Part shown: positions 1 to 64,000 of the stretch, piece by piece
Layout: each line of letters starts with the position of its first letter
How positions within the stretch are numbered: position 1 is the first letter of the stretch
DNA from: Nitrospirota bacterium
GTDB taxonomy: Bacteria; Nitrospirota; Thermodesulfovibrionia; Thermodesulfovibrionales; Dissulfurispiraceae
Direction: 5' to 3'
Length of the DNA stretch: 64,000 nucleotides
Assembly (NCBI GenBank): GCA_963790025.1
Contig: CAWBMP010000004.1
Span: 416,001-480,000, forward strand
Made by a program: the position numbers and the translations under genes
Notes under the pieces: generated by a model
Told to the model about the DNA's origin: nothing
Databases searched by the model: none
The model's input: the letters and a program-made list of their open reading frames with translations, nothing else

Positions 1-273
1 CGATTCTACGATCATAGCTTTTAAAGGGGACCAGTTGCGGCTGATCATCGCTCCTGCTCCGGTCTCAAGCGCGTTCTGAAAAAAATCGTGGCCGTCGAAG
101 CGGTCGCCTTTCAAAGCTAAAAACAATTCACCAGGCCTGATAGTCCTCGAATCTATCGAGATATCCTGGAACAGGATATCCTCTGCAAGATCCGCCGCCG
201 TCCGGGGCCCTGCCGCATCACCCGTGATTATGGACCCCCCGGTTGCGGCAAGTATGTGCTTGGCGCTCAGCAT
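1..273 (-). CDS. murF: UDP-N-acetylmuramoyl-tripeptide--D-alanyl-D-alanine ligase, N-terminal part (runs off the window)
   Basis: Manual translation from ATG at 273 gives MLSAKHILAATGG...ISIDSRTIRPGELFLALKGDRFDGHDF, the Mur ligase N-terminal motif; lies directly after murE in dcw order. Confidence 0.9.
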   Translation of the reverse strand, partial: MLSAKHILAATGGSIITGDAAGPRTAADLAEDILFQDISIDSRTIRPGELFLALKGDRFDGHDFFQNALETGAGAMISRNWSPLKAMIVES

Positions 274-327
274 TAATCAAAACCTGCACGGCTAATAATA
301 TGAAAACTGCAAATCATATTTCTTCCG

Positions 328-1989
328 TCAGCAGGCACATTCTTTATTATTTTGATGAGGAGTATATATGCCGGCAAAAGTACTCCCTCCGCCAAACGCA
401 GGCCTGTTGATGGTCCGCCTGATAGCATCTTCAAGGGCGTTCTTATCGCTGAAATTATGACGTATGCCCTGAATTTCCTGATATTCTTCATGGCCTTTGC
501 CGGCTACCAGCACTATATCTCCCGACGAAGCCAGTTCTACAGCCATGCTGATGGCAACGTTCCTGTCCGGAATCACAATATAGTTATCGCCTTTTATACC
601 TCTTTCTATATCTTTTATGATGGCCTTGGGGTCCTCGTTCCTGGGATTGTCCGAGGTGACAATGACAAAATCGCTCAGCCTGGAGGCGATTTCTCCCATT
701 TTTGAGCGTTTTCCTTTGTCCCTGTTTCCTCCGCAGCCCAGAACAGTAATGATCTTCCCGTTTTCCTGCGGCCCGGGTTCCCGAGTCTCGGAAATGCCAA
801 ACCTCCGCCTCCTTTGTTTCATGCTTTTTTCCATTTTCTCGCAAAAACGGTATGCCTTCAGTAATTGACGGGCCGTCAGCAAGAGTCGCTCAAGGGCATC
901 TTCGGTATGTGCATAATCCACTACTGCGAGAAAGTCCTGTCCCAGATCAACCTTCTCAAACCTCCCTTTAACCAATGCAGCCATGGCAATTCCCTCCTGT
1001 ATGATTTTAATAGGTATATTTAGAGATAAAGCCGCGCACAAGGCGGCAAGAATATTATATGCATTTGTTTGACCTACCAATAGAGAGATGATTTCCGTCA
1101 CCCTCCCCTCTAAAAGTGTTTTGAATGAAGTTCCCTCAAATGATGCCTTCATTTCATAGGCTGTAACATCCGCCTCTTTATTATCGAGTCCGCAGGTGAC
1201 AACCTTGATTCCAGGTCTCCGGCTCCTTAATATATCTGCAAGCTGTATTCCATAAGCATCATCTATATTGATGACCGCAGTTCCGTCCTCAGCCAGCAGT
1301 TCGGTGAACAGACGCTCTTTTGCCTTGAAATATTCCTCCATAGTCGCGTGATAATCAAGATGGTCTCTTGTAAGATTCATAAACACCGCGACCCTGAAGC
1401 GCGTATAATCCACCCTTTTTTGGGCAAGGGCATGCGACGAAACCTCCGTAACAACATATTCGCATGCGCTCTCCCTCATCTCTCTGAGAAGGGACTGGAA
1501 GTCGGGGGCCTCTGGTGTGGTGTGGGGGGCCTCATAGATGAGGTCCTTGATCAAATAACTTATAGTCCCTATAAGTCCGACCTCTTTTCCCCACCGCTCC
1601 AGTATGGACTTGAGCAAATATGAAGTAGTTGTTTTGCCGTTAGTGCCTGTGATGCCGACGACAACCAGTTCACCGGAGGGACTGCCGTAAAAGCTATCAG
1701 CGACACGCGCAAGGGCATCCCTGGCATCGGCAACTCGTATCCAGGCAACTTCAGGATATTTTCTTTCCAGGGCTTTTTCATCACACTCACACATAACTGC
1801 AACTGCACCCCTTGTAATAGCATCCTCTATGAAATTCCTTCCGTCGAATTTTTCGCCCTTCAATGCAACAAACAGTTCTCCTCCCTTGACCATCCTGGAA
1901 TCGTATACAACGCCCGAAATGTATTTTTCGGAATCTCCTGTTATCTCAAAAGTATGGTTGATTACATCACTTATTTTTGTTTTTCTCAT
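328..1989 (-). CDS. murE: UDP-N-acetylmuramoyl-L-alanyl-D-glutamate--2,6-diaminopimelate ligase
   Basis: GITGTNGKTT P-loop, HTTP, EVSSH, DYAHT, DNPR (mDAP-type) and AGKGHE motifs. Confidence 0.97.
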   Translation of the reverse strand: MRKTKISDVINHTFEITGDSEKYISGVVYDSRMVKGGELFVALKGEKFDGRNFIEDAITRGAVAVMCECDEKALERKYPEVAWIRVADARDALARVADSFYGSPSGELVVVGITGTNGKTTTSYLLKSILERWGKEVGLIGTISYLIKDLIYEAPHTTPEAPDFQSLLREMRESACEYVVTEVSSHALAQKRVDYTRFRVAVFMNLTRDHLDYHATMEEYFKAKERLFTELLAEDGTAVINIDDAYGIQLADILRSRRPGIKVVTCGLDNKEADVTAYEMKASFEGTSFKTLLEGRVTEIISLLVGQTNAYNILAALCAALSLNIPIKIIQEGIAMAALVKGRFEKVDLGQDFLAVVDYAHTEDALERLLLTARQLLKAYRFCEKMEKSMKQRRRRFGISETREPGPQENGKIITVLGCGGNRDKGKRSKMGEIASRLSDFVIVTSDNPRNEDPKAIIKDIERGIKGDNYIVIPDRNVAISMAVELASSGDIVLVAGKGHEEYQEIQGIRHNFSDKNALEDAIRRTINRPAFGGGSTFAGIYTPHQNNKECAC

Positions 1990-2051
1990 CTTATGACTAC
2001 CTTTGCCTTTAATTTACCTATTGTCTGTTACCCATTGCCTATAGTCTGCCA

Positions 2052-3758
2052 TCATTTTTTTTCATTTTCTGTGACAACCAGAAGTCTTTTCTCCCGCGAG
2101 TCATCTCTCGGCACACTTAAATATGAGAGAGCTTCATTTGCGATCCTTTTAAAGACGGGGCCTGCTACCACTCCGCCGTAAATGGCGCCCTTCGGCTCAT
2201 GAATTACCACGATCATTGCGATCCTCGGGCCGTCAGCCGGTACAAACCCGACAAAAGAACTGATGTATTTATCTTTCGAATATTTTTTGGTTGTGGGATC
2301 TATCAGTTGTGCGGTACCGGTCTTTCCGGCTACCTGATTACCATCAATTGCCGCGTCCGTTGCTGTTCCGCCTTCCTCTGTGACGCCTTTCAAAATGTTT
2401 TTAAAAGTCGTCATCGTACGTTCCGAAAAAATTCTTGGAGCTTCATAGGAGGCCTTATAAAAGACCGTCCCGGCTGGAGACCTGATTTCCGAGACAACAT
2501 GCGGCCTGACAAAGAATCCTCCGTTGGCAATTACTGAATATGCCCGCAATACCTGCATGGGCGTCACGGCGACCTCCTGCCCGATAGATATGGCCCCTAT
2601 AGACATCCCTGACCACCGGTTGGGCGGTCTTATCCTTCCCGCAACCTCCCCGCCCAGATCGAATCCGGTCTTTTCGCCAAAGCCGAATTTCTTGATATAG
2701 CTGTAAATCTTGTCCCTGCCCAGGTTCAATCCAGTCTTGATGGTCCCGACATTAGACGACTTCTGAATAACCTCTTTGAACGTAAGAACACCATGCCTTT
2801 CCGCATCCTTTATCTTTCTGCCTCCGACCTCTATATAGCCGGCACTACAGTCAATTCGTGTATCAGGGCTTACAATCCCCTCTTCAAGAGCGGCAGTACC
2901 TACAATTACCTTAAATGTGGAGCCCGGCTCATAACAGTCCGTGACGGCCCTGTTTCTCCTTTGTGCTGCTGTGACGCCTGCAGGATTGTTCAAGTCGAAG
3001 GTCGGCCTGCTGGCCATTGCAAGTACTTCACCGGTATACGGGTCCATCATTATCACGGTTGCCGAGGCGGCCCTCCATCGCTCTACAGCCTCGTCAAGAT
3101 GCTTTTCTACTATATATTGCAACCCCTCATCGATGGTAAGTGTTATGTTGTTGCCTTTAATTTCTCTGCTGATCCCATCAGAAAGCGCGTTACCCCTGGC
3201 ATCCCTGAGGACCAATATCCGTTCACTCACTGCGGACAGAGACTTGTCATAAGCCTTCTCGACGCCTTCAAGGCCGTTGTTGTCGATTCCGACAAACCCG
3301 ATAATATGCGAGGCAAGGCTTCCTTTGGGATAAAATCTCTTGATGTCGGGAACAAAACCGATACCTTTTATTTTCAAGGCCCTTATGCGACGCGTCTCCT
3401 CGATGTTTGCTTTTCTTTCGATCCAGTTAAACCTGGTGTTTGCCGACAGGCTGGTAAGAATAATATCCGGTTTCTTATTGATTGTCTGAGACAGGACAGC
3501 GGCAATCCGGCCGGGCGACCCTATTTCCGAGGGATCACAATATATCGATTCCGTATCGAGATTGATCGCAAGCTCTCTGCCTTTCCTGTCCAGAATAATA
3601 CCCCGTTTAACCGGTATGATCTCTTTTTTAATCTGCTGACCTCTTGCCTTGTCAAGATACCACTGGTGATTTAAGAGCATAATATCGGCGAGACGGCCAA
3701 TTACTGCAAGGAAGCCGAATGCTATAACAGCGCTCACAATAACGGCCCTTTTCTTCAT
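2052..3758 (-). CDS. ftsI: Division-specific class B penicillin-binding protein (PBP3)
   Basis: N-terminal TM, RGxIxDR, EPGSTFK (SxxK), SSN, GKTGTAQ; dcw position. Confidence 0.93.
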   Translation of the reverse strand: MKKRAVIVSAVIAFGFLAVIGRLADIMLLNHQWYLDKARGQQIKKEIIPVKRGIILDRKGRELAINLDTESIYCDPSEIGSPGRIAAVLSQTINKKPDIILTSLSANTRFNWIERKANIEETRRIRALKIKGIGFVPDIKRFYPKGSLASHIIGFVGIDNNGLEGVEKAYDKSLSAVSERILVLRDARGNALSDGISREIKGNNITLTIDEGLQYIVEKHLDEAVERWRAASATVIMMDPYTGEVLAMASRPTFDLNNPAGVTAAQRRNRAVTDCYEPGSTFKVIVGTAALEEGIVSPDTRIDCSAGYIEVGGRKIKDAERHGVLTFKEVIQKSSNVGTIKTGLNLGRDKIYSYIKKFGFGEKTGFDLGGEVAGRIRPPNRWSGMSIGAISIGQEVAVTPMQVLRAYSVIANGGFFVRPHVVSEIRSPAGTVFYKASYEAPRIFSERTMTTFKNILKGVTEEGGTATDAAIDGNQVAGKTGTAQLIDPTTKKYSKDKYISSFVGFVPADGPRIAMIVVIHEPKGAIYGGVVAGPVFKRIANEALSYLSVPRDDSREKRLLVVTENEKK

Positions 3759-3803
3759 AGTCCCACGCCATCGCTCCCTAAAAGTTTATGAGTGGACATA
3801 TAC

Positions 3804-4139
3804 TCATTCACTTTTTGTCGTCAGGGAAGCCCTGTAGCTGTCTCGCTCTCCGGATGTCTTCACATAAACCACCCTGACCCTGTCGGGAAATCCAAAACAG
3901 GTCCCGTTCGAGGCGACATTCTGGATCTTCCCGATATTAAGAATATTTGCCTGTTCTGCGGTAAGGACCATCGTCTCCCTAACAAGTTCCGATCTCTTCC
4001 GTTCGAGGTCGCTCAGCGAATACTCAAGCGATACTACGCTCGACCGGAGCCAAACCACTCCGAAAATAAGGAAGAGCAGCAGCAGCAGGGAAACAGGTTT
4101 CAGTGCCGTTATAAACCGGTTCTTTTTTCTTAGTCTCAT
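3804..4139 (-). CDS. ftsL: Cell division protein FtsL-like
   Basis: 111 aa, one TM followed by a coiled coil; between rsmH and ftsI. Confidence 0.7.
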   Translation of the reverse strand: MRLRKKNRFITALKPVSLLLLLFLIFGVVWLRSSVVSLEYSLSDLERKRSELVRETMVLTAEQANILNIGKIQNVASNGTCFGFPDRVRVVYVKTSGERDSYRASLTTKSE

Positions 4140-5005
4140 ATTTTCTCTGCCCCTCTTAGTTTTGCACTCCTAGAAGAAGGATTGCCTTGAACTTCATCAA
4201 ATGAGGGCGTGACCGGTTTTTTGGTCAAAACCCTCACAAGTCCGGCATGGGCGTTATCCCTTAAAAAATTTTTTACAATCCTGTCCTCCAGGGAGTGATA
4301 TGAGATTACCGCCATCCTGCCGCCCGGTTTCAGGGCGGAGAGTGCTGCGGCAAGGCCCAGTTTAAGTTCATCCAGTTCCCTGTTGACCTCTATCCTCAAC
4401 GCCTGGAAAGTCAGCGTGGCAGGATGCATTTTCCCTCTCTTCCCGTAAATACCTGCAATAAAGTCCGCAAGCGCACTGCAGGTCTCAAAGGGACTTTTTT
4501 TCCGCTGTGCAACCAGCGCCTTTGCTATCTTCACTGCACAGGGTTCCTCTCCGTATTCTTTCAGTATCCTCCGCAGGTCCTTTTCCGTGTACCTGTTGAC
4601 CACATCCCAGGCCGAAAGTCGCTGAGAGGCATCCATCCTCATATCGAGTCTTTCGGTAGATGCAAAACTGAAACCGCGGGAGTAATCCTTCAACTGAAGC
4701 ATGGAGACGCCGAGATCGAAGAGCACCCCTTCGGCCTCTTTTATATTCAGGTTCGCGAGTATGTCCTTCATTTCAGAAAAACTTCCCTTGCAAAGGTGTG
4801 CGCGGCTGTTGCCGATCAGTTCGCGGGAGCGCTGCAGCGCGTCGTCGTCCCGGTCTATTCCGACAAGGACGCCACGTGCTCCGATTCTTGAAAGTATTTC
4901 GGCCGCATGACCGCCAAGGCCCACAGTGGCGTCTACGTAGATACCGTTTTCCCTGACATCAAGTATCTCCATAATTTCCCTCGTCAAAACTGGAATGTGG
5001 ATCAT
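4136..5005 (-). CDS. rsmH: 16S rRNA m4C1402 methyltransferase
   Basis: HIPVL, DATVGLGGH, DLGVS, FQALRIEVN, ISYHSLEDR, SRSAKLR. Confidence 0.97.
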   Translation of the reverse strand: MIHIPVLTREIMEILDVRENGIYVDATVGLGGHAAEILSRIGARGVLVGIDRDDDALQRSRELIGNSRAHLCKGSFSEMKDILANLNIKEAEGVLFDLGVSMLQLKDYSRGFSFASTERLDMRMDASQRLSAWDVVNRYTEKDLRRILKEYGEEPCAVKIAKALVAQRKKSPFETCSALADFIAGIYGKRGKMHPATLTFQALRIEVNRELDELKLGLAAALSALKPGGRMAVISYHSLEDRIVKNFLRDNAHAGLVRVLTKKPVTPSFDEVQGNPSSRSAKLRGAEKI

Positions 5006-5017
5006 TCCATACAGACA

Positions 5018-5473
5018 CTACAAGCCGTAACCGGCAAGCACTGTTTCAAATGTTTTTGCGTCGACCTTCGAAGGATCGGTCACCGCGTTCCATTCACCCT
5101 TGTCCCATATCTCGATCTTGTCCAGTTGTCCCACAATCACCACCTCGCCGCTTATGCCGGCATCCTCTCTGTGGGGAACAGGAATGAGCACTCTGCCCTG
5201 CTTGTCAATCTCACACTCCTGAACGGAAGCAATGACCCTTCTCAGAAAGTATTTCACTGCCTCCTCCATCTTGGGCAATGTCCGTATTTTCTCCTCCATC
5301 CTGTTCCATTCTTCGAGCGGATATATGTGAAGACACTTGTCAAAAGCGGCATTGGTGATATATAGTTTTGAATTATTATATTTTTTAAAAATAATGTCAC
5401 GGAGAGGCGCCGGGATGATAATTCTCCCTTTTGGGTCTAATGCATAATAATATTTCCCCAAAAACGACGACAT
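5018..5473 (-). CDS. mraZ: Division/cell wall cluster transcriptional repressor MraZ
   Basis: Two DxKGR/DKQGR SpoVT-AbrB repeats; start set at ATG 5473 (MSSFLGKY). Confidence 0.95.
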   Translation of the reverse strand: MSSFLGKYYYALDPKGRIIIPAPLRDIIFKKYNNSKLYITNAAFDKCLHIYPLEEWNRMEEKIRTLPKMEEAVKYFLRRVIASVQECEIDKQGRVLIPVPHREDAGISGEVVIVGQLDKIEIWDKGEWNAVTDPSKVDAKTFETVLAGYGL

Positions 5474-5485
5474 CGATATTTTCCT

Positions 5486-5509
5486 CCACTTTCTACCACA
5501 ATTTACCAC
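5486..5509 (-). promoter_or_regulatory. MraZ binding repeats: 3 x GTGG at 10-bp period
   Basis: CCAC on the + strand at 5486, 5496 and 5506, just downstream of the -10 box; matches the known MraZ operator architecture. Confidence 0.8.
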
Positions 5510-5511
5510 TA

Positions 5512-5540
5512 ATAATATGTATTATTATCGTATTTGTCAA
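5512..5540 (-). promoter_or_regulatory. sigma70 promoter of the dcw operon
   Basis: TTGACA (5540-5535), 17-bp spacer, TATTAT (5517-5512). Confidence 0.8.
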
Positions 5541-5598
5541 GAGAAAAAATAGTTTTTTTCAACAAATGCTATATTATGTGGCCTTGTTATATCTCAAA

Positions 5599-5614
5599 CC
5601 ACTACATATAGTGC
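5599..5614. promoter_or_regulatory. NrdR-box-like palindrome
   Basis: CCACTACATATAGTGC against consensus acaCwAtATaTwGtgt; weaker copy at 5566-5581. Confidence 0.45.
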
Positions 5615-5634
5615 ATTGGATTGAGTAAAAAGAA

Positions 5635-6768
5635 ATGTTTTCAAAGAAATTGAAAGCCCTTGAAGAGGAAGGACTGCTGCGGCATATTAAAGACCCGGAC
5701 GGCAGAACAATGCCGTACATGACTATCGAGGGGCACGTCTATATCAATTTTGCGTCCAACGACTATCTGGGCCTTGCAGACGCCGCTCCACTCAGGGATG
5801 CTGCCACACATGCGATCGCCGAATTCGGGTTCGGCGCAGGCGCGTCACGGCTCCTGTCCGGCGGCACAAAACTCCACACTGCGCTCGAAAAGGCAATAGC
5901 CGCATTCAAGGAAACGGAGGCCGCGTTGGTCTTCAATTCGGGCTACACAGCCAATATCAGCACTGTGCCCTCTATTGCCGGCGAAGGCGATATAATTTTC
6001 AGCGACGAGTTTAATCACGCAAGCCTTATCGACGCGTGCAGGCTGAGCAGGGCGCAAAAGGCAATCTACAGGCACCGGGATAAGGCCCATTTAAAAGAAC
6101 TGATGCAGGGAGCAAAAGCCAACAGAAAAATAGTCGTTACCGATACCGTATTCAGCATGGACGGTGACATCGCTCCCTTAGTGGAGATTGCCGGGCTTTG
6201 TAAGGACCATGGTGCGCTGCTGTATCTGGATGACGCCCACGGTACGGGAGTCCTGGGGAACGGCCGGGGCGCACTGGCACATTTTTGCATATCACCCGAG
6301 CCCTGGATAATCCAGATGGGGACGTTTTCCAAGGCATTAGGTTCTTATGGCGCGTTTATTGCCGCTGACACAAGCACAATCGAGTGGCTCGTCAATACAG
6401 CAAGGGGATTGATCTATTCTACGGCACTCCCCTCCTGCATTATTGCTGCCTCGCTGGAGGCGCTGCAGCTCATCCAGTCTGAAAAATCTCTGGTCAGCAA
6501 GCTTTGGCAAAACAGAGAGACGCTCTTCAAAGGCATTCGGGCCCTGGGATTAGACACCATGTCCAGTGAGACACCCATAATCCCGATACTGGCAGGGGAC
6601 GTGAAAAAGACAATGGATATTTCCGGTGCGCTGCTTAGACGCCTTGTTTATTGCCCTGCAATAAGACCGCCGACAGTAACTAAGCCGCGCATAAGGGTGA
6701 CCGTGACGGCTGCACACAGTGAAGAGGACATCGATACGCTGCTCAAAGCGCTGGAAGAGATTATTTAA
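5635..6768 (+). CDS. bioF: 8-amino-7-oxononanoate synthase
   Basis: NFASNDYLGL, GAGASRL, NHASLID, DDAHG, GTFSKALG, AIRPPTV. Confidence 0.92.
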   Translation: MFSKKLKALEEEGLLRHIKDPDGRTMPYMTIEGHVYINFASNDYLGLADAAPLRDAATHAIAEFGFGAGASRLLSGGTKLHTALEKAIAAFKETEAALVFNSGYTANISTVPSIAGEGDIIFSDEFNHASLIDACRLSRAQKAIYRHRDKAHLKELMQGAKANRKIVVTDTVFSMDGDIAPLVEIAGLCKDHGALLYLDDAHGTGVLGNGRGALAHFCISPEPWIIQMGTFSKALGSYGAFIAADTSTIEWLVNTARGLIYSTALPSCIIAASLEALQLIQSEKSLVSKLWQNRETLFKGIRALGLDTMSSETPIIPILAGDVKKTMDISGALLRRLVYCPAIRPPTVTKPRIRVTVTAAHSEEDIDTLLKALEEII

Positions 6769-6773
6769 GGGGA

Positions 6774-8477
6774 TTATATCTCTTTTGTCTTTGGAAGTGT
6801 AAAGTAAAATGTGGCGCCCTGTTCCACAGCCCCTTCGGCCCAGGTCCTTCCGCCATGGCGGGAAATAATGCGCCGGACATTCGCAAGACCTATGCCCGTG
6901 CCTTCAAATTCGTCCTGCGCATGGAGACGCTGGAATACGCCGAAGAGTCTATCTGCCTGTTTCATGTCAAACCCTGCGCCGTTGTCCTTGACGAAAAAGA
7001 TAAATTCGTCTCCCTCTTCTTTATACCCGAACCTGATTTCAGCCCTGGAACAGGTGCTTGTATACTTGACCGCATTTGAAATGAGATTTACGAGCACCAG
7101 TTTCAACATAGATTGGTCACCGTAAACATCCGGCAGTTCGTCGATTTCCCATTTAATGTCCCGACCCTTTACTTCATCCTGAATTTCACGGAGAGTGTTT
7201 TTTAAGAGGGTATTGAAATTTACTTTCCTGTTTTGCATCTCCGCACGTCCCATGTGCGAGAAGGAGAGCAGATCATCTACAAGCATTTCCATCTTTTTTG
7301 AAGCCTGAACTATTGCAACCATATAGTCATGATTTTTTTTATCAGGGTCGTCAAACAGTCTTTTCTGCAGCAGTTTGACAAAGCCGGACATATGCCGCAA
7401 GGGCGCCCGAAGGTCGTGGGAAACCGAATAGCTGAAGGCCTCAAGCTCTTTGTTTGCAGCTTCCAGCTTATCGTTTGTCTCTTTTAATTGAGCGGTCCGT
7501 TTGTCAACCCTTGCTTCCAGCTCCTCAGCGAACTTCTGCAGTGAATAAATCAAAACCGATCGCTTATAGGCAAAATAACCGCCTGTCAAAAGCATTATTG
7601 ATGCAAACACAAAAAGCCCAAAGTTGACCCTTTTTAGTGGTCCGAAGACCTCCTTTTCCGGCCTCTCTACCACGACTCCCCATCCGTATCCTTCAATGCA
7701 GCGGTATGCGGTAAGCACGCGCTCTCCATCCGGCTTTGCAAATATTCCAGCCCCTGTCTGTCCTTTCCTGACTCTCTGCACAGCGGGAAAATCGGAGGTA
7801 TCAATTGCTCTGTCTATCATGTATTTGGAATGGTATAAAAGATTTCCATTCTTATCGACCACATAAGTTATCTGATTTTGCTGGACAGGTAAACTTGCCA
7901 GTATGTTTTTAAGATAATTCACTTCCGGCTGTAATACAAGAACCCCTATAATGCTTTTATCATCAGCCCTTAAAGGTACGGCAATGGCAAAAAGATACCT
8001 CTGCGGCTTAGCAGTTCGCAGATAACCCCCGGAGACATAAGGAAGCCATTTTTTAGAAACCCCTTTATACCAGTCTCTCTGAGAGACATCCATATTGAGA
8101 ACGGAAGGATCAGATGGATAATCGGCAAGCACTTTCCCCCTGGGATTTGTTATATATGCTCTGTCCACGGCAATCGAATTATCAATGAAATCCTTCAGGT
8201 GCCTTATCAACTCTTCTCTGTCAGTCCCTTTTATCGCACTCCTTAGGCGCGGTCTTGAAGCAAGGAGATTGCCTAAGCGTATTTCATCACCTAAAGCGTC
8301 CTTTATACGTTCTGAGACAATAATAGCGGACTGTTGGTCCTCTTTTATAACGTCGTTTTTAATATAGCCGGCAGTCTGAAGGCGAACAAACAAGGTAAGT
8401 CCGATGATAGGGACTGCGGTAATAATCAGTCCCGATATGATCACCCGCCATTTTTTATCAGATAACCACCGCTTCAT
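6774..8477 (-). CDS. Membrane sensor histidine kinase with Cache-type periplasmic domain
   Basis: Two TMs, RDWY Cache motif, H-box SVSHDLRAPL, NAVKY, DNGAG, GTGIGL. Confidence 0.9.
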   Translation of the reverse strand: MKRWLSDKKWRVIISGLIITAVPIIGLTLFVRLQTAGYIKNDVIKEDQQSAIIVSERIKDALGDEIRLGNLLASRPRLRSAIKGTDREELIRHLKDFIDNSIAVDRAYITNPRGKVLADYPSDPSVLNMDVSQRDWYKGVSKKWLPYVSGGYLRTAKPQRYLFAIAVPLRADDKSIIGVLVLQPEVNYLKNILASLPVQQNQITYVVDKNGNLLYHSKYMIDRAIDTSDFPAVQRVRKGQTGAGIFAKPDGERVLTAYRCIEGYGWGVVVERPEKEVFGPLKRVNFGLFVFASIMLLTGGYFAYKRSVLIYSLQKFAEELEARVDKRTAQLKETNDKLEAANKELEAFSYSVSHDLRAPLRHMSGFVKLLQKRLFDDPDKKNHDYMVAIVQASKKMEMLVDDLLSFSHMGRAEMQNRKVNFNTLLKNTLREIQDEVKGRDIKWEIDELPDVYGDQSMLKLVLVNLISNAVKYTSTCSRAEIRFGYKEEGDEFIFFVKDNGAGFDMKQADRLFGVFQRLHAQDEFEGTGIGLANVRRIISRHGGRTWAEGAVEQGATFYFTLPKTKEI

Positions 8478-8601
8478 TAAATCTCCTTAGAAACATATCT
8501 ATTATTACTACGATTAAAACTACAACATAAATATGATTTATGCAACATGCCGCCCGGTGCCCATTTGCGAAATGGGGGCGTTTCTGTTATATTGTCTCTC
8601 T

Positions 8602-9606
8602 ATGACGCGCTCAACGGGATATATTTTAGTTGTAGGCGCAGGCTGTTGGGGAACCACCCTCGCTGCCCTGTTGGCCGAAAAGGGCTTCGATGTTCTGCTT
8701 TGGGCCCACGAGAAAAAGGTAATCGAACAGATCAACAATGACAAGACCAATGCAATCTACCTCCCCGATATACAATTGCCGTTCAGCCTTAGGGCTACCA
8801 ATAATCTTATCGAGGCTGTAGCTTCTGCCCGCTATATTATTAATGCTGTTCCTACCCAGCATATCCGTTCAGTTTTCCAATCTCTTAAAATGCATCTGAG
8901 CGGTGAGTCCACTATTATAAGCGTGTCCAAAGGGATTGAAATCGGGACGCTTCTGACCCCTTCCATGGTACTGAAAGAGCTCTTAGGCAGACCTGTCTCG
9001 GTACTTTCCGGGCCGAGCTTCGCAAAGGAAGTCATAGACAGGAAGCCCACCGCAGTGACTCTGGCGACCGAAGAAAAGAAAAACGGACTCCTCCTGCAGG
9101 AACTTTTTAATACGGACTATTTCAGGGTATACACCCATAACGATATCATCGGTGTTGAATTCGGGGGTGCCCTGAAAAATGTAGTCGCCATAGCCGCGGG
9201 AATCTGCGACGGCTTGGGGCTCGGACATAATGCAAGGGCTGCCCTTATTACGAGGGGCCTGTCCGAGATAGCGCGGCTGGGGACCCGCATGAACGCCCAA
9301 AAAGTGACATTTTCCGGGCTGAGTGGTCTGGGTGACTTAGTACTTACCTGCACCGGTCCCCTTTCGCGGAATTACACCGTAGGCCGCAAACTCGGACAGG
9401 GAATGAAACTGGCGGACATAACCGGACAGACAGAGCAAATTGCCGAGGGAGTAGCTACAACTCTGTCGGCCTATCAGCTCTCAAAAAAATACGACATAGA
9501 TATGCCTATCACCGGTCAGGTTTATCTGACGCTTTATGAAAACAAACCTCCTTCTGAGGCAGTGAAGGAGCTTATGAACCGCTCCCTTAAAATGGAGTTC
9601 CAATAA
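8602..9606 (+). CDS. gpsA: NAD(P)H-dependent glycerol-3-phosphate dehydrogenase
   Basis: GAGCWGT Rossmann motif, SKGIE, SGPSFA, GALKNV, GDLVLTC, SRN; start set at ATG 8602. Confidence 0.95.
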   Translation: MTRSTGYILVVGAGCWGTTLAALLAEKGFDVLLWAHEKKVIEQINNDKTNAIYLPDIQLPFSLRATNNLIEAVASARYIINAVPTQHIRSVFQSLKMHLSGESTIISVSKGIEIGTLLTPSMVLKELLGRPVSVLSGPSFAKEVIDRKPTAVTLATEEKKNGLLLQELFNTDYFRVYTHNDIIGVEFGGALKNVVAIAAGICDGLGLGHNARAALITRGLSEIARLGTRMNAQKVTFSGLSGLGDLVLTCTGPLSRNYTVGRKLGQGMKLADITGQTEQIAEGVATTLSAYQLSKKYDIDMPITGQVYLTLYENKPPSEAVKELMNRSLKMEFQ

Positions 9607-9625
9607 GGAAGAGGGACAGGGTTCC

Positions 9626-10378
9626 ATGGATAACAGGATATTAAAGGCTCTTCTGAGTGATGTCAAAACGGGCAGGGTATCTGTCGGTACTGCGCTTGAC
9701 ACCCTTAAGCACCTTCCTTATGAGGAAATGGATTTTGCAAAGGTGGACCATCACCGGTCGCTTCGGAGTGATATACCTGAAGTCATTTTCGCCCAGAACA
9801 AAAAGACCGAGGCTATTGCAGCAATTGCCGAGGCTATGCTGAAGAAGAGCGGCCGTTTTCTCATCACCAGGGCGCGGGAGGATATTTATGCTGCGCTCAA
9901 AGTGAAAGGGGCCAAGTTCTACCCTGCATCCGGCATCATCGCTTGCGGAAAAACCGTACCCCAAAAAGGCCATGTACTGGTCCTTTCCGCAGGAACATCG
10001 GACATCCCTGTTGCTGAAGAGGCTGAAGTGACCGCCTCCTTTTTAGGCAGCAGGACCGAGAAAATTATCGATGTCGGGGTCGCTGGAATTCATCGTCTTC
10101 TGAGTTTCAGGGACCGCATCGCACAAGCCCGTGTTGTCATCGTTATCGCCGGGATGGAAGGTGCCCTCCCTTCGGTGGTCGGAGGGCTTACCGACAAGCC
10201 GGTCGTTGCCGTGCCTACCTCTGTGGGATACGGTACAAGCCTCGGCGGGCTGACCGCTCTCTTTGCTATGCTCAATTCATGTGTACCGGGACTTGCCGTG
10301 GTAAATATCGACAATGGATTCGGCGCAGGCTGCCTGGCGCATAAAATCAATATACAAACCAGGCATAGGCAAAGGTAG
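9626..10378 (+). CDS. larB: Nickel-pincer cofactor biosynthesis protein LarB (AIR-carboxylase family)
   Basis: AKVDHHR, AGTSDIPVAEE, DVGVAGIHR, AGMEGAL, VPTSVGYG, VNIDNGFGA. Confidence 0.9.
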   Translation: MDNRILKALLSDVKTGRVSVGTALDTLKHLPYEEMDFAKVDHHRSLRSDIPEVIFAQNKKTEAIAAIAEAMLKKSGRFLITRAREDIYAALKVKGAKFYPASGIIACGKTVPQKGHVLVLSAGTSDIPVAEEAEVTASFLGSRTEKIIDVGVAGIHRLLSFRDRIAQARVVIVIAGMEGALPSVVGGLTDKPVVAVPTSVGYGTSLGGLTALFAMLNSCVPGLAVVNIDNGFGAGCLAHKINIQTRHRQR

Positions 10379-10455
10379 AGGTAAAGAAAAAACCTAAGAA
10401 CAACCTGATATTTCTTACCTACCCCTTTACCTTTACCTTTGCCTTTACCTGCCTA
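10363..10455. repeat. Inverted hexamer-repeat tracts (AGGTAA/TTACCT type), likely a bidirectional terminator
   Basis: ggcaaaggtagaggtaaag followed by ctttacctttacctttgcctttacct, between convergent genes. Confidence 0.55.
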
Positions 10456-11358
10456 CACGGCGACTGCCTTGACTACCTTGTTCCTGCCCCCTCGCTTGGC
10501 CTCATAAAGAGCTTCATCCACCCTTTTTATCATCATGTCAGCAAGTTCATCGCCGCTGAATTCAGTAACACCGAAGCTGGCGGTAAACCTCACTTGATCG
10601 CAGGAATATGAAGTCTTGATCAATACCCTCAACTTTTCAGCCAGCTCAACAGCGTTGACAAGCCCTGTATCCGGGGCCACAATCATGAACTCTTCCCCTC
10701 CCCAGCGCGCAAAAATATCCTGGCCGCGCAGGTTTTGGGAAACGAGTCTGCTCATTTCAATCAGCACCCTGTCTCCTATGTGATGCCCATATCTGTCGTT
10801 GATTTTCTTGAAATGGTCTATATCAAACATTATGAGGGAAAGCGGTGCTTTATATCTTCGCGAGCGCTGAATTTCGGCCTCGAACAGTTCGTTGAACTTC
10901 AGCCTGTTGTAAATTCCCGTCAGCGCATCTGTATTTGCCTGAAGCGAGCACCGTTCGTTGGCCTGTCTCAGAGCGGCTTCAAGCTTCTTACGCTCGATGG
11001 CATAACTTATGGAGCGCTTCAATATCCGGGTTTCAATCTCTCCTTTAACCAGGTAGTCCTGGGCGCCCCTCCTGACGGTCTCCATTGCGAAGGTCTCATC
11101 GGAAAAGCCGGTTATAACAATCACAGGGACATCGTCCGTCTTATCGAGAACATAGTCAAGAGTTTTCGGGCCGGTGCTGTCCGGCAGGTTCATGTCGAGA
11201 ATGATTACATCCACTCCGCCTCGGGAAATCCTTTCAAGACCATCGGCCATACTGTTCACGATCTCCAATCGAAAGTTCTTGTCAGCCTCGGCGAGCATTG
11301 CAGATATGAGTATGACGTCGTTGGGATCGTCTTCTATAAGCAGCACATGACAATTCAT
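10453..11358 (-). CDS. Response-regulator diguanylate cyclase (REC-GGDEF)
   Basis: REC (LIEDD, ILDMNLP), DIDHFK, RGQD I-site, GGEEF. Confidence 0.93.
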   Translation of the reverse strand: MNCHVLLIEDDPNDVILISAMLAEADKNFRLEIVNSMADGLERISRGGVDVIILDMNLPDSTGPKTLDYVLDKTDDVPVIVITGFSDETFAMETVRRGAQDYLVKGEIETRILKRSISYAIERKKLEAALRQANERCSLQANTDALTGIYNRLKFNELFEAEIQRSRRYKAPLSLIMFDIDHFKKINDRYGHHIGDRVLIEMSRLVSQNLRGQDIFARWGGEEFMIVAPDTGLVNAVELAEKLRVLIKTSYSCDQVRFTASFGVTEFSGDELADMMIKRVDEALYEAKRGGRNKVVKAVAV

Positions 11359-11400
11359 TTATATGCTATATGCAAACCCGACCGGTCAGCAGGCAGGACA

Positions 11401-11607
11401 TCAGCTGTCTCCACCGAGACCGCCCGCGGAACCGACGGGAGAGTTACCGCCTCCTCCAGTAGAACAACAACTGAATGACGATATCTTCTTCTGCACATCG
11501 CCGGAACCACATTGGGGACATTTTATATCTTTTCCATTAGTAGTAATACTCTGAAAGACATCAAACGGTTCATTACATTTCTGACAGCAATATTCATATA
11601 TAGGCAT
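11401..11607 (-). CDS. FmdB-family zinc-ribbon protein
   Basis: MPIYEYCCQKC...CPQCGS; GAGGTG SD upstream. Confidence 0.85.
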   Translation of the reverse strand: MPIYEYCCQKCNEPFDVFQSITTNGKDIKCPQCGSGDVQKKISSFSCCSTGGGGNSPVGSAGGLGGDS

Positions 11608-11709
11608 AATAAAAAGCACCTCACACTAAGAAGATATGACTGTACAGTTTCTAATATACAGTGTTATTTATAGTATATAATATATTATTTAAAAACGGAG
11701 GACAATGCA

Positions 11710-12543
11710 ATGATTAGACTGAGAGCGCTCGTCTTGTTACTTTTGCCGGTAATCCTGCTTGTCGGCGGCCTTGCCCATGCCGAAACACGAATACGCTGCG
11801 CCTCAACAACCAGTACGCAGAATTCCGGCCTTTTCGATTACCTGTTACCCCTGTTTGAGAAACAAACCGGCATAAAAGTAGACGTTGTTGCCGTAGGTAC
11901 CGGGGCTGCCATTCAAATAGGTAAAAAAGGCGATGCAGATGTTGTCTTTGTCCATGCGAAGGAGCAGGAGATGAAAGCGGTTGTGGAGGGTTATTTTGTG
12001 GACCGCCACGACGTCATGTACAATGATTTTGTTATCATAGGACCTGCCGATGACCCCGCAAAGGTGAGAGGACTGAAATCGGCCATTGAGGCTTTCAGGA
12101 AGATAGCCTCAGCATCAATACCCTTTGTGTCAAGGGGCGATAACTCAGGAACAAACATCATGGAATCTGCCATATGGAAAAAAACAGGCATCGAGCCAAA
12201 GGGTCGTAGATGGTATATGGAAGTCGGGCAGGGAATGGAGAAGACCCAGAGAATAGCTAATGAAAAACGTGCTTACACCCTCACCGACCGGGGCACATGG
12301 CTTGCAACCAAAGATAAAGACAGGCTGGATATGATTATTGTGCTAGAGGGGGACCCGGTATTGTTTAATCAATACGGCGTTATGGCGGTAAACCCGCAGA
12401 AGCATAAAGAGGTCAAATACACTGAGGCAATTACGTTTATAAACTGGCTCATATCAAAAGAGGGACAGCAGATCATCGCGTCATATAAAGATAAAAACGG
12501 CAACGCCCTTTTCATTCCCGATGCGCGGCCCGGCGCGCGTTGA
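11710..12543 (+). CDS. tupA: Tungstate ABC transporter substrate-binding protein
   Basis: STTSTQNSGL tungstate signature, GTGAA, SRGDNSGT, signal peptide. Confidence 0.92.
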   Translation: MIRLRALVLLLLPVILLVGGLAHAETRIRCASTTSTQNSGLFDYLLPLFEKQTGIKVDVVAVGTGAAIQIGKKGDADVVFVHAKEQEMKAVVEGYFVDRHDVMYNDFVIIGPADDPAKVRGLKSAIEAFRKIASASIPFVSRGDNSGTNIMESAIWKKTGIEPKGRRWYMEVGQGMEKTQRIANEKRAYTLTDRGTWLATKDKDRLDMIIVLEGDPVLFNQYGVMAVNPQKHKEVKYTEAITFINWLISKEGQQIIASYKDKNGNALFIPDARPGAR

Positions 12544-12558
12544 ATAAGATATTAACTG

Positions 12559-12606
12559 AAGGGGACGGCTGTATTTAATTGTCCGTTAAATACAGCCGTC
12601 CCCTTT
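12559..12606. terminator. Perfect 20-bp stem hairpin (terminator or REP-like)
   Basis: AAGGGGACGGCTGTATTTAA, 7-nt loop, TTAAATACAGCCGTCCCCTT. Confidence 0.75.
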
Positions 12607-12651
12607 ATTCGCTTTGCTTGTAATATGCTTTTGAGACAATATGCTTGTTGC

Positions 12652-12753
12652 TCAGGAAGAGCTTTTCAGTTTTTTTGCCAGTCTTTTTTCCTTAAGTGTG
12701 TGCTGTGCTTTTTTCTTTGCATTTGGTTTTTGCTTGTTCGTTTCTTTGCTCAT
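12652..12753 (-). CDS. Small Lys-rich protein, 33 aa (not in the ORF track)
   Basis: MSKETNKQKPNAKKKAQHTLKEKRLAKKLKSSS*, preceded by AAGGAGGT SD 5 nt before the ATG. Confidence 0.65.
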   Translation of the reverse strand: MSKETNKQKPNAKKKAQHTLKEKRLAKKLKSSS

Positions 12754-12885
12754 GCGATACCTCCTTAATGGGATATGACTCTATTATACTCCATCATCCA
12801 ACAGAATAGACAAGCAAGCATGCGTCGTTGGGTAGTGGCTTTTTGAAAGTCCTTTATGCGCTCAACTTGCGTTATAATCCAGTAT

Positions 12886-13593
12886 ATGGATTCGCTATTC
12901 GAAGGTTTCGGAAAAGCCTTTACTCTCATTATCAGCCTCGATCCTGAGCTGATGGGCATAATACTCCTCTCAATCGCTGTTTCCGGGACCGCCCTGTTCA
13001 TAGCAACTGCTCTCGGCGTTCCTCTCAGCGCCTTAATTAGTCTAAAGAAGCTGCCGGCACGCGGATTGATCATCAATCTTACGAACACGTTTATGGGGTT
13101 GCCGCCGGTGGCCGTGGGGCTTTTTTTGTATCTCCTGCTCTCCAGGAGCGGTCCCCTGGGCTTTATGGGATTGCTTTACACTCCTTCCGCCATGATAATC
13201 GCTCAGACCATTCTTGCCCTTCCCATTGTTACAGCCCTCTGCCACGCTGCCATTGTCAATGTCGATCCGATTATCCGGCAAGCCGCTTTGACCCTCGGCG
13301 CAACTCCTACGCAGGTCAGCGTCACAGTTATCAAAGAGGCACGATACGGCATTATTTCGGGAATACTTGCCGCCTTTGGAAGAGTGATGGCCGAAGTCGG
13401 AGCAATTCTTATAGTAGGGGGCAATATTGCCGGTTATACAAGGGTCATGACAACTACCATAGCCATGGAAACGGACAAAGGAAATTTTGAGCTTGCACTC
13501 GCGTTGGGTATTATACTGTTAGCAATGTCTTTACTCGTAAATGTTATGGTGCATGTTGTGCAGAAAAAAGGAGCGGTATCATATCAAAAATGA
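12886..13593 (+). CDS. tupB: Tungstate ABC transporter permease
   Basis: MGLPPV, GPLG, EVGA...GGNI, TRVMTT. Confidence 0.92.
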   Translation: MDSLFEGFGKAFTLIISLDPELMGIILLSIAVSGTALFIATALGVPLSALISLKKLPARGLIINLTNTFMGLPPVAVGLFLYLLLSRSGPLGFMGLLYTPSAMIIAQTILALPIVTALCHAAIVNVDPIIRQAALTLGATPTQVSVTVIKEARYGIISGILAAFGRVMAEVGAILIVGGNIAGYTRVMTTTIAMETDKGNFELALALGIILLAMSLLVNVMVHVVQKKGAVSYQK

Positions 13594-14243
13594 GTTTTAC
13601 TTTGGAAGTATCTGATATCGTAAAAAGCTACGACGGTTCGCGCGTTCTGGACCATTGCTCTTTTTCCTTCAATGCTGTAGGAACGTATATCCTGACAGGA
13701 CCCAACGGCTGCGGCAAATCGACTTTCCTCAGAATCTGCGCACTTATCGAGGGGCCTGACAGCGGGTCCGTTACTTTTTATGACGGGGACTCAAGGCTAA
13801 CAGAGAACATGAACCTGAAACGGAAGATAACTCTAGTCCTGCCGAAAGTCGGAATATTCAATACCACGGTCATGAAGAATGCAGCTTATGGTTTAAAGAT
13901 CAGAAAAATGGACACAGTAACTATAGAGGAAAAGGCGCGCCGCGCTCTTGAATTCGTGGGACTGGAGCACAAAAGTCGCCAGAATGCCCTTACGCTATCA
14001 AGTGGCGAGACCCAAAGACTGGGCATTGCAAGGGCACTGGTCATTGGGCCCGACATTCTCTTTCTTGATGAACCTACGGCTTCGGTCGATGCCAAGAACA
14101 CAAAACTCATTGAAAAAATCCTATCTCAGCTTACGACGGAAAATAGATCTATCGTCGTGATAGCCACACACGACACAGAGCAGGCGACGCGCCTTGCAGA
14201 CCGCTTGCTGGTCATGAAAAACGGCAGGATCCTCAAACAATAA
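13590..14243 (+). CDS. tupC: Tungstate ABC transporter ATP-binding protein
   Basis: GPNGCGKST, LSSGE, LDEPT, TH switch. Confidence 0.88.
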   Translation: MSFTLEVSDIVKSYDGSRVLDHCSFSFNAVGTYILTGPNGCGKSTFLRICALIEGPDSGSVTFYDGDSRLTENMNLKRKITLVLPKVGIFNTTVMKNAAYGLKIRKMDTVTIEEKARRALEFVGLEHKSRQNALTLSSGETQRLGIARALVIGPDILFLDEPTASVDAKNTKLIEKILSQLTTENRSIVVIATHDTEQATRLADRLLVMKNGRILKQ

Positions 14244-14919
14244 GCCTTTCTCCTTCTGCAAGGTCTTCCAGCTTCCTTCTTTTCATTATAGTAATTTTAC
14301 GTCCCTGGACCTGTATAATATCCTGACCACTCATTTTCCCGAGGATGCGCGATATGGTTTCGGGAATTGTGCCGAGCAGGCTTGCAAGCTGTCCCTTGGT
14401 GATAGACAGTTCGAGATCACCCGAGCCGTTCTCCCGCTCACTCAGATAAAGGAGGTAGGCAGCCAGTCTGGAAGGCACCTCTTTCAGAGAGAGCTCCTCT
14501 ACGAGCTGGGTAAAGCGCCGCAGCCTTCTTGACAGGTCAGCAAGCATATTCATTGCAAGTGACGGGTCCTTCCTTATCAGTTCCAGAAAAACCGCCCTGG
14601 GAAAAAAGAAAAGCCTGCTCCTCTCTATTGTTTCTGCATTGGCAGGAAAATTCCCGCCGGTAAACACCGGCACCTCTCCGAAAGATTCACCCTGGGTAAC
14701 AAAATGCAATATTTGCTCCTTTCCCTCTGAAGAAAGCTTGAAAATCTTGACCTGTCCGGAAACGACAACATAAAAACCGGCTGCCTCCTCTCCCTCGGAA
14801 AAAACAGTCTGTCCTTTTTGGACCGTCTGGTCTACCGTGATATCCACCACTTCCTCGAGCTGCTCTCGCGAAAGACCGTGGAAAAGAGGAATATTTGCAA
14901 TCACGTCAATAATGCTCAT
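14233..14919 (-). CDS. Crp/Fnr-family regulator, HcpR-like
   Basis: cNMP domain (GKEQILH, FGE) and HTH ending GTIPETISR; no FNR cysteine cluster. Confidence 0.88.
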   Translation of the reverse strand: MSIIDVIANIPLFHGLSREQLEEVVDITVDQTVQKGQTVFSEGEEAAGFYVVVSGQVKIFKLSSEGKEQILHFVTQGESFGEVPVFTGGNFPANAETIERSRLFFFPRAVFLELIRKDPSLAMNMLADLSRRLRRFTQLVEELSLKEVPSRLAAYLLYLSERENGSGDLELSITKGQLASLLGTIPETISRILGKMSGQDIIQVQGRKITIMKRRKLEDLAEGERLIV

Positions 14920-16079
14920 AGCTGGAGACCATTTACTGAATCAAGCACTCTTTTGCGCAATTCCCGGGGGGCTTCCTGGGGGACAAGAACTTTTCCATTG
15001 TCCAGGATAGGGATGAGCACATCTTCAAATATCCCGCCGCAGGCGCAATGGCAGACAGTATCGATATGGGGTATTATCTTATGGGCTGCGCACGAAGGGC
15101 ACCGCAGCACCCTCTTGCTTCCCGACCATTTGCCCCTTTTTGCCACAGGTTTTCCATCTATCTCCATTATATCCATTGCATAGTCGACGACAGGTGCGCT
15201 GCTTATAGAAGTCCCGATGCCGTAACCGTCAACAAGAGGGTTAAGTACCGGGATGTCCCCCTCCCTGATTCCCCCGCTCACATAAAACCTGATGTGTCCA
15301 TAGCCTCTCATGTCTAGTTCCCATCTGCACTCTTCAAGTATGCGATAAAAATCGCCCCTTCGCGATGATGGCGTATCGAAGCGTACAGCAAACAATTTGT
15401 CCCCCATTGCCCGCGCCACATTCAGGCACTCGAATTTTTCATCGAGAAAGGTATCTATTAAAGCAACCCTCTTCAGTTTCGGTTCGATGACTTCGTCATA
15501 GGCTTTTATCGCGTCGATTGTAGAACCAATACAAAGTATCAAGGCATGGGGCATGGTGCCCATAGGGTCCTCTCCTATCATTGCAGCGGTCCTTTGCACT
15601 GCAACACCGTCGCATCCTCCGACATAGGCATTGCGCTCTATCATCGGCGCCAAAGCAGGGTGCATCCTCCTGGCCCCAAAGCTGATAACGGCCCTGTTGC
15701 CTGCCAATTTCTTGAACCGGGAAGCCTTTGTAGCAATCCCGGATGCCTGGCAGATAAGCCCCAGAAGCGCGGTCTCATAAACGCAGAAATCCTGATACCT
15801 GCCCTCTATTTCAATTACAGGCTCGCAAGGATAAAATACGGAACCCTCTCTCATTCCCCTTGCCTTAATATTGAGATGCCTCATAAGAAACAACGCCTCC
15901 TCCAGTCCCGCAAAAACAGCCCAGGGCCATTCTTCGGGAAGGCCCTTGGCAATGAACTCTGCTTTCACGACGGGATTAATTCCCTTCTCCAGGAGAATTT
16001 TCATCGATCTTTCGAAATACACATCGGTTATCCTGCCCTGCAGTATTTCATCCGTCCCCGCTGTATGAAACATATCCAT
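14916..16079 (-). CDS. pncB: Nicotinate phosphoribosyltransferase
   Basis: TDVYF, SFGARR, GTMPH, LIDTF, VRFDTP, SGG, GIGT. Confidence 0.9.
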   Translation of the reverse strand: MDMFHTAGTDEILQGRITDVYFERSMKILLEKGINPVVKAEFIAKGLPEEWPWAVFAGLEEALFLMRHLNIKARGMREGSVFYPCEPVIEIEGRYQDFCVYETALLGLICQASGIATKASRFKKLAGNRAVISFGARRMHPALAPMIERNAYVGGCDGVAVQRTAAMIGEDPMGTMPHALILCIGSTIDAIKAYDEVIEPKLKRVALIDTFLDEKFECLNVARAMGDKLFAVRFDTPSSRRGDFYRILEECRWELDMRGYGHIRFYVSGGIREGDIPVLNPLVDGYGIGTSISSAPVVDYAMDIMEIDGKPVAKRGKWSGSKRVLRCPSCAAHKIIPHIDTVCHCACGGIFEDVLIPILDNGKVLVPQEAPRELRKRVLDSVNGLQL

Positions 16080-16087
16080 GTCCCCTT

Positions 16088-16612
16088 CTAAATTATTTTT
16101 ACTCCCAGGACGTTCTTCATTATCCTGAGTGCCGCATCGTGGTCTTCTTTAGCTATGCCGGCAACGCCGTTTTCTATAACCGTGACCGCATAGTCCCTCA
16201 ATACGGCATCATATGCAGTAAACAGTATGCATATATGAGTGACGGTACCCGTAAGCCGGAGGCTGTCGACTCCCAAATTTTTCAGTATTTCATCAAGTCC
16301 CGTCTGATAAAAACCGGCATACGACGTCTTTTCGACTATTATATCGCCGGCCTCCGGTTCAAGTTCATCGACTACGCAGCCCCCTCTCGTGCCCTTCACG
16401 GCGTGAGCAGGCCAGCCGAACTTTAAAAACTCCTTGTCATCGGATGCATGAGCGTCGCACACGTAAATGACGGGGCTGCTTTCCTGCCGCGCCCGTTGAA
16501 TTTCACGCTTAATGGCGGGGATTACCTTTCTGGTCTCCGGCACTTCAAGAGGGGCGCTGGGAAGGACAAAATCATTAAGCATATCCATTATCAGCAAAGC
16601 CTCTTTCGGCAT
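16088..16612 (-). CDS. pncA: Cysteine hydrolase, probably nicotinamidase
   Basis: DMLNDF, DAH, WPAH, K...C catalytic residues; adjacent to pncB. Confidence 0.8.
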   Translation of the reverse strand: MPKEALLIMDMLNDFVLPSAPLEVPETRKVIPAIKREIQRARQESSPVIYVCDAHASDDKEFLKFGWPAHAVKGTRGGCVVDELEPEAGDIIVEKTSYAGFYQTGLDEILKNLGVDSLRLTGTVTHICILFTAYDAVLRDYAVTVIENGVAGIAKEDHDAALRIMKNVLGVKII

Positions 16613-16680
16613 AACCACCGCATCTCCTGTTTCGGGCGAGAAACTGCCCATGAAACTACTCTTTCAATATATTTCTTTTA

Positions 16681-16722
16681 TTGATTTAAGTCAATGTATA
16701 AGGTTTTGGCCCTTGTTACAAT
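16681..16722 (+). promoter_or_regulatory. FNR/HcpR-type site with extended -10 (class II promoter)
   Basis: TTGATttaaGTCAA at 16681-16694 and TGtTACAAT at 16714-16722; the site centres near -41.5. Confidence 0.7.
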
Positions 16723-16768
16723 AAAAGCAGAAGAAATAACTTACAATGCCATTAGGAGGAAGAGTGCA

Positions 16769-17524
16769 ATGAAAACAATGAGAAAAATTATTGAGATTAA
16801 CGAGGACCTTTGCAACGGCTGCGGTGACTGTGTCACCTCCTGTGCCGAGGGTGCACTTGAGATAATCGGCGGTAAGGCCCGCCTGGTCTCGGAGACATAT
16901 TGCGACGGTCTTGGCGCCTGTCTCAATTGCCCTCAGGGTGCTTTAAAAATAATCGAGCGTGAAGCTGCTCAGTTCGATGAACACGCAACGGAACAATACC
17001 TTAAGGAAAAGGAAAAAATCGCGCGACAGAAGACTGCCGTCAGTACCCCCTGCGGTTGCCCGTCAAGCCGGCTCCAGATGTTCGGCAGCCCATCCTGCAG
17101 CGACGCAAACAGGCCTGCTCAGCAGACAAGCTCGACATCAGCTCTGTCGCACTGGCCGGTGCAGATACGGCTTGTACCGCCCACTGCCCCTTTCCTGAAA
17201 GGCGCAGACCTCCTTGTTGCTGCGGACTGCACTCCTGTTGCCTATCCGGACTTCCACGGCGATTTTCTGAAGGACAAAGTGATCATGCTGGGATGTCCCA
17301 AGTTCGACAACGCCGACGAATACATACAGAAGTTTGCCGATATCTTCAGGACAGCAGACATCAGGAGCGTAACCGTGGTTACCATGGAAGTGCCCTGCTG
17401 CTCAAAGCTGCCGATAATAGTTGAACGTGGCATGGCAATAGCCGGAAAACACATCCCTGTTGAAGAGGTGGTTATAAGTACGCGAGGTTACGTGCTCGGC
17501 CGCAAGCAGGCGGCAGTAGTTTAA
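16769..17524 (+). CDS. 4Fe-4S dicluster protein (FrdX-like, hcp-associated family)
   Basis: CNGCGDC...C, CDGLGAC..CP, WPVQI, ADC, GCPKFD, MEVPCC; AGGAGG SD. Confidence 0.85.
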   Translation: MKTMRKIIEINEDLCNGCGDCVTSCAEGALEIIGGKARLVSETYCDGLGACLNCPQGALKIIEREAAQFDEHATEQYLKEKEKIARQKTAVSTPCGCPSSRLQMFGSPSCSDANRPAQQTSSTSALSHWPVQIRLVPPTAPFLKGADLLVAADCTPVAYPDFHGDFLKDKVIMLGCPKFDNADEYIQKFADIFRTADIRSVTVVTMEVPCCSKLPIIVERGMAIAGKHIPVEEVVISTRGYVLGRKQAAVV

Positions 17525-17530
17525 TTATTT

Positions 17531-17615
17531 GAGGCCGTAGGTACGAGGTTAGAGGCAAAAGCAAAAAAAAGTTATTTTTGTTGTGCCTCCAACCTCTAAC
17601 CTCTAACCTCTAACT
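17531..17615. repeat. Inverted heptamer repeats (AACCTCT)n
   Basis: gaggttagagg followed by aacctctaacctctaacctctaac, between convergent genes. Confidence 0.6.
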
Positions 17616-18069
17616 TTGACGCCCGCCTCGCCTGGAAAAATTGCTTGAGCAAAAGGGCGCATTCCTCCTCCATTACTCCTGAAACAATTTCAACCCGGTG
17701 ATTTAAACGCTTGTCGGACAACAGGTTATAGAGACTTTCTACACCGCCCCCCTTACTGTCCCTGCAGCCGAAGACAAGCCTGCCAAGACGGGCGTTCACC
17801 ATAGCTCCCGCACACATAATACACGGCTCTTTTGTTACATACAGCGTTGCATCGCAAAGTCGCCAATTCCGCACCGTGCGGGCCCCGGCCTTCAGCACAA
17901 GCAGTTCCGCGTGGGCCGTGGGATCGGATGCAGCCTCTCTTTTATTAAAAGATCTGGCAATTATCTGATTATTGATGACTAGTACTGCACCTACAGGGAC
18001 TTCACTCTTTTTAAATGCCTTCCCAGCCTCTCTGAGGGCATAGTTCATGAAATCAGCGTCTGAAGCCAT
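17596..18069 (-). CDS. tadA: tRNA adenosine(34) deaminase
   Basis: EVPVGA, DPTAHAE, EPCIMC; start may be the GTG at 18078. Confidence 0.93.
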   Translation of the reverse strand: MASDADFMNYALREAGKAFKKSEVPVGAVLVINNQIIARSFNKREAASDPTAHAELLVLKAGARTVRNWRLCDATLYVTKEPCIMCAGAMVNARLGRLVFGCRDSKGGGVESLYNLLSDKRLNHRVEIVSGVMEEECALLLKQFFQARRASKLEVRG

Positions 18070-18689
18070 GCGGTCCACCGGTCAACGCCTTCACCCGACT
18101 TGCATGAGAGTTCAAAAATCTTTATTGACGGATTGAGGGACAGGGCGTCCCTTCTTATTTTCTCAACATCGACATCAAGGAACGGCTTCAGGTCCATTTT
18201 GTTGATTATCAGGGCCGCCGACTCCTGGAACATGAGCGGATACTTCAAGGGCTTGTCATGTCCTTCAGCGATGCTGAGAATCATTACCTTCATGTCCTCC
18301 CCGATCTTAAATTCAGCAGGGCAGACAAGGTTCCCCACATTCTCGATGAAAAGGATATCAAGTTCTCCGATCGGAAGGTCGGCAAGTACCTCGTAGATCA
18401 TGTTGGCATCCAGATGGCAAGCGCCTCCTGTGTTTATCTGCACAACAGGGACCTCCAGACGGTCGATCCTGATTGCGTCATCAGCGCCGGCAATGTCCCC
18501 TTCTATCACTCCGACCTTCAACGAACGCTTCAGGGCCGCTATGGTTGTTTCAAGCAGTGATGTCTTTCCGGCCCCGGGTGAGCTCATCAGGTTGATCACG
18601 TAAACCCCGGCGTCGGAAAAAATCTTTTTGTTATCACGGGCTATTCTTTCATTAGCGTCCAATATTTTTGAGGCAACTTTCAATTTCAT
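18045..18689 (-). CDS. hypB: Hydrogenase nickel incorporation GTPase
   Basis: SSPGAGKT, GGACHLDA, ENVGNLVCP, NKMD. Confidence 0.96.
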   Translation of the reverse strand: MKLKVASKILDANERIARDNKKIFSDAGVYVINLMSSPGAGKTSLLETTIAALKRSLKVGVIEGDIAGADDAIRIDRLEVPVVQINTGGACHLDANMIYEVLADLPIGELDILFIENVGNLVCPAEFKIGEDMKVMILSIAEGHDKPLKYPLMFQESAALIINKMDLKPFLDVDVEKIRRDALSLNPSIKIFELSCKSGEGVDRWTAWLQTLIS

Positions 18690-18691
18690 TA

Positions 18692-19036
18692 TCAATCGAC
18701 CTCTAATTCTTTTATATCAAGCTCACGGCCTGCATGTAATGTATAAGCGCTGCTGCCGCAAAGGGGACAGCAGAGTACAAAGCTTTCAGACGCTGTAAAG
18801 TCGGAGTTGCATGCAGTGCAGCGGCCGGCAACCGGCACCTCTTCAATCGTGAGCGTCGCACCCGCTGCAATCGTATCAGCCTTAAGCGCGTCAAAGGCAA
18901 AAAGCAAGGCCTCCGGCATTACTCCAGAGGCCTTGCCTATGCACACTCTGACATTGCTTATTGTGCCAAATCCATTTTTTTTGCATTCATCAACAGCAAT
19001 TTTCAGGAGGCTGTGAGCTACGGAGACTTCATGCAT
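18692..19036 (-). CDS. hypA: Hydrogenase maturation nickel metallochaperone
   Basis: MHE start, two CxxC motifs, GREL. Confidence 0.95.
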   Translation of the reverse strand: MHEVSVAHSLLKIAVDECKKNGFGTISNVRVCIGKASGVMPEALLFAFDALKADTIAAGATLTIEEVPVAGRCTACNSDFTASESFVLCCPLCGSSAYTLHAGRELDIKELEVD

Positions 19037-19038
19037 GC

Positions 19039-19338
19039 CTATTTTTTTATTTCTTTCTCATAGGCCTCTTTGCCGGCCTCAAAAGCCGCTGCAATTAATG
19101 TCTTCTTCTCGTCGACAAAACTCTTTCCCTTCTCAACAGTAGAAGTGACTGTTTCCTTTGCCTGAGACACATAATCGTTGGCCTTTTCCTTCACATCATC
19201 CGCAATGTCCATTATTTTTTTCCGTGTCTCGGTTCCTGATTGCGGGGCAAGGAGCAGGGCCAAACCGGCTCCTACCATGCCTCCCAGAAGAAATGAAAGC
19301 AAAACTGAACCCGAATTGAAACCATTCTCATCGCTCAT
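19039..19338 (-). CDS. YtxH-domain protein
   Basis: FLLGGMVGAGLALLLAPQSGTETR motif. Confidence 0.88.
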   Translation of the reverse strand: MSDENGFNSGSVLLSFLLGGMVGAGLALLLAPQSGTETRKKIMDIADDVKEKANDYVSQAKETVTSTVEKGKSFVDEKKTLIAAAFEAGKEAYEKEIKK

Positions 19339-19753
19339 GATATGACCTCCTTTCTTTCATTTGGTTTATTAATACGTTGAACGCAGTCTTGACCCCGGTT
19401 TTTACCCCGCAAGCCCTTAATGACAACCCGTCACCGAAACCTTTGAGAATAATGCTAAGCGCCTTCAGATTTATAACTACATCATTGCTGGCTTCGGCAA
19501 CGTTGCGGACCGCATAGGTCACTGCGCCGGCATCATCAGTGATTTTCCTTACGCTCCTGAGAAATTGTCCTGCTTCGAGTAGAACAGGACTCAGTTGCTC
19601 CTCGGCGTATTTCATAGAGCTATTGAACGTCGCTGTCATCCTTTTCATCTCAAATACAGCGTAGATGAGCAAAGCGATAGCCGTAAAAATGCCGAGTACG
19701 AGTATAAATAAGCCAACTCCCATAAATATCAGCAACAACGTGTGGTCCGTCAT
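19328..19753 (-). CDS. DUF948-like membrane protein
   Basis: N-terminal TM plus amphipathic helices, typical partner of YtxH; AAGGAGG SD. Confidence 0.65.
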   Translation of the reverse strand: MTDHTLLLIFMGVGLFILVLGIFTAIALLIYAVFEMKRMTATFNSSMKYAEEQLSPVLLEAGQFLRSVRKITDDAGAVTYAVRNVAEASNDVVINLKALSIILKGFGDGLSLRACGVKTGVKTAFNVLINQMKERRSYHER

Positions 19754-19811
19754 CCATTTCCCTCCTTTGCATAAGTATATCACAAAAAACCTGCAGCAAG
19801 TAGCCTTGCCC

Positions 19812-19845
19812 CTTACTACTTACTACCTACTACTTACTACTTGCC
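19812..19845. repeat. Heptamer tandem repeat (CTTACTA)x4
   Basis: cttacta cttacta cctacta cttacta. Confidence 0.7.
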
Positions 19846-20412
19846 ACCAGCCGCCGTTTTTTTATAAACGTGCACTACTCTCTGTATAACTGTGATATGA
19901 CTGAGCACAAACAGGACTATAACAACAGCAGGAACCGATCCTGTGATGCATCCAAAGGCCAAAAGCACAATGCGCTCGGGCCTTTCTATCAAACCCACGT
20001 GGCACTCGATGCCCAGCCCTTCAGCACGCGCCCTCACATAACTTATCAGAAACGAGCCGATCAGGCTGCCGATAGCAAAAACAACCCCTATCAGATTATT
20101 CTGTTTGAAAAGAAGCAACATAATAGCTGCAAAAAGAGCTGCATCAGCGTACCGGTCAAGGGTCGAATCGAGCAGCGCGCCGAATTTGGTGTCTTTCCCA
20201 TTGGTGCGTGCGACAACACCGTCGAGGAGGTCAAAAACACCGCCGGCAAGGATCATGAAACCGCCGGTCACGGTATCGAAAGGAATAAGAAAAGCGGCAA
20301 TGATGGTGATGGCAAAACCGGTGACGCTTAAGACGTTTGGACTTATTGATATGCGCTTCGCTACCAGAGTAAGGGGTTTATCCAGGAAATGTCCGAGCTT
20401 CGCGCTGATCAA
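19837..20412 (-). CDS. CDP-alcohol phosphatidyltransferase (phosphatidylinositol phosphate synthase-like)
   Basis: DLLDGVVAR...G...DSTLDR signature, SYVRARAE, ERPER. Confidence 0.85.
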   Translation of the reverse strand: MISAKLGHFLDKPLTLVAKRISISPNVLSVTGFAITIIAAFLIPFDTVTGGFMILAGGVFDLLDGVVARTNGKDTKFGALLDSTLDRYADAALFAAIMLLLFKQNNLIGVVFAIGSLIGSFLISYVRARAEGLGIECHVGLIERPERIVLLAFGCITGSVPAVVIVLFVLSHITVIQRVVHVYKKTAAGGK

Positions 20413-21522
20413 CTACCGCTCCCTGGCGCCTGATATATATTCCTCTACCATACTTCTGGCTTCCTCGTCGGAGAACTGTTTATAGGGATGTTTCATAAAA
20501 TAGGCCGACGGCGATAACAGTGCTCCCCCAATGCCCCTGTCTTTTGCGACTTTGCAGCATCGTACAACATCGATGACAACGCCTGCGCTGTTGGGCGAGT
20601 CCTCAACGGACAATCTCAATTCCAGATGCATGGGAACATTTCCGAACTCCCGTCCCTCAATCCTGAGAAAGCACACTTTGTTATCATTCATCCAGGGCAC
20701 ATAATCCGAGGGGCCTATATGAATGTCCTCATCCCCAAGTTGATGGGTTATTTGAGAGCAGACAGCCTCTGTCTTAGATATTTTTTTCGATTTAAGCCTG
20801 CTGTGGCTGAGCATATTAAGAAAGTCGGTGTTGCCGCCCACGTTCAGTTGATAAGTATGGGTTATCTTTACGCCCCTGTCCATGAAAAGCTTACTCAGCG
20901 CACGATGTACTATAGTCGCCCCGACCTGTGCCTTGATATCATCGCCGATCACCGGGATTCCCTTTTTCTCAAACCGGTGTATCCATTCGTCATCGGACGC
21001 AATAAAAACAGGCATACAGTTCACAAAAGCAACTCCGGCATCGAGGCAGGCGCTTGCATAATAGCGGGCCGCCTTTTCAGAGCCCACAGGCAGGTAATTA
21101 AGGAGCATTTCGGCGCCGCTTTCACGCAGCACCCTGACCACGTCACATGGTCTTTCGTCCGCCACGATGAATCTCCGGTCATCCGGATAATCAGCCATAT
21201 GAGGCGCAACCCCGTCCAGGACTTCGCCCATCTGCACCGTCACTTCCCGTGAAGGACTGCTGATATGCGGGCAAAATACTTTTGTACAATTGGGTTTTTC
21301 AAATATGGCGTCGCCAAGCGGCTCATTAACTTTTCTGGCATCGATATCAAAAGCTGCAACTACAGCAATATCCCCCGGCAAATATCCTCCGAGATTATAG
21401 TGCATGAGTCCGAGCGACCTGTCAGCGTCATCCTCTTTCATTGTCCTGTAGTATTCAATGCCCTGGATAAGAGAACTTGCACAGTTACCAATTCCGGCAA
21501 TCGCAATCCGTATCGCACCCAT
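20413..21522 (-). CDS. ino1: Inositol-3-phosphate synthase
   Basis: GIGNCASSL, YLPVGS, GDDIK, QLNVGGNTDF, SKT, EDSPNSAG. Confidence 0.93.
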   Translation of the reverse strand: MGAIRIAIAGIGNCASSLIQGIEYYRTMKEDDADRSLGLMHYNLGGYLPGDIAVVAAFDIDARKVNEPLGDAIFEKPNCTKVFCPHISSPSREVTVQMGEVLDGVAPHMADYPDDRRFIVADERPCDVVRVLRESGAEMLLNYLPVGSEKAARYYASACLDAGVAFVNCMPVFIASDDEWIHRFEKKGIPVIGDDIKAQVGATIVHRALSKLFMDRGVKITHTYQLNVGGNTDFLNMLSHSRLKSKKISKTEAVCSQITHQLGDEDIHIGPSDYVPWMNDNKVCFLRIEGREFGNVPMHLELRLSVEDSPNSAGVVIDVVRCCKVAKDRGIGGALLSPSAYFMKHPYKQFSDEEARSMVEEYISGARER

Positions 21523-21542
21523 TCAGCCTTTGCTCTCCTTGA

Positions 21543-21962
21543 TCAGGAAATATCAATGCGCTTGGGCAATTCTTCGGCCCTTTTTGGAAGGATTATGTTA
21601 AGTATACCATCCTTGAGTGTAGCTTTTATACTGTCTTTCTCGATTATGGAGGGCAGGACAAATGACCTGGAAAAGGCGCCGAAATATCGTTCAATCTGAT
21701 AGTAACTTCTTCCCTCTCTCCGGGACTTTCGCTCGCCGCTTATCTTGAGTGTATTGTCTTCCACCACAATGTTGACATCTGCCTCCAGCACTTCAGGCAG
21801 TTCGGCCTTGACCACAAATGCCTCATCGGTTTCATAAATATCTACGGCGGGTATCCATACACCTGTCTTTACTTCTCCTGCTTTCGGAGCAACATGCTCA
21901 AAAAGCCTGTTTGCCCGCTCTCTTAGTGCAAATGTATCTTTAAAAGGGTCCCATTTTTTCAT
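21543..21962 (-). CDS. Small heat-shock protein (Hsp20)
   Basis: PAVDIYET, AELP, ER.FG.FSRSF.LP, GILNI; GAGGAGG SD. Confidence 0.9.
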   Translation of the reverse strand: MKKWDPFKDTFALRERANRLFEHVAPKAGEVKTGVWIPAVDIYETDEAFVVKAELPEVLEADVNIVVEDNTLKISGERKSRREGRSYYQIERYFGAFSRSFVLPSIIEKDSIKATLKDGILNIILPKRAEELPKRIDIS

Positions 21963-22103
21963 TTTCCGCCCAAGCCTCCTCATTAGAGTCTGCGCAAGAA
22001 TAGCTTTACCACTAAGTATACAGCATACGGGGCCGGGAGGCAAAGAGCATTGAACTTTTGCCATTCTGTATGCTAGAGTTCAAAAGAAGTTACGGAGAGT
22101 ACT

Positions 22104-22781
22104 TTGCATATCCCCGATGGTTACTTAAGTCCTCAGACATACATTCCGTTATATGGGGTTTCCTTTACCGTTTGGACTATTGCGTTAAAGAAGCTGAAAA
22201 GGGAACTATCCTCCAAACAAATTCCCTATCTGGCTATGGCTGCGGCATTCTCGTTCCTCATCATGATGTTCAATATTCCCATACCCGGCGGGACAACAGG
22301 CCATGCCGTGGGGGCCGGCATTATTGCAACTCTCCTCGGACCCTGGACCGCGGTAATTGCCGTATCCATGGTGCTGATTATTCAGGCCATAGTTTTCGGC
22401 GATGGGGGAATTACCGCAATAGGAGCAAACTGCTTTAACATGGCAATTGTAATGCCCTTCGCATCATATTGGGTATTCAAACTGGTAAGGGGAAAGGCCA
22501 CGCATGGGGGGAGGATATCGGCGGCGGCTTTCCTATCCGGCTATTTGGGTTTATGCATTGCTTCATTTACAGCGGCATTGGAATTGGGCATCCAGCCTTT
22601 AATTGCGCATGCCGCCGATGGCAGGCCGCTCTATGCACCTTATCCGTTGTCAATTGCCTTCCCAGCAATGGCGCTGGAGCATCTATTGGTATTCGGCGTT
22701 ATAGAGGGGATAGTCACCATGCTGCTCTTTAAATACTTCGTGAAGCATGAGCCAGGTTCAGTGTATGCGCTCAACAAGTGA
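22104..22781 (+). CDS. cbiM: Co/Ni ECF transporter S component CbiM/NikM
   Basis: MHIPDG start (TTG), GGTTGH, FGDGG, GAN. Confidence 0.9.
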   Translation: MHIPDGYLSPQTYIPLYGVSFTVWTIALKKLKRELSSKQIPYLAMAAAFSFLIMMFNIPIPGGTTGHAVGAGIIATLLGPWTAVIAVSMVLIIQAIVFGDGGITAIGANCFNMAIVMPFASYWVFKLVRGKATHGGRISAAAFLSGYLGLCIASFTAALELGIQPLIAHAADGRPLYAPYPLSIAFPAMALEHLLVFGVIEGIVTMLLFKYFVKHEPGSVYALNK

Positions 22782-22874
22782 CAAAATGTTGCAACAAGGA
22801 ATGATACAAAAGTTATTACAGGAGATCCAGAGTTCAGGAAGTTCGAGAAAAAAATCGGCGTTTTCCGGATTTAA
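22782..22874 (+). pseudogene. C-terminal remnant of a VapC/PIN toxin gene
   Basis: Frame without a start reads ATRNDTKVITGDPEFRKFEKKIGVFRI*, typical of a VapC C-terminus. Confidence 0.55.
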
Positions 22875-23375
22875 AAAAGGAAACACGTTTCTATTTCTTG
22901 ATAATCGTCTATTTCCATCTAAAAGAAAAGGTATCCCAAAGATGGGCCTGGTTTTTAGTTCTCCCTCTTAAAGTTGACAGGACTAGGACCATTTATTTCC
23001 TTTTCTGTATTGCTGTTTCTTGGAAAAGTCAATTTTCAGAGGCAACAATTTATGATCGTACTCTGCATAGAGTTGCACGACGACGAAACTATCGGCTTCT
23101 GCGAGGTAATACTATATTCTTCCAGTAGCATATGTGTGCAGAGTATAAGTGGAAGAAAATGCCTGCTGTGACGATAACTGATAGATCAGGTCTGCAACCC
23201 CGAACTATCTTACAGGCATGTTGTGTCGCAAGTGTGCTGACCATTGACAAGCATACTCAGGACACAACGTCTCCACCTGAACTCTTATTCGAAATCCCTT
23301 CTTTTCTGTTAATATAACTAAATAGCGTGAGTTTCTCTCTATACGACATTACGATAGATCGGATCACTTATTGTT

Positions 23376-24458
23376 ATGAGTCCATCCCGAAAAAAGGTTG
23401 ATGATGACATCATTACGGCAGAACTGCTGTATCGGGCAATATTTGAGCAATCCCCTGACGGTATCCTGATCGTCGACACCGGGGGAAAAATAATTGATTT
23501 TAACGAGGCGACTCACCTCCAGCTCGGCTATTCCCGTGATGAATTTGCCGGGCTCGGTATGGTGGATATTGATCCATACGAGACACCTGAAAAGATCCGA
23601 GCCAGTATCGAAGAGGTATTGAGCAAAGGTAGGGCTCATTTCGAAACCAAGCATAAGACCAAGAGTGGGGAAATAAGGGATGTCCATGTGATCACAAAAG
23701 TGATTGCCGTTCGGGGCGGCATTTTTTTTCAAACAATTTGGCGCGACATAACAAAGCGAAAGCAGGCCGAAGATGCACTCAGAATACGTTGCCTGCACCT
23801 CGAAGACCTTGTGGAAGAGCGCTCCGCCGAATTGAGAAGGCTCAACGAGGAGGTTCAGAAAGATATGGCCCGCCGGAAGTTTGTTGAACGCGAAAGAGAT
23901 AAACTCTTCACTGACCTTCGGAAAGCCCTAGCTAAAATAAAAATTCTGACAGGATTGCTTCCCATGTGTGCCTGGTGTAAAAAAGTACGCGACGACGCTG
24001 GATACTGGAAAAAGGTGGAAACGTATGTCCAGGAACATTCAGACGCCTCTTTTACCCACGGCATATGCCCTGACTGTCTTAAAAAAGTAGACTCTGAAAC
24101 ATACATGATCGATGTCGAAAAAAATGGGAAAGTTGATGGAAAGAATATCCCCGAGAGAAGGCAAAGAGGGAGGAGGCCAATCATTCCACAGTCTCATTAT
24201 TCTGTTGTAAGCATAAATATAAGGGATTGGAAGAAGTCAATACTCGATGCTGCTGTTGACGATATCAGCGAAGGGGGGATGTGCATCCGGACTAAGACTC
24301 TCCTGGACGATGACATTCTCGTGATGATTGCGGATGGCGTCAGGGTGAAAACAGGGATTGTCATATGGAAGGAAACCGTCGACTCAGAGCATAATTTATA
24401 TTTATATCGAACAGGCATAAAGTTTATCCGTGATGATGTCGATAATTCCGGCAGTTAG
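23376..24458 (+). CDS. PAS / coiled-coil / Cys-His motif / PilZ signalling protein
   Basis: PAS with PAC (RDITKRK), CAWC...HGICPDC, PilZ RQRGR and DISEGG. Confidence 0.8.
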   Translation: MSPSRKKVDDDIITAELLYRAIFEQSPDGILIVDTGGKIIDFNEATHLQLGYSRDEFAGLGMVDIDPYETPEKIRASIEEVLSKGRAHFETKHKTKSGEIRDVHVITKVIAVRGGIFFQTIWRDITKRKQAEDALRIRCLHLEDLVEERSAELRRLNEEVQKDMARRKFVERERDKLFTDLRKALAKIKILTGLLPMCAWCKKVRDDAGYWKKVETYVQEHSDASFTHGICPDCLKKVDSETYMIDVEKNGKVDGKNIPERRQRGRRPIIPQSHYSVVSINIRDWKKSILDAAVDDISEGGMCIRTKTLLDDDILVMIADGVRVKTGIVIWKETVDSEHNLYLYRTGIKFIRDDVDNSGS

Positions 24459-24661
24459 GTTAGTTACCTTAGGTTAAGCCAAAACTCGGGACCAGTATTC
24501 AGAAATCTCCCAATCTTGATAGCAGTCTCAGCCGCCACGTTGCGTTCGCCTCTGATGATCTGTCCATGTGTGTCTGGGAAAGCCTTTTTTTTTTAGAAAG
24601 CCGGTACACTGATATTCCCGGAAGTTGCCCCGTCATATAAGCTCCGTTTCTTCCTTTTCTC

Positions 24662-25015
24662 TTACAGTTTATCGTATTTTTTTGCCGAGCCTTTTGATTT
24701 CGTGACTGGATATTTTTTCTTGTTCTTCCCGATTTTTTTCTCCATCTCCTCAAGCAGGTCGATGCCGAGGTCGTGAGAGAGAAGGGCAATGTAAATGGCG
24801 ATATCGGCAAGTTCCTCCCCGACGCGCGACAAACCGCCCTCGGCCAGATAAAGCCTTACCTCTGCGTCAGTTTTCCATTGAAATTCTTCCAGCAATTCGG
24901 CGGACTCTAGGACGACTGAAATTGCGAGGTCTTTAGGCCGGTGGAATTGTTCCCAGTCCCTTTCCCTGCGGAATTCAAGAAGCTTCCCTGTTATGGCTTT
25001 CAGGCTTTCAGTCAT
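24662..25015 (-). CDS. MazG-like nucleotide pyrophosphohydrolase
   Basis: RDWEQFH.PK, ExxELLE.FQW, EELAD, KKYP. Confidence 0.9.
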   Translation of the reverse strand: MTESLKAITGKLLEFRRERDWEQFHRPKDLAISVVLESAELLEEFQWKTDAEVRLYLAEGGLSRVGEELADIAIYIALLSHDLGIDLLEEMEKKIGKNKKKYPVTKSKGSAKKYDKL

Positions 25016-25052
25016 TGACTATTATCACACAATTTCACCCCGAAAACATCAT

Positions 25053-26462
25053 CTATTTCCTTGCGACCCCTGAATTTCTTGCTGCCGAGGCCACTGCGCC
25101 GGCAACTGCGGTAACAACACGCCTGTCAAAAGCCGAGGGGATTATATTCTCCTCGCTCAGTTCGTCCTCATTGAGAAGATAGGCAATGGCCTTCGATGCT
25201 GCCAACCTGATTTCGTCATTAACGCCCCGCGCCCGTACATCGAGCAGGCCCCGGAATATACCCGGGTAGCTAAGCGCGTTGTTGATTTGATTAGGATAGT
25301 CCGACCGTCCCGTAGCCATGATCCTGGCGACGTGCTGTGCATCTTCAGGCGCAATCTCGGGATCCGGATTGGCGAGGGCAAACACGATCGGATCGGATGC
25401 CATACGACTGACATCCTCGACGGTTATCACATTGGGACCCGAAAGTCCGAGAAATACGTTAGCGCCCGTCATCACCGCGGACAGTGTGCCTTTCAGCTTG
25501 CGGGGGTTTGTAGTCCGGGCTATTTCGACCTTATAGCTGTTCATGCCGGAATCCCGTCCTTCATAAATTGCGCCGGTCCGGTCACATACTACTATATCAC
25601 TCACACCATATGACAGGAGAAGCTTTGTGGTAGCCATGGCCGAGGCCCCGGCCCCGGCCACTACATAGCGGAATGTTCTGATGTCCTTGCGAAAAAGCCG
25701 GCTCGCATTTATCATGCCTGCAAGGACTACTGTGGCGGTCCCATGCTGGTCGTCGTGGATAATTGGAATATCCAGTTCCTCCATGAGCCTTCGTTCGATC
25801 TCGAAGCAGCGAGGCGCAGAAATGTCTTCCAGGTTGATAGCGCCGAATGGAGGGGCGAGATACTTGACCGTTTTAATGATCTCCTCCGGGTCGGTGGTGT
25901 CGAGACAAAGCGGAAAGGCATCGATACCGGCAAACTCCTTGAAGATCATGGCCTTGCCTTCCATCACCGGCAGTGCAGCTTTGGGCCCGAGATTTCCAAA
26001 TCCCAGAACCGCTGTCCCGTCGGTCACGATCGCCACCGAATTGCCTTTGATAGTATAGTTGTAGGCATGTTCCTGATTACGGTAGATGTCCTTGCAGATC
26101 CTTCCAACCCCCGGGGTATAGACGCGCGAGAAGTCCGCCGGAGTTTCAATAGACACCTTGCTTCTCACCTCTATTTTGCCTCCGCAATGACATCCGAAAG
26201 TGCGGTCAATAACATTGATGACTTTGACGCCGTGGTCGATCGTCTCGATGGCCTGGATTATTTCCTGCTCGTGATCTTCGTCGCGGGCATTTACAGTCAC
26301 GTCCCTTACGAGGTTGTTCTTTTCGGACGCAACAATATCAACAGTGCCCAGATCGCCTCCTGCCTTACTGATGGCTGTCGCTATGCTTGCAAACATACCT
26401 ATTTTGTTAATTATGGAAAGCCGTAACGTAACGCTATAGCATGGGCTCGGTATTCTTAACAT
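25053..26462 (-). CDS. NAD(P)-dependent malic enzyme with N-terminal ACT domain
   Basis: YTPGV, VTDGTAVLG, MEGK, INLEDI, HDDQHGT, GAGA, NQINN; AAGGAG SD before ATG 26462. Confidence 0.92.
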   Translation of the reverse strand: MLRIPSPCYSVTLRLSIINKIGMFASIATAISKAGGDLGTVDIVASEKNNLVRDVTVNARDEDHEQEIIQAIETIDHGVKVINVIDRTFGCHCGGKIEVRSKVSIETPADFSRVYTPGVGRICKDIYRNQEHAYNYTIKGNSVAIVTDGTAVLGFGNLGPKAALPVMEGKAMIFKEFAGIDAFPLCLDTTDPEEIIKTVKYLAPPFGAINLEDISAPRCFEIERRLMEELDIPIIHDDQHGTATVVLAGMINASRLFRKDIRTFRYVVAGAGASAMATTKLLLSYGVSDIVVCDRTGAIYEGRDSGMNSYKVEIARTTNPRKLKGTLSAVMTGANVFLGLSGPNVITVEDVSRMASDPIVFALANPDPEIAPEDAQHVARIMATGRSDYPNQINNALSYPGIFRGLLDVRARGVNDEIRLAASKAIAYLLNEDELSEENIIPSAFDRRVVTAVAGAVASAARNSGVARK

Positions 26463-26486
26463 TTTAATTCTCTCCTTTCCCGGCAC

Positions 26487-27887
26487 TTAGACCTCGACAG
26501 CCGGCATTGCCAGCTCTTCTTTGTCCAAACATTTCATCTCTACTCCAACCTCCGACAGCTCAAGGTGTTTGGTCTCCGGGCTGAACATCAGACTGACAAA
26601 GGTCATTGCCGCGCCAATCGTCAGAACAGACGAGGCAGACAGCCAAAGGTCACTCGGTCCCTCGATAACGGCAATAAAGGGCAGCGTATGAAAAAGGGCG
26701 ACCAGGGGTGTGATACCGGCGCCACCCACCAGCGCTCCTATCGAATAGCCAAAGCCGCAGCCGACAGACCGCGATTTTGTTGGGAACCGCTCGCAGAGGT
26801 AAGCCGGGATGACTCCCCATGCCAGCTTAAGACATCCAGCCAGCACACAACCGACGAGGGCCAGCTTGAAGTTCTTGCCGTAAGCAGCATTAATTAGGAT
26901 ATGGTAAAGCGGTATCCCAAGGACAACTACAGCGAAGCAATAGTATTGTGTCAGCCTTTTTCTGCCGATCTTATCAGAGAGCCAGCCGTAAACGTTGTAC
27001 CCGATAAAGGCAAAAAGGAGCGCTACGCCGTATAACTGAGTATAATCCACCAGCCCGAACTTGTTCTTGCCTTTGAGTATCTGCGGCAGGAACTGGTATA
27101 TTGCGTAATCTGTAAGGAAAAGACCGGTCATGAAGCAAAAGACCTGGAGAAATACCCAGATAGTGGGGGGCTTGAAGAGGCTTATAAAGGGCGTCTTTTC
27201 TATGGTGCCACCCTTCTTGCACTTCTCGAATTCCGGAGATTCTACCAGCGACCGCCGGATGAAGAGCGTCAACAATACCGGCGCTGCTCCGGTAGCAAAT
27301 ACTATGCGCCACCCGTAATCCTGCATTGCTGCTTCGCCGAGCGCTAAGGAAAAGCCCAAAACCACAAAAGACGCAATGGCGAAGCCGAAGGGAAACCCGG
27401 ACTGTATAAACCCGCCGATCGCGCCACGCCTGGCCCTGGGTGCATGCTCGATGGCAAATGCATGGCCTACAGCATATTCCCCGCCGAAAAAGATGCCCAT
27501 CATCAGTCTCAGAAGGCCGTATATTAGGAAGGCAGTGTCAACGCCGACCTGCTCCCTTGTCGGGATGAAGGCCGATAGCAGGGACATCACGCCGACTCCG
27601 CCGATGGTGAAGAGCAGCAGGAAGCGTCTGCCTATTTTATCCGCATAATGGCCGAAGAAAGCCGAACCGATAGGCCTGGCAGCCATGGTAATAGAGTAGA
27701 AAAGGACTACTGTCAGATACTGCCACGCCCCGGACTGGCCTGGCGAGGCGAACACCTTTGTTAATATTGGTGCCATGACAAGGACAAGTGCCATATCATA
27801 CGCGTCCAACCCGAACCCGAGGAACTGCGAGATCATAGCCCGTTTTGCATTACCCGTTAATACTGATGAATTACAATGTTCTGCCAT
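26487..27887 (-). CDS. MFS organic-acid transporter
   Basis: About 12 TMs, DKIGRR twice, GGEY, ESPEF, PETK. Confidence 0.88.
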   Translation of the reverse strand: MAEHCNSSVLTGNAKRAMISQFLGFGLDAYDMALVLVMAPILTKVFASPGQSGAWQYLTVVLFYSITMAARPIGSAFFGHYADKIGRRFLLLFTIGGVGVMSLLSAFIPTREQVGVDTAFLIYGLLRLMMGIFFGGEYAVGHAFAIEHAPRARRGAIGGFIQSGFPFGFAIASFVVLGFSLALGEAAMQDYGWRIVFATGAAPVLLTLFIRRSLVESPEFEKCKKGGTIEKTPFISLFKPPTIWVFLQVFCFMTGLFLTDYAIYQFLPQILKGKNKFGLVDYTQLYGVALLFAFIGYNVYGWLSDKIGRKRLTQYYCFAVVVLGIPLYHILINAAYGKNFKLALVGCVLAGCLKLAWGVIPAYLCERFPTKSRSVGCGFGYSIGALVGGAGITPLVALFHTLPFIAVIEGPSDLWLSASSVLTIGAAMTFVSLMFSPETKHLELSEVGVEMKCLDKEELAMPAVEV

Positions 27888-27996
27888 AGTCTTTCTCCCT
27901 CCATTCAATGAGTTAGCTTATAAATTCCCGGCAGCTTGTTACCCGGCAGCTACTCCATCTTGAGAGATGGGACATAGCTTTGTTGCGGGTTTTAAA

Positions 27997-28012
27997 AGCA
28001 AGCGGTGTGCCA
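27997..28012 (-). promoter_or_regulatory. sigma54 -24/-12 promoter of the MFS-malic enzyme operon
   Basis: TGGCACACCGCTTGCT. Confidence 0.85.
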
Positions 28013-28146
28013 GGCGTGATAGAAGCATATCTCATTGTTTTACAATAATTTTACTAGTACAGAGCTAACGGATGAAGATATAATAAAGATTATATGGTGT
28101 CCAGGCCGAACAATATTATACTTAATTTACAAGCAGATGACTATGC

Positions 28147-28180
28147 TATAAGAAAAGTTATGATTATAACTTTTCTTATA
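28147..28180. promoter_or_regulatory. Probable enhancer (UAS): tandem ATAA-N6-TTAT sites forming a 15-bp perfect inverted repeat
   Basis: TATAAGAAAAGTTAT-gatt-ATAACTTTTCTTATA; third site ATAATAAAGATTAT at 28080-28093. Confidence 0.65.
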
Positions 28181-28225
28181 ACAAACCTTGCTGAGCAGAA
28201 CATGACATGTTCTCTATGCATTGCG

Positions 28226-29656
28226 TTATACCGACTCTTCAGATGACTCGGACTGCAGTTGTTTCAGGCGTTTGCTTAACGCGGGCTGAGAAATGCCCAG
28301 GAGGCGGCAGGCAATAGACTGGTTTCCGTCTGCGCGTTTCATGGCTTCAGCAACGAGGAGACCGACTGCCTGCTGGATGGTGGGAAGAGACTCTGATGAC
28401 TCAAAGATGTTTCGCCCATAATTCCGCGTCAAATGGCCGGCCTGCCGCTGTTGGCTGTCAATCCCCTGAAAAAATTTAATTGACAGGACGCTTCCAGGAT
28501 TCTGGACAACTGCGTCAAAAACCATTGACCGCAGCTCGCGGATATTGCCGGGGAAATCATGCCTTTCAAGCAAAGGGAGCAATTCAACGGGGGGCTCAGG
28601 TTTCAATTTGTCGAGCGTCCGGGCCGCCTCATCCAGAAAATAGTCAAGAAGCAGTGGAAGATCGTCTTTCCGGTCCCGAAGCGAAGGCATGTGTATCTGG
28701 TGCGTCCTGAGACGGTAGTAGAGGTCCTTTCTGAATTCCCCTTTACTCTGCTTTTCCGCAAGGTTCTGATGGGTCGATGCGATGACACGAGCCCTGAGCC
28801 TCTTCGGCTGGTCGCTGCCAAGGGGAAAGTAGTCGCCCTCCTGAAGAAGCCGCAGGAGCTTTACCTGAGAGACGTTACTAAGGTCGCCGATCTCGTCCAG
28901 GAAAAGCGTGCCGCGTGCCGCTTTCTCGATCATGCCGCTCCTGGGCTGATCTGCGCCTGTAAATGCCCCCTTGATATGTCCGAAAAGAGTGTCAGTGAAC
29001 ATGTGATCATCGAGTCCTCCGACGTTGACAGACACAAGAGGTCCCCTGCACTCGCTCAACACGTGGACCACATTGGCGATAAGCCCTTTGCCGACTCCGC
29101 TTTCGCCGGTGATCAGGAGGGGTTGGTTGCTCTTTGACACTGCCTCGACATACTGGAAAATAGATCGCATTGTTTTATTGTTTGTGATGATATCTTGAAA
29201 CGCATCAGGATTCTGGAGAGTGTCGTAGAGGAAGCGCCGGCTCATCTCGCGGTTTTCCCGCTGCATTTCTATAAGACGTATGGCGTGCATGACCACAGTG
29301 ATTATCCTGTCCTCCTCGGCTGTCTTGACGAGGTAATCGAAGGCGCCCTGTTTCATGCACTTGACCGCTGTCTCGATCTGGTTCATTCCGCTGACGACTA
29401 TCACTATTATTTCCGGATACTGCTCACTGATCATGCCGAGCAGTGCCTCTCCGGAAAGGTTAGGCATGGTTAGGTCCAGCAGGACGATGCCGACCTCGCT
29501 GACAGACAGCAGCTTCATAACTTCCCGGCTGTCCTCGCATGAGATTACGTTATTGATCCCTGCCAGCCGCTCCAGAGTGATACGCATTGACCTGAGCCAG
29601 GCCGGCTCGTCATCTACGAGCAATATCGAAAAGGACGGATAGAACTCTTCATTCAT
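28226..29656 (-). CDS. sigma54-dependent response regulator (NtrC family)
   Basis: REC, GESGVGK, GAFTGA, LDEIG, FPGNIREL, Fis HTH. Confidence 0.95.
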   Translation of the reverse strand: MNEEFYPSFSILLVDDEPAWLRSMRITLERLAGINNVISCEDSREVMKLLSVSEVGIVLLDLTMPNLSGEALLGMISEQYPEIIVIVVSGMNQIETAVKCMKQGAFDYLVKTAEEDRIITVVMHAIRLIEMQRENREMSRRFLYDTLQNPDAFQDIITNNKTMRSIFQYVEAVSKSNQPLLITGESGVGKGLIANVVHVLSECRGPLVSVNVGGLDDHMFTDTLFGHIKGAFTGADQPRSGMIEKAARGTLFLDEIGDLSNVSQVKLLRLLQEGDYFPLGSDQPKRLRARVIASTHQNLAEKQSKGEFRKDLYYRLRTHQIHMPSLRDRKDDLPLLLDYFLDEAARTLDKLKPEPPVELLPLLERHDFPGNIRELRSMVFDAVVQNPGSVLSIKFFQGIDSQQRQAGHLTRNYGRNIFESSESLPTIQQAVGLLVAEAMKRADGNQSIACRLLGISQPALSKRLKQLQSESSEESV

Positions 29657-29660
29657 GGTC

Positions 29661-31442
29661 TTACACCTCCGGAACTGCCGCAGGCAGTTTTACTGTTACC
29701 GTCGTCCCCTCGCCCGGCGCCGACTCGAAACTAATCGTGCCCCCATGTTCCCTGATAATGCCGGCCGAAATAGCGAGCCCCAGGCCTGTACCTCCGGAAT
29801 CCCGTTTAGTCGTAAAAAAAGGATCGGTCAGGCGCGACAGGTGCTCCTTTGGTATGCCCACTCCCTCATCGGATACCCGGACAATCACGGAACCTGTATC
29901 AGGGTCGTTCAGAGTAGATACAAAGATACCCTTGTCCGGGCCCTCAAGTGACTGGCAGGCATTCAATATGAGATTTACGACGACCTGTTCGAGGCGGTGG
30001 AAGTTACCTTTGATTTTGGGTAGCGGTTCGGCATAGTGAACATTATAGTTATTTGTCGCCGTTCTCACCGAATTGTCCGCAAGACGCAGGGACGTCTGTA
30101 CAACATTATTCAGATCGACCAGTTCACTGAAATCGGCATCACTCTTTCTGGAGAAGTGTTTAAGGTCCTCCACTATACGCCTGATACGCTTCGCGGCATC
30201 CTGCATCTCGTCGAGCAGATGAGGTATCTCACGGCGCATGCGTGAATAGGCGAGGCCCCCCATCTGGAAATCGCCGTGTTCCACGTAATGGGCCTGAAGG
30301 ATCAGCTCTATGTCCTTCATCGCCTCGATGATTACGGGAAGGTTCAACAGGATCAATCCGTTTGGATTATTGATCTCATGGGCCATGCCAGAGACCAGGA
30401 CACCGAGGGCAGCCATTTTATCAGCCTGAATCAATTGCTGCTGTTGCAGACAGAGTTTTTCGGCCGCCAGCTTGCGCTCATCGACCTCGTGCTCCAGGGC
30501 CTCCGTCCTGATGGCAACCTGCCGCTTCAGCACCCTTGACCATGTAAGAGTAATACCGAGGACCAGAAGGAGAGAGGCAACTATTGACAGGCTGTGTTGC
30601 GCCATCCAGGACAGGCGGACTGAAGGCGTCTCTACATTGCCCAACCATTTGTCCTGAAGTTTTTTGTATCGGCCTGTATGCTTCAGGAGGGCCATTCCCT
30701 CTTCGAATTTGGCCAGGGTCTTCAGATTTCCCTTTTTTACGGCGTAACAATATTGCTTTGTATCTATGCTGCCGGCGACCACCCCCACATTCCTGATCCC
30801 CAGGTCCTTGATACTGTATGATCCAGGAAGTGTGGCCAGCACGGAATAGTCATATTGCCCGGAGGCAAGAAGTTTAACAGCATCAGCAACCGTGGGGGCA
30901 GGGACCGGCTGGATCGGCAGTCCCGCCTGCACAAAATAATCGTACATAACGCCCCGCCCCATCAGCACGACCTCTTTCCCGCGGAGTTCATTAAGCGAAT
31001 TGACCGGCTTTACCCCTTTCCGGGCAAAGATCGAATGTGATATGTAGGAGTGGGGGGACGAAAAATCCAGTATCTTCTGCCGGTCATCCGAATAAGAGAT
31101 GCCCTGCAGCACGTCAACGGTGCCGTCTTCCAGTGCCTTGCGCATGTCGGCCCAGGACTCGCCAAGTTCGATCTTGACATCAAAACCCATGGTCTCGGCA
31201 ATGGCCCGGGTCAACTCCACCACAAAGCCCGCAGGCTTCCCTTCCCTGTCAAGAAATTCATAAGGCGGATAGGCGCTGTTGCCGCCTACAATAATAGTCT
31301 CCATTGACCGGCCGGGGTCCTCCTGGACAATAGCGGCCCTGGGTTTTTCGGCAGAACATAGCAAACAAATCAGATAGATACAGGCGGCTGTAATCACCGG
31401 GAATAACATCTTACCGGTGACATTCGGCAGGGTTTTACGCAT
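29661..31442 (-). CDS. Sensor histidine kinase with family-3 (amino-acid-type) solute-binding domain
   Basis: YPPYEF SBP_bac_3 motif, TM, AHEINNP, DPFFTTK, GTGLGL. Confidence 0.9.
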   Translation of the reverse strand: MRKTLPNVTGKMLFPVITAACIYLICLLCSAEKPRAAIVQEDPGRSMETIIVGGNSAYPPYEFLDREGKPAGFVVELTRAIAETMGFDVKIELGESWADMRKALEDGTVDVLQGISYSDDRQKILDFSSPHSYISHSIFARKGVKPVNSLNELRGKEVVLMGRGVMYDYFVQAGLPIQPVPAPTVADAVKLLASGQYDYSVLATLPGSYSIKDLGIRNVGVVAGSIDTKQYCYAVKKGNLKTLAKFEEGMALLKHTGRYKKLQDKWLGNVETPSVRLSWMAQHSLSIVASLLLVLGITLTWSRVLKRQVAIRTEALEHEVDERKLAAEKLCLQQQQLIQADKMAALGVLVSGMAHEINNPNGLILLNLPVIIEAMKDIELILQAHYVEHGDFQMGGLAYSRMRREIPHLLDEMQDAAKRIRRIVEDLKHFSRKSDADFSELVDLNNVVQTSLRLADNSVRTATNNYNVHYAEPLPKIKGNFHRLEQVVVNLILNACQSLEGPDKGIFVSTLNDPDTGSVIVRVSDEGVGIPKEHLSRLTDPFFTTKRDSGGTGLGLAISAGIIREHGGTISFESAPGEGTTVTVKLPAAVPEV

Positions 31443-31453
31443 CCATTATTATC

Positions 31454-33361
31454 TCACAACTCCATCACCAGTGTATATAAAACAGGATATTCATCCTTAG
31501 CCATGGCTGCCTCTTCCTTCAGCAGTCTTAAAGCCTCGGGCGCATACTTCAGAAAAAACTTTTTACCCTTTACCAGGGAAAGAAATCCGTATGCTCCCAG
31601 GGCCTGCATGTGCCTCTGCAGACGGCAGGGTAGTATGGTCCCCTCAAACTTATCGGGATCGAACCGTATGCCTGCGCTGATTTGCATGCGCTCCACATAG
31701 TACGTCAACAGGCGCGCCCTAAGAGTGTTATCGAGGCGATAGTACGGGTCCCAGAGCAGTGAGACCACATCATATGCAGGGGGGGCCATCCGCGCCCCCT
31801 GATAGTCGATAAGCCTCGGATTGCAGGTGGGCTGCACGATCATTATGTTCTGCGATTGAAAGTCGCGGTGAATCACCGTCTTTGGAAAAGCATCGACTTT
31901 CAGGGCCAGTTGATCGAATTCATCCTCCAGTATCGCAAATTTTTGAAGGGACATCCCCCTGACACCCTTTACAAACCTTTCGACAAAATATCCCGTCTCC
32001 CAGCGCAAGTAGTCATAATCAAAGATCTTGTTTGCAAGGAGAGGGCATTCGGCGACATGATCGGTGACTACAGTATGCAGCGTTACCAGCAAATCGAGCA
32101 CCCTTCTGTATATTTGCTCCACCTCCCCGCCACCACGAGGACACTTGAGCCAGCTATACAGAGATCGATCGCCAAGGTCTTCAAAAGAGGCCGTCATACT
32201 TTCGGAGTCTGCGCTGATGAGCTCCGGCACGGGAAGCTTAAATTTCCGGAAAAAACGTGTAAATTCCATGTGCCGCTCAAAATCCATGTCCCCCGCGGCA
32301 CACTGCATCAGTACCGACGTCTTTCCATCTCTCTTAACTCTGAAATATTTTCTGTCGGAACCACCGGAGCCGATAAATGTTCCGCTCTCGTCCGATGTCA
32401 ATATTGTTTTGCATTCGTCGAATGAGCACACAAAATCCGGCCCTATGATACAATTCTCGTAAGCACCCTGCTCAGGCACGCTCCCCGGCAGCACAATACA
32501 ATTTCTGAGCGAAACTCCCTTCATGATGCTGCATCCCTTTTCAACTACGCTATTAGCGTTTAGAAGGGCCCCGGCACAGCCCGTCGATTCCGGATGAAAA
32601 TAAACCGTCTCCCCTTCAGCTTTTAAAGCATCAAAAACAGCGGAAGCGTATGAAGTTGGGGTCCCTACATCATGCCAGCGACACCCGGTTACGTCCGTCG
32701 TCCCGACCCTGTGTCCCGATGCTGCGGCTTTAAGCCAGGCATGAACAACACTGGATTTCCCTTCAGGGAGAAACGCGAGGAATTCCCTGTTATAAACTGA
32801 AATACCCATGTAGGCTGCGAGGCGACTGCACTCCAACCGAGCACTCAACGCGCAACTCACAGGCGATTTTGAGTGCTCGGTAAAGTGTCCTGCCACTCCC
32901 TTGAGATTGCCATCTCCATCCAGTATGACTGTATTGAAACGGCTGCAGTCATGGACCGCCAGCGTTACCATATTACCGGAAGCATTGTGCCGTTCGAGCA
33001 GCTCTGCTAAATCGATATCCGACAGAACATCGGCATTATGAACGAGAAATACGCTGCTACCCGACAGGAACGCTTCAGCGTTCTTCAGAGCGCCGCCCGT
33101 ATCCAGTACCGGGTCCTCCGGAAAAAATAATACATTACTCTTATACGGCGATTCTTCTATCCAGTCTTTGATTGCTTCTTTTTTATAATGCAGATTGACG
33201 CCGATTTGATTTGCCTGAAGCCCTGACAGTTTTTCCAGTATATGTCCAAGCACCGGTTTACCCAGTACCGGCAGGAGCGGCTTTGGCAGGTAGCCGGTAA
33301 TCGGCCTCATTCGCTCGCCGAGACCGGCAGCGGGGACAAAACAATTGATCTTTTCATTCAT
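31454..33361 (-). CDS. Fused MurNAc-1-P uridylyltransferase (MurU-like) and anomeric MurNAc/GlcNAc kinase (AmgK-like)
   Basis: N-terminal AAGLGERMRP..PKPL, LDTGG; C-terminal SDRKYFR, HRDFQSQN, IDYQ, YDVVSLL, QRHMQALG. Confidence 0.82.
   Translation of the reverse strand: MNEKINCFVPAAGLGERMRPITGYLPKPLLPVLGKPVLGHILEKLSGLQANQIGVNLHYKKEAIKDWIEESPYKSNVLFFPEDPVLDTGGALKNAEAFLSGSSVFLVHNADVLSDIDLAELLERHNASGNMVTLAVHDCSRFNTVILDGDGNLKGVAGHFTEHSKSPVSCALSARLECSRLAAYMGISVYNREFLAFLPEGKSSVVHAWLKAAASGHRVGTTDVTGCRWHDVGTPTSYASAVFDALKAEGETVYFHPESTGCAGALLNANSVVEKGCSIMKGVSLRNCIVLPGSVPEQGAYENCIIGPDFVCSFDECKTILTSDESGTFIGSGGSDRKYFRVKRDGKTSVLMQCAAGDMDFERHMEFTRFFRKFKLPVPELISADSESMTASFEDLGDRSLYSWLKCPRGGGEVEQIYRRVLDLLVTLHTVVTDHVAECPLLANKIFDYDYLRWETGYFVERFVKGVRGMSLQKFAILEDEFDQLALKVDAFPKTVIHRDFQSQNIMIVQPTCNPRLIDYQGARMAPPAYDVVSLLWDPYYRLDNTLRARLLTYYVERMQISAGIRFDPDKFEGTILPCRLQRHMQALGAYGFLSLVKGKKFFLKYAPEALRLLKEEAAMAKDEYPVLYTLVMEL
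32837..32883. repeat. Palindromic ~47-bp dispersed element, in-frame copy
   Basis: CCGAGCACTCAA, 20 nt, TTGAGTGCTCGG; related copy at 39882-39927. Confidence 0.65.
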
Positions 33362-34529
33362 AAAGCAAGAATCTTCTTCGCGCCTGTTGCCGAAAACTAT
33401 GGCATTGCTCCTTCCACCACGCCTCCATCCGGTCGAGGGGTTCCCCTTTTTCTATTTCTTCTCTGAGTCTGTCCGTTCCTGCCAGAATATCGATTGGCAT
33501 TTTCTCCATCTCATACTCATACGGCGGCCGCTTCCATAAGAAATACTTAGGGTAAAGGTCATGTATGGCCTTGATAGCGGCAACCCCTGTCTTGAACGGC
33601 TTGAAACGCTCCCGGGCGGTAATATGAAGCTGCGCCCCTCCGCAGACTGCGCCGGCATGCTTTTGAAAGGCCGGCTGAAAGTACATCGGCCTGAAAACCA
33701 CACCAGGGAGTTTGTAAGAGTTGAGCTCTTTCACCATCCTGTCGGGCTGGACATAAGGGGCGCCGAAAATCTCGAAAGGGCGCGTCGTGCCGCGTCCTTC
33801 ACTAAGCATGGTCCCTTCCAAGAGGCACATACCAGGATACACAGTTGAAGTATCAATTGCCGGCATGTTGGGTGAAGGCGAAACCCAGGGCAGTTTAGTG
33901 TCGTCAAACCACATCTTCCGCTGCCAACCTTGCATCGTAATGATATATAACGCAAGGCCTGCATAAAATGATTCTTTCAGATACGAAGCAATTTCTCCCA
34001 CGGTCATGCCGTGACGTACAGGGAGCGGCCGCTGTCCGACGAACGAGGCGTAACGCATATCGAGTACCGGACCTTCGACAATTGTGCCTCCGATGGGATT
34101 CGGCCTGTCAAGGACCACTACCGCCTTGCCGGTCTCCAGACACGCCTGCATGCAGAGTTCCATAGTCCAGATAAACGTGTAGTACCGTGAACCAACGTCC
34201 TGTAAATCGACAACTATTATATCCAGGTCCTTCATCATGACAGGCCCGGGCTTCCTCGTGTCGCCGTAGAGACTGAAAACAGGCAATCCGCTGCCCTCAT
34301 CCCTAAAGCCTTTCCACTCGATCATATTATCCTGTGTTTCACCGCGGATGCCGTGCTGGGGGCCGAAGAGCGCCTTTAGTGTCAGCTTGTGCGATTGCAT
34401 GAACAGTGCCGCCGCGTGCTCCAGTTTCCTGTTGACCGAAGCGGGGTGAACGAGGAGTCCGGCTCTTGCGCCATTTAATTTTTTGGGCCACTTCTTTTCA
34501 AAACTGTCAAGGCCGGTAAGCACCGACAT
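33354..34529 (-). CDS. namZ: Exo-beta-N-acetylmuramidase NamZ family (DUF1343)
   Basis: LFGPQHG, SLYG, DLQDVGSRYYTF, LDRPNP, RHGMT.GE, SEGRGT.RPFE. Confidence 0.88.
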   Translation of the reverse strand: MSVLTGLDSFEKKWPKKLNGARAGLLVHPASVNRKLEHAAALFMQSHKLTLKALFGPQHGIRGETQDNMIEWKGFRDEGSGLPVFSLYGDTRKPGPVMMKDLDIIVVDLQDVGSRYYTFIWTMELCMQACLETGKAVVVLDRPNPIGGTIVEGPVLDMRYASFVGQRPLPVRHGMTVGEIASYLKESFYAGLALYIITMQGWQRKMWFDDTKLPWVSPSPNMPAIDTSTVYPGMCLLEGTMLSEGRGTTRPFEIFGAPYVQPDRMVKELNSYKLPGVVFRPMYFQPAFQKHAGAVCGGAQLHITARERFKPFKTGVAAIKAIHDLYPKYFLWKRPPYEYEMEKMPIDILAGTDRLREEIEKGEPLDRMEAWWKEQCHSFRQQARRRFLLYE

Positions 34530-34700
34530 AGCTGAATTCTCCTTAGTGTCAATTGAATTCATAATGATAATCGTAATAAGACCCGTAGCGCAAGTGGTCA
34601 CATTCCGCATTATGGAATTCGGTCCCCAGGCGTGATACAATGTTGTAAGGTCAAGCGCCAATGGGTTAGAATGTCTTTTAACGCCCCAAAAGAGGTAAAA

Positions 34701-36173
34701 ATGTATATTGTCATGATCACCCCTGAATGCGCCCCTGTTGCCAAAGTTGGAGGCCTCGCAGACGTAGTTTACGGCCTATGCCACGAGCTAGAACTCCGGG
34801 GAAACGATGTCGAGATCATCCTGCCGAAATACGACTGTATGCGGTACGACCAGATTTATGGACTGCATATGGTTTATAACGACCTATGGGTCCCTTTTTA
34901 TGATGGATGGGTTCATTGCTCTGTATTTTTCGGTTTCGCCCACGGAAGAAAATGTTTCTTTATCGATCCCCATTCGCAGAAAAACTTCTTTAACAGGGGC
35001 ATTTTTTACGGTCATCACGATGATCCGGAGCGGTTTGCTTTTTTCTCCAGGGCGGCCCTTGAGTTTATGCTAAAGTCAAACAAGCATCCCGACATCATCC
35101 ACTGTCACGACTGGCAGACTGGTATCGTGCCGGTGTTGCTCTTTGATATTTACAAGAATTATGGCATGACCCATCCCCGCGTCTGTTATACCCTGCACAA
35201 CGTCGGGCATCAGGGAGTAACAGGAGAGTACATATTGCGTGCCGTAGGACTCAACAGGCCTGATCATTATCTTCACCACGACCGGCTCAGGGACAACTTC
35301 AATCATTCCGCCGTGAACCTGATGAAGGCCGGCATCGTTTATTCCAACTTCGTGACCACAGTGTCTCCCGGTTATGCCTCGGAAATCCAGCATTCCCATT
35401 TGTCTTACGGACTCGGTCATACCCTTCACATCCACAGTCAGAAGTTCGGCGGCATTCTGAACGGCATCGACTACGAAGTTTGGAACCCTGAGATCGACCG
35501 GTATATCCCGTACCGGTATAAAATCGATAATATCGACGGCAAATACAGGGACAAAGAGGCGCTCCGCCACAGACTTCTCCTCCGGCAAATCTATAAGCCC
35601 ATAGTTTCATACATCGGCAGACTGGACCATCAAAAAGGGGTAGAACTGATAAGGGACGCCATATTTTATTCGCTGTCAAACGGATGTCAATTCGTCCTTC
35701 TGGGTTCGAGCCCGGACCACAGGACCAATAATGTTTTCCTCCATCTCAAGCACCAGCTGAATGACAACCCGGACTGTCACCTCGAGATCGGATTTGACGA
35801 AGAACTCTCGCACCTCATCTATGCGGGTTCCGACATGATGATCGTCCCGAGTCTCTTTGAGCCCTGCGGGTTGACCCAGATAATCGCCCTGAAATACGGG
35901 ACAGTGCCCGTTGTGCGGGCAACCGGAGGATTGCGGGACACGGTCTTCGATGCCGACTACAGCGATAGGCCGTATCACGAGCGGAACGGTTATGTATTCA
36001 ACGACTTCAATTTCAACGGGATCGTGTCGGCCCTGCGGCGCGCAATAGGCATGTGGTATACCTACCCTCAGCACTTCAGAGAGCTGATGGCAAACGGCAT
36101 GCGCTATGATTTTTCCTGGAACCACCCCGGACAGCACTACCTGAATATCTACGAACATATCAGGGACAAGTAA
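34701..36173 (+). CDS. glgA: Glycogen synthase
   Basis: KVGGLADV, HCHDWQ, GRLDHQKG, FEPCGLTQ, TGGL. Confidence 0.95.
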   Translation: MYIVMITPECAPVAKVGGLADVVYGLCHELELRGNDVEIILPKYDCMRYDQIYGLHMVYNDLWVPFYDGWVHCSVFFGFAHGRKCFFIDPHSQKNFFNRGIFYGHHDDPERFAFFSRAALEFMLKSNKHPDIIHCHDWQTGIVPVLLFDIYKNYGMTHPRVCYTLHNVGHQGVTGEYILRAVGLNRPDHYLHHDRLRDNFNHSAVNLMKAGIVYSNFVTTVSPGYASEIQHSHLSYGLGHTLHIHSQKFGGILNGIDYEVWNPEIDRYIPYRYKIDNIDGKYRDKEALRHRLLLRQIYKPIVSYIGRLDHQKGVELIRDAIFYSLSNGCQFVLLGSSPDHRTNNVFLHLKHQLNDNPDCHLEIGFDEELSHLIYAGSDMMIVPSLFEPCGLTQIIALKYGTVPVVRATGGLRDTVFDADYSDRPYHERNGYVFNDFNFNGIVSALRRAIGMWYTYPQHFRELMANGMRYDFSWNHPGQHYLNIYEHIRDK

Positions 36174-36191
36174 AGTATAATAATGCTCGCG

Positions 36192-36364
36192 AGGTAGTGG
36201 GTCAGTTTGTTTTTGCTCTGGATCACCTGAGTTCTCAGCAGTGGGCAGGTAACGCCCTGCCCACATATCGAAGACTGGGCTGCCAAAGTAATCTTCAGTA
36301 CATGCCAGGGACTGGAACCTAAAGACTATTTGATCCAGAGCGAAAACAAACTGACCCACTGCCT
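36192..36364. mobile_element. 173-bp MITE-like or structured element with 34-bp terminal inverted repeats
   Basis: aggtagtgggtcagtttgtttttgctctggatca ... tgatccagagcgaaaacaaactgacccactgcct (32/34 match), plus an internal hairpin at 36241-36264. Confidence 0.55.
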
Positions 36365-36371
36365 AAAAAAA

Positions 36372-37157
36372 CTAAGTTATTTTTTCAGGCAGGCATGTAA
36401 AGTCCTTTTTCCCTGCAAACCGTGAAGGGCCAAGCACATATTTGATATGTGCATCGATTATATCCATGAGTTCTTCCACAAGCTGTTCCGGTGCATTGAC
36501 CCTGCCGATGGCTGAAGGGCCCCACTTGAGAAGGCCTTCGTAAAATCTCAAAGCGCCGCGCGAAATGGGCATGGAGTGTCCTTCCCCTATAAAACAGCGG
36601 CTGCAAAAGACCGACCCATGTGAGATATAAAAATGATGATGCGTCGGACCACTTCCGGCCGGCACACCCGTAGATGTTTCCGTGCCGCATCTTCCGCACT
36701 TGGACAGTCCCGGCAAATAGCCCGCAGCTTGCATGAACCTCATTTTATAAAAAAGATAAAATAATTGATTGTCGCCGTGAGATTCCAGCGTTGTCATCAT
36801 ATGCAGGAGCAGCTTGAAAATCTCCGGGGCAGGCTCCCTTTCAGGGAGGAAATTTAGACACAGTTCCAGTATTTCCGATACATTAAGCAGACGGTAGATA
36901 TCGCCACGCAGCGAATGAAAGGGCCTGATGATATCAGATTGAGTGAGCCGCGGGAGACCGGCTTCTTCCTTGCCGAAGAAAGAAATTCTGGCGTAGGTGA
37001 GGGGTTCAAGGCTGCTGCCGAATCTGCTCTTAACTTTCCGAGGGCTCTTTGCGAATGCCTTTAACAATCCGTAATGGGGAGTCAGATAGGTAACAATGAG
37101 GTCGGCTTCTCCGAACACAGCACTTTTAAGAACAATCCCATAAGTTCGCTTTAACAT
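36372..37157 (-). CDS. recO: DNA repair protein RecO
   Basis: GEADLIV, SRFGSSLEP, CGRC...CSRC zinc finger. Confidence 0.93.
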   Translation of the reverse strand: MLKRTYGIVLKSAVFGEADLIVTYLTPHYGLLKAFAKSPRKVKSRFGSSLEPLTYARISFFGKEEAGLPRLTQSDIIRPFHSLRGDIYRLLNVSEILELCLNFLPEREPAPEIFKLLLHMMTTLESHGDNQLFYLFYKMRFMQAAGYLPGLSKCGRCGTETSTGVPAGSGPTHHHFYISHGSVFCSRCFIGEGHSMPISRGALRFYEGLLKWGPSAIGRVNAPEQLVEELMDIIDAHIKYVLGPSRFAGKKDFTCLPEKIT

Positions 37158-37609
37158 TACATGATATTGCCAAAATCCTCGGGCTTTAAATTCTTGAGCC
37201 ATTCCTCAAGCTCATCAGCCCTTCGCACCTCAAGCACATGCTCTTCCACAAAAATAGGGGCCTGCACCCTGAGCGCAACGGCAACCGCATCAGAGGGTCG
37301 CGAGTCAATAGACACCTCTTTTTTGGCGTTCTCTGCATAGATCAGGGCATAATATGTGTTATCTACAATTTCGGTAATAACAATTCTTGTTACCTTCGCA
37401 TTCAACCCGTCAAAGACATTTTTGATCAGATCATGGGTAAGAGGCCTGGGAGTAATGACTTTGCCGAGGGCCAGGGCTATTGCATCGGCTTCGGGCTTTC
37501 CGATCCAGATCGGGAGTGTTTCATTCCCGTCTACCTGTTGAAGGAGCAGGATATACATGCCGCTCCGCGGATCAAAAAGGAGGCCCTCAACCTTCATCTG
37601 AATAAACAT
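37157..37609 (-). CDS. Bifunctional nuclease family protein (DUF151)
   Basis: LPIWIG..EA, RPLTHDL, DSRPSDA. Confidence 0.92.
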   Translation of the reverse strand: MFIQMKVEGLLFDPRSGMYILLLQQVDGNETLPIWIGKPEADAIALALGKVITPRPLTHDLIKNVFDGLNAKVTRIVITEIVDNTYYALIYAENAKKEVSIDSRPSDAVAVALRVQAPIFVEEHVLEVRRADELEEWLKNLKPEDFGNIM

Positions 37610-38493
37610 TATTTAAACCCCAATTCACTCAAAAAACGGTCATCGCTTCGCCAATCTTTCTTGACTTTAACCCATAATTCCAGAAAGACTTTTGCTCCCA
37701 GTAATTGTTCGATTTCGATTCGAGCAGCAGTTCCTACTGCCTTTAACCGGGCCCCGTCTTTTCCTATTATTATACCCTTTTGCCCTTTTCTTTCAACATA
37801 AATATTTACAGTAATGAAAACTACGCCGTCTTTCCGCTCGGACCATTGGACAACTTCGGTAGCTACCGAATGCGGGATTTCTTCCCCGGTCTGCTGCATG
37901 ATCTTTTCCCGGACTGTCTCAGCGGCCATAAACCGCTCAATCTGATCGGTCACAATGTCATCGGGATAGTATTTCGGTCCCTCGGGGAGATACTTTACGA
38001 CATTGTCAAGGAGATGGTCGATGCCGTCACCCTTGAGCGCCGATACGGGGATTATTTCCTTGAATGGATAAAGACCGCTGTAGGCATCGATAACTGGAAG
38101 CACATGAGGCTTCTTTCTTGTATCGATCTTATTGATGACCAGGAAAACCGGTTTACGCAGGTCATCCAGCATTGTTATTATAAAACTGTCGCCGGGTCCC
38201 GGCATCTCCGGCTCCACCATGAACAGAATAATATCGACTTCAGCGGCCGCCCTTCGCGCCTCACCGACGATCAGCTCTCCCAGCTTGTGCTTTGGTTTGT
38301 GTATGCCGGGGGTATCAATGAATATTATCTGGGCATCATGGAGCGTCTTGATACCAATAAGCCGGTTACGCGTTGTCTGGGGTTTCGGGGTCACAATGGA
38401 AACCTTTTCCCCAAGGATGGTGTTGAGCAGCGTAGATTTTCCCACATTCGGCCTCCCGGTCAGGGAGACGTAGCCCGAACGAAACTTTTCCAT
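37609..38493 (-). CDS. era: GTPase Era
   Basis: GRPNVGKST, QTTR, DTPG, NKID, KH domain IIIGKDG. Confidence 0.97.
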   Translation of the reverse strand: MEKFRSGYVSLTGRPNVGKSTLLNTILGEKVSIVTPKPQTTRNRLIGIKTLHDAQIIFIDTPGIHKPKHKLGELIVGEARRAAAEVDIILFMVEPEMPGPGDSFIITMLDDLRKPVFLVINKIDTRKKPHVLPVIDAYSGLYPFKEIIPVSALKGDGIDHLLDNVVKYLPEGPKYYPDDIVTDQIERFMAAETVREKIMQQTGEEIPHSVATEVVQWSERKDGVVFITVNIYVERKGQKGIIIGKDGARLKAVGTAARIEIEQLLGAKVFLELWVKVKKDWRSDDRFLSELGFK

Positions 38494-38505
38494 AAGCAAA
38501 AAGTC

Positions 38506-38657
38506 AGGCAATAGGCAATAGGTTATAGGCCATAGGTGAAAAACAAAAACGGAAACTACCATCATTCATTAGATATTTTCTCGTAGTCTATCTCCTTCTG
38601 CATATAGCCTGCCTTTTTTGCCTATTGCCTATTGCCTATTGCCCATTGCCTACAGCC
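38506..38657. repeat. Inverted heptamer repeat element (AGGCAAT)n ... (ATTGCCT)n
   Basis: aggcaat aggcaat aggttat aggccat ... tgcctat tgcctat tgcctat tgcccat tgcctac. Confidence 0.75.
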
Positions 38658-38661
38658 ATTT

Positions 38662-39852
38662 TTATTTCAGCTTTGAAAATGCGGTCTTCATACGATTAAG
38701 CCCCTGCGTGATATTATCCATTGATGTTGCATAAGATATGCGGATATACTTGTCATCGCCGAATGCCTCACCATGAACAACAGCCACGTTCGCCTCTTCC
38801 AGCAGGTAGGTCGCCATGTCCAGAGAGGAGTTTATCAGTCTTTTGTCCGTCATCCTGCCATAAAAACTTGAGATGTTCGGAAACGCATAAAAAGCGCCGT
38901 TGGGATTCAGGCAGCGGACACCCTCAATGGCATTCAGGCCATCGATGAGGACCTTCCTTCTCTTGTCGAATTCCGCACGCATGAAGGATATGAAGTCCTG
39001 CGGCCCCGTCAGGGCCGCAACGGCAGCCTTCTGCGCTATAGAGGTCGGATTTGAGGTGGACTGGCTCTGTATATTTGTCATTGCCTTAATAATGTCCCTG
39101 GGTCCTGCAGCATATCCCATCCTCCATCCGGTCATGGCATGAGATTTGGAAAGACCGTTGACCACGATAGTCCTTTTTTTGATTTCGCTTCCCAGCGAGG
39201 CGATACTGATATGTCTTGCACCGTCATATATCAGTTTCTCGTAGATTTCGTCAGAAATGACAAGAATATTTCTTTTGACTGCGATTCCGGCAATTGCTTC
39301 GAAAGCTTTTTGATCATATGCAGACCCTGTCGGATTAGAAGGAGAATTCAGTATCAGCGCCTTCGTCTTCCCTGTTATCTCCGCTTCAAGGACCTCGGGA
39401 CGCAGCATAAAATTATCTTCCTCATACGTGGGAACAAATACAGGCACAGCGTCATTCAGCAGCGCCTGGTCAGGATAGGATACCCAGTAAGGGACCGGTA
39501 TAATAATTTCATCACCGGGATTAAACGACGCCTGAGCGATATTATACAAGCTGTGCTTTGCCCCGCATGACACTATGACCTCGTCCTTTGAATATTCGAG
39601 CCCGTTGTCGGCATATAGTTTTTTTGTGATCGCCTCCTTAAGCTCATCAATGCCGCCAACCGGCGTATATTTTGTAAAGCCATCCCTTATAGCTTTGATT
39701 GCAGCTTCTTTCACATGTTCCGGCGTATCGAAATCCGGTTCTCCGACACCGAAATTAAGAACATCGATACCCCCGGCCTTCATGGCCTTCGCCTTGGCAT
39801 CCATGGCCAAGGTCGGAGATGGTTTGATTCTTTGTGACCTCTCGGAAAGCAT
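38662..39852 (-). CDS. aspC: Aspartate aminotransferase (PLP class I/II)
   Basis: GEPDF, SPSNPTG, SDEIY, SKSHAMTGWR. Confidence 0.88.
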   Translation of the reverse strand: MLSERSQRIKPSPTLAMDAKAKAMKAGGIDVLNFGVGEPDFDTPEHVKEAAIKAIRDGFTKYTPVGGIDELKEAITKKLYADNGLEYSKDEVIVSCGAKHSLYNIAQASFNPGDEIIIPVPYWVSYPDQALLNDAVPVFVPTYEEDNFMLRPEVLEAEITGKTKALILNSPSNPTGSAYDQKAFEAIAGIAVKRNILVISDEIYEKLIYDGARHISIASLGSEIKKRTIVVNGLSKSHAMTGWRMGYAAGPRDIIKAMTNIQSQSTSNPTSIAQKAAVAALTGPQDFISFMRAEFDKRRKVLIDGLNAIEGVRCLNPNGAFYAFPNISSFYGRMTDKRLINSSLDMATYLLEEANVAVVHGEAFGDDKYIRISYATSMDNITQGLNRMKTAFSKLK

Positions 39853-39881
39853 AAACTGGATCCTCCTCAGAAATTAAAATG

Positions 39882-39927
39882 TTACAAAGCACGCAAAGCG
39901 CCTATGAGCAGCGTATTGAGTGCTCGG
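39882..39927. repeat. Second copy of the palindromic ~47-bp element (inverted, intergenic)
   Basis: Reverse complement matches 32837-32883 at 37/47 positions by manual alignment. Confidence 0.6.
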
Positions 39928-40025
39928 CAAGATTTCCTTTGGAATTATACCTTATTTCGCGCTTTCAGTTCTCTTATTTTGCTCGACGTATCTTTGGGGG
40001 TCTGGAGTTTAGACTCGCCCTAATG

Positions 40026-41027
40026 CTACTCCAGGACAGCACTCCCGTTATCCGCGATGATACGCCTGGCGCCAATATAATGCGTGCAAAAGTAAGGAGT
40101 TTCGAGGTTGTCGATTGTTATTTGACGGGAAAGCCAGGAGGCATGTATGAAAAGGTGGTTTCCAAGGTAAATACCCACATGTGAAGGAAAGGATGCGTAA
40201 GTCTTGAAGAATACCAGGTCCCCCTCTTCCAGATATTTCTTGTCGACAGCCTCGCCGAGATTGAATTGTTCGCGGGCGCTGCGCGGCATATTCTCTCCGA
40301 CAAAACCGAATACTCGCTGCACATAACAGGAACAATCCAGTCCGATCGTCCCGTTTCCCCCGAAATGATAGGGTTCGTGGAGCATATTTTTAGCAAACAA
40401 AACCAGCCGCTTTCTTATGCTGAGATCGCCAAGTACATCACCTGAAATCAACATCTCTTTGACATCTTTAATTTCTTTTGAACCATCGGCCCCAGCCTTG
40501 AAACAATTTGCATTTTTATTTATTGTGTCTTCTTTCCCGGCAGCATAAATTTCAGGCGAATGTTTTTTGTTTCTGATAACGAGTTGCCGGTCCGTTTTTA
40601 ATCCGCCTCTTTTCAGATTATTTATCCTTTTCAATGCACTAACTGTAATCCCATATTTTTTTGTTGCGGATTTCAGTGTGTTGCCTTTTCTTACAGTATG
40701 TATCCTGTTGTTTTTGGTTTCAGATTTTTCAGAAACAGAATGTTTTGATATATTTCTTTTTGGGTTGAGAGAGTAATGTTTATTCCTGCGGACCTTTTCA
40801 GATACCGTAAGGGACAGCTTCATTCCCCTGTTTAATTTGCCGGATTTCAGGCCATTGGCTTTTCTTATTTCCAATACTTTGACGTTATACTTCTTTGAGT
40901 TTTTCGCTAATATGTCGCTTTTTCCAATAGTATAGGATACATTTGCGTTGGCCGTGGCTGAGATAAAAGAAATTGCGATGAACAGGGCTAATATTTTATA
41001 AAATCGTTTCAGGCGCTTCATCCTCAT
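40026..41027 (-). CDS. LysM plus NlpC/P60 peptidoglycan endopeptidase
   Basis: Signal peptide, degenerate LysM repeats, GLDCS, SHVGIY, FIHAS. Confidence 0.85.
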   Translation of the reverse strand: MRMKRLKRFYKILALFIAISFISATANANVSYTIGKSDILAKNSKKYNVKVLEIRKANGLKSGKLNRGMKLSLTVSEKVRRNKHYSLNPKRNISKHSVSEKSETKNNRIHTVRKGNTLKSATKKYGITVSALKRINNLKRGGLKTDRQLVIRNKKHSPEIYAAGKEDTINKNANCFKAGADGSKEIKDVKEMLISGDVLGDLSIRKRLVLFAKNMLHEPYHFGGNGTIGLDCSCYVQRVFGFVGENMPRSAREQFNLGEAVDKKYLEEGDLVFFKTYASFPSHVGIYLGNHLFIHASWLSRQITIDNLETPYFCTHYIGARRIIADNGSAVLE

Positions 41028-41065
41028 CCCCAACCAGAGGCGGATTTATATTGATGATAAGAAGG

Positions 41066-41081
41066 AGCATTTTTTGTGCCG
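41066..41081 (-). promoter_or_regulatory. sigma54-type promoter
   Basis: CGGCACAAAAAATGCT; TGAC-N7-GTCA-like sites upstream at 41152 and 41174. Confidence 0.6.
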
Positions 41082-41314
41082 CTTATACTATCTCAGATTC
41101 GCTTGTTCTTCATGGTATTTTTTTTTTGCTATCTTGGCAATATGGAGATGCTGACAAATATGGTCATTCTTACTGACAAAAAACGACATTGACCTGAACT
41201 AATCCTTAACGCAGTAATATGGTGTCTGAACAGACTTATTACAATTATATAGGAAACACTACACTAACTTGGGATTAATAAAGGCACGGCACATTTTTGC
41301 GGCATTTATTTGGG

Positions 41315-42466
41315 TCAAATATAAATTCTCCTGGCCCTGCTGCCTATGGACAGCATTATTTCGTAAGGGATAGTGTTCGACCACTGTGCAAGGTCTTCGG
41401 CGCTTATGCTCTCATCACCCTGAATGCCCATAATAGTGACATCATCCGTTTCGGATGCCTCTGGTATGTCCGTAACATCGATCATTGTGATATCCATACA
41501 GACACGTCCCACAACCGGGGCCCTTTTGCCTCTCACTAGTACTTCCCCTTTATTGGAAAAGAGCCTGCTGAACCCGTCGGCATAACCTGCCGCTACAACT
41601 CCGATCAGGCTCTCTCTTGCAGTAACAAAAGTCCTGCCATAGCTGACGGGGGTGCCCGGCGGCAGCTTTCGCAATGCTAATATTCGGGCCTTCGCGCTCA
41701 TTACAGTGACCAGTTTTGGAAGGCGGACATCAGCAGTCCCTAAAGGCAGCAGACTTTGAGGGGAGACAGCAGAGTATCCGTAGAGCATTATGCCGGGCCT
41801 GACCGCGTCGGAGTGCGATTCCGGCAGCGCCATCACCGCAGCGCTATTCGCCAAATGATACAGCGGTACATGCAAGCCATGTGCGGTCAGGTCATTCCTG
41901 AGGGCATTGAACGCATCGATCTGAGAACGGGCAAAAGAGAGATCACTCAGGTCAGCATCGGAAAAATGGCTCATGATCCCTTCAATATTGATTCCCTGCA
42001 AGCGGGAAATCTCAAGGATGTCCCTGGCACACCCCGAAATGTCGAAGCACTTTTCCGCACCGCATCTAAGGCCGAGTCTCCCCATGCCGGTATCAACTTT
42101 AATATGTATTGTTATATGCCGGCCCCGCCTCACTGCCTCGCGCGACAGAGCAAATGCCGCCTTCAGGGTCCCAACAGCAGGAGTAAGATTGTATTCAAAG
42201 GCTTCGGTAACGTCCGGATCGAAGAGCACAAGGATATGGGCTGTAATGCCTGCCTCTCGCAGTTCCAGGGCCTCATTCATGAACGCGACCGCAAGATATT
42301 CAACCCCATCGCTGACCAGTCTTTCAGAGACCTGGACAGCGCCATGGCCGTATGCATCGGCCTTGACCACGGCGATAACAGGCCTGCCCCCTGTTATTTG
42401 CCTGATTACCTTGAAATTATGGGAGACCGCCTGCAAGTCTATCTCGGCAACAAGTCCTCTTTTCAT
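41315..42466 (-). CDS. alr: Alanine racemase
   Basis: AVVKADAYGHG, DTGMGRLG, SHF, RPGIMLYG, SYG, GRVCMD. Confidence 0.96.
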   Translation of the reverse strand: MKRGLVAEIDLQAVSHNFKVIRQITGGRPVIAVVKADAYGHGAVQVSERLVSDGVEYLAVAFMNEALELREAGITAHILVLFDPDVTEAFEYNLTPAVGTLKAAFALSREAVRRGRHITIHIKVDTGMGRLGLRCGAEKCFDISGCARDILEISRLQGINIEGIMSHFSDADLSDLSFARSQIDAFNALRNDLTAHGLHVPLYHLANSAAVMALPESHSDAVRPGIMLYGYSAVSPQSLLPLGTADVRLPKLVTVMSAKARILALRKLPPGTPVSYGRTFVTARESLIGVVAAGYADGFSRLFSNKGEVLVRGKRAPVVGRVCMDITMIDVTDIPEASETDDVTIMGIQGDESISAEDLAQWSNTIPYEIMLSIGSRARRIYI

Positions 42467-42467
42467 A

Positions 42468-43112
42468 TCACGCCGGCTGCCTCCCCAGCATATGCCTCAC
42501 CGCTTCATATTCTTCCATGGTATTAATATTCATGAATGATCTGCCCTCGGGGTCTATGGTCCGCATATCCGGCTCATTGATGAAATATGTCCTCACCTCG
42601 CGCAAAAGAGGGACCAGCGATGTTTTATCGTGCATAATCCCATCCTCCAGGTAAGGCAGCAGTGTTCGTGAATATATGCCCAGCAAAGGCTGCGGCTTAT
42701 CATTGAAAATAGGGACAGCGGCGTCGCAGGGCCCGCATTCCCCGCAGTAACACAAGTGCCGTTCATTGATAAAGTTTATGACCTCTTTGTTCAGAAAGGG
42801 CATATCGCAGGCAATCACAAAAACACCCGGCCCCTCTGCATTAATCAGAGCCGAATAAATTCCTGACATAGGCCCTCTGGACTGCAGCACATCGCCGATG
42901 AGCTTTGCCCCACGGCGCACGGCAAGATTAAAGTATGGTCCCGGATCATTGGTGCTTATAAATACTTCCTCAAATAATTCTTTAAGCAGTGCAAGGTTCC
43001 TTGCGATAATAGGTGTGCCTTCGAGGTTTATAAAGCTTTTTAATGAAGGGAACCTCCGGTTCCTGCCACCGGCAAGGATCACCGCGGCAGTGACCTTTTC
43101 ACATCCGATCAT
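42468..43112 (-). CDS. mobA: Molybdenum cofactor guanylyltransferase
   Basis: LAGG..RR, GP..GI, ACDMP, NINT. Confidence 0.88.
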   Translation of the reverse strand: MIGCEKVTAAVILAGGRNRRFPSLKSFINLEGTPIIARNLALLKELFEEVFISTNDPGPYFNLAVRRGAKLIGDVLQSRGPMSGIYSALINAEGPGVFVIACDMPFLNKEVINFINERHLCYCGECGPCDAAVPIFNDKPQPLLGIYSRTLLPYLEDGIMHDKTSLVPLLREVRTYFINEPDMRTIDPEGRSFMNINTMEEYEAVRHMLGRQPA

Positions 43113-43912
43113 TTTATGACGACTCCGGCGTATCCGACAACATGTTCGTAATCACCACTTACTTCACCCGATGTCGCATATTTTACAAGCCTTGTTTCAC
43201 GTGCTCCCAAAGCCTTTGCCGCATAGAGCATAATCGTCGCAGGAATAAAGCCGCACATCGAAATCTTTTCCTTCACCACAGCGGCATAAAGCCCTTCGGG
43301 ACTCAAATTAAGTATTTCAACCAGAGCGAGATTATCAAGAGTCCTGGCAAGATCATCGGAAATATAGTGGCTCATGTCAGAACTTGCAACAATTACGACC
43401 GACCTTCTTGAATGCTTGACCGCCCTCGCTATCCCTTCACCTATAGTCTTGCACTCCTGCAACGATGCATTCATCACGGCAATTGGGACTATCTTGACAG
43501 CATCGGAAAAATAGGCAATAAACGGCAATTGTACCTCGATAGAATGCTCAAACCGGTGAGCCTCCATATCGCGGGACATGGCCGGGACTTCTCCTGCTAT
43601 AGCTTCCGCCAGGTCCTCATCTACGGGTAGTATCCGGTTGGGTATTTCCCATTCACCCGAAGCCATCAGCGACAGGCGTGGACCGAGCCCGGTATGATTA
43701 GGCCCGAGGAGGACAAAAGTATCAGGAAAGCTGATCGATGAGTAGACTGCGCCGGCCACATGACCGGAATACATCAGACCGGCATGGGGCGAGAGCATAC
43801 CGATTACTTTCTCCCTTACAACGTCCCTGCCGATATAGTGCTCAACCTGGCTCTTTAAACGTATTGCCGTACCATCATAAAATTGTCCCGCCACCGCTGG
43901 AGATCTCTTCAT
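43109..43912 (-). CDS. amrB: AmmeMemoRadiSam system protein B (MEMO1 family)
   Basis: PAVAGQFY, PHAG..YSG, GPNHTG, EHSIEVQ, SSDMSH, SMCG, VVGY. Confidence 0.9.
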   Translation of the reverse strand: MKRSPAVAGQFYDGTAIRLKSQVEHYIGRDVVREKVIGMLSPHAGLMYSGHVAGAVYSSISFPDTFVLLGPNHTGLGPRLSLMASGEWEIPNRILPVDEDLAEAIAGEVPAMSRDMEAHRFEHSIEVQLPFIAYFSDAVKIVPIAVMNASLQECKTIGEGIARAVKHSRRSVVIVASSDMSHYISDDLARTLDNLALVEILNLSPEGLYAAVVKEKISMCGFIPATIMLYAAKALGARETRLVKYATSGEVSGDYEHVVGYAGVVIK

Positions 43913-45282
43913 CAGTACACCTCTTCTTCCGTCTCATATGATACACCGGAGTGATCGACAAACTTGGTGCAGTTCGATAAAAACGTAAGATTAATAGTAC
44001 CGGTAGGTCCGTTTCTCTGTTTAGCAATGTCGATTTTAACCATATTCCTGGCAGCAGGGTTGTCCTTGCCCTGATCGCTATCTTTATAAATAAATATAAT
44101 GACATCGGCATCCTGTTCGATGGCGCCCGATTCCCGTATATCGGCAAGCGTAGGCTTGTTTCCGCTCCGCTGCTCTACAGCCCTGTTGAGCTGACTCAAT
44201 GCAATCACAGGTATTTTCAGTTCTTTGGCAAGGGCCTTCAGCGAGCGGGATATATCAGCTATCTCCTGCTCCCGGCGTTCCAAATTTCCCCTGCTCCGCA
44301 TAAGTTGAAGGTAGTCTACAACTACAAGGCTCAGCCCCCGGTGCTCCATCTTGAGCCTCCTTGCCTTTGCCCTTATTTCGAGTACTGTCAGGGCTGAAGA
44401 ATCATCAATAAAAATAGGCGCTTCGGACAACCTGCCTGCCGCGCTGGTGAGCTTCGGCCAATCCTGTCTATTGATAAAACCTTTCCTCACATGCGAGGAA
44501 TCCACCATGCTCTCGGCACACAGCATTCTCATGACCAACTGTTCCTTGGACATTTCGAGACTGAATACAGCGACAGGCTCCTTCATTTGGATTCCAACAT
44601 GCTGGGCAACATTAAGTGCGAATGCGGTTTTACCCATGCCGGGCCTTCCGCCAATAATAATCAGTTCTCCCGGTTGAAAGCCCGCGGTCAGCTCATCCAG
44701 GTCCTTAAAGCCCGTAGACACTCCGGTAATCGCCTCTTTTTTCTCATAAAGGTGCTCGATCATTTTAAAGGTGTCTTTAACTACATCCTTCATGCTGGCA
44801 AAGGAGGTCTTGGTCCTTTTCTCAGCTATGTCGAATATGACCTTTTCCGCGTAGTCAACCATCTCATCCGCTTCAAGGTCATCCTCATAGACCCTTGTAT
44901 TGATATGCGTTGCAGTCTGAATCAGCGCTCTCAGCAGCGATTTCTCGCGGACTATTTTCGCATGATAACGTACATTGGCGGATGTGGGAATACTATTGAC
45001 CAGGACTGAAAGATATGCAACGCCTCCGACAGTATCGAGTTCATTCGTTTTCCTCAGATAATCGGTGAGCGTGATGATGTCGATGGGATCGTTCTTATTG
45101 AAAAGCTCAAGCATTGCGTTATACAAACGCCTGTGTGATTCCCTATAGAAATCATCGGTGGCAAGCATCTCAAGGGCCTTCGGCAAGGCCTCGTTGTCGA
45201 AAATTATGGAACCTAGAACGGACTGCTCTGCCTCAATGTTCTGGGGAGGCAATTTATCTATGCTCACTCCGGCATCATTCAT
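43912..45282 (-). CDS. dnaB: Replicative DNA helicase
   Basis: PPQNIEAE, GRPGMGKT, FSLEM, DYLQL, SQLNR, ESGAIEQDAD, KQRNGP; alternative GTG start at 45312. Confidence 0.97.
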   Translation of the reverse strand: MNDAGVSIDKLPPQNIEAEQSVLGSIIFDNEALPKALEMLATDDFYRESHRRLYNAMLELFNKNDPIDIITLTDYLRKTNELDTVGGVAYLSVLVNSIPTSANVRYHAKIVREKSLLRALIQTATHINTRVYEDDLEADEMVDYAEKVIFDIAEKRTKTSFASMKDVVKDTFKMIEHLYEKKEAITGVSTGFKDLDELTAGFQPGELIIIGGRPGMGKTAFALNVAQHVGIQMKEPVAVFSLEMSKEQLVMRMLCAESMVDSSHVRKGFINRQDWPKLTSAAGRLSEAPIFIDDSSALTVLEIRAKARRLKMEHRGLSLVVVDYLQLMRSRGNLERREQEIADISRSLKALAKELKIPVIALSQLNRAVEQRSGNKPTLADIRESGAIEQDADVIIFIYKDSDQGKDNPAARNMVKIDIAKQRNGPTGTINLTFLSNCTKFVDHSGVSYETEEEVY

Positions 45283-45321
45283 AACGTTCTCTGTTAACCG
45301 TTGACCGCTCACACTGAACGG

Positions 45322-45774
45322 TTAACCTGCTTGTTCGCTAACCACCTGGACCGCAAGCTGCGCGGAGACCTCAGGGTGGACTTTAACGCTCACCGTGTAA
45401 TTACCCAGCCGCTTGATCGGCTCTTCGAGAATGATCTTTTTCCGGTCAATATCCAGTCCCTCTTTCTTTAGCGCTTCAGCAAGGTCCATGGCAGTAACAG
45501 AGCCGAAAAGCTTCTCTTCCTCGCCGACCTTTGCCCTGATCGTAATCGTGGTAGCGGATATTTTGGAAGACAGTTCCTCAGCGCCTGATTTTGCCTTTCT
45601 CACTGTTTCCTGTATCTTTCTCTTCTCATGTTCGAGGGCTTTGATATTTTTGGGGTTCGCTTCCAATGCCAATCCCTTCGGTATGAGAAAATTACGCGCA
45701 TATCCGTCCTTAACAGTCAGCATTTCACCTATGTGACCCACGTCTTTAACATCCTGCTTGAGAATAACCTTCAT
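45322..45774 (-). CDS. rplI: 50S ribosomal protein L9
   Basis: [24 protein letters not shown]. Confidence 0.97.
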
Positions 45775-45855
45775 GCGAAACGTCTCCTTTCACCATCATT
45801 TTTCATTAGTATAAACAATCCCGGCCAAAATAGGGTAGAGGAAACAGTTTCGTGG

Positions 45856-46608
45856 CTATATCTTCCCAACCGCTGCCAGGTAAATCGTAAACTCGTCATT
45901 ACCGTCGACTCCCAATAGCCGGTCCATTAACCCCTGATCGTAAGCAGCAATGGCGCAAGTACCGCCTCCAATTGCCGCACTGGCCAGGTAGAGATTCTGA
46001 CACACATGTCCGGCATCCAGTGCAATGACCTTATGCGATGCGAGATGGTAGCGCCACTCCATTCGATAAGGGACAGTCGTCCATATAAAAATTACCGGGG
46101 CCTTCCCCAGAAAGGATTGATTCAATGCAGCGGCCACAATTTTATTCGATAGATCCTTTTCAATTGATACTGCCAGAAGTTGGCCTTCGACCGGGAGATA
46201 ACGATATATGCCCATTTCCAATCCCGAAACATTCAAAACGCACAGATACGTCTCCAGTGCATGGCGGCAACCGGCCGAAGGAACTGTCCGAAACGCCGTT
46301 GCTTCATTTGCCACCTTTCGTATTCCCTGAGTTGCCCAGAGCAAAAAGGAGATTTCTTCCAGGGTCAGGGGTCCGGCCTTGAACTGCCTGTGGCTTCTAC
46401 GGTTTTGTATCGCGGACATGAGATCAATTTCAGGAATGTTATGCCAGCCGTCTTTGCCGATAAGGCCAATCCGATGACTATCCATCGGATACGGCTTTTC
46501 AATGGGCGGCGGGTATACGCCTTGACTTTGATCAGTCAGGCTGAAATCTATGGTCTGACGTATATTATCTTTTAAAAAATAGCGGCAACTCTCAAATGTG
46601 GCCCCCAT
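45856..46608 (-). CDS. SagB/ThcOx-family nitroreductase
   Basis: RRSHR, RTVPSAG, LDAGHVCQN. Confidence 0.87.
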   Translation of the reverse strand: MGATFESCRYFLKDNIRQTIDFSLTDQSQGVYPPPIEKPYPMDSHRIGLIGKDGWHNIPEIDLMSAIQNRRSHRQFKAGPLTLEEISFLLWATQGIRKVANEATAFRTVPSAGCRHALETYLCVLNVSGLEMGIYRYLPVEGQLLAVSIEKDLSNKIVAAALNQSFLGKAPVIFIWTTVPYRMEWRYHLASHKVIALDAGHVCQNLYLASAAIGGGTCAIAAYDQGLMDRLLGVDGNDEFTIYLAAVGKI

Positions 46609-46677
46609 AAACACTCCTTCCGATATGCCTGCTGGCTGCCCTTGAAGTCGCCACACGAGGTCATAACATCATAATTC

Positions 46678-48837
46678 TTAATTAGGTTTTGACAATTCCG
46701 CCAGCAGCTCAGCCAGCATTTTATAATGACCCCGCTCCACAGAGACCTTGATCGAGGAACTCAATAGGGGTTGGATGTCTTTGGTGTTTGCCGGTCTCGA
46801 AAATAGATACCCCTGACTTTGACTGCATCCCATCTCTTTCAGCTTCTCAAGCTGATCTATTGTCTCGACTCCTTCAGCAGTTGATTCCAGACCCAAAGAG
46901 TTCGACAGCAATACCACTGTTTTAATGATCTCAAAGTTTTGAGGATCAACCGTCATCCTGCTGATAAAGCTCCGGTCGATCTTAACGCTATTGACAGGAA
47001 ATCGCGGCAGATAACTCAACGATGAGTACCCGGTGCCAAAATCATCAATTGATAAACGCACACCCAGCCCTTTCAACTTGCGAAGTATGTCCACGGTATC
47101 ATGAGAATCTTCCATTATCACGCTCTCTGTTATCTCGATGTCCAGCAATTCGGGTTTAAGGCCCGTATCATCCAGTATTTTTGAAACCACGTCAACAAAA
47201 TCCTTTTGTCTCAGCTGCCGGGCGGACACATTAACAGCAACAGCCAACGTGGGCATACCTGAATCGTTCCATGCCTTGACCTGGGTGCAAGCAGTCCGCA
47301 TGACCCACTCACCCATGGGAATTATCAAACCGTTTTCTTCCGCAACAGCTATAAACTCCCCCGGCATTACAATCCCGCGTGCGGGATGCGCCCATCGTAT
47401 AAGTGCCTCTACAGCTATTGTCTGGCCGGTGCGCAAGGATACAATGGGTTGATAGTGAAGGCAGAATTCCTGATGTTCCAGTGCTCTCCTAAGCTCACTT
47501 TCGAGCTGCAGCCTTGTGACAGCCTGTGCATGCATTGAGTGGTCAAAAATCTCATGCCGTGCTTTGCCTTTTGATTTGGCCCGGTACATGGCAGTGTCGG
47601 CATCCCGAAGCAGGTCTTCCGACCTGGTATAATCAGTTGAACTGAAAGCAATGCCTATACTGCACGACACGAACATTTCAGTCCCGCCAATGACAAAAGG
47701 CTCCTTGAGGGTTTCCTGTATTCTTTCCGCGGTGCGCGTTGCAGAATTAGTTTCATTTAAATCCTCCATGAGAACAACGAACTCATCGCCTCCAAGACGC
47801 GCAACAGTATCTTCAGTTCGCACACAGTCCTTAAGCTTCCTGGACACCAAAATGAGCAGTTCGTCGCCGATATTATGTCCGAGACTGTCATTGATGACTT
47901 TGAAACTGTCAAGATCAAGGAAGATGACGGCAAAGATATCGTCACTGTTGCGCACTGCACGCTTCCATGCCTGTTCAAGTCTGTCCATCAGCAATGCCCT
48001 GTTAGGCAAACCGGTCAATGAATCATGAAATGCATCGCGCAGCAATTGTTCCTCGGCACGTTTGCGCAACGTGATATCTGACATGGAGCCGGCCATACGA
48101 TATGGTTTATCTTTGTCATACCGCACGGCAATGCCCCGGCAAAGCATCCAGCGTTCGGTACCGTCCCTGTGGCGCATCCGGTATTCTGCTTCAAAATGGT
48201 CGGATGCGCCATCCAGATGAGCGCCGATCAGCACCTTGACCTTCTCTAGCTCGTCAGGGTGTATCCTGCTGAACCACTCGTCAAGACTCTCACCGATATC
48301 GCCCTCTTCATATCCAAGCATTGACTTCCAGCGGAAGGAATAATGGACCGTACCCTCTTCTATGTTCCAGTCCCACAAGCCGTCGTTGGCCCCCATTGCA
48401 GCAAGGGCATAGCGCTCCTGGCTCACCCTCAGTTCTTCGGCCGTCCGGCTTGAACGTAAAATATAACGGACATGATGTCCCAGTAATGCCGACTTGAGCG
48501 GTTTTGTTATAAAGTCAGTAGCGCCCACTTGATAGGCCTTGTTTATTGATTCGGTATCTCCAAGACCTGTCATCATCAGGATCGGAACAAAGTTCCCGCC
48601 AGGCATGTCCCGCAGCTTGGTACAAACAGCAAAACCATCAAGCCCGGGCATCTGGACATCCAGCAGGACTATATCCGGCTGCAGCCGCTCAAAAGACTCA
48701 ATTGCCGTGATGCCTTCAGCAGCTTCCTCAACAGTAAAACCTGCTTCAGTCAAATATCCAGCGGCCAGAAGCCGCATGGTTTCATCATCATCCACAATCA
48801 ATATAAGGGGGATCTGTCGCTGGGTCCTCGGTTTCAT
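46678..48837 (-). CDS. REC-PAS-GGDEF-EAL c-di-GMP enzyme
   Basis: REC (LLDVQMP), GLWDW PAS, RTED...GGDEF, EALIRW, DDFGTGYSS. Confidence 0.95.
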   Translation of the reverse strand: MKPRTQRQIPLILIVDDDETMRLLAAGYLTEAGFTVEEAAEGITAIESFERLQPDIVLLDVQMPGLDGFAVCTKLRDMPGGNFVPILMMTGLGDTESINKAYQVGATDFITKPLKSALLGHHVRYILRSSRTAEELRVSQERYALAAMGANDGLWDWNIEEGTVHYSFRWKSMLGYEEGDIGESLDEWFSRIHPDELEKVKVLIGAHLDGASDHFEAEYRMRHRDGTERWMLCRGIAVRYDKDKPYRMAGSMSDITLRKRAEEQLLRDAFHDSLTGLPNRALLMDRLEQAWKRAVRNSDDIFAVIFLDLDSFKVINDSLGHNIGDELLILVSRKLKDCVRTEDTVARLGGDEFVVLMEDLNETNSATRTAERIQETLKEPFVIGGTEMFVSCSIGIAFSSTDYTRSEDLLRDADTAMYRAKSKGKARHEIFDHSMHAQAVTRLQLESELRRALEHQEFCLHYQPIVSLRTGQTIAVEALIRWAHPARGIVMPGEFIAVAEENGLIIPMGEWVMRTACTQVKAWNDSGMPTLAVAVNVSARQLRQKDFVDVVSKILDDTGLKPELLDIEITESVIMEDSHDTVDILRKLKGLGVRLSIDDFGTGYSSLSYLPRFPVNSVKIDRSFISRMTVDPQNFEIIKTVVLLSNSLGLESTAEGVETIDQLEKLKEMGCSQSQGYLFSRPANTKDIQPLLSSSIKVSVERGHYKMLAELLAELSKPN

Positions 48838-48986
48838 TGCACTCTCCTTTGAGGTCTTTCCAGGGTTATATGCATAGCATGCTATTCTTTATTAAACACA
48901 TTCCTGATTCAGTTTAAATGGTCGGCTTTGAGCCGGGCTTGCCGCATTTGCATGTGTTAAGGTCCATCCTTTCCTACGGCAAGTTT

Positions 48987-51900
48987 TTATGATGGGAGGT
49001 TGCCGTCCTGGGTAAGCAGTCCCCTCTTTTGGAGCTCCATCTCAAGGGCAATGATGACTGCCTCGCTTTCTGCTTCAACCTTCTGAAACAGTTCGCCGGC
49101 CCTGTCAAGCTCATTATTCCTGCCAATGTTCTCCAATTCCTGCAAAAGAGAAGCAAGCGATTTTGCCCCGACTGCCGCGCTGCTCGACTTCATGGTGTGC
49201 GCCTGGAACTTGATTCCGCCGGCATCGCCGCCGGCCACGGCATTGCGCAACGCCCCCATGTACTTTATCGTATTATTCATGTAAAGTGTAATGACCTTGC
49301 CGAGTAAGGCGGTGCCGCCACTTTTCATGGAAGCAGTTATTTCATCCAAGACCCCGTTATCAATAATAGTCGGTGAAGGCGCCGGCTCCTTCACAGGTGA
49401 GCTGATGCCCGTTGCCCGGGCTGAAGATGGCAGGACGTCGCAGCGGCGGACTTCGCCCTTTTGCACCCACCGGCCTATAATTGACAAGAGATCTGCTTTC
49501 TTGAACGGCTTGGTGAGATAGTCATCCATACCTGCGGCGATGCACAGGTCCCGGTCACCCTGCATCGCATGTGCTGTCAGAGCAATGACCGGCACACGTT
49601 TTCCACCATTTAACTGTCTCTCCCTGTACCTTATTATTTTTGTCGCTTCATATCCGTCCAGTACCGGCATCTGGCAGTCCATAACAATAAGATCATAGGT
49701 GGTCTTTAAAAAAGCATCAATGGCCTCTGCGCCATTGTCCACAATATCGACTTCCAACCCTAACCCTTCGAGCATGCCCTTTGCTACAGCCTGATTGGTG
49801 GGGTTGTCCTCGGCAAGAAGAACGCGCCCCTCAAGCCTGACCTCAACATCAGGGTCAGGATAGTCATCGCTCGCTGAGTGCAAAGGTGTCCCGGCGGTCT
49901 GATTCAAAACTGAGACTATGCAGTCGAAGAGCTGGGACCGCTGCACCGGCTTGTTCAAGAAGGCGTCGACGCCGATCTCCTTCATATGTTTAGTGCTCAT
50001 ACGATAGCCGACAGGGGTCAACATGATAATTCGCGTGTTGCTGATGTCGGTGTCGGCTTTTATAGCTCGGGCCAGCTCTCCTTCGTCCATATCTGCCAGC
50101 TTTGTGCCTATGAGCGCCATGCCGTATGGCTTTCCGGCTATGTATGCGGCACGCAATATATGCAACGCCTCCCGACTGTCCGATACGCTCTGATTCTGAA
50201 TGCCCCAAAGAGACATCTGTTCGGTCAGGAAGAGACAAGTAGTTGCATTATCATCAACAACAAGGACGCGCAGGCATTTGGACCCCGGAGGGATGGCCTC
50301 TTTTACGTGACTGTCATGAGGTTGTTTTTGGAACCGCGCGGTAAGCCAGAATGTGGACCCCTCTCCGTATTTGCTCTCAAAATGCAAATCACCACCCATA
50401 AGGATGCTGAGCTGTTTGGCAATAGCGAGACCCAATCCGGTGCCGCCATGCTTTCGAGTGGTTGATACATCCGCCTGCGTAAAAGGCTGGAAGAGTTTTT
50501 CCTGCATCGCGGGCTTGATTCCGATCCCAGTGTCACGGATTGAAAACTGGAGTTCGCATTTGTCTTCATCTTCATCCCTGACCTGTACATCAAGCACCAC
50601 CTCTCCCTGCTCAGTAAACTTTATGGCATTCCCGATGAGATTGATCACAATCTGACGAAGACGCTCCGGGTCCCCGCGCAGGGCAGTAGGGACATTGTCC
50701 TGTATTCTGCAGGCAAGGTCCAGTTTCTTCCGGTGAGCGCGCTCGGCAAGTAACTGTACTGACTCTTCAACAGTCCTGTGAAGATTGAAGTCGATGTTCG
50801 CCAACTCAACTCGCCCTGCCTCTATTTTCGACAAATCAAGAATGCTGTTTATGATGCTCAGCAGAGACTCTCCGGAACTCCGGACGATTTCGGCGAAACG
50901 CCGCTGGTCATCGGTCAATCTGGTCTCTAATAGAAGTTCTATCATACCGAGCACTCCATTCATCGGGGTGCGTATCTCATGGCTCATGTTGGCGAGAAAC
51001 TGGGATTTTGCCATGCTCGCTCTCACAGCGTCTTCTTTGGCTTTTTTAAGGGCTTCCTCTGTCGCTTTGCGCTCGGTGATGTCCAAAGCAATACACACTG
51101 CCCCCTGAATATCGCCGTCAGAGGTATGCATGACAGAACGGGAAAAAAGCACGGGGATTCTTTTGCCGTTCTTTGCAAGGTAAACCATCCCTAAATTTGA
51201 TAGTGACCCCTTTCCAGTTAACTCGTTGAATCCGTCCCGTGGTATTGAAAAGGCCCCGTCCGTACCTTCGGGCGCAAGAATTTTTTCTATTGGCTTGCCG
51301 ATAAGCTCCTCCTCCGTATATCCCAACAGGTCAAGGGTGGCTCTGTTTACTTTGTTGATGGTGCCCGCAGTGTCAGTTACGATTAACGCGTCGTTCATCG
51401 ATTTAATGATATCATCGGTGTATTCCCGCGAGGCGACAATCTCTTCCTGTGATTTCTGCAAGGCTTCGGTCATCCTGTTAAACGAATTACCGAGACGTTC
51501 CAACTCGTCTCCTGTTCTTATCTCAGCCCTTGCCGTCAGGTCTCCCGCAGCTACACGCTGGGTCGCCTTGTCCAGCGCATTGATCGGACTGCTCAGCTTT
51601 CTTGCGAAGATAAGCGATGCAGCCATAGCCAGGAAGCTACAAAAAAGAGTCAGCCATAAAGTCCGGAAATACATGCTTCTGACATCAGCGTTATAGTCCT
51701 TCAGGGACAGACCTATATGTATCCAACCCCAGTCTATTCCCGAGTATTTGAAGGGATAGGAATAATGAAATACTTCCTGCGACACCAAATCGCTTTTCAG
51801 GAATGTGCGTCTTGCCTGCCTGCCGTCGGCAGGGTTCCACATGCCGCTGAGTTGACGCTGTTTCCACCCGCTTGCAGTATGCACAAGCGAAAACCCATCG

Positions 51901-52199
51901 TTTCGCGTTATCACTACGTAGAGAATGGAAGAACTCTCTTTTACCACTCTCATGCAATGCTCAACAACTGCACCGTAGTCTTCAGAAATAACCGCACCTG
52001 CGACGACCTGGTCGATAGAGGTCACTATGTTACTGGCCTCTGATTCCATGCTCTCGACAAGGGCCTTTCTCTGGTATGGGAGGTTGGAGGCGACATATAT
52101 AACGAGGGTCACAACAATCAGCAGCCACGAAAGGATAGTGGTGCGCAGAAGTATCCTGTTTTTCCAAAAAGTTATCTCATCCTTCCATATAAATCTCAT
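48987..52199 (-). CDS. Hybrid sensor kinase (2TM-HAMP-PAS-HisKA-HATPase-REC-REC-Hpt)
   Basis: MSHEIRTP, GNAIKFT, GGTGLGL, MDCQMP, AHTMKSSS; first REC lacks the phosphoacceptor Asp. Confidence 0.94.
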   Translation of the reverse strand: MRFIWKDEITFWKNRILLRTTILSWLLIVVTLVIYVASNLPYQRKALVESMESEASNIVTSIDQVVAGAVISEDYGAVVEHCMRVVKESSSILYVVITRNDGFSLVHTASGWKQRQLSGMWNPADGRQARRTFLKSDLVSQEVFHYSYPFKYSGIDWGWIHIGLSLKDYNADVRSMYFRTLWLTLFCSFLAMAASLIFARKLSSPINALDKATQRVAAGDLTARAEIRTGDELERLGNSFNRMTEALQKSQEEIVASREYTDDIIKSMNDALIVTDTAGTINKVNRATLDLLGYTEEELIGKPIEKILAPEGTDGAFSIPRDGFNELTGKGSLSNLGMVYLAKNGKRIPVLFSRSVMHTSDGDIQGAVCIALDITERKATEEALKKAKEDAVRASMAKSQFLANMSHEIRTPMNGVLGMIELLLETRLTDDQRRFAEIVRSSGESLLSIINSILDLSKIEAGRVELANIDFNLHRTVEESVQLLAERAHRKKLDLACRIQDNVPTALRGDPERLRQIVINLIGNAIKFTEQGEVVLDVQVRDEDEDKCELQFSIRDTGIGIKPAMQEKLFQPFTQADVSTTRKHGGTGLGLAIAKQLSILMGGDLHFESKYGEGSTFWLTARFQKQPHDSHVKEAIPPGSKCLRVLVVDDNATTCLFLTEQMSLWGIQNQSVSDSREALHILRAAYIAGKPYGMALIGTKLADMDEGELARAIKADTDISNTRIIMLTPVGYRMSTKHMKEIGVDAFLNKPVQRSQLFDCIVSVLNQTAGTPLHSASDDYPDPDVEVRLEGRVLLAEDNPTNQAVAKGMLEGLGLEVDIVDNGAEAIDAFLKTTYDLIVMDCQMPVLDGYEATKIIRYRERQLNGGKRVPVIALTAHAMQGDRDLCIAAGMDDYLTKPFKKADLLSIIGRWVQKGEVRRCDVLPSSARATGISSPVKEPAPSPTIIDNGVLDEITASMKSGGTALLGKVITLYMNNTIKYMGALRNAVAGGDAGGIKFQAHTMKSSSAAVGAKSLASLLQELENIGRNNELDRAGELFQKVEAESEAVIIALEMELQKRGLLTQDGNLPS

Positions 52200-53173
52200 T
52201 CCGCCCGCTCCCCAATTATTGTCCTCTCTGCTCTCTGATTTCCTGCCAACGGCCTTCCCTCCGGATGCTTACGCTTATCCAGCAATGCCATAGTAGGGTC
52301 CAGCATGGATGGGTTGAAGGGCGTTATGTCGTCTATCTGGAAAAGAGTGAGGATTTGTTTCCCCGAAGCCGTTGAGTGTATGTTCACAGCAATCTTTGTC
52401 ATTTTAGCTTTGATGTCGGCCCTCAGAAGTTTATGGAAACAGAAGATTCCGTCCAGGAGTTTGTCGGAACTCAGGAGGACCGTCAGTTCCTTTCCTATTT
52501 GCGGGTTGAGCTCGACCATCGTCTCATATGCGCTCTTGCTGACAAGACAGGCATCTGATTGCTTGAAAAAAACCGGCAGCACGGCCTGGGAAGCTTTGTT
52601 TACTTCCTTATCGGACCCGAAAAACCTTTCATAGTCGGGCAGGCTCCTGCGGGCCATAACGCTGCTCAGCCAGAGATGGGCAGTTTCAATAATGGGGCCG
52701 GAATGTACTATCAGCCTCTTGCCTTTAAGTTGACTTATGTCCCTGATCCCCTGGTCCCGCCGCACAAGGAGCACAAGTTCGTCGCCGCCAACTGCGTTCC
52801 GTCTGCTTCCCACAAAAGCCGGTTCCAGTGGGGCCCTGTCCCTGATCTTCAGGTAGTCTATTGCTGTTACGGCGACAAAGTCTATCGTCCTGTTATTCAG
52901 GGCCTTCACTATCGATTGAAGGTTGTCAAAGATTAAAGGCTTCGGCTGCATTGTTTTAAGAGTTGAACTTGGGGTGAGTTCTCTCGTCCACAGTGAAAGG
53001 GCAACCTGGGCATCCGCCACGCTGACGCTGCTGAGGAAAAACTTGCTGGAATAGCCGATTCTAAGGACTTCCGGAGAATAGTCGCTGTTTTCACCCCAGC
53101 ATACGTCGTTTGTGCAAAACAGGGCAATGAGGCAACAGGCAACCAATCGAATATCTATTTTGAACGAGTCCAT
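52196..53173 (-). CDS. PhnD/SsuA-fold periplasmic binding protein, paralog 1
   Basis: Signal peptide, I.DI.QLKGKRL, AVLPVFF.Q.DACLV, ELNPQ; overlaps the kinase start by 4 nt. Confidence 0.8.
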   Translation of the reverse strand: MDSFKIDIRLVACCLIALFCTNDVCWGENSDYSPEVLRIGYSSKFFLSSVSVADAQVALSLWTRELTPSSTLKTMQPKPLIFDNLQSIVKALNNRTIDFVAVTAIDYLKIRDRAPLEPAFVGSRRNAVGGDELVLLVRRDQGIRDISQLKGKRLIVHSGPIIETAHLWLSSVMARRSLPDYERFFGSDKEVNKASQAVLPVFFKQSDACLVSKSAYETMVELNPQIGKELTVLLSSDKLLDGIFCFHKLLRADIKAKMTKIAVNIHSTASGKQILTLFQIDDITPFNPSMLDPTMALLDKRKHPEGRPLAGNQRAERTIIGERAE

Positions 53174-53216
53174 TCAATAGTCCTATGGCGTAGACGCAGC
53201 AATCCCTTTTTTTATG

Positions 53217-53243
53217 TTATCGGCATTGCTGTTGCAAACTTTA
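53217..53243 (-). promoter_or_regulatory. sigma28 (FliA) promoter, perfect consensus
   Basis: TAAAGTTT-N11-GCCGATAA. Confidence 0.85.
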
Positions 53244-53408
53244 TTACAGCACGCATTCCTATTCTCCTTCCTTGGAACAAGCACTGTCCCCTCGCAACGA
53301 TCACTGCCAATTTGGATAAAAATCTGCTGATTTAAAAGACAATACCATAATTCAGTGCCTCTGATCTATCATACTCCACTGTGCTCTTAATCTATCATAA
53401 ATAAAGAC

Positions 53409-53435
53409 TAAAGAAAATGTAATAAACAACGATAA
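53409..53435 (+). promoter_or_regulatory. sigma28-like promoter for the tolC-like operon
   Basis: TAAAG-N14-AACGATAA. Confidence 0.55.
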
Positions 53436-53504
53436 AAAACAATACTCGATGAATTTCTGCCTATACATCGAGTCAGGACTTGCAAATGGAATTTGGGAGG
53501 GACA

Positions 53505-55001
53505 ATGAAAGAATTCTTGGTGTCATCAGGGCTGATTATTTCACTCGCATTGGTAATGCCGCTGACCTCAACGGCAGCGGAAGCATTACCGGGTGAACAA
53601 ATGCATCCCGAAAAGGAGGGAGTGAACGAACAAAAAGTACAGAGCTTGAGTCTCGAGGAGTGCCTGGAGATTGCCGTTAAGAACAACCGGACGCGTCCAG
53701 CCTCTCAATTCGCTGTTGAAATAGCCGAAGCCCAGCTACAGCAGTCGCTCTCGTCTTACTGGCCTCAATTAGCATTAACGTCAACTTTTAGTCATATTGA
53801 CCATAACCCCAACTTCATTTTTCCAGTGTCATCAATAGGCGTCCCGGCATCATCGTTCACCGCTATTACCCCGCTCGGAACTCTCCCGGTTAATGTCCCG
53901 GCGCAGTCCATCAATGTTCCCATTCAAAATATAAAACTCATGAATAAGGACACTCTTATGACCTCTCTGAACGCTACCTATCCGGTGTATACGGGCGGCC
54001 AGCGCCCTGCCATCGTCAAACAAGCCCGAAGTGGTCTTGAGTCTGCAAGACAGGAAGCCAGACGTACGGACCTTCAGGTCATATATGATGTAAAGCGTAT
54101 GTATCACGGGGCGGTCCTTGCACGTGAACTCCACCGGATCGGCAGTGAGGCCCTTCAGCGGCTTGAAGTGACGCTTGAGCTTACTGAGAAATTATACAAG
54201 AACGGTTCAGGCAGGGTTAAGAAGACGGACTACCTGCGAAACAAGTCCGTAGTTGAGGCGCTGCGGAGCGCAGTCACTTTCATGAAAGCCAACGAAGAAC
54301 TCACGCTTTCTGCATTAATTAATACGATGGGGTTAGATTGGGACACCAAGATCCAGGTCTCGGAAGCTCAGATTCCTTTCAATAAGTATCAGGCCAACCT
54401 GAGAGAGTTAATGAGCAATACATATACATTTAATCCTGATTGGGCAAGGATGCAGGAGGGCCTGAAGGCTGCCGAGGCAAAAGTAGATGAGGCTAAAAGC
54501 GGGCATCTTCCCAAGATAGCACTGACAGGGAGCTTTACAAATATTGATAATTCCTACAATCAGGGAATTGTTACCCCTGACAACAAGAATAGCTGGAACG
54601 TAGGCGCTGTTCTTGAGTTTCCTCTGTTCAGCGGCTTTCGCACCAGGGAGGAGATACGGGAGGCCATTGCACGCCTTGGAAAACTGTCTGAAGAGAAGGT
54701 GCTGCTGCGTGAGGGCATTGCTCTGCAGGTCAAATATATATTCACCACGATGATGAGCGCGCAGGAGCAGCAACAGTCAACACTCGATGCATCCAAAGCG
54801 GCTGAGGAGAACAGGGACCTGAACGAACGGGCGTACCAGGATGAGTTGGTTGAAACAAAAGATGTAATAGAGGCGCAGCTGGTAGAGTCTTTCATGAAAG
54901 CGCAGTACCAGAAAACGCTGTATGACCATATTGAGACACAGGCGCATCTGGACTTTGTGGTGGGTAAGGAAGTGGACAAACTGCTCTTTGGAGGACAATA
55001 A
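53505..55001 (+). CDS. TolC-family outer membrane protein
   Basis: Signal peptide, LSLEECL..A..NN, two OEP repeats (P.L.L...PVYTGG; PKI.L...PLFSG). Confidence 0.85.
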   Translation: MKEFLVSSGLIISLALVMPLTSTAAEALPGEQMHPEKEGVNEQKVQSLSLEECLEIAVKNNRTRPASQFAVEIAEAQLQQSLSSYWPQLALTSTFSHIDHNPNFIFPVSSIGVPASSFTAITPLGTLPVNVPAQSINVPIQNIKLMNKDTLMTSLNATYPVYTGGQRPAIVKQARSGLESARQEARRTDLQVIYDVKRMYHGAVLARELHRIGSEALQRLEVTLELTEKLYKNGSGRVKKTDYLRNKSVVEALRSAVTFMKANEELTLSALINTMGLDWDTKIQVSEAQIPFNKYQANLRELMSNTYTFNPDWARMQEGLKAAEAKVDEAKSGHLPKIALTGSFTNIDNSYNQGIVTPDNKNSWNVGAVLEFPLFSGFRTREEIREAIARLGKLSEEKVLLREGIALQVKYIFTTMMSAQEQQQSTLDASKAAEENRDLNERAYQDELVETKDVIEAQLVESFMKAQYQKTLYDHIETQAHLDFVVGKEVDKLLFGGQ

Positions 55002-55079
55002 GAAATGATCTTGGGGACTCTCAAGTGCAAGGGAACGGGTCAAGATGACAGCACGCTAGGAGATACCAAGTTGAGGTCA

Positions 55080-56015
55080 ATGAAAAAACAGGTCCTGTTA
55101 GCTTCTTTAGTATTTGGCTTGATCTTGTTATGTCAGGCAGGGCATGGCCGGGCTGAAAACAACGAGTTTAAGCCGGAAGCCATCAGGTTCGGCTATTCGT
55201 CCAAGTTCCTCAATGATGTGAGCGTAGGGGAGGCCCAGGTCGCCATCGAGCTGTGGATAGGGGAGATCACCAAAAATACAGCGTTCAAAATGAAGCCGAA
55301 GCCTTTAATTTATGACCACCTTCAATCGATAGTAAAGGCCCTGAATAGCAGGGAAGTCGATTTTGTCGCCATATCAGCAATAGACTACCTGAAAATCAGG
55401 GACAAAGCACCTCTGGAACCGGCTTTTGTGGGAAGCAGACGGAAAACCGTTGACGACGAACTGGTGCTTCTTGTGCGACGGGACCAGGGGATCAGGGACA
55501 TAAGTCAACTTAAAGGCAAGAGACTGATAGTTCACTACAGCACCTTGATTGACAGCGCCCGCCTCTGGCTGAACAACGTTTTGGCCCGCAGGAACCTGCC
55601 TGACCCTGAAAGGTTTTTCGGGTCTGATAAGGAAGTAAATAAAGCTTCCCAGGCCGTGCTGCCGCTCTTTTTCAAGCAGGCAGACGCTTGTCTTGTTAAC
55701 AAGAGCGCATTTGAGACGCTGGTTGAGCTCAACCCCCAAATAGGAAAGGAACTGATAGTCCTTTCGCATTCCGATAAACTTGTATACGGATTGCTCTGTT
55801 TCCATCGTTATCTGAATGCCGATCTCAAAAAGCAGCTGACAAAGACTGTTTTGAACTTGCACACTACTCCCGGAGGCAAACAAATACTTACACTTTTCAA
55901 GATAGAAGGCTTGACGTCCTTCAACCCATCCATGCTGGATACTTCCGTGGCCTTAATGGATAAGCGTAATCACCAGGATGGAAGGTTGTTGGTCAATAAG
56001 CAGAGAGAACAATGA
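55080..56015 (+). CDS. PhnD/SsuA-fold periplasmic binding protein, paralog 2
   Basis: Same motifs as 52196-53173; start at MKKQVLL. Confidence 0.8.
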   Translation: MKKQVLLASLVFGLILLCQAGHGRAENNEFKPEAIRFGYSSKFLNDVSVGEAQVAIELWIGEITKNTAFKMKPKPLIYDHLQSIVKALNSREVDFVAISAIDYLKIRDKAPLEPAFVGSRRKTVDDELVLLVRRDQGIRDISQLKGKRLIVHYSTLIDSARLWLNNVLARRNLPDPERFFGSDKEVNKASQAVLPLFFKQADACLVNKSAFETLVELNPQIGKELIVLSHSDKLVYGLLCFHRYLNADLKKQLTKTVLNLHTTPGGKQILTLFKIEGLTSFNPSMLDTSVALMDKRNHQDGRLLVNKQREQ

Positions 56016-56118
56016 CGTGGGGGCGAGAATCTCAATATACTTGCTGCTTTACAAAAAATTCCTGGAGGAATGGTATAATTCAGCAAAGGCTTCTGCGACA
56101 TACGCAAGGATTCAATAT

Positions 56119-57075
56119 ATGAAACTATCGGGAACGTGCGCAGTGAATAAACAGGTCCTGTTGGCTTCTTTAGTATTTGGCTTGACATTGTTATGTCAGG
56201 CAGGGGATGGCCGGTGTGAAAACAATGAGTTTACGCCGGAAGCCTTGAGGTTCGCCTATTCGTCCAAGTTCATCAATGATGTGAGTATAGGGGATGCCCA
56301 GGTTGCAATTGAGTTGTGGACAAGGGAGCTCATCCGGAATACAGCGTTAAAAATGAAGCCGAAACCTTTAATTTATGACCACCTTCAATCGATAGTAAAG
56401 GCCCTCAATAACAAAGAAGTCGACATCATAGCCTTAACACCAATGGACTATCTGAAAATAAGGGACAAAGTACCTCTGGAACCGGCCCTCTTGGGAAGCA
56501 GACGGAATGCCATCGACGGCGACGAACTCGTGCTCCTTGTGCGGCGGGACCAGGGGATCAGGGACATAAATCAACTTAAAGGCAAGAGGCTGATGGTATA
56601 CCCGGGCCCGATTGCTGACAGTGCCTACCTCTGGCTGAACAACATTTTGGCCCAAAGGAACCTGCCCGATCATGAAAGGTTTTTCGGGTCCGGTAAGGAA
56701 GTAAATAAACCATCCCGGGCCGTTTTGCCGGTCTTTTTCAGGCAGGCGGATGCCTGTCTTGTTATCAGGGGCGCATTTGAGACGATGGTCGAGCTCAACC
56801 CGCAAATAGGAAAGGAACTGATGGTCCTTTCGAATTCCGATAAACTGCTATACGCAGTACTCTGTTTCCATAAGTATCTCAATGCCGAAGTCAAAAAGAG
56901 TATTATGAAGAGAGCTTTCAGCTTGCACACTACCCCCGCAGGCAAGCAAATCCTTACTCTTTTCCATATAGACTCAATAGTGCCCTTCAACCCATCCGTG
57001 CTGGATACTTCTGTGGCCTTAATAGATAAACGTAATCACCAGGATGGAGGGTTGTTGGTAAAAAAACAGAAATGA
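56119..57075 (+). CDS. PhnD/SsuA-fold periplasmic binding protein, paralog 3
   Basis: Tandem duplicate of paralog 2 (start may be GTG 56143); extended -10 TGgTATAAT at 56071-56079. Confidence 0.8.
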   Translation: MKLSGTCAVNKQVLLASLVFGLTLLCQAGDGRCENNEFTPEALRFAYSSKFINDVSIGDAQVAIELWTRELIRNTALKMKPKPLIYDHLQSIVKALNNKEVDIIALTPMDYLKIRDKVPLEPALLGSRRNAIDGDELVLLVRRDQGIRDINQLKGKRLMVYPGPIADSAYLWLNNILAQRNLPDHERFFGSGKEVNKPSRAVLPVFFRQADACLVIRGAFETMVELNPQIGKELMVLSNSDKLLYAVLCFHKYLNAEVKKSIMKRAFSLHTTPAGKQILTLFHIDSIVPFNPSVLDTSVALIDKRNHQDGGLLVKKQK

Positions 57076-57081
57076 AAAGTT

Positions 57082-57888
57082 TCACCACCCACGCTGCCGG
57101 ATAGCTTCATACAGGCTGATGGATGCGGCCATGGCAACATTCAGGCTTTCGGCCCTGCCTATAACAGGTATTCTGAACAGCAGTCCGCATTTTTTCAGCA
57201 AGGCAGCACCAATACCATGCGCCTCATTGCCAAAAGCAATCGCAACAGGCTCCCTGAAGTCGGCTGCATAGAGTGAATGTGAAGCATGGGCCTCCGCCGC
57301 ATACAGCCTGATTCGCCGTTCAGCCAGAAAGCACACGAGTTCTTCCACTCCGGCATGGAGTACCGGGACAGTAAAAATACTCCCCGCAGACGCCCTTATC
57401 GCTTTTGGCATGAAGGCATCGCAGGTCCCCGGCATAAGCAGGACAGCGTCTGCACCCGCTGCATCGGAGGCCCGGATAATCGTCCCCATATTCCCGGGGT
57501 CCCGGATACCGTCGCATACAACGAGCAAGGGCATCGTTTTCAGGGGTATTGCGTCGAGTGCCGCCGGTTTAAGTGAGAGCACTGCCACAATACCCTGCGG
57601 CGTTTCAGTATCGGCCAGTTTTTCAATAACACGTTTCGATGTCTCGACAAGTTGAACCGATGTTCCCTTCAGCGGCTTCAAGAGCCTCTGCCCCAATCTG
57701 GAAGAAGAGAAGTCTTCAGTAAAAAAGACCTGCTTAAGTTCGGCAGCCGTGGAAGCAAGGGCCATTTCTACAAGATGGGGACCCTCGATAACAAAAGCGG
57801 CTCCTCCATGCCTGCCGCGTCTCTCCTTTTTTTTTAAAGCTTCCTTGATCAGCGGATGCGCAGAACTGGTGAGCGTGAGCTGCTTCAT
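57082..57888 (-). CDS. TrmH/SpoU-family RNA methyltransferase
   Basis: IEG, ETPQG, DPGNMGTIIR, GNEAHG, ESLNVA. Confidence 0.92.
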   Translation of the reverse strand: MKQLTLTSSAHPLIKEALKKKERRGRHGGAAFVIEGPHLVEMALASTAAELKQVFFTEDFSSSRLGQRLLKPLKGTSVQLVETSKRVIEKLADTETPQGIVAVLSLKPAALDAIPLKTMPLLVVCDGIRDPGNMGTIIRASDAAGADAVLLMPGTCDAFMPKAIRASAGSIFTVPVLHAGVEELVCFLAERRIRLYAAEAHASHSLYAADFREPVAIAFGNEAHGIGAALLKKCGLLFRIPVIGRAESLNVAMAASISLYEAIRQRGW

Positions 57889-58748
57889 AAGGATACTTTG
57901 AACGGCGCAGGCATGAACGTGATAATAAATATCACCAGGGCCAGTAATCCTATCATCCTTCTTTTGGAGTCGAGAGGAGATTCCCAGTGCAGTACCGGAG
58001 GGTGCTTGATACCGAGAAAAAGCATCAGGACCGCCCACATGAGCCAGCCTTCCCATCCTGAAAAACCAAGCAATGAGGAGATGCCGAGAACAGCTAGCAA
58101 CCCCACAAGGAATCGAGACACATAACGTTGTCGCTCGCCCAAAATTGCATAAGCGATATGGCCCCCGTCAAGCTGGCCTATGGGTATAAGATTGAGCGAT
58201 GTCACGAAAAGCCCTATCCAGCCTGCAAAAGCAACGGGATGGAGTAATATGTCATAGTTTGCCGGCGTGACGCCGAGGACCATACGTGAAAGAAAAGAGA
58301 ACAGGATGGAATCACCGAGAGATAGAGAGCCGTCACCCTGAGGCACCGGTATCACCTTTGACATGCTGAGGCCGATGACACACGCTGCTACAGAAATAAT
58401 GAAACCGGCGATCGGTCCCGAGGCCCCGATGTCTATAAGCGCCTTCCGCGTAATGATAGGCGACTTCATTTTTATGAAGGCGCCGAAAGTCCCGAAGATC
58501 GAGGGTGCGGGAATAAAATACGGGAGCGTTGCAACGGTATGGTTCCTTCTGGATGCAATATAATGGGAGAACTCATGGAAAAGCAGTATGGTCATCAGCG
58601 TTCCGGCAAAAGGCAGCCCTTCAATAATTCTGCCCGGGGATTTAATGATATTGATCCCCTGCTGAAGGGCGCCCGCAGACAACGTTGACAGAAATGTCAT
58701 AATGAAAAGAATTATATGAAGATACGGAACCTTTCGCCAATGCCACAT
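57885..58748 (-). CDS. Site-2 protease (M50)
   Basis: HEFSH, GPIAG, NLIPIGQLDGGH. Confidence 0.92.
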   Translation of the reverse strand: MWHWRKVPYLHIILFIMTFLSTLSAGALQQGINIIKSPGRIIEGLPFAGTLMTILLFHEFSHYIASRRNHTVATLPYFIPAPSIFGTFGAFIKMKSPIITRKALIDIGASGPIAGFIISVAACVIGLSMSKVIPVPQGDGSLSLGDSILFSFLSRMVLGVTPANYDILLHPVAFAGWIGLFVTSLNLIPIGQLDGGHIAYAILGERQRYVSRFLVGLLAVLGISSLLGFSGWEGWLMWAVLMLFLGIKHPPVLHWESPLDSKRRMIGLLALVIFIITFMPAPFKVSL

Positions 58749-58751
58749 TGC

Positions 58752-60128
58752 CTATCGCCCCTCCCCGGTTACCACTTTTCCTTTGACGTCATAGTCATAA
58801 GCACCCGTAATCTCAACGGTAACAACATCACCGGATTTTACAGGGTCGTGTCCCCTCTTCTCCGTGTCATCACCTTCCCCTTCCGCGTTTTCTATAATAA
58901 CCATTCCGTCTATTTCCGGGGCATGTGAATAGAGCCGTGCAAGTATAACATCTTCCGCTGTCTCATCGACAATCGCCCTGAAGCGTCTGCCGACAAGTGC
59001 CATGTTTTTCTCCAGCGAAATAAGCGCCTGGCGCTTCATGATTTCTTCAAATCTCCTGCGCTTCACCTTCTCAGGCACCTGCCCTTTAAGTGCGGCAGAC
59101 GGCGTGCCTTCTTCCTTTGAGAACATAAAGGCGCCGAGCCTGTCAAAACGTATTTCCTCGATAAAATCAACAAGTCCGTTGAAGTCCTCTTCCGTCTCGG
59201 TGGGAAACCCCACAATAAATGTCGTCCTGAGTGCAACTCCCGGTATCACATGGCGCAGTCTTCGTATGAGCTTGCGATATTCGCTGCGCGTTCCCCTGCG
59301 CCCCATAAGCCTCAGTATCCTGTCCTCCGAATGCTGGAGCGGGATGTCGAGGTATTTCTGTATTTTCTCTTCGGACGCAATGTATTCGATCAAAGCTTCG
59401 CTGATTGCGGTTGGATACAGGTATAACAGCCGAATATAAAAATCCCCCGGCAGAGAGGCCAGATCACGCAACAACGCTACAAGATCATACCCGTCAGAAT
59501 CTTTGCCGTAACTTGTAATATCCTGGGCCACCAGTATCAATTCTCTTACCCCGGCCCTTACGTATTCAGCCGCCTCGGCAATTATCAATTCAGGCCGGAT
59601 ACTCCTGAACCCGCCTCGTATCGAAGGAATCACACAGAAAGTACATTTCTTATCGCAGCCTTCGGCAATCTTCAGATAAGCGTAGGAAGAGGCGATAGGG
59701 GATAAATTATAGGCTGTGGGCGATGGGCCATTGGCAATGGATATTTCGTTTTTGCTTATAGCCGCTCGACTATTGCCCATAGCCTTTTGTTTTTTGCAGT
59801 ACTCGATAATGTGCGTTTCTTCGCCGACCCCCCAGAGGCAGTCAATTTCGGGGATTTCTTTCAGAAGGTCATCTCCGTATCGTTTGGCGAGGCAGCCGAA
59901 AACAAGAAGCTTTTTCTTCCCTCCCTTGACATTTGCAAGCCTGAGAATCTCTTCTACGGATTCCTTTTTTGCATCTTTGATAAAGCCGCAGGTATTCACC
60001 AGGAGTATATCTGCATCATCCGGGTCATTCGCTGTGATGAATCCTTCCGCTGTGAAGGTCCTCGTCAAATGGCCGGAATCAGCGGTATTCTTGGGACAGC
60101 CAAGTGTGGTAATGTGTATTTTAGCCAT
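58752..60128 (-). CDS. rimO: Ribosomal protein S12 methylthiotransferase
   Basis: LGCPKN, NTCGFI, CDKKCTFC radical SAM motif, APEIDG TRAM. Confidence 0.95.
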   Translation of the reverse strand: MAKIHITTLGCPKNTADSGHLTRTFTAEGFITANDPDDADILLVNTCGFIKDAKKESVEEILRLANVKGGKKKLLVFGCLAKRYGDDLLKEIPEIDCLWGVGEETHIIEYCKKQKAMGNSRAAISKNEISIANGPSPTAYNLSPIASSYAYLKIAEGCDKKCTFCVIPSIRGGFRSIRPELIIAEAAEYVRAGVRELILVAQDITSYGKDSDGYDLVALLRDLASLPGDFYIRLLYLYPTAISEALIEYIASEEKIQKYLDIPLQHSEDRILRLMGRRGTRSEYRKLIRRLRHVIPGVALRTTFIVGFPTETEEDFNGLVDFIEEIRFDRLGAFMFSKEEGTPSAALKGQVPEKVKRRRFEEIMKRQALISLEKNMALVGRRFRAIVDETAEDVILARLYSHAPEIDGMVIIENAEGEGDDTEKRGHDPVKSGDVVTVEITGAYDYDVKGKVVTGEGR

Positions 60129-60552
60129 TTCTCTGTTTCACCACAGCATGATACACAACAATATATCCGATAAGTGCCGATACAAGTGCAACAAGTGTCG
60201 AGCCGAAAACAAAAGGCCACAGTAAAAAACGTACTTCATTAAACAGATATGAAAAACTCATGGCGTGCCATTTCAGCGGAGGAATGATTTTGTCGACATG
60301 GAGGAGTTTTGCGCCAAGCCACGTTGTAAAGGTATAAATAGGCACAATGGTCCAGGGATTCGTAACATACACCCCGACAATCGTAACAAACTTGTTCGTC
60401 CGGAACAAATATGCGGCTCCGATAGCAAGTACGGTATGCAGCCCTATAAGCGGGGACATGCCGAAGAAAACACCCATTGCAAAAGAAAGCGCTATTTTCT
60501 TTGGAGAATCCTTGGTGCTGATTACTTCCCTGAGTTTATCACGCAATGCCAA
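60121..60552 (-). CDS. DUF2062 membrane protein
   Basis: SP..IA.SFA.G.F.G..P..G, TNP motif. Confidence 0.8.
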   Translation of the reverse strand: MALRDKLREVISTKDSPKKIALSFAMGVFFGMSPLIGLHTVLAIGAAYLFRTNKFVTIVGVYVTNPWTIVPIYTFTTWLGAKLLHVDKIIPPLKWHAMSFSYLFNEVRFLLWPFVFGSTLVALVSALIGYIVVYHAVVKQRNG

Positions 60553-61606
60553 AGTGCTGGTATCCTTCCGTCTTCAGGGCAGCTTCCCTGCCCGAGGGGT
60601 CAACGGTAATCCTCTCTTTTTTTGTGATTTCGCCTATGCAAAAAGCATGAACGGAGGCGACCTTTTCCGCGGCTTCTGGAGGAACAGTGAACAAAAGCTC
60701 ATAGTCCTCGCCGCCGGACGTTGCAAGAGCGAGAGGAGATAACCCAATATGGGCTGCGGCAAGGCGCAACCCTTCCGAAACCGGAATTTTTTCGAGATAT
60801 ACCCGAGCGCCCACGCGGCTTTCATCACATATTCTGCACAAATCCATAAACAAGCCGTCGCTTATATCAATCATTGAGGTGACATAAGGCAATAGCTCGC
60901 TTACATCCCTCGCAACAGGCATCAGATGCCTCATTATTAGAGGCCCCGCTACCTGCCAGGTAATTTCGAGGGCCGGAGACCCTGAGAGGCGGAGGACCGG
61001 CGATGCCGAAGTTTCTCCGGTTCCGGGGACATTTCTTACCATTTCTTTCGATTCCGGGGCAAGTCTCTTCAACAGCTCCAGCCCGCATGCTGCTTCACCG
61101 GTTGCCGAAGTCACGTAAATTTTGTCGCCCGGAGCAGCGCCGCCCCTGGTGACTACTTTGCTGCCGGTACCAAGTACCGTGGCTGAAAGGACCATATCAT
61201 TCCTAGCCGAAGACAGGTCCCCTCCCAGCAACGTCATTCCATACTGCTGCAAAGCACATGCAATGCCATCGTAAAACTCCCGGAAAAAAGTTTCTTCAGT
61301 ATCGCCTTTCATCGACACTGTAAGGAAAAGGTAACGAGGGGTACCGCCCATGGCCATTATGTCACTTACATTAACCGAGACGAGCTTGAACCCGAGATGA
61401 AACGGGGCAGTATAACTTAAATCGAAATGGACCCCTTCATGCATCGCATCAGCGGTAATCAATATTTTTTCTTTGGGCGGAGCAATCACGGCGGCATCAT
61501 CTCCGATCCCGATAATGACGCCGCTATCCCCTTTCTTTGCTGGAACGTTAAACCTTCTTCTTATTTCCTCGAGAAGATTTAACTCTCCTATTAGTCGGAG
61601 TTGCAT
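60539..61606 (-). CDS. thiL: Thiamine-monophosphate kinase
   Basis: GIGDDAA, EGVHF, NVSDI.AMGG, DISDGL, GGEDYEL. Confidence 0.95.
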
Positions 61607-64000
61607 GCGTAACCTTTGAACGTTTTGTCCTGTCAAGCGTCTTCACAGTCTTTATTCCCTTCCGGGCGGGTTTGCCTGATGTTTTCTTTTCCGCGGCCCC
61701 GGCCTTTACCGTTTTCTTACCGGCGAGGGCGTTTTTCAATACAGCATCCATAGTCTCTACAGTCAAAAAAGTCATCCCCTCTTTGACATATTTGGGAAGG
61801 TCATCGAGGTCCTTTTTGTTTCTATGCGGAATTATGACCGTCTTTATACCCATCCTCTTGGCCGCGAGGGCCTTTTCCTTGAGTCCTCCGATGGGAAGCA
61901 CCCTGCCCCGCAACGTAACTTCACCGGTCATCGCCACATCCTTTCGCACCGCTCTTCCTGTCAATGCGGAGGCAATTGAGGTCGCCATCGTAATACCGGC
62001 TGACGGCCCGTCCTTGGGAATAGCGCCGGCCGGTACATGAATATGCAAATCGACATTGGAGAACGAATCCTCGCTCAGCCCCAGTTCGGCGGCGCGTGAC
62101 TTTACGTAACTTAAAGCCGCCTGGGCCGACTCCTTCATAACATCCCCCAACTGGCCGGTGAGAGTAAGGTTGCCCTTTCCTTTCATCACAGTCGCTTCAA
62201 TATAGATGACATCCCCTCCAGCCTCGGTCCAGGCAAGTCCTGTAGCGACACCGACTTCATTCACCCGCATTTCTTCTTCAGGGAGATATTTGGGGACGCC
62301 AAGGTATTTATGGATGTTCTTGGCCGTCATGACGAAGTTCCCGGTCTCGCCTTCGGCAACACGCTTCGCCACCTTCCGGCACAGATTGGCTACCTCACGC
62401 TCAAGGTTCCTGACCCCCGCTTCCCGCGTATAATGGGATATTATTTGCCGGACAGCGGATTCGCTTATTTGCAATATCTTGGTGGTTATACCGTGTTCGT
62501 CAAGCTGTTTCGGGATCAGATACTTTTTAGCTATCTGAAGCTTTTCCTCCTCCGTGTATCCCGACAGATACAATACTTCCATCCTGTCCCTCAACGGCCC
62601 GGGGATCGTGTCTGTAAGGTTTCCCGTGGTAATAAACATAACGTTGGACAGGTCGAAGGGCACAGCCAGATAATGGTCCGCAAAAGAATTATTCTGCTCA
62701 GGATCAAGCACCTCCAGCAGCGCAGAAGACGGATCTCCCCTGAAATCCGAACCGATTTTATCGATCTCATCAAGCATAAATACGGGGTTATTTGTACCCG
62801 CCTGCTTCATGCCCTGAATTATTCGCCCGGGAAGAGCACCGACATATGTCCTCCTGTGGCCCCTTATCTCCGCCTCGTCACGCATCCCTCCGAGAGAAAC
62901 CCTGATGAACTCCCTTCCGAGTGCGCGGGCTATCGAACGGCCGAGCGATGTTTTGCCCACGCCGGGGGGGCCTATAAAACATAAGATCGGGCCTTTCATC
63001 TTCTCTTTGAGTTTCCGCACGCTCAGGTACTCGAGGATCCTCTCTTTCACTTTCTCGAGATCATAATGATCATCGTTAAGCACCTTTTCCGCCTTACGTA
63101 TGTCCAATTGGTCTTTCGTGCTCTTGGACCATGGTATTTCGGTAAGCCATTCAAGGTATGTCCTTATCGTACCCGCTTCAGCACTGTCCGGGTGCATTTT
63201 TTCGATTCGCCTGAGCTGTTTCTCGGCCTCTTTCATGACCTTCTCAGGCATTTTTGCGTCTTCTATTTTTTTCTTGAATTCCCTTACCTCTTCGGCGCGC
63301 TCATCGATGTCACCGAGTTCCCGCTGAATAGCCTTCAACTGCTCTCTGAGGAAGTACTCCCGCTGCGTCTTGTCTATTTCACCCCGTGCCTCGGTCTGGA
63401 TCTTTTGTTGGATAGTTAGCAGCTGGACCTCGCGGGTGAGAATTTCACCCACCCTCTTCAACCGTCTTACAGGGTCCGACATCTCCAGTATCTCCTGGGC
63501 CTGGTCTGTCTTCAGTCCGAGATTAGCCGTAATAAGGTCTGCAAGCCTTCCAGGATCATCTATATTCTCTATAACGACCATCACGTCCGGCAAAACCGTT
63601 TTCCCGAGGGCCACCACTTTATCCATCTGCTCCTTGACATTCCTTATCAGGGCCTCGTTCTCGATGGATGGTTCAGCAGGTTTTTCTTCTTCCACCTTTT
63701 TTATGTCAGCCATAAAGAACGGTTCCTGCTGGGTAAAACCGCCCACTCTGGCCTTTTTCAGTCCCTGAACAAGAATTTTAACGCGTCCGTCAGGAAGTTT
63801 GAGCATCCTCATGATCATGCAGACCGTGCCCATTAAATACAGATCGTCGATAGCAGGCGCCTCCACATTTAAATCCTTTTGGGCAAGGAGCAGCACCATC
63901 CGGTTTGTGTTCAAGGCATGGTCAATAGCTTTTATGGAGATATCTCTGCCCACAAACAAGGGCAAAATCATATAAGGAAAAATAACGATATCCCTTACCG
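61548..64000 (-). CDS. lon: ATP-dependent Lon protease (5' end beyond the window)
   Basis: [34 protein letters not shown]; frame stays open to the window edge (RDIVIFPYM). Confidence 0.97.

Follow-up and report, generated by a model that had tools for sequence, protein, structure and literature searches.

A TolC-family protein encoded with divergent PhnD-fold binding proteins and a Cache-type hybrid kinase in Nitrospirota: a candidate three-tier envelope sensor

The window, a 64,000-nucleotide stretch of contig CAWBMP010000004.1 (positions 416,001 to 480,000) from a Nitrospirota genome, contains at 46678..57075 two divergent arms of three genes each, and an ORF check combined with Pfam found all six ORFs in place, with the domains that an earlier note on this DNA had given them. 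The left arm, on the minus strand, encodes binding protein 1 (BP1; 52196..53173, 325 aa, a signal peptide followed by a divergent PF12974 domain at 86 bits), a hybrid sensor histidine kinase (HK; 48987..52199, 1070 aa, assigned by Pfam), whose start overlaps the BP1 stop by 4 nt, and a REC-PAS-GGDEF-EAL response regulator (46678..48837, 719 aa), recognised by Pfam and by motifs in its translation. The right arm, on the plus strand, encodes a TolC-family (OEP) outer-membrane protein (53505..55001, 498 aa, two Pfam OEP matches, 150.5 bits), BP2 (55080..56015, 311 aa, PF12974 at 86 bits) and BP3 (56119..57075, 318 aa, PF12974 at 91 bits). To judge from the sequence, the most likely starts in this arm are ATG 53505 for the OEP, behind a GGGAGGG ribosome-binding site in an ORF that opens at TTG 53493, ATG 55080 for BP2 (ORF open from 55005) and ATG 56119 for BP3 (ORF open from 55978), the later starts being preferred because the longer ORFs place extra residues ahead of the signal peptides. 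The arms are separated by 331 bp of AT-rich DNA (53174..53504; GC is down to 0.454 in 53000-53999), where the promoters of both are presumed to lie, a presumption rather than a placement since a consensus scan of the region returned weak promoter-like matches only.

The three binding proteins are paralogues with 61-75% identity (65% between BP2 and BP1, 75% between BP3 and BP2) and, in translation, all have hydrophobic, signal-peptide-like N-termini. PF12974 scores above the Pfam cut-off in each of them (86-91 bits; the genome's real PhnD reaches 185 bits). The AF2 model of BP1 (pLDDT 87.9) has a two-lobed type II binding-protein fold, for which Foldseek returned more than 500 matches headed by ArrX, PtxB, XAC2383, AioX and PhnD, the best being ArrX (E 2.6e-21; XAC2383, PDB 5ub3, gave 3.7e-18). 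ArrX is also the best match of the binding proteins by sequence (E 2.2e-5); when the structures are aligned, identity is 17-18%. Two lines of evidence speak against PhnD itself, namely scores of 38-42 bits against a cut-off of 261 for the PhnD equivalog (TIGR03431), and genomic context, since the only PhnE is encoded away from the cassette, next to a PhnD and a PhnC of its own on contig C5; the real phnF-phnD-phnC-phnE-phnG-phnH operon is on another contig of the same genome. In an alignment, three anion-binding motifs (S/T-T-x-G-Y after the strand following GK, an STY segment and G-T-H), which we take from the E. coli PhnD structures to bind phosphonate, are common to the genome's PhnD and four generic PhnD-like proteins and absent from all cassette BPs, in which largely hydrophobic residues replace the segments that hold them. 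The ligand is probably not a phosphonate, and the label of phosphonate transport protein, which BPs of this type carry in every annotation, is very probably mistaken.

The kinase consists of a transmembrane segment, a periplasmic Cache-like sensor of about 135 aa (residues ~40-177), a second transmembrane segment, HAMP, PAS, HisKA and HATPase_c domains, two REC domains and an Hpt domain. Its relay residues are H407 (HisKA), D841 (second REC) and H1001 (Hpt); the first receiver has G698 in the Asp position and is therefore a pseudo-receiver. The kinase core gave partial TorS, BarA and LuxQ-like scores in NCBIfam, and since all these named equivalogs stay below their cut-offs, the protein is of the BarA/TorS/ArcB type without being an orthologue. 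No Pfam model reaches its cut-off on the sensor domain (sCache_3_2 only gave E 0.0015), the AF2 model of which (pLDDT 88) was matched by Foldseek to Cache/PDC sensor domains including those of Tlp3 (TMq 0.70) and WalK. This domain defines a sharply delimited family, with 470 representative clusters, in which it is always N-terminal, and its profile found no match in the kinases beside generic PhnD-like proteins. In the regulator, the receiver Asp (D60), the I-site RxxD (340-343), GGDEF (349-353), EAL (477-479), DDFGTG (598) and EGVET (655) can all be read, and the Hpt-to-REC relay towards a c-di-GMP enzyme that had been proposed for this locus fits the sequence.

The TolC-like protein has two OEP (PF02321) repeats behind a signal-like N-terminus, with a signal peptide that has no lipobox Cys. 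It scores below both TolC-family cut-offs of NCBIfam (102 vs 225 bits), and the closest solved outer-membrane factors reach no better than E 4.5e-14 (SilC), 3.2e-12 (OprM) and 1e-8 (TolC) against the profile of its clade. In a tree whose outgroup consisted only of OEPs of this genome, all 37 BP-adjacent OEPs grouped together (support 100, stem 1.17) and were separated from the genome's 13 other OEPs, and support was again 100 in a smaller set of 6+13. At 90% identity, the homologues in this clade fall into at least 914 clusters, the best 120 of which come from several phyla and are 53-74% identical, an unusual degree of conservation for an outer-membrane protein.

Neither the BPs nor the OEP have the partners with which such proteins usually work, which for an OEP are an adaptor (MFP) and an ABC, RND or MFS transporter of the inner membrane, as a rule encoded next to it. 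There is no ABC, membrane-fusion (MFP) or RND gene within 15 kb of the cassette, the nearest on the contig being ABC ATPases at distances of 33 kb (left) and 15.6 kb (right), an HlyD-type (MFP) match 204 kb off and an RND gene 215 kb off. As a control, all 13 other OEP genes of this genome have an HlyD-type gene within 7 kb. Transporter genes are equally missing from the cassettes of related genomes; Pfam found no HlyD, ACR_tran, ABC_tran or BPD_transp domain in 80 of the 134 unassigned flanking ORFs, and MFP, RND and ABC profiles matched none of 488 ORFs, crudely called, from metagenome loci (the MFP profile detected a known HlyD protein at 1.9e-10). The absence of ABC permease or ATPase, MFP and RND pump, on which the earlier note had built its case, holds around the cassette, in relatives and in the metagenome loci.

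The arrangement is far more than chance. Relatives have this set of genes too, and it is found again in further families of the phylum and outside the phylum. Of 401 genomes sampled from the phylum, seven have the BP subfamily and seven the cassette-type OEP, the latter with one copy each. Six of the seven OEP genomes are BP-subfamily genomes in which a BP gene follows the OEP gene; the seventh, G236, has after the OEP a BP-like ORF (E 8e-7) that is cut off at 98 aa by the end of the contig. Gene orders include OEP>BP>HK (G002, G337), OEP>BP>BP>HK>REC-PAS-GGDEF-EAL>BP (G020), OEP>BP>BP>BP>HK>REC-PAS-PAS-GGDEF-EAL (G028) and OEP>BP>BP>HK>REC-DUF3369-HD_5 (G290), and the genes flanking the cassette differ between genomes. 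A metagenome scan anchored on the BP, restricted to the best 80 of 312 relatives, gave 75 loci, with the OEP in 39, the cassette-type kinase in 38 and both in 29. Once near-identical loci had been merged into 65 groups, the OEP was present in 25 of the 28 whose sequence reaches 1.7 kb or more upstream from the first BP, and a kinase with the cassette's specific Cache-like sensor in 30 of the 33 with at least 1.5 kb downstream. Cassettes have one to five BP genes, with median gaps of 19.5 nt between OEP and BP and of -4 nt at 33 BP>HK junctions, and are found, going by source names, in Nitrospirota, Thermodesulfobacteriota/Desulfuromonadales and Acidobacteriota. BP subfamily, OEP clade and kinase sensor domain travel together. 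This survey of gene neighbourhoods in 401 genomes and the metagenome loci therefore agrees with the predicted co-occurrence of OEP, BP and kinase without transporter genes, and it turned up neither homologues in phnCDE operons nor TolC homologues paired with MFP/ABC exporters. There are exceptions as regards the OEP. Extra BP copies without it exist in G002, G020 and G290 (L015, L017, L038, L039, L041), and three non-redundant metagenome groups (L050/L057, L052, L116) have a BP>HK pair or a lone BP and no OEP although the upstream region is visible, so that the kinase can apparently do without an adjacent OEP.

How could a binding protein serve a kinase? The proposal that the BPs are co-sensors, by analogy with LuxP-LuxQ and TorT-TorS, is sound in its logic, which is also that of NspS-MbaA: a membrane sensor is tuned by a binding protein in the periplasm. 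Like the cassette kinase, TorS and LuxQ are hybrid kinases with a phosphorelay, and NspS-MbaA ends in c-di-GMP, but these systems use other BP families and other sensor folds and have no outer-membrane partner. Closer precedents than those originally invoked are offered by PF12974 proteins, namely XAC2383, AioX and ArrX. XAC2383 is a PhnD-fold periplasmic protein that is reportedly paired with a membrane c-di-GMP signalling protein; this partner is said to be itself a cyclase, whereas the cassette has a kinase relay, and we know of no TolC-like gene in that system. In AioX-AioS-AioR, ArrX-ArrS-ArrR and ArxX-ArxS-ArxR, as in the cassette, a PF12974 protein without ABC partner stands beside a membrane kinase, and in the AioX/ArrX type the BP gene is likewise coupled to a kinase with a periplasmic Cache-like domain. 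In the excerpts available of the relevant papers, AioX is described as binding As(III) and stimulating AioS (PMC8050422), and the periplasmic domain of AioS/ArrS-type kinases as sCache-like (PMC8050422, PMC5908839); the same excerpts mention no outer-membrane component for AioXSR and the other arsenic oxyanion sensors, unlike the cassette with its OEP. The cassette further differs in that its BPs share only ~17% identity with ArrX, its kinase sensor belongs to a different family, it has several paralogous BPs and it has neither a sigma-54 regulator nor arsenic genes (Pfam found no arsenic enzyme gene in the annotated window region). Orthology to AioX, ArrX or ArxX is not supported by the ArrX E-value and identity given above, and linkage to arsenic genes is lacking. 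Elsewhere in the same genome, a separate locus (L021) has the AioXSR layout.

A predicted complex of BP1 (residues 28-305) with the kinase sensor (40-177) scored 0.54 (runs at 0.51, 0.54 and 0.63, with at least 95% contact agreement and partner pLDDT of at least 82), against 0.00 for the best of three controls. Of 157 solved complexes 116 attain the pass mark, as do 2 of 215 mismatched pairs. Passes at or below 0.60 comprise only 18 of the 157 solved complexes and both mismatches, so that by this calibration, the counts of which are only rough here because our own alignments were used, a pass at such a score is more often wrong than right unless the interaction was likely beforehand. The model lends weak support to a contact between BP1 and the sensor domain. 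A BP acting as kinase co-sensor is an already known principle (AioX/AioS, ArrX). What is new is the dedicated TolC-like partner of the BP-kinase pair, whose role we infer; no description of such a partner was found in the literature searched, and the earlier note knew of no characterised system of this composition.

We consider it rather probable, going by the genes and their conservation, that the cassette is a self-contained three-tier envelope sensor, feeding c-di-GMP in this organism, of which the TolC-like protein would be an obligate third part. One to five divergent PhnD-fold proteins (three here) would bind ligand in the periplasm and dock on the Cache-like domain of the kinase, as AioX does with AioS and ArrX with ArrS. 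Phosphate would then pass from H407 to D841, on to H1001 of the Hpt domain and finally to D60 of the regulator, which, once phosphorylated, would shift c-di-GMP synthesis or breakdown. The TolC-like protein would most likely give the ligand access across the outer membrane to the BPs, or provide a docking site for them there. Ligand entry would be an unusual role, because the known TolC-family ducts are exit channels that need an adaptor to open.

In a different architecture, which we regard as unlikely, a TolC-like trimer in the outer membrane, BPs acting as adaptor at its tip and the kinase Cache domain in place of the inner-membrane transporter would form a pump-like signalling complex, and what the kinase senses would be the condition of the duct or of the outer membrane, not a solute in free diffusion. 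The cassette shares the two-repeat OEP protein with tripartite efflux and type I secretion systems (TolC/OprM/CusC), and the efflux gene order of outer membrane, periplasm and inner membrane is kept, with short or overlapping junctions. The cassette has no adaptor (MFP) and no pump gene. The conservation of the OEP fits as well, in particular that of two segments presumed, from TolC-family structures, to be helix-turn-helix tips on the periplasmic side, which rank second and third in conservation among the 15-residue stretches of the clade; the first has a clade-specific 2-residue insertion and a Lys-rich signature missing in the genome's 13 other OEPs. On the other hand, a BP number that ranges from 1 to 5 is easier to reconcile with several ligand specificities than with an adaptor ring of fixed make-up, and some BP>HK pairs have no OEP.

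In its broadest form, that a TolC-family clade was taken over from efflux into a physical, pump-like, envelope-spanning complex with PhnD-fold proteins and a Cache kinase, passing a cue from the outer membrane or from outside the cell on to two-component and c-di-GMP signalling, the idea seems to us about as unlikely. If true, it would add to TonB-dependent transducers and Rcs a third way of signalling across the envelope, widespread in anaerobic sediment and soil phyla (Nitrospirota, Thermodesulfobacteriota/Desulfuromonadales, Acidobacteriota). Outer-membrane parts are wired to inner-membrane signalling proteins in both known cases, RcsF with outer-membrane proteins acting on IgaA/RcsC/D, and FecA-FecR-FecI, but these rely on unrelated protein families (a lipoprotein threaded through porins in Rcs, a TonB-dependent transducer and an anti-sigma factor in Fec) and include neither a TolC-family protein nor a BP.

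It is decidedly less probable that BP and kinase are an ordinary co-sensor pair and that the TolC-like gene is simply co-transcribed, encoding a general duct for pumps elsewhere. The genome does have at least 9 RND genes, besides numerous MFP genes, for which a common duct could serve, E. coli tolC is encoded apart from its pumps, and BP>HK pairs without OEP exist; yet the 13 other OEPs, each beside its own MFP, indicate an organism without a shared-duct arrangement, cassette OEPs are a separate clade found beside BPs in all seven genomes (one partial) and 25 of 28 metagenome groups, across phyla, and genomes without the BPs do not have this type of OEP (no match at E <= 1e-60 in 394 of the 401 sampled). 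Least probable of all, and by our estimate quite improbable, is that the cassette is mainly a route of transport or trafficking for a hydrophobic compound, in which the BPs are periplasmic shuttles towards or away from the outer membrane like the sterol carrier BstB, reported to bind 4-methylsterols (PMC10942540), and the kinase is only regulatory, since the hints in its favour (weak NCBIfam matches of BP1 and BP2 to BstB at 26-34 bits, with none for BP3; PDB 7t1m against BP2 at E 1.8e-4, and as the highest target-normalised TM-score, 0.77, among the matches listed for the BP1 model; hydrophobic residues in place of the PhnD motifs) are outweighed by a BstB score far below the family cut-off of 350 bits, the lack of any inner-membrane transporter in or beside the cassettes and the position of the kinase, which is coupled in translation to the last BP and is the constant partner in the inner membrane.

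As the three-tier sensor that we favour, the cassette would give BP-dependent two-component sensing an outer-membrane tier. The role usually given to TolC-family proteins is that of an exit duct for efflux pumps or secretion systems, and a pump-free OEP clade that comes with BPs and the sensor kinase matching them suggests that the TolC fold has another task here. Owing to its compactness (3 to 8 genes), the cassette should be testable in a heterologous host, with c-di-GMP or phosphotransfer as read-out.

As for the output, c-di-GMP, as first proposed, fits the sequence at this locus and is common among cassettes, but it is not universal. Depending on the lineage, the kinase is associated with GGDEF-EAL, HD-GYP-like or REC-GGDEF proteins or with a second kinase, and c-di-GMP is therefore not a defining output. 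The REC-PAS-GGDEF-EAL regulator itself comes after the kinase in three genomes (G020, G028, G036) and three metagenome loci; the loci with this architecture are L016, L018 and L019 in relatives and L046, L047 and L048 in metagenomes.

The six genes that the earlier note had read as a cassette (46678..57075) are all found by ORF listing and Pfam scans, in two divergent arms separated by an AT-rich spacer of 331 bp. The left arm, on the minus strand, encodes a PhnD-fold binding protein (BP1, 52196-53173; PF12974, 86 bits), a 1070-aa hybrid kinase (48987-52199; HAMP, PAS, HisKA, HATPase_c, two receiver domains and Hpt) whose start lies over the BP1 stop with the 4-nt overlap that had been claimed, and, after a gap of 149 nt, a 719-aa REC-PAS-GGDEF-EAL protein (46678-48837). 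The right arm, on the plus strand, encodes a two-repeat protein of the OEP/TolC family (hereafter OEP; 53493/53505-55001), with BP2 and BP3 located 3' of it, and the likely true starts of OEP, BP2 and BP3, judging from ribosome-binding sites and signal-peptide positions, are 53505, 55080 and 56119, respectively. The postulated Hpt-to-REC relay would have its full set of residues (kinase H407, D841 and H1001; regulator D60); receiver 1 of the kinase has a Gly at the Asp position, and motif reading of the translated regulator finds its RxxD, GGDEF and EAL signatures all intact. According to Pfam, the cassette is flanked by housekeeping genes: nitroreductase, L9 and DnaB at one end, and SpoU methylase, M50 peptidase and a MiaB-like enzyme at the opposite end. 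Since the nitroreductase, encoded downstream of the regulator, is unconserved in related loci, it can be rejected as a component of the system. The minus-strand ORFs of the SpoU methyltransferase (57082-58056) and the upstream M50 peptidase (57885-58748) overlap by 172 nt, and the real SpoU start is probably further in because none of the Pfam domains of this protein begins before residue 68.

In a sample of 401 genomes of the phylum (BP search by profile A1, E ≤ 1e-30, neighbours annotated by Pfam), close BP relatives were found in seven. Gene order is OEP>BP>HK (HK, sensor kinase) in the sister genome G002, a MAG labelled Nitrospirota in which the flanks differ (glyQS, proB), and in G337, where the contig ends; OEP>BP>BP>HK>REC-PAS-GGDEF-EAL>BP in G020; OEP>BP>BP>BP>HK>REC-PAS-PAS-GGDEF-EAL>sigma-54 activator in G028; OEP>BP>BP>HK>REC-DUF3369-HD_5 in G290; and BP>BP>HK>REC-PAS-GGDEF-EAL in G036, whose first BP is truncated by the contig edge. 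Searching in the opposite direction, with a profile of the OEP clade (A5, E ≤ 1e-60), also hit seven of the 401 genomes, with a single match in each; six of these are BP genomes as well, and in the seventh (G236) the 3-kb contig breaks off after the first 98 residues of an ORF that resembles the BP N-terminus (E 8e-7). There are also additional copies that have no OEP, namely L015 (BP>HK), L017 (BP>dCache-PAS-GGDEF), L039 (BP>HK>REC-GGDEF-EAL), L038 and L041. Cassette outputs vary by lineage. In G290, the regulator that follows the cassette kinase (L040:4083-5621) is REC-DUF3369-HD_5, which is HD-GYP-like and not GGDEF-EAL, and c-di-GMP may still be the currency there via another enzyme.

A scan of genome contigs with the three BP paralogues returned one locus, in the sister MAG, and tblastn of OEP and BP2 against a plasmid collection gave no match. 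Among sequencing runs, a search listed no RNA run and one DNA run, the latter with 0.27 of the query words. Metagenomes extend the survey beyond the phylum. A metagenome scan with a 45-sequence alignment, anchored on one BP peptide pattern, gave 312 relatives, and the best 80 of these define 75 loci. With ORFs called crudely and labelled by profiles built for the analysis, OEP is present in 39 loci and a kinase bearing the window-type sensor in 38, of which 29 have OEP too. When near-identical loci were merged into 65 groups, OEP was present in 25 of the 28 groups whose sequence extends 1.7 kb or more upstream of the first BP (the exceptions being L050/L057, L052 and L116) and the kinase in 30 of the 33 that extend 1.5 kb or more downstream from the last BP (the exceptions being L042, L049 and L099). 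The number of BP genes per cassette ranges from one to five, the most frequent orders (O, OEP; B, BP; K, kinase) are OBBK (6 groups), OBK (5) and OBBBK (3), variants have OEP mid-cassette or 3' of the kinase, and the median gaps are 19.5 nt (OEP>BP) and -4 nt (BP>HK). None of the 488 ORFs in the 75 loci matched profiles for membrane-fusion (HlyD-type) adaptors, RND pumps or ABC transporters, while as a positive control the adaptor profile detects a Pfam-confirmed HlyD protein in L041 (1.9e-10). Likewise, the 80 of 134 unassigned flanking ORFs put through Pfam include unrelated housekeeping genes and some response regulators, and no HlyD, RND or ABC components. The neighbourhood survey proposed in the earlier note supports the cassette, in that OEP, BP and HK mostly co-occur and no adaptor, RND or ABC gene was seen with them in the phylum genomes or among the metagenome ORFs covered. 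Chance adjacency is rejected because the gene set recurs over families and phyla. Two observations come from single loci: in L064, a cassette with two OEP matches and four BPs has a gene for a TonB-dependent receptor a few kb further downstream (13314-15383), and in L053 (7204-10216) the cassette kinase is directly followed by two NMT1/THI5-like binding proteins and a HAMP protein, a further binding-protein>sensor unit of a different family.

Phosphonate uptake, the function suggested by BP fold and annotation, fails on motifs, scores and context alike, and is rejected. The BPs, which are paralogues with 61-75% identity, score 38-42 bits on the PhnD equivalog (vs a cut-off of 261), and three motifs common to the PhnD of the window's genome (G000) and four generic PhnD-like proteins are absent from them in the alignment. 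Because the paralogues differ mainly within these three segments, their divergence fits a diversification of ligand specificity. The BP1 model (pLDDT 87.9) has ArrX, PtxB, XAC2383, AioX and PhnD as closest structures, and BstB has the highest target-normalised TM-score among the matches listed (0.77). BP2 has 235 homologue clusters (E ≤ 1e-10), for which the only names are generic (phosphonate or "PhnD/SsuA/transferrin"), the named ones coming from MAGs of Deltaproteobacteria, Thermodesulfobacteriota, Aminicenantes, Latescibacteria and Thermoanaerobaculia. G000 has a canonical phosphonate operon on contig C5 (L020, G000:C5:1-13000; GntR/PhnF-PhnD-PhnC-PhnE-PhnG-PhnH), in which PhnD scores high (185 bits) and PhnE is a duplicated 518-aa fusion.

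A canonical efflux or type I secretion operon is ruled out as well, there being neither adaptor nor pump. In G000 (3.45 Mb, with the window at C4:416001-480000), 13 of the 14 OEP genes have a HlyD-type adaptor gene within 7 kb, which in most cases is the immediate neighbour, and an RND or ABC gene is often present as well; the cassette OEP is the only one of the 14 without a nearby adaptor. As had been claimed, it has no usual partner, the nearest adaptor match on the contig being 204 kb off and the nearest RND gene 215 kb, and the closest ABC ATPases are 33 kb to the left and 15.6 kb to the right of the cassette. Elsewhere in G000 (C2:52462-56874), an uninterrupted 1470-aa ORF encodes a full RND transporter (ACR_tran), then an in-frame signal-peptide-like segment and a full OEP, which is either a pump/duct fusion or two genes with the separating stop codon missing. 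Phylogeny also sets the cassette OEPs apart. The six from genomes form one clade (SH-aLRT 100) separate from the 13 other OEPs of G000, and upon adding 31 from metagenomes, all 37 BP-adjacent OEPs fall in one clade (FastTree; support 100, stem 1.17, with OEPs of G000 only as outgroup). The clade profile matches solved outer membrane factors weakly (SilC 4.5e-14, TolC about 1e-8). The 914 homologue clusters (E ≤ 1e-40; top 120 at 53-74% identity) are labelled only "TolC family protein" or "outer membrane protein", and come from MAGs of Dissulfurispiraceae, Thermodesulfovibrio, Thermoanaerobaculia, Geobacteraceae and Desulfuromonadales; cluster look-up for 10 homologues returned MAG names only.

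The kinase contributes a second specialised family. Its periplasmic domain (residues ~40-177) is strongly conserved (alignments A3/A6) and stays below every Pfam cut-off (the sCache_3_2 match is at E 0.0015), and a PDB sequence search with residues 1-200 found nothing. Its model (pLDDT 88), with two helices, a six-stranded sheet and a C-terminal helix, matches Cache/PDC sensor domains, including the Tlp3 module (TMq 0.70) and the WalK extracellular domain. With the sensor profile, 470 representative clusters are retrieved at E ≤ 0.001 (221 at E ≤ 1e-30), the domain being N-terminal in all; among the best 150, nearly all head histidine kinases of several subtypes and three are on GGDEF or GGDEF-EAL proteins. 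One of these 150 (P0369) combines the sensor with a Ser/Thr protein kinase domain and a C-terminal YfiR/HmsC-like domain. No match was obtained with kinases that follow generic PhnD-like proteins in G000 and its relatives.

The best-supported part of the proposed scheme is its inner half, a BP-dependent kinase. Complex prediction with our own alignments gave BP1 and the sensor a score of 0.54 (runs 0.51, 0.54 and 0.63; best of three controls 0.00), which weakly passes a mark that 116 of 157 solved complexes attain, as do two of 215 mismatches; 18 of these 157 complexes and both mismatches attain it with scores of 0.60 or under. From run to run, 95% or more of the contacts are the same, and the partners have a pLDDT of 82 or higher. 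Precedents within the same BP family are AioX/AioS (PMC8050422) and the AioX/ArxX/ArrX family (PMC5908839). G000 has an AioXSR layout of its own, separate from the cassette and without OEP (L021, G000:C3:229000-242000), where an FGE-sulfatase-like gene is followed by a PhnD-like protein (210 bits), a HAMP-PAS-PAS kinase and a sigma-54 response regulator, and such a PhnD-like>HAMP-kinase pair is found in five of seven loci of relatives (L007, L008, L010, L011 and L013). XAC2383/XAC2382, of the same BP family, is reportedly a further precedent.

As for the outer half, which we infer solely from co-inheritance, we favour the possibility that OEP would give the BPs access to a cue at or across the outer membrane. 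The BP>HK units without OEP count against this scheme, as does the variation of outputs among lineages. The reading of the cassette as trans-envelope signalling, from TolC-like protein and BP co-sensors through hybrid kinase to c-di-GMP, is overall supported by these sequence comparisons, and the novelty lies in the obligate TolC-family partner and in two specialised families that lack annotation, the BP/kinase principle being already known; we consider it rather unlikely that the cassette represents a genuinely new kind of trans-envelope signalling machine. Our literature search, the coverage of which leaves out most subscription journals, found a BP-signalling review and the AioX paper, and no description of a TolC-like partner. 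The boldest reading allowed is that OEP, BPs and kinase might form a pump-like physical complex, and in its favour, two segments that we take to be the periplasmic tips of OEP, by analogy with TolC-family structures, rank in the top three stretches of the clade by conservation, the first of them bearing a clade-specific insertion and Lys-rich signature.
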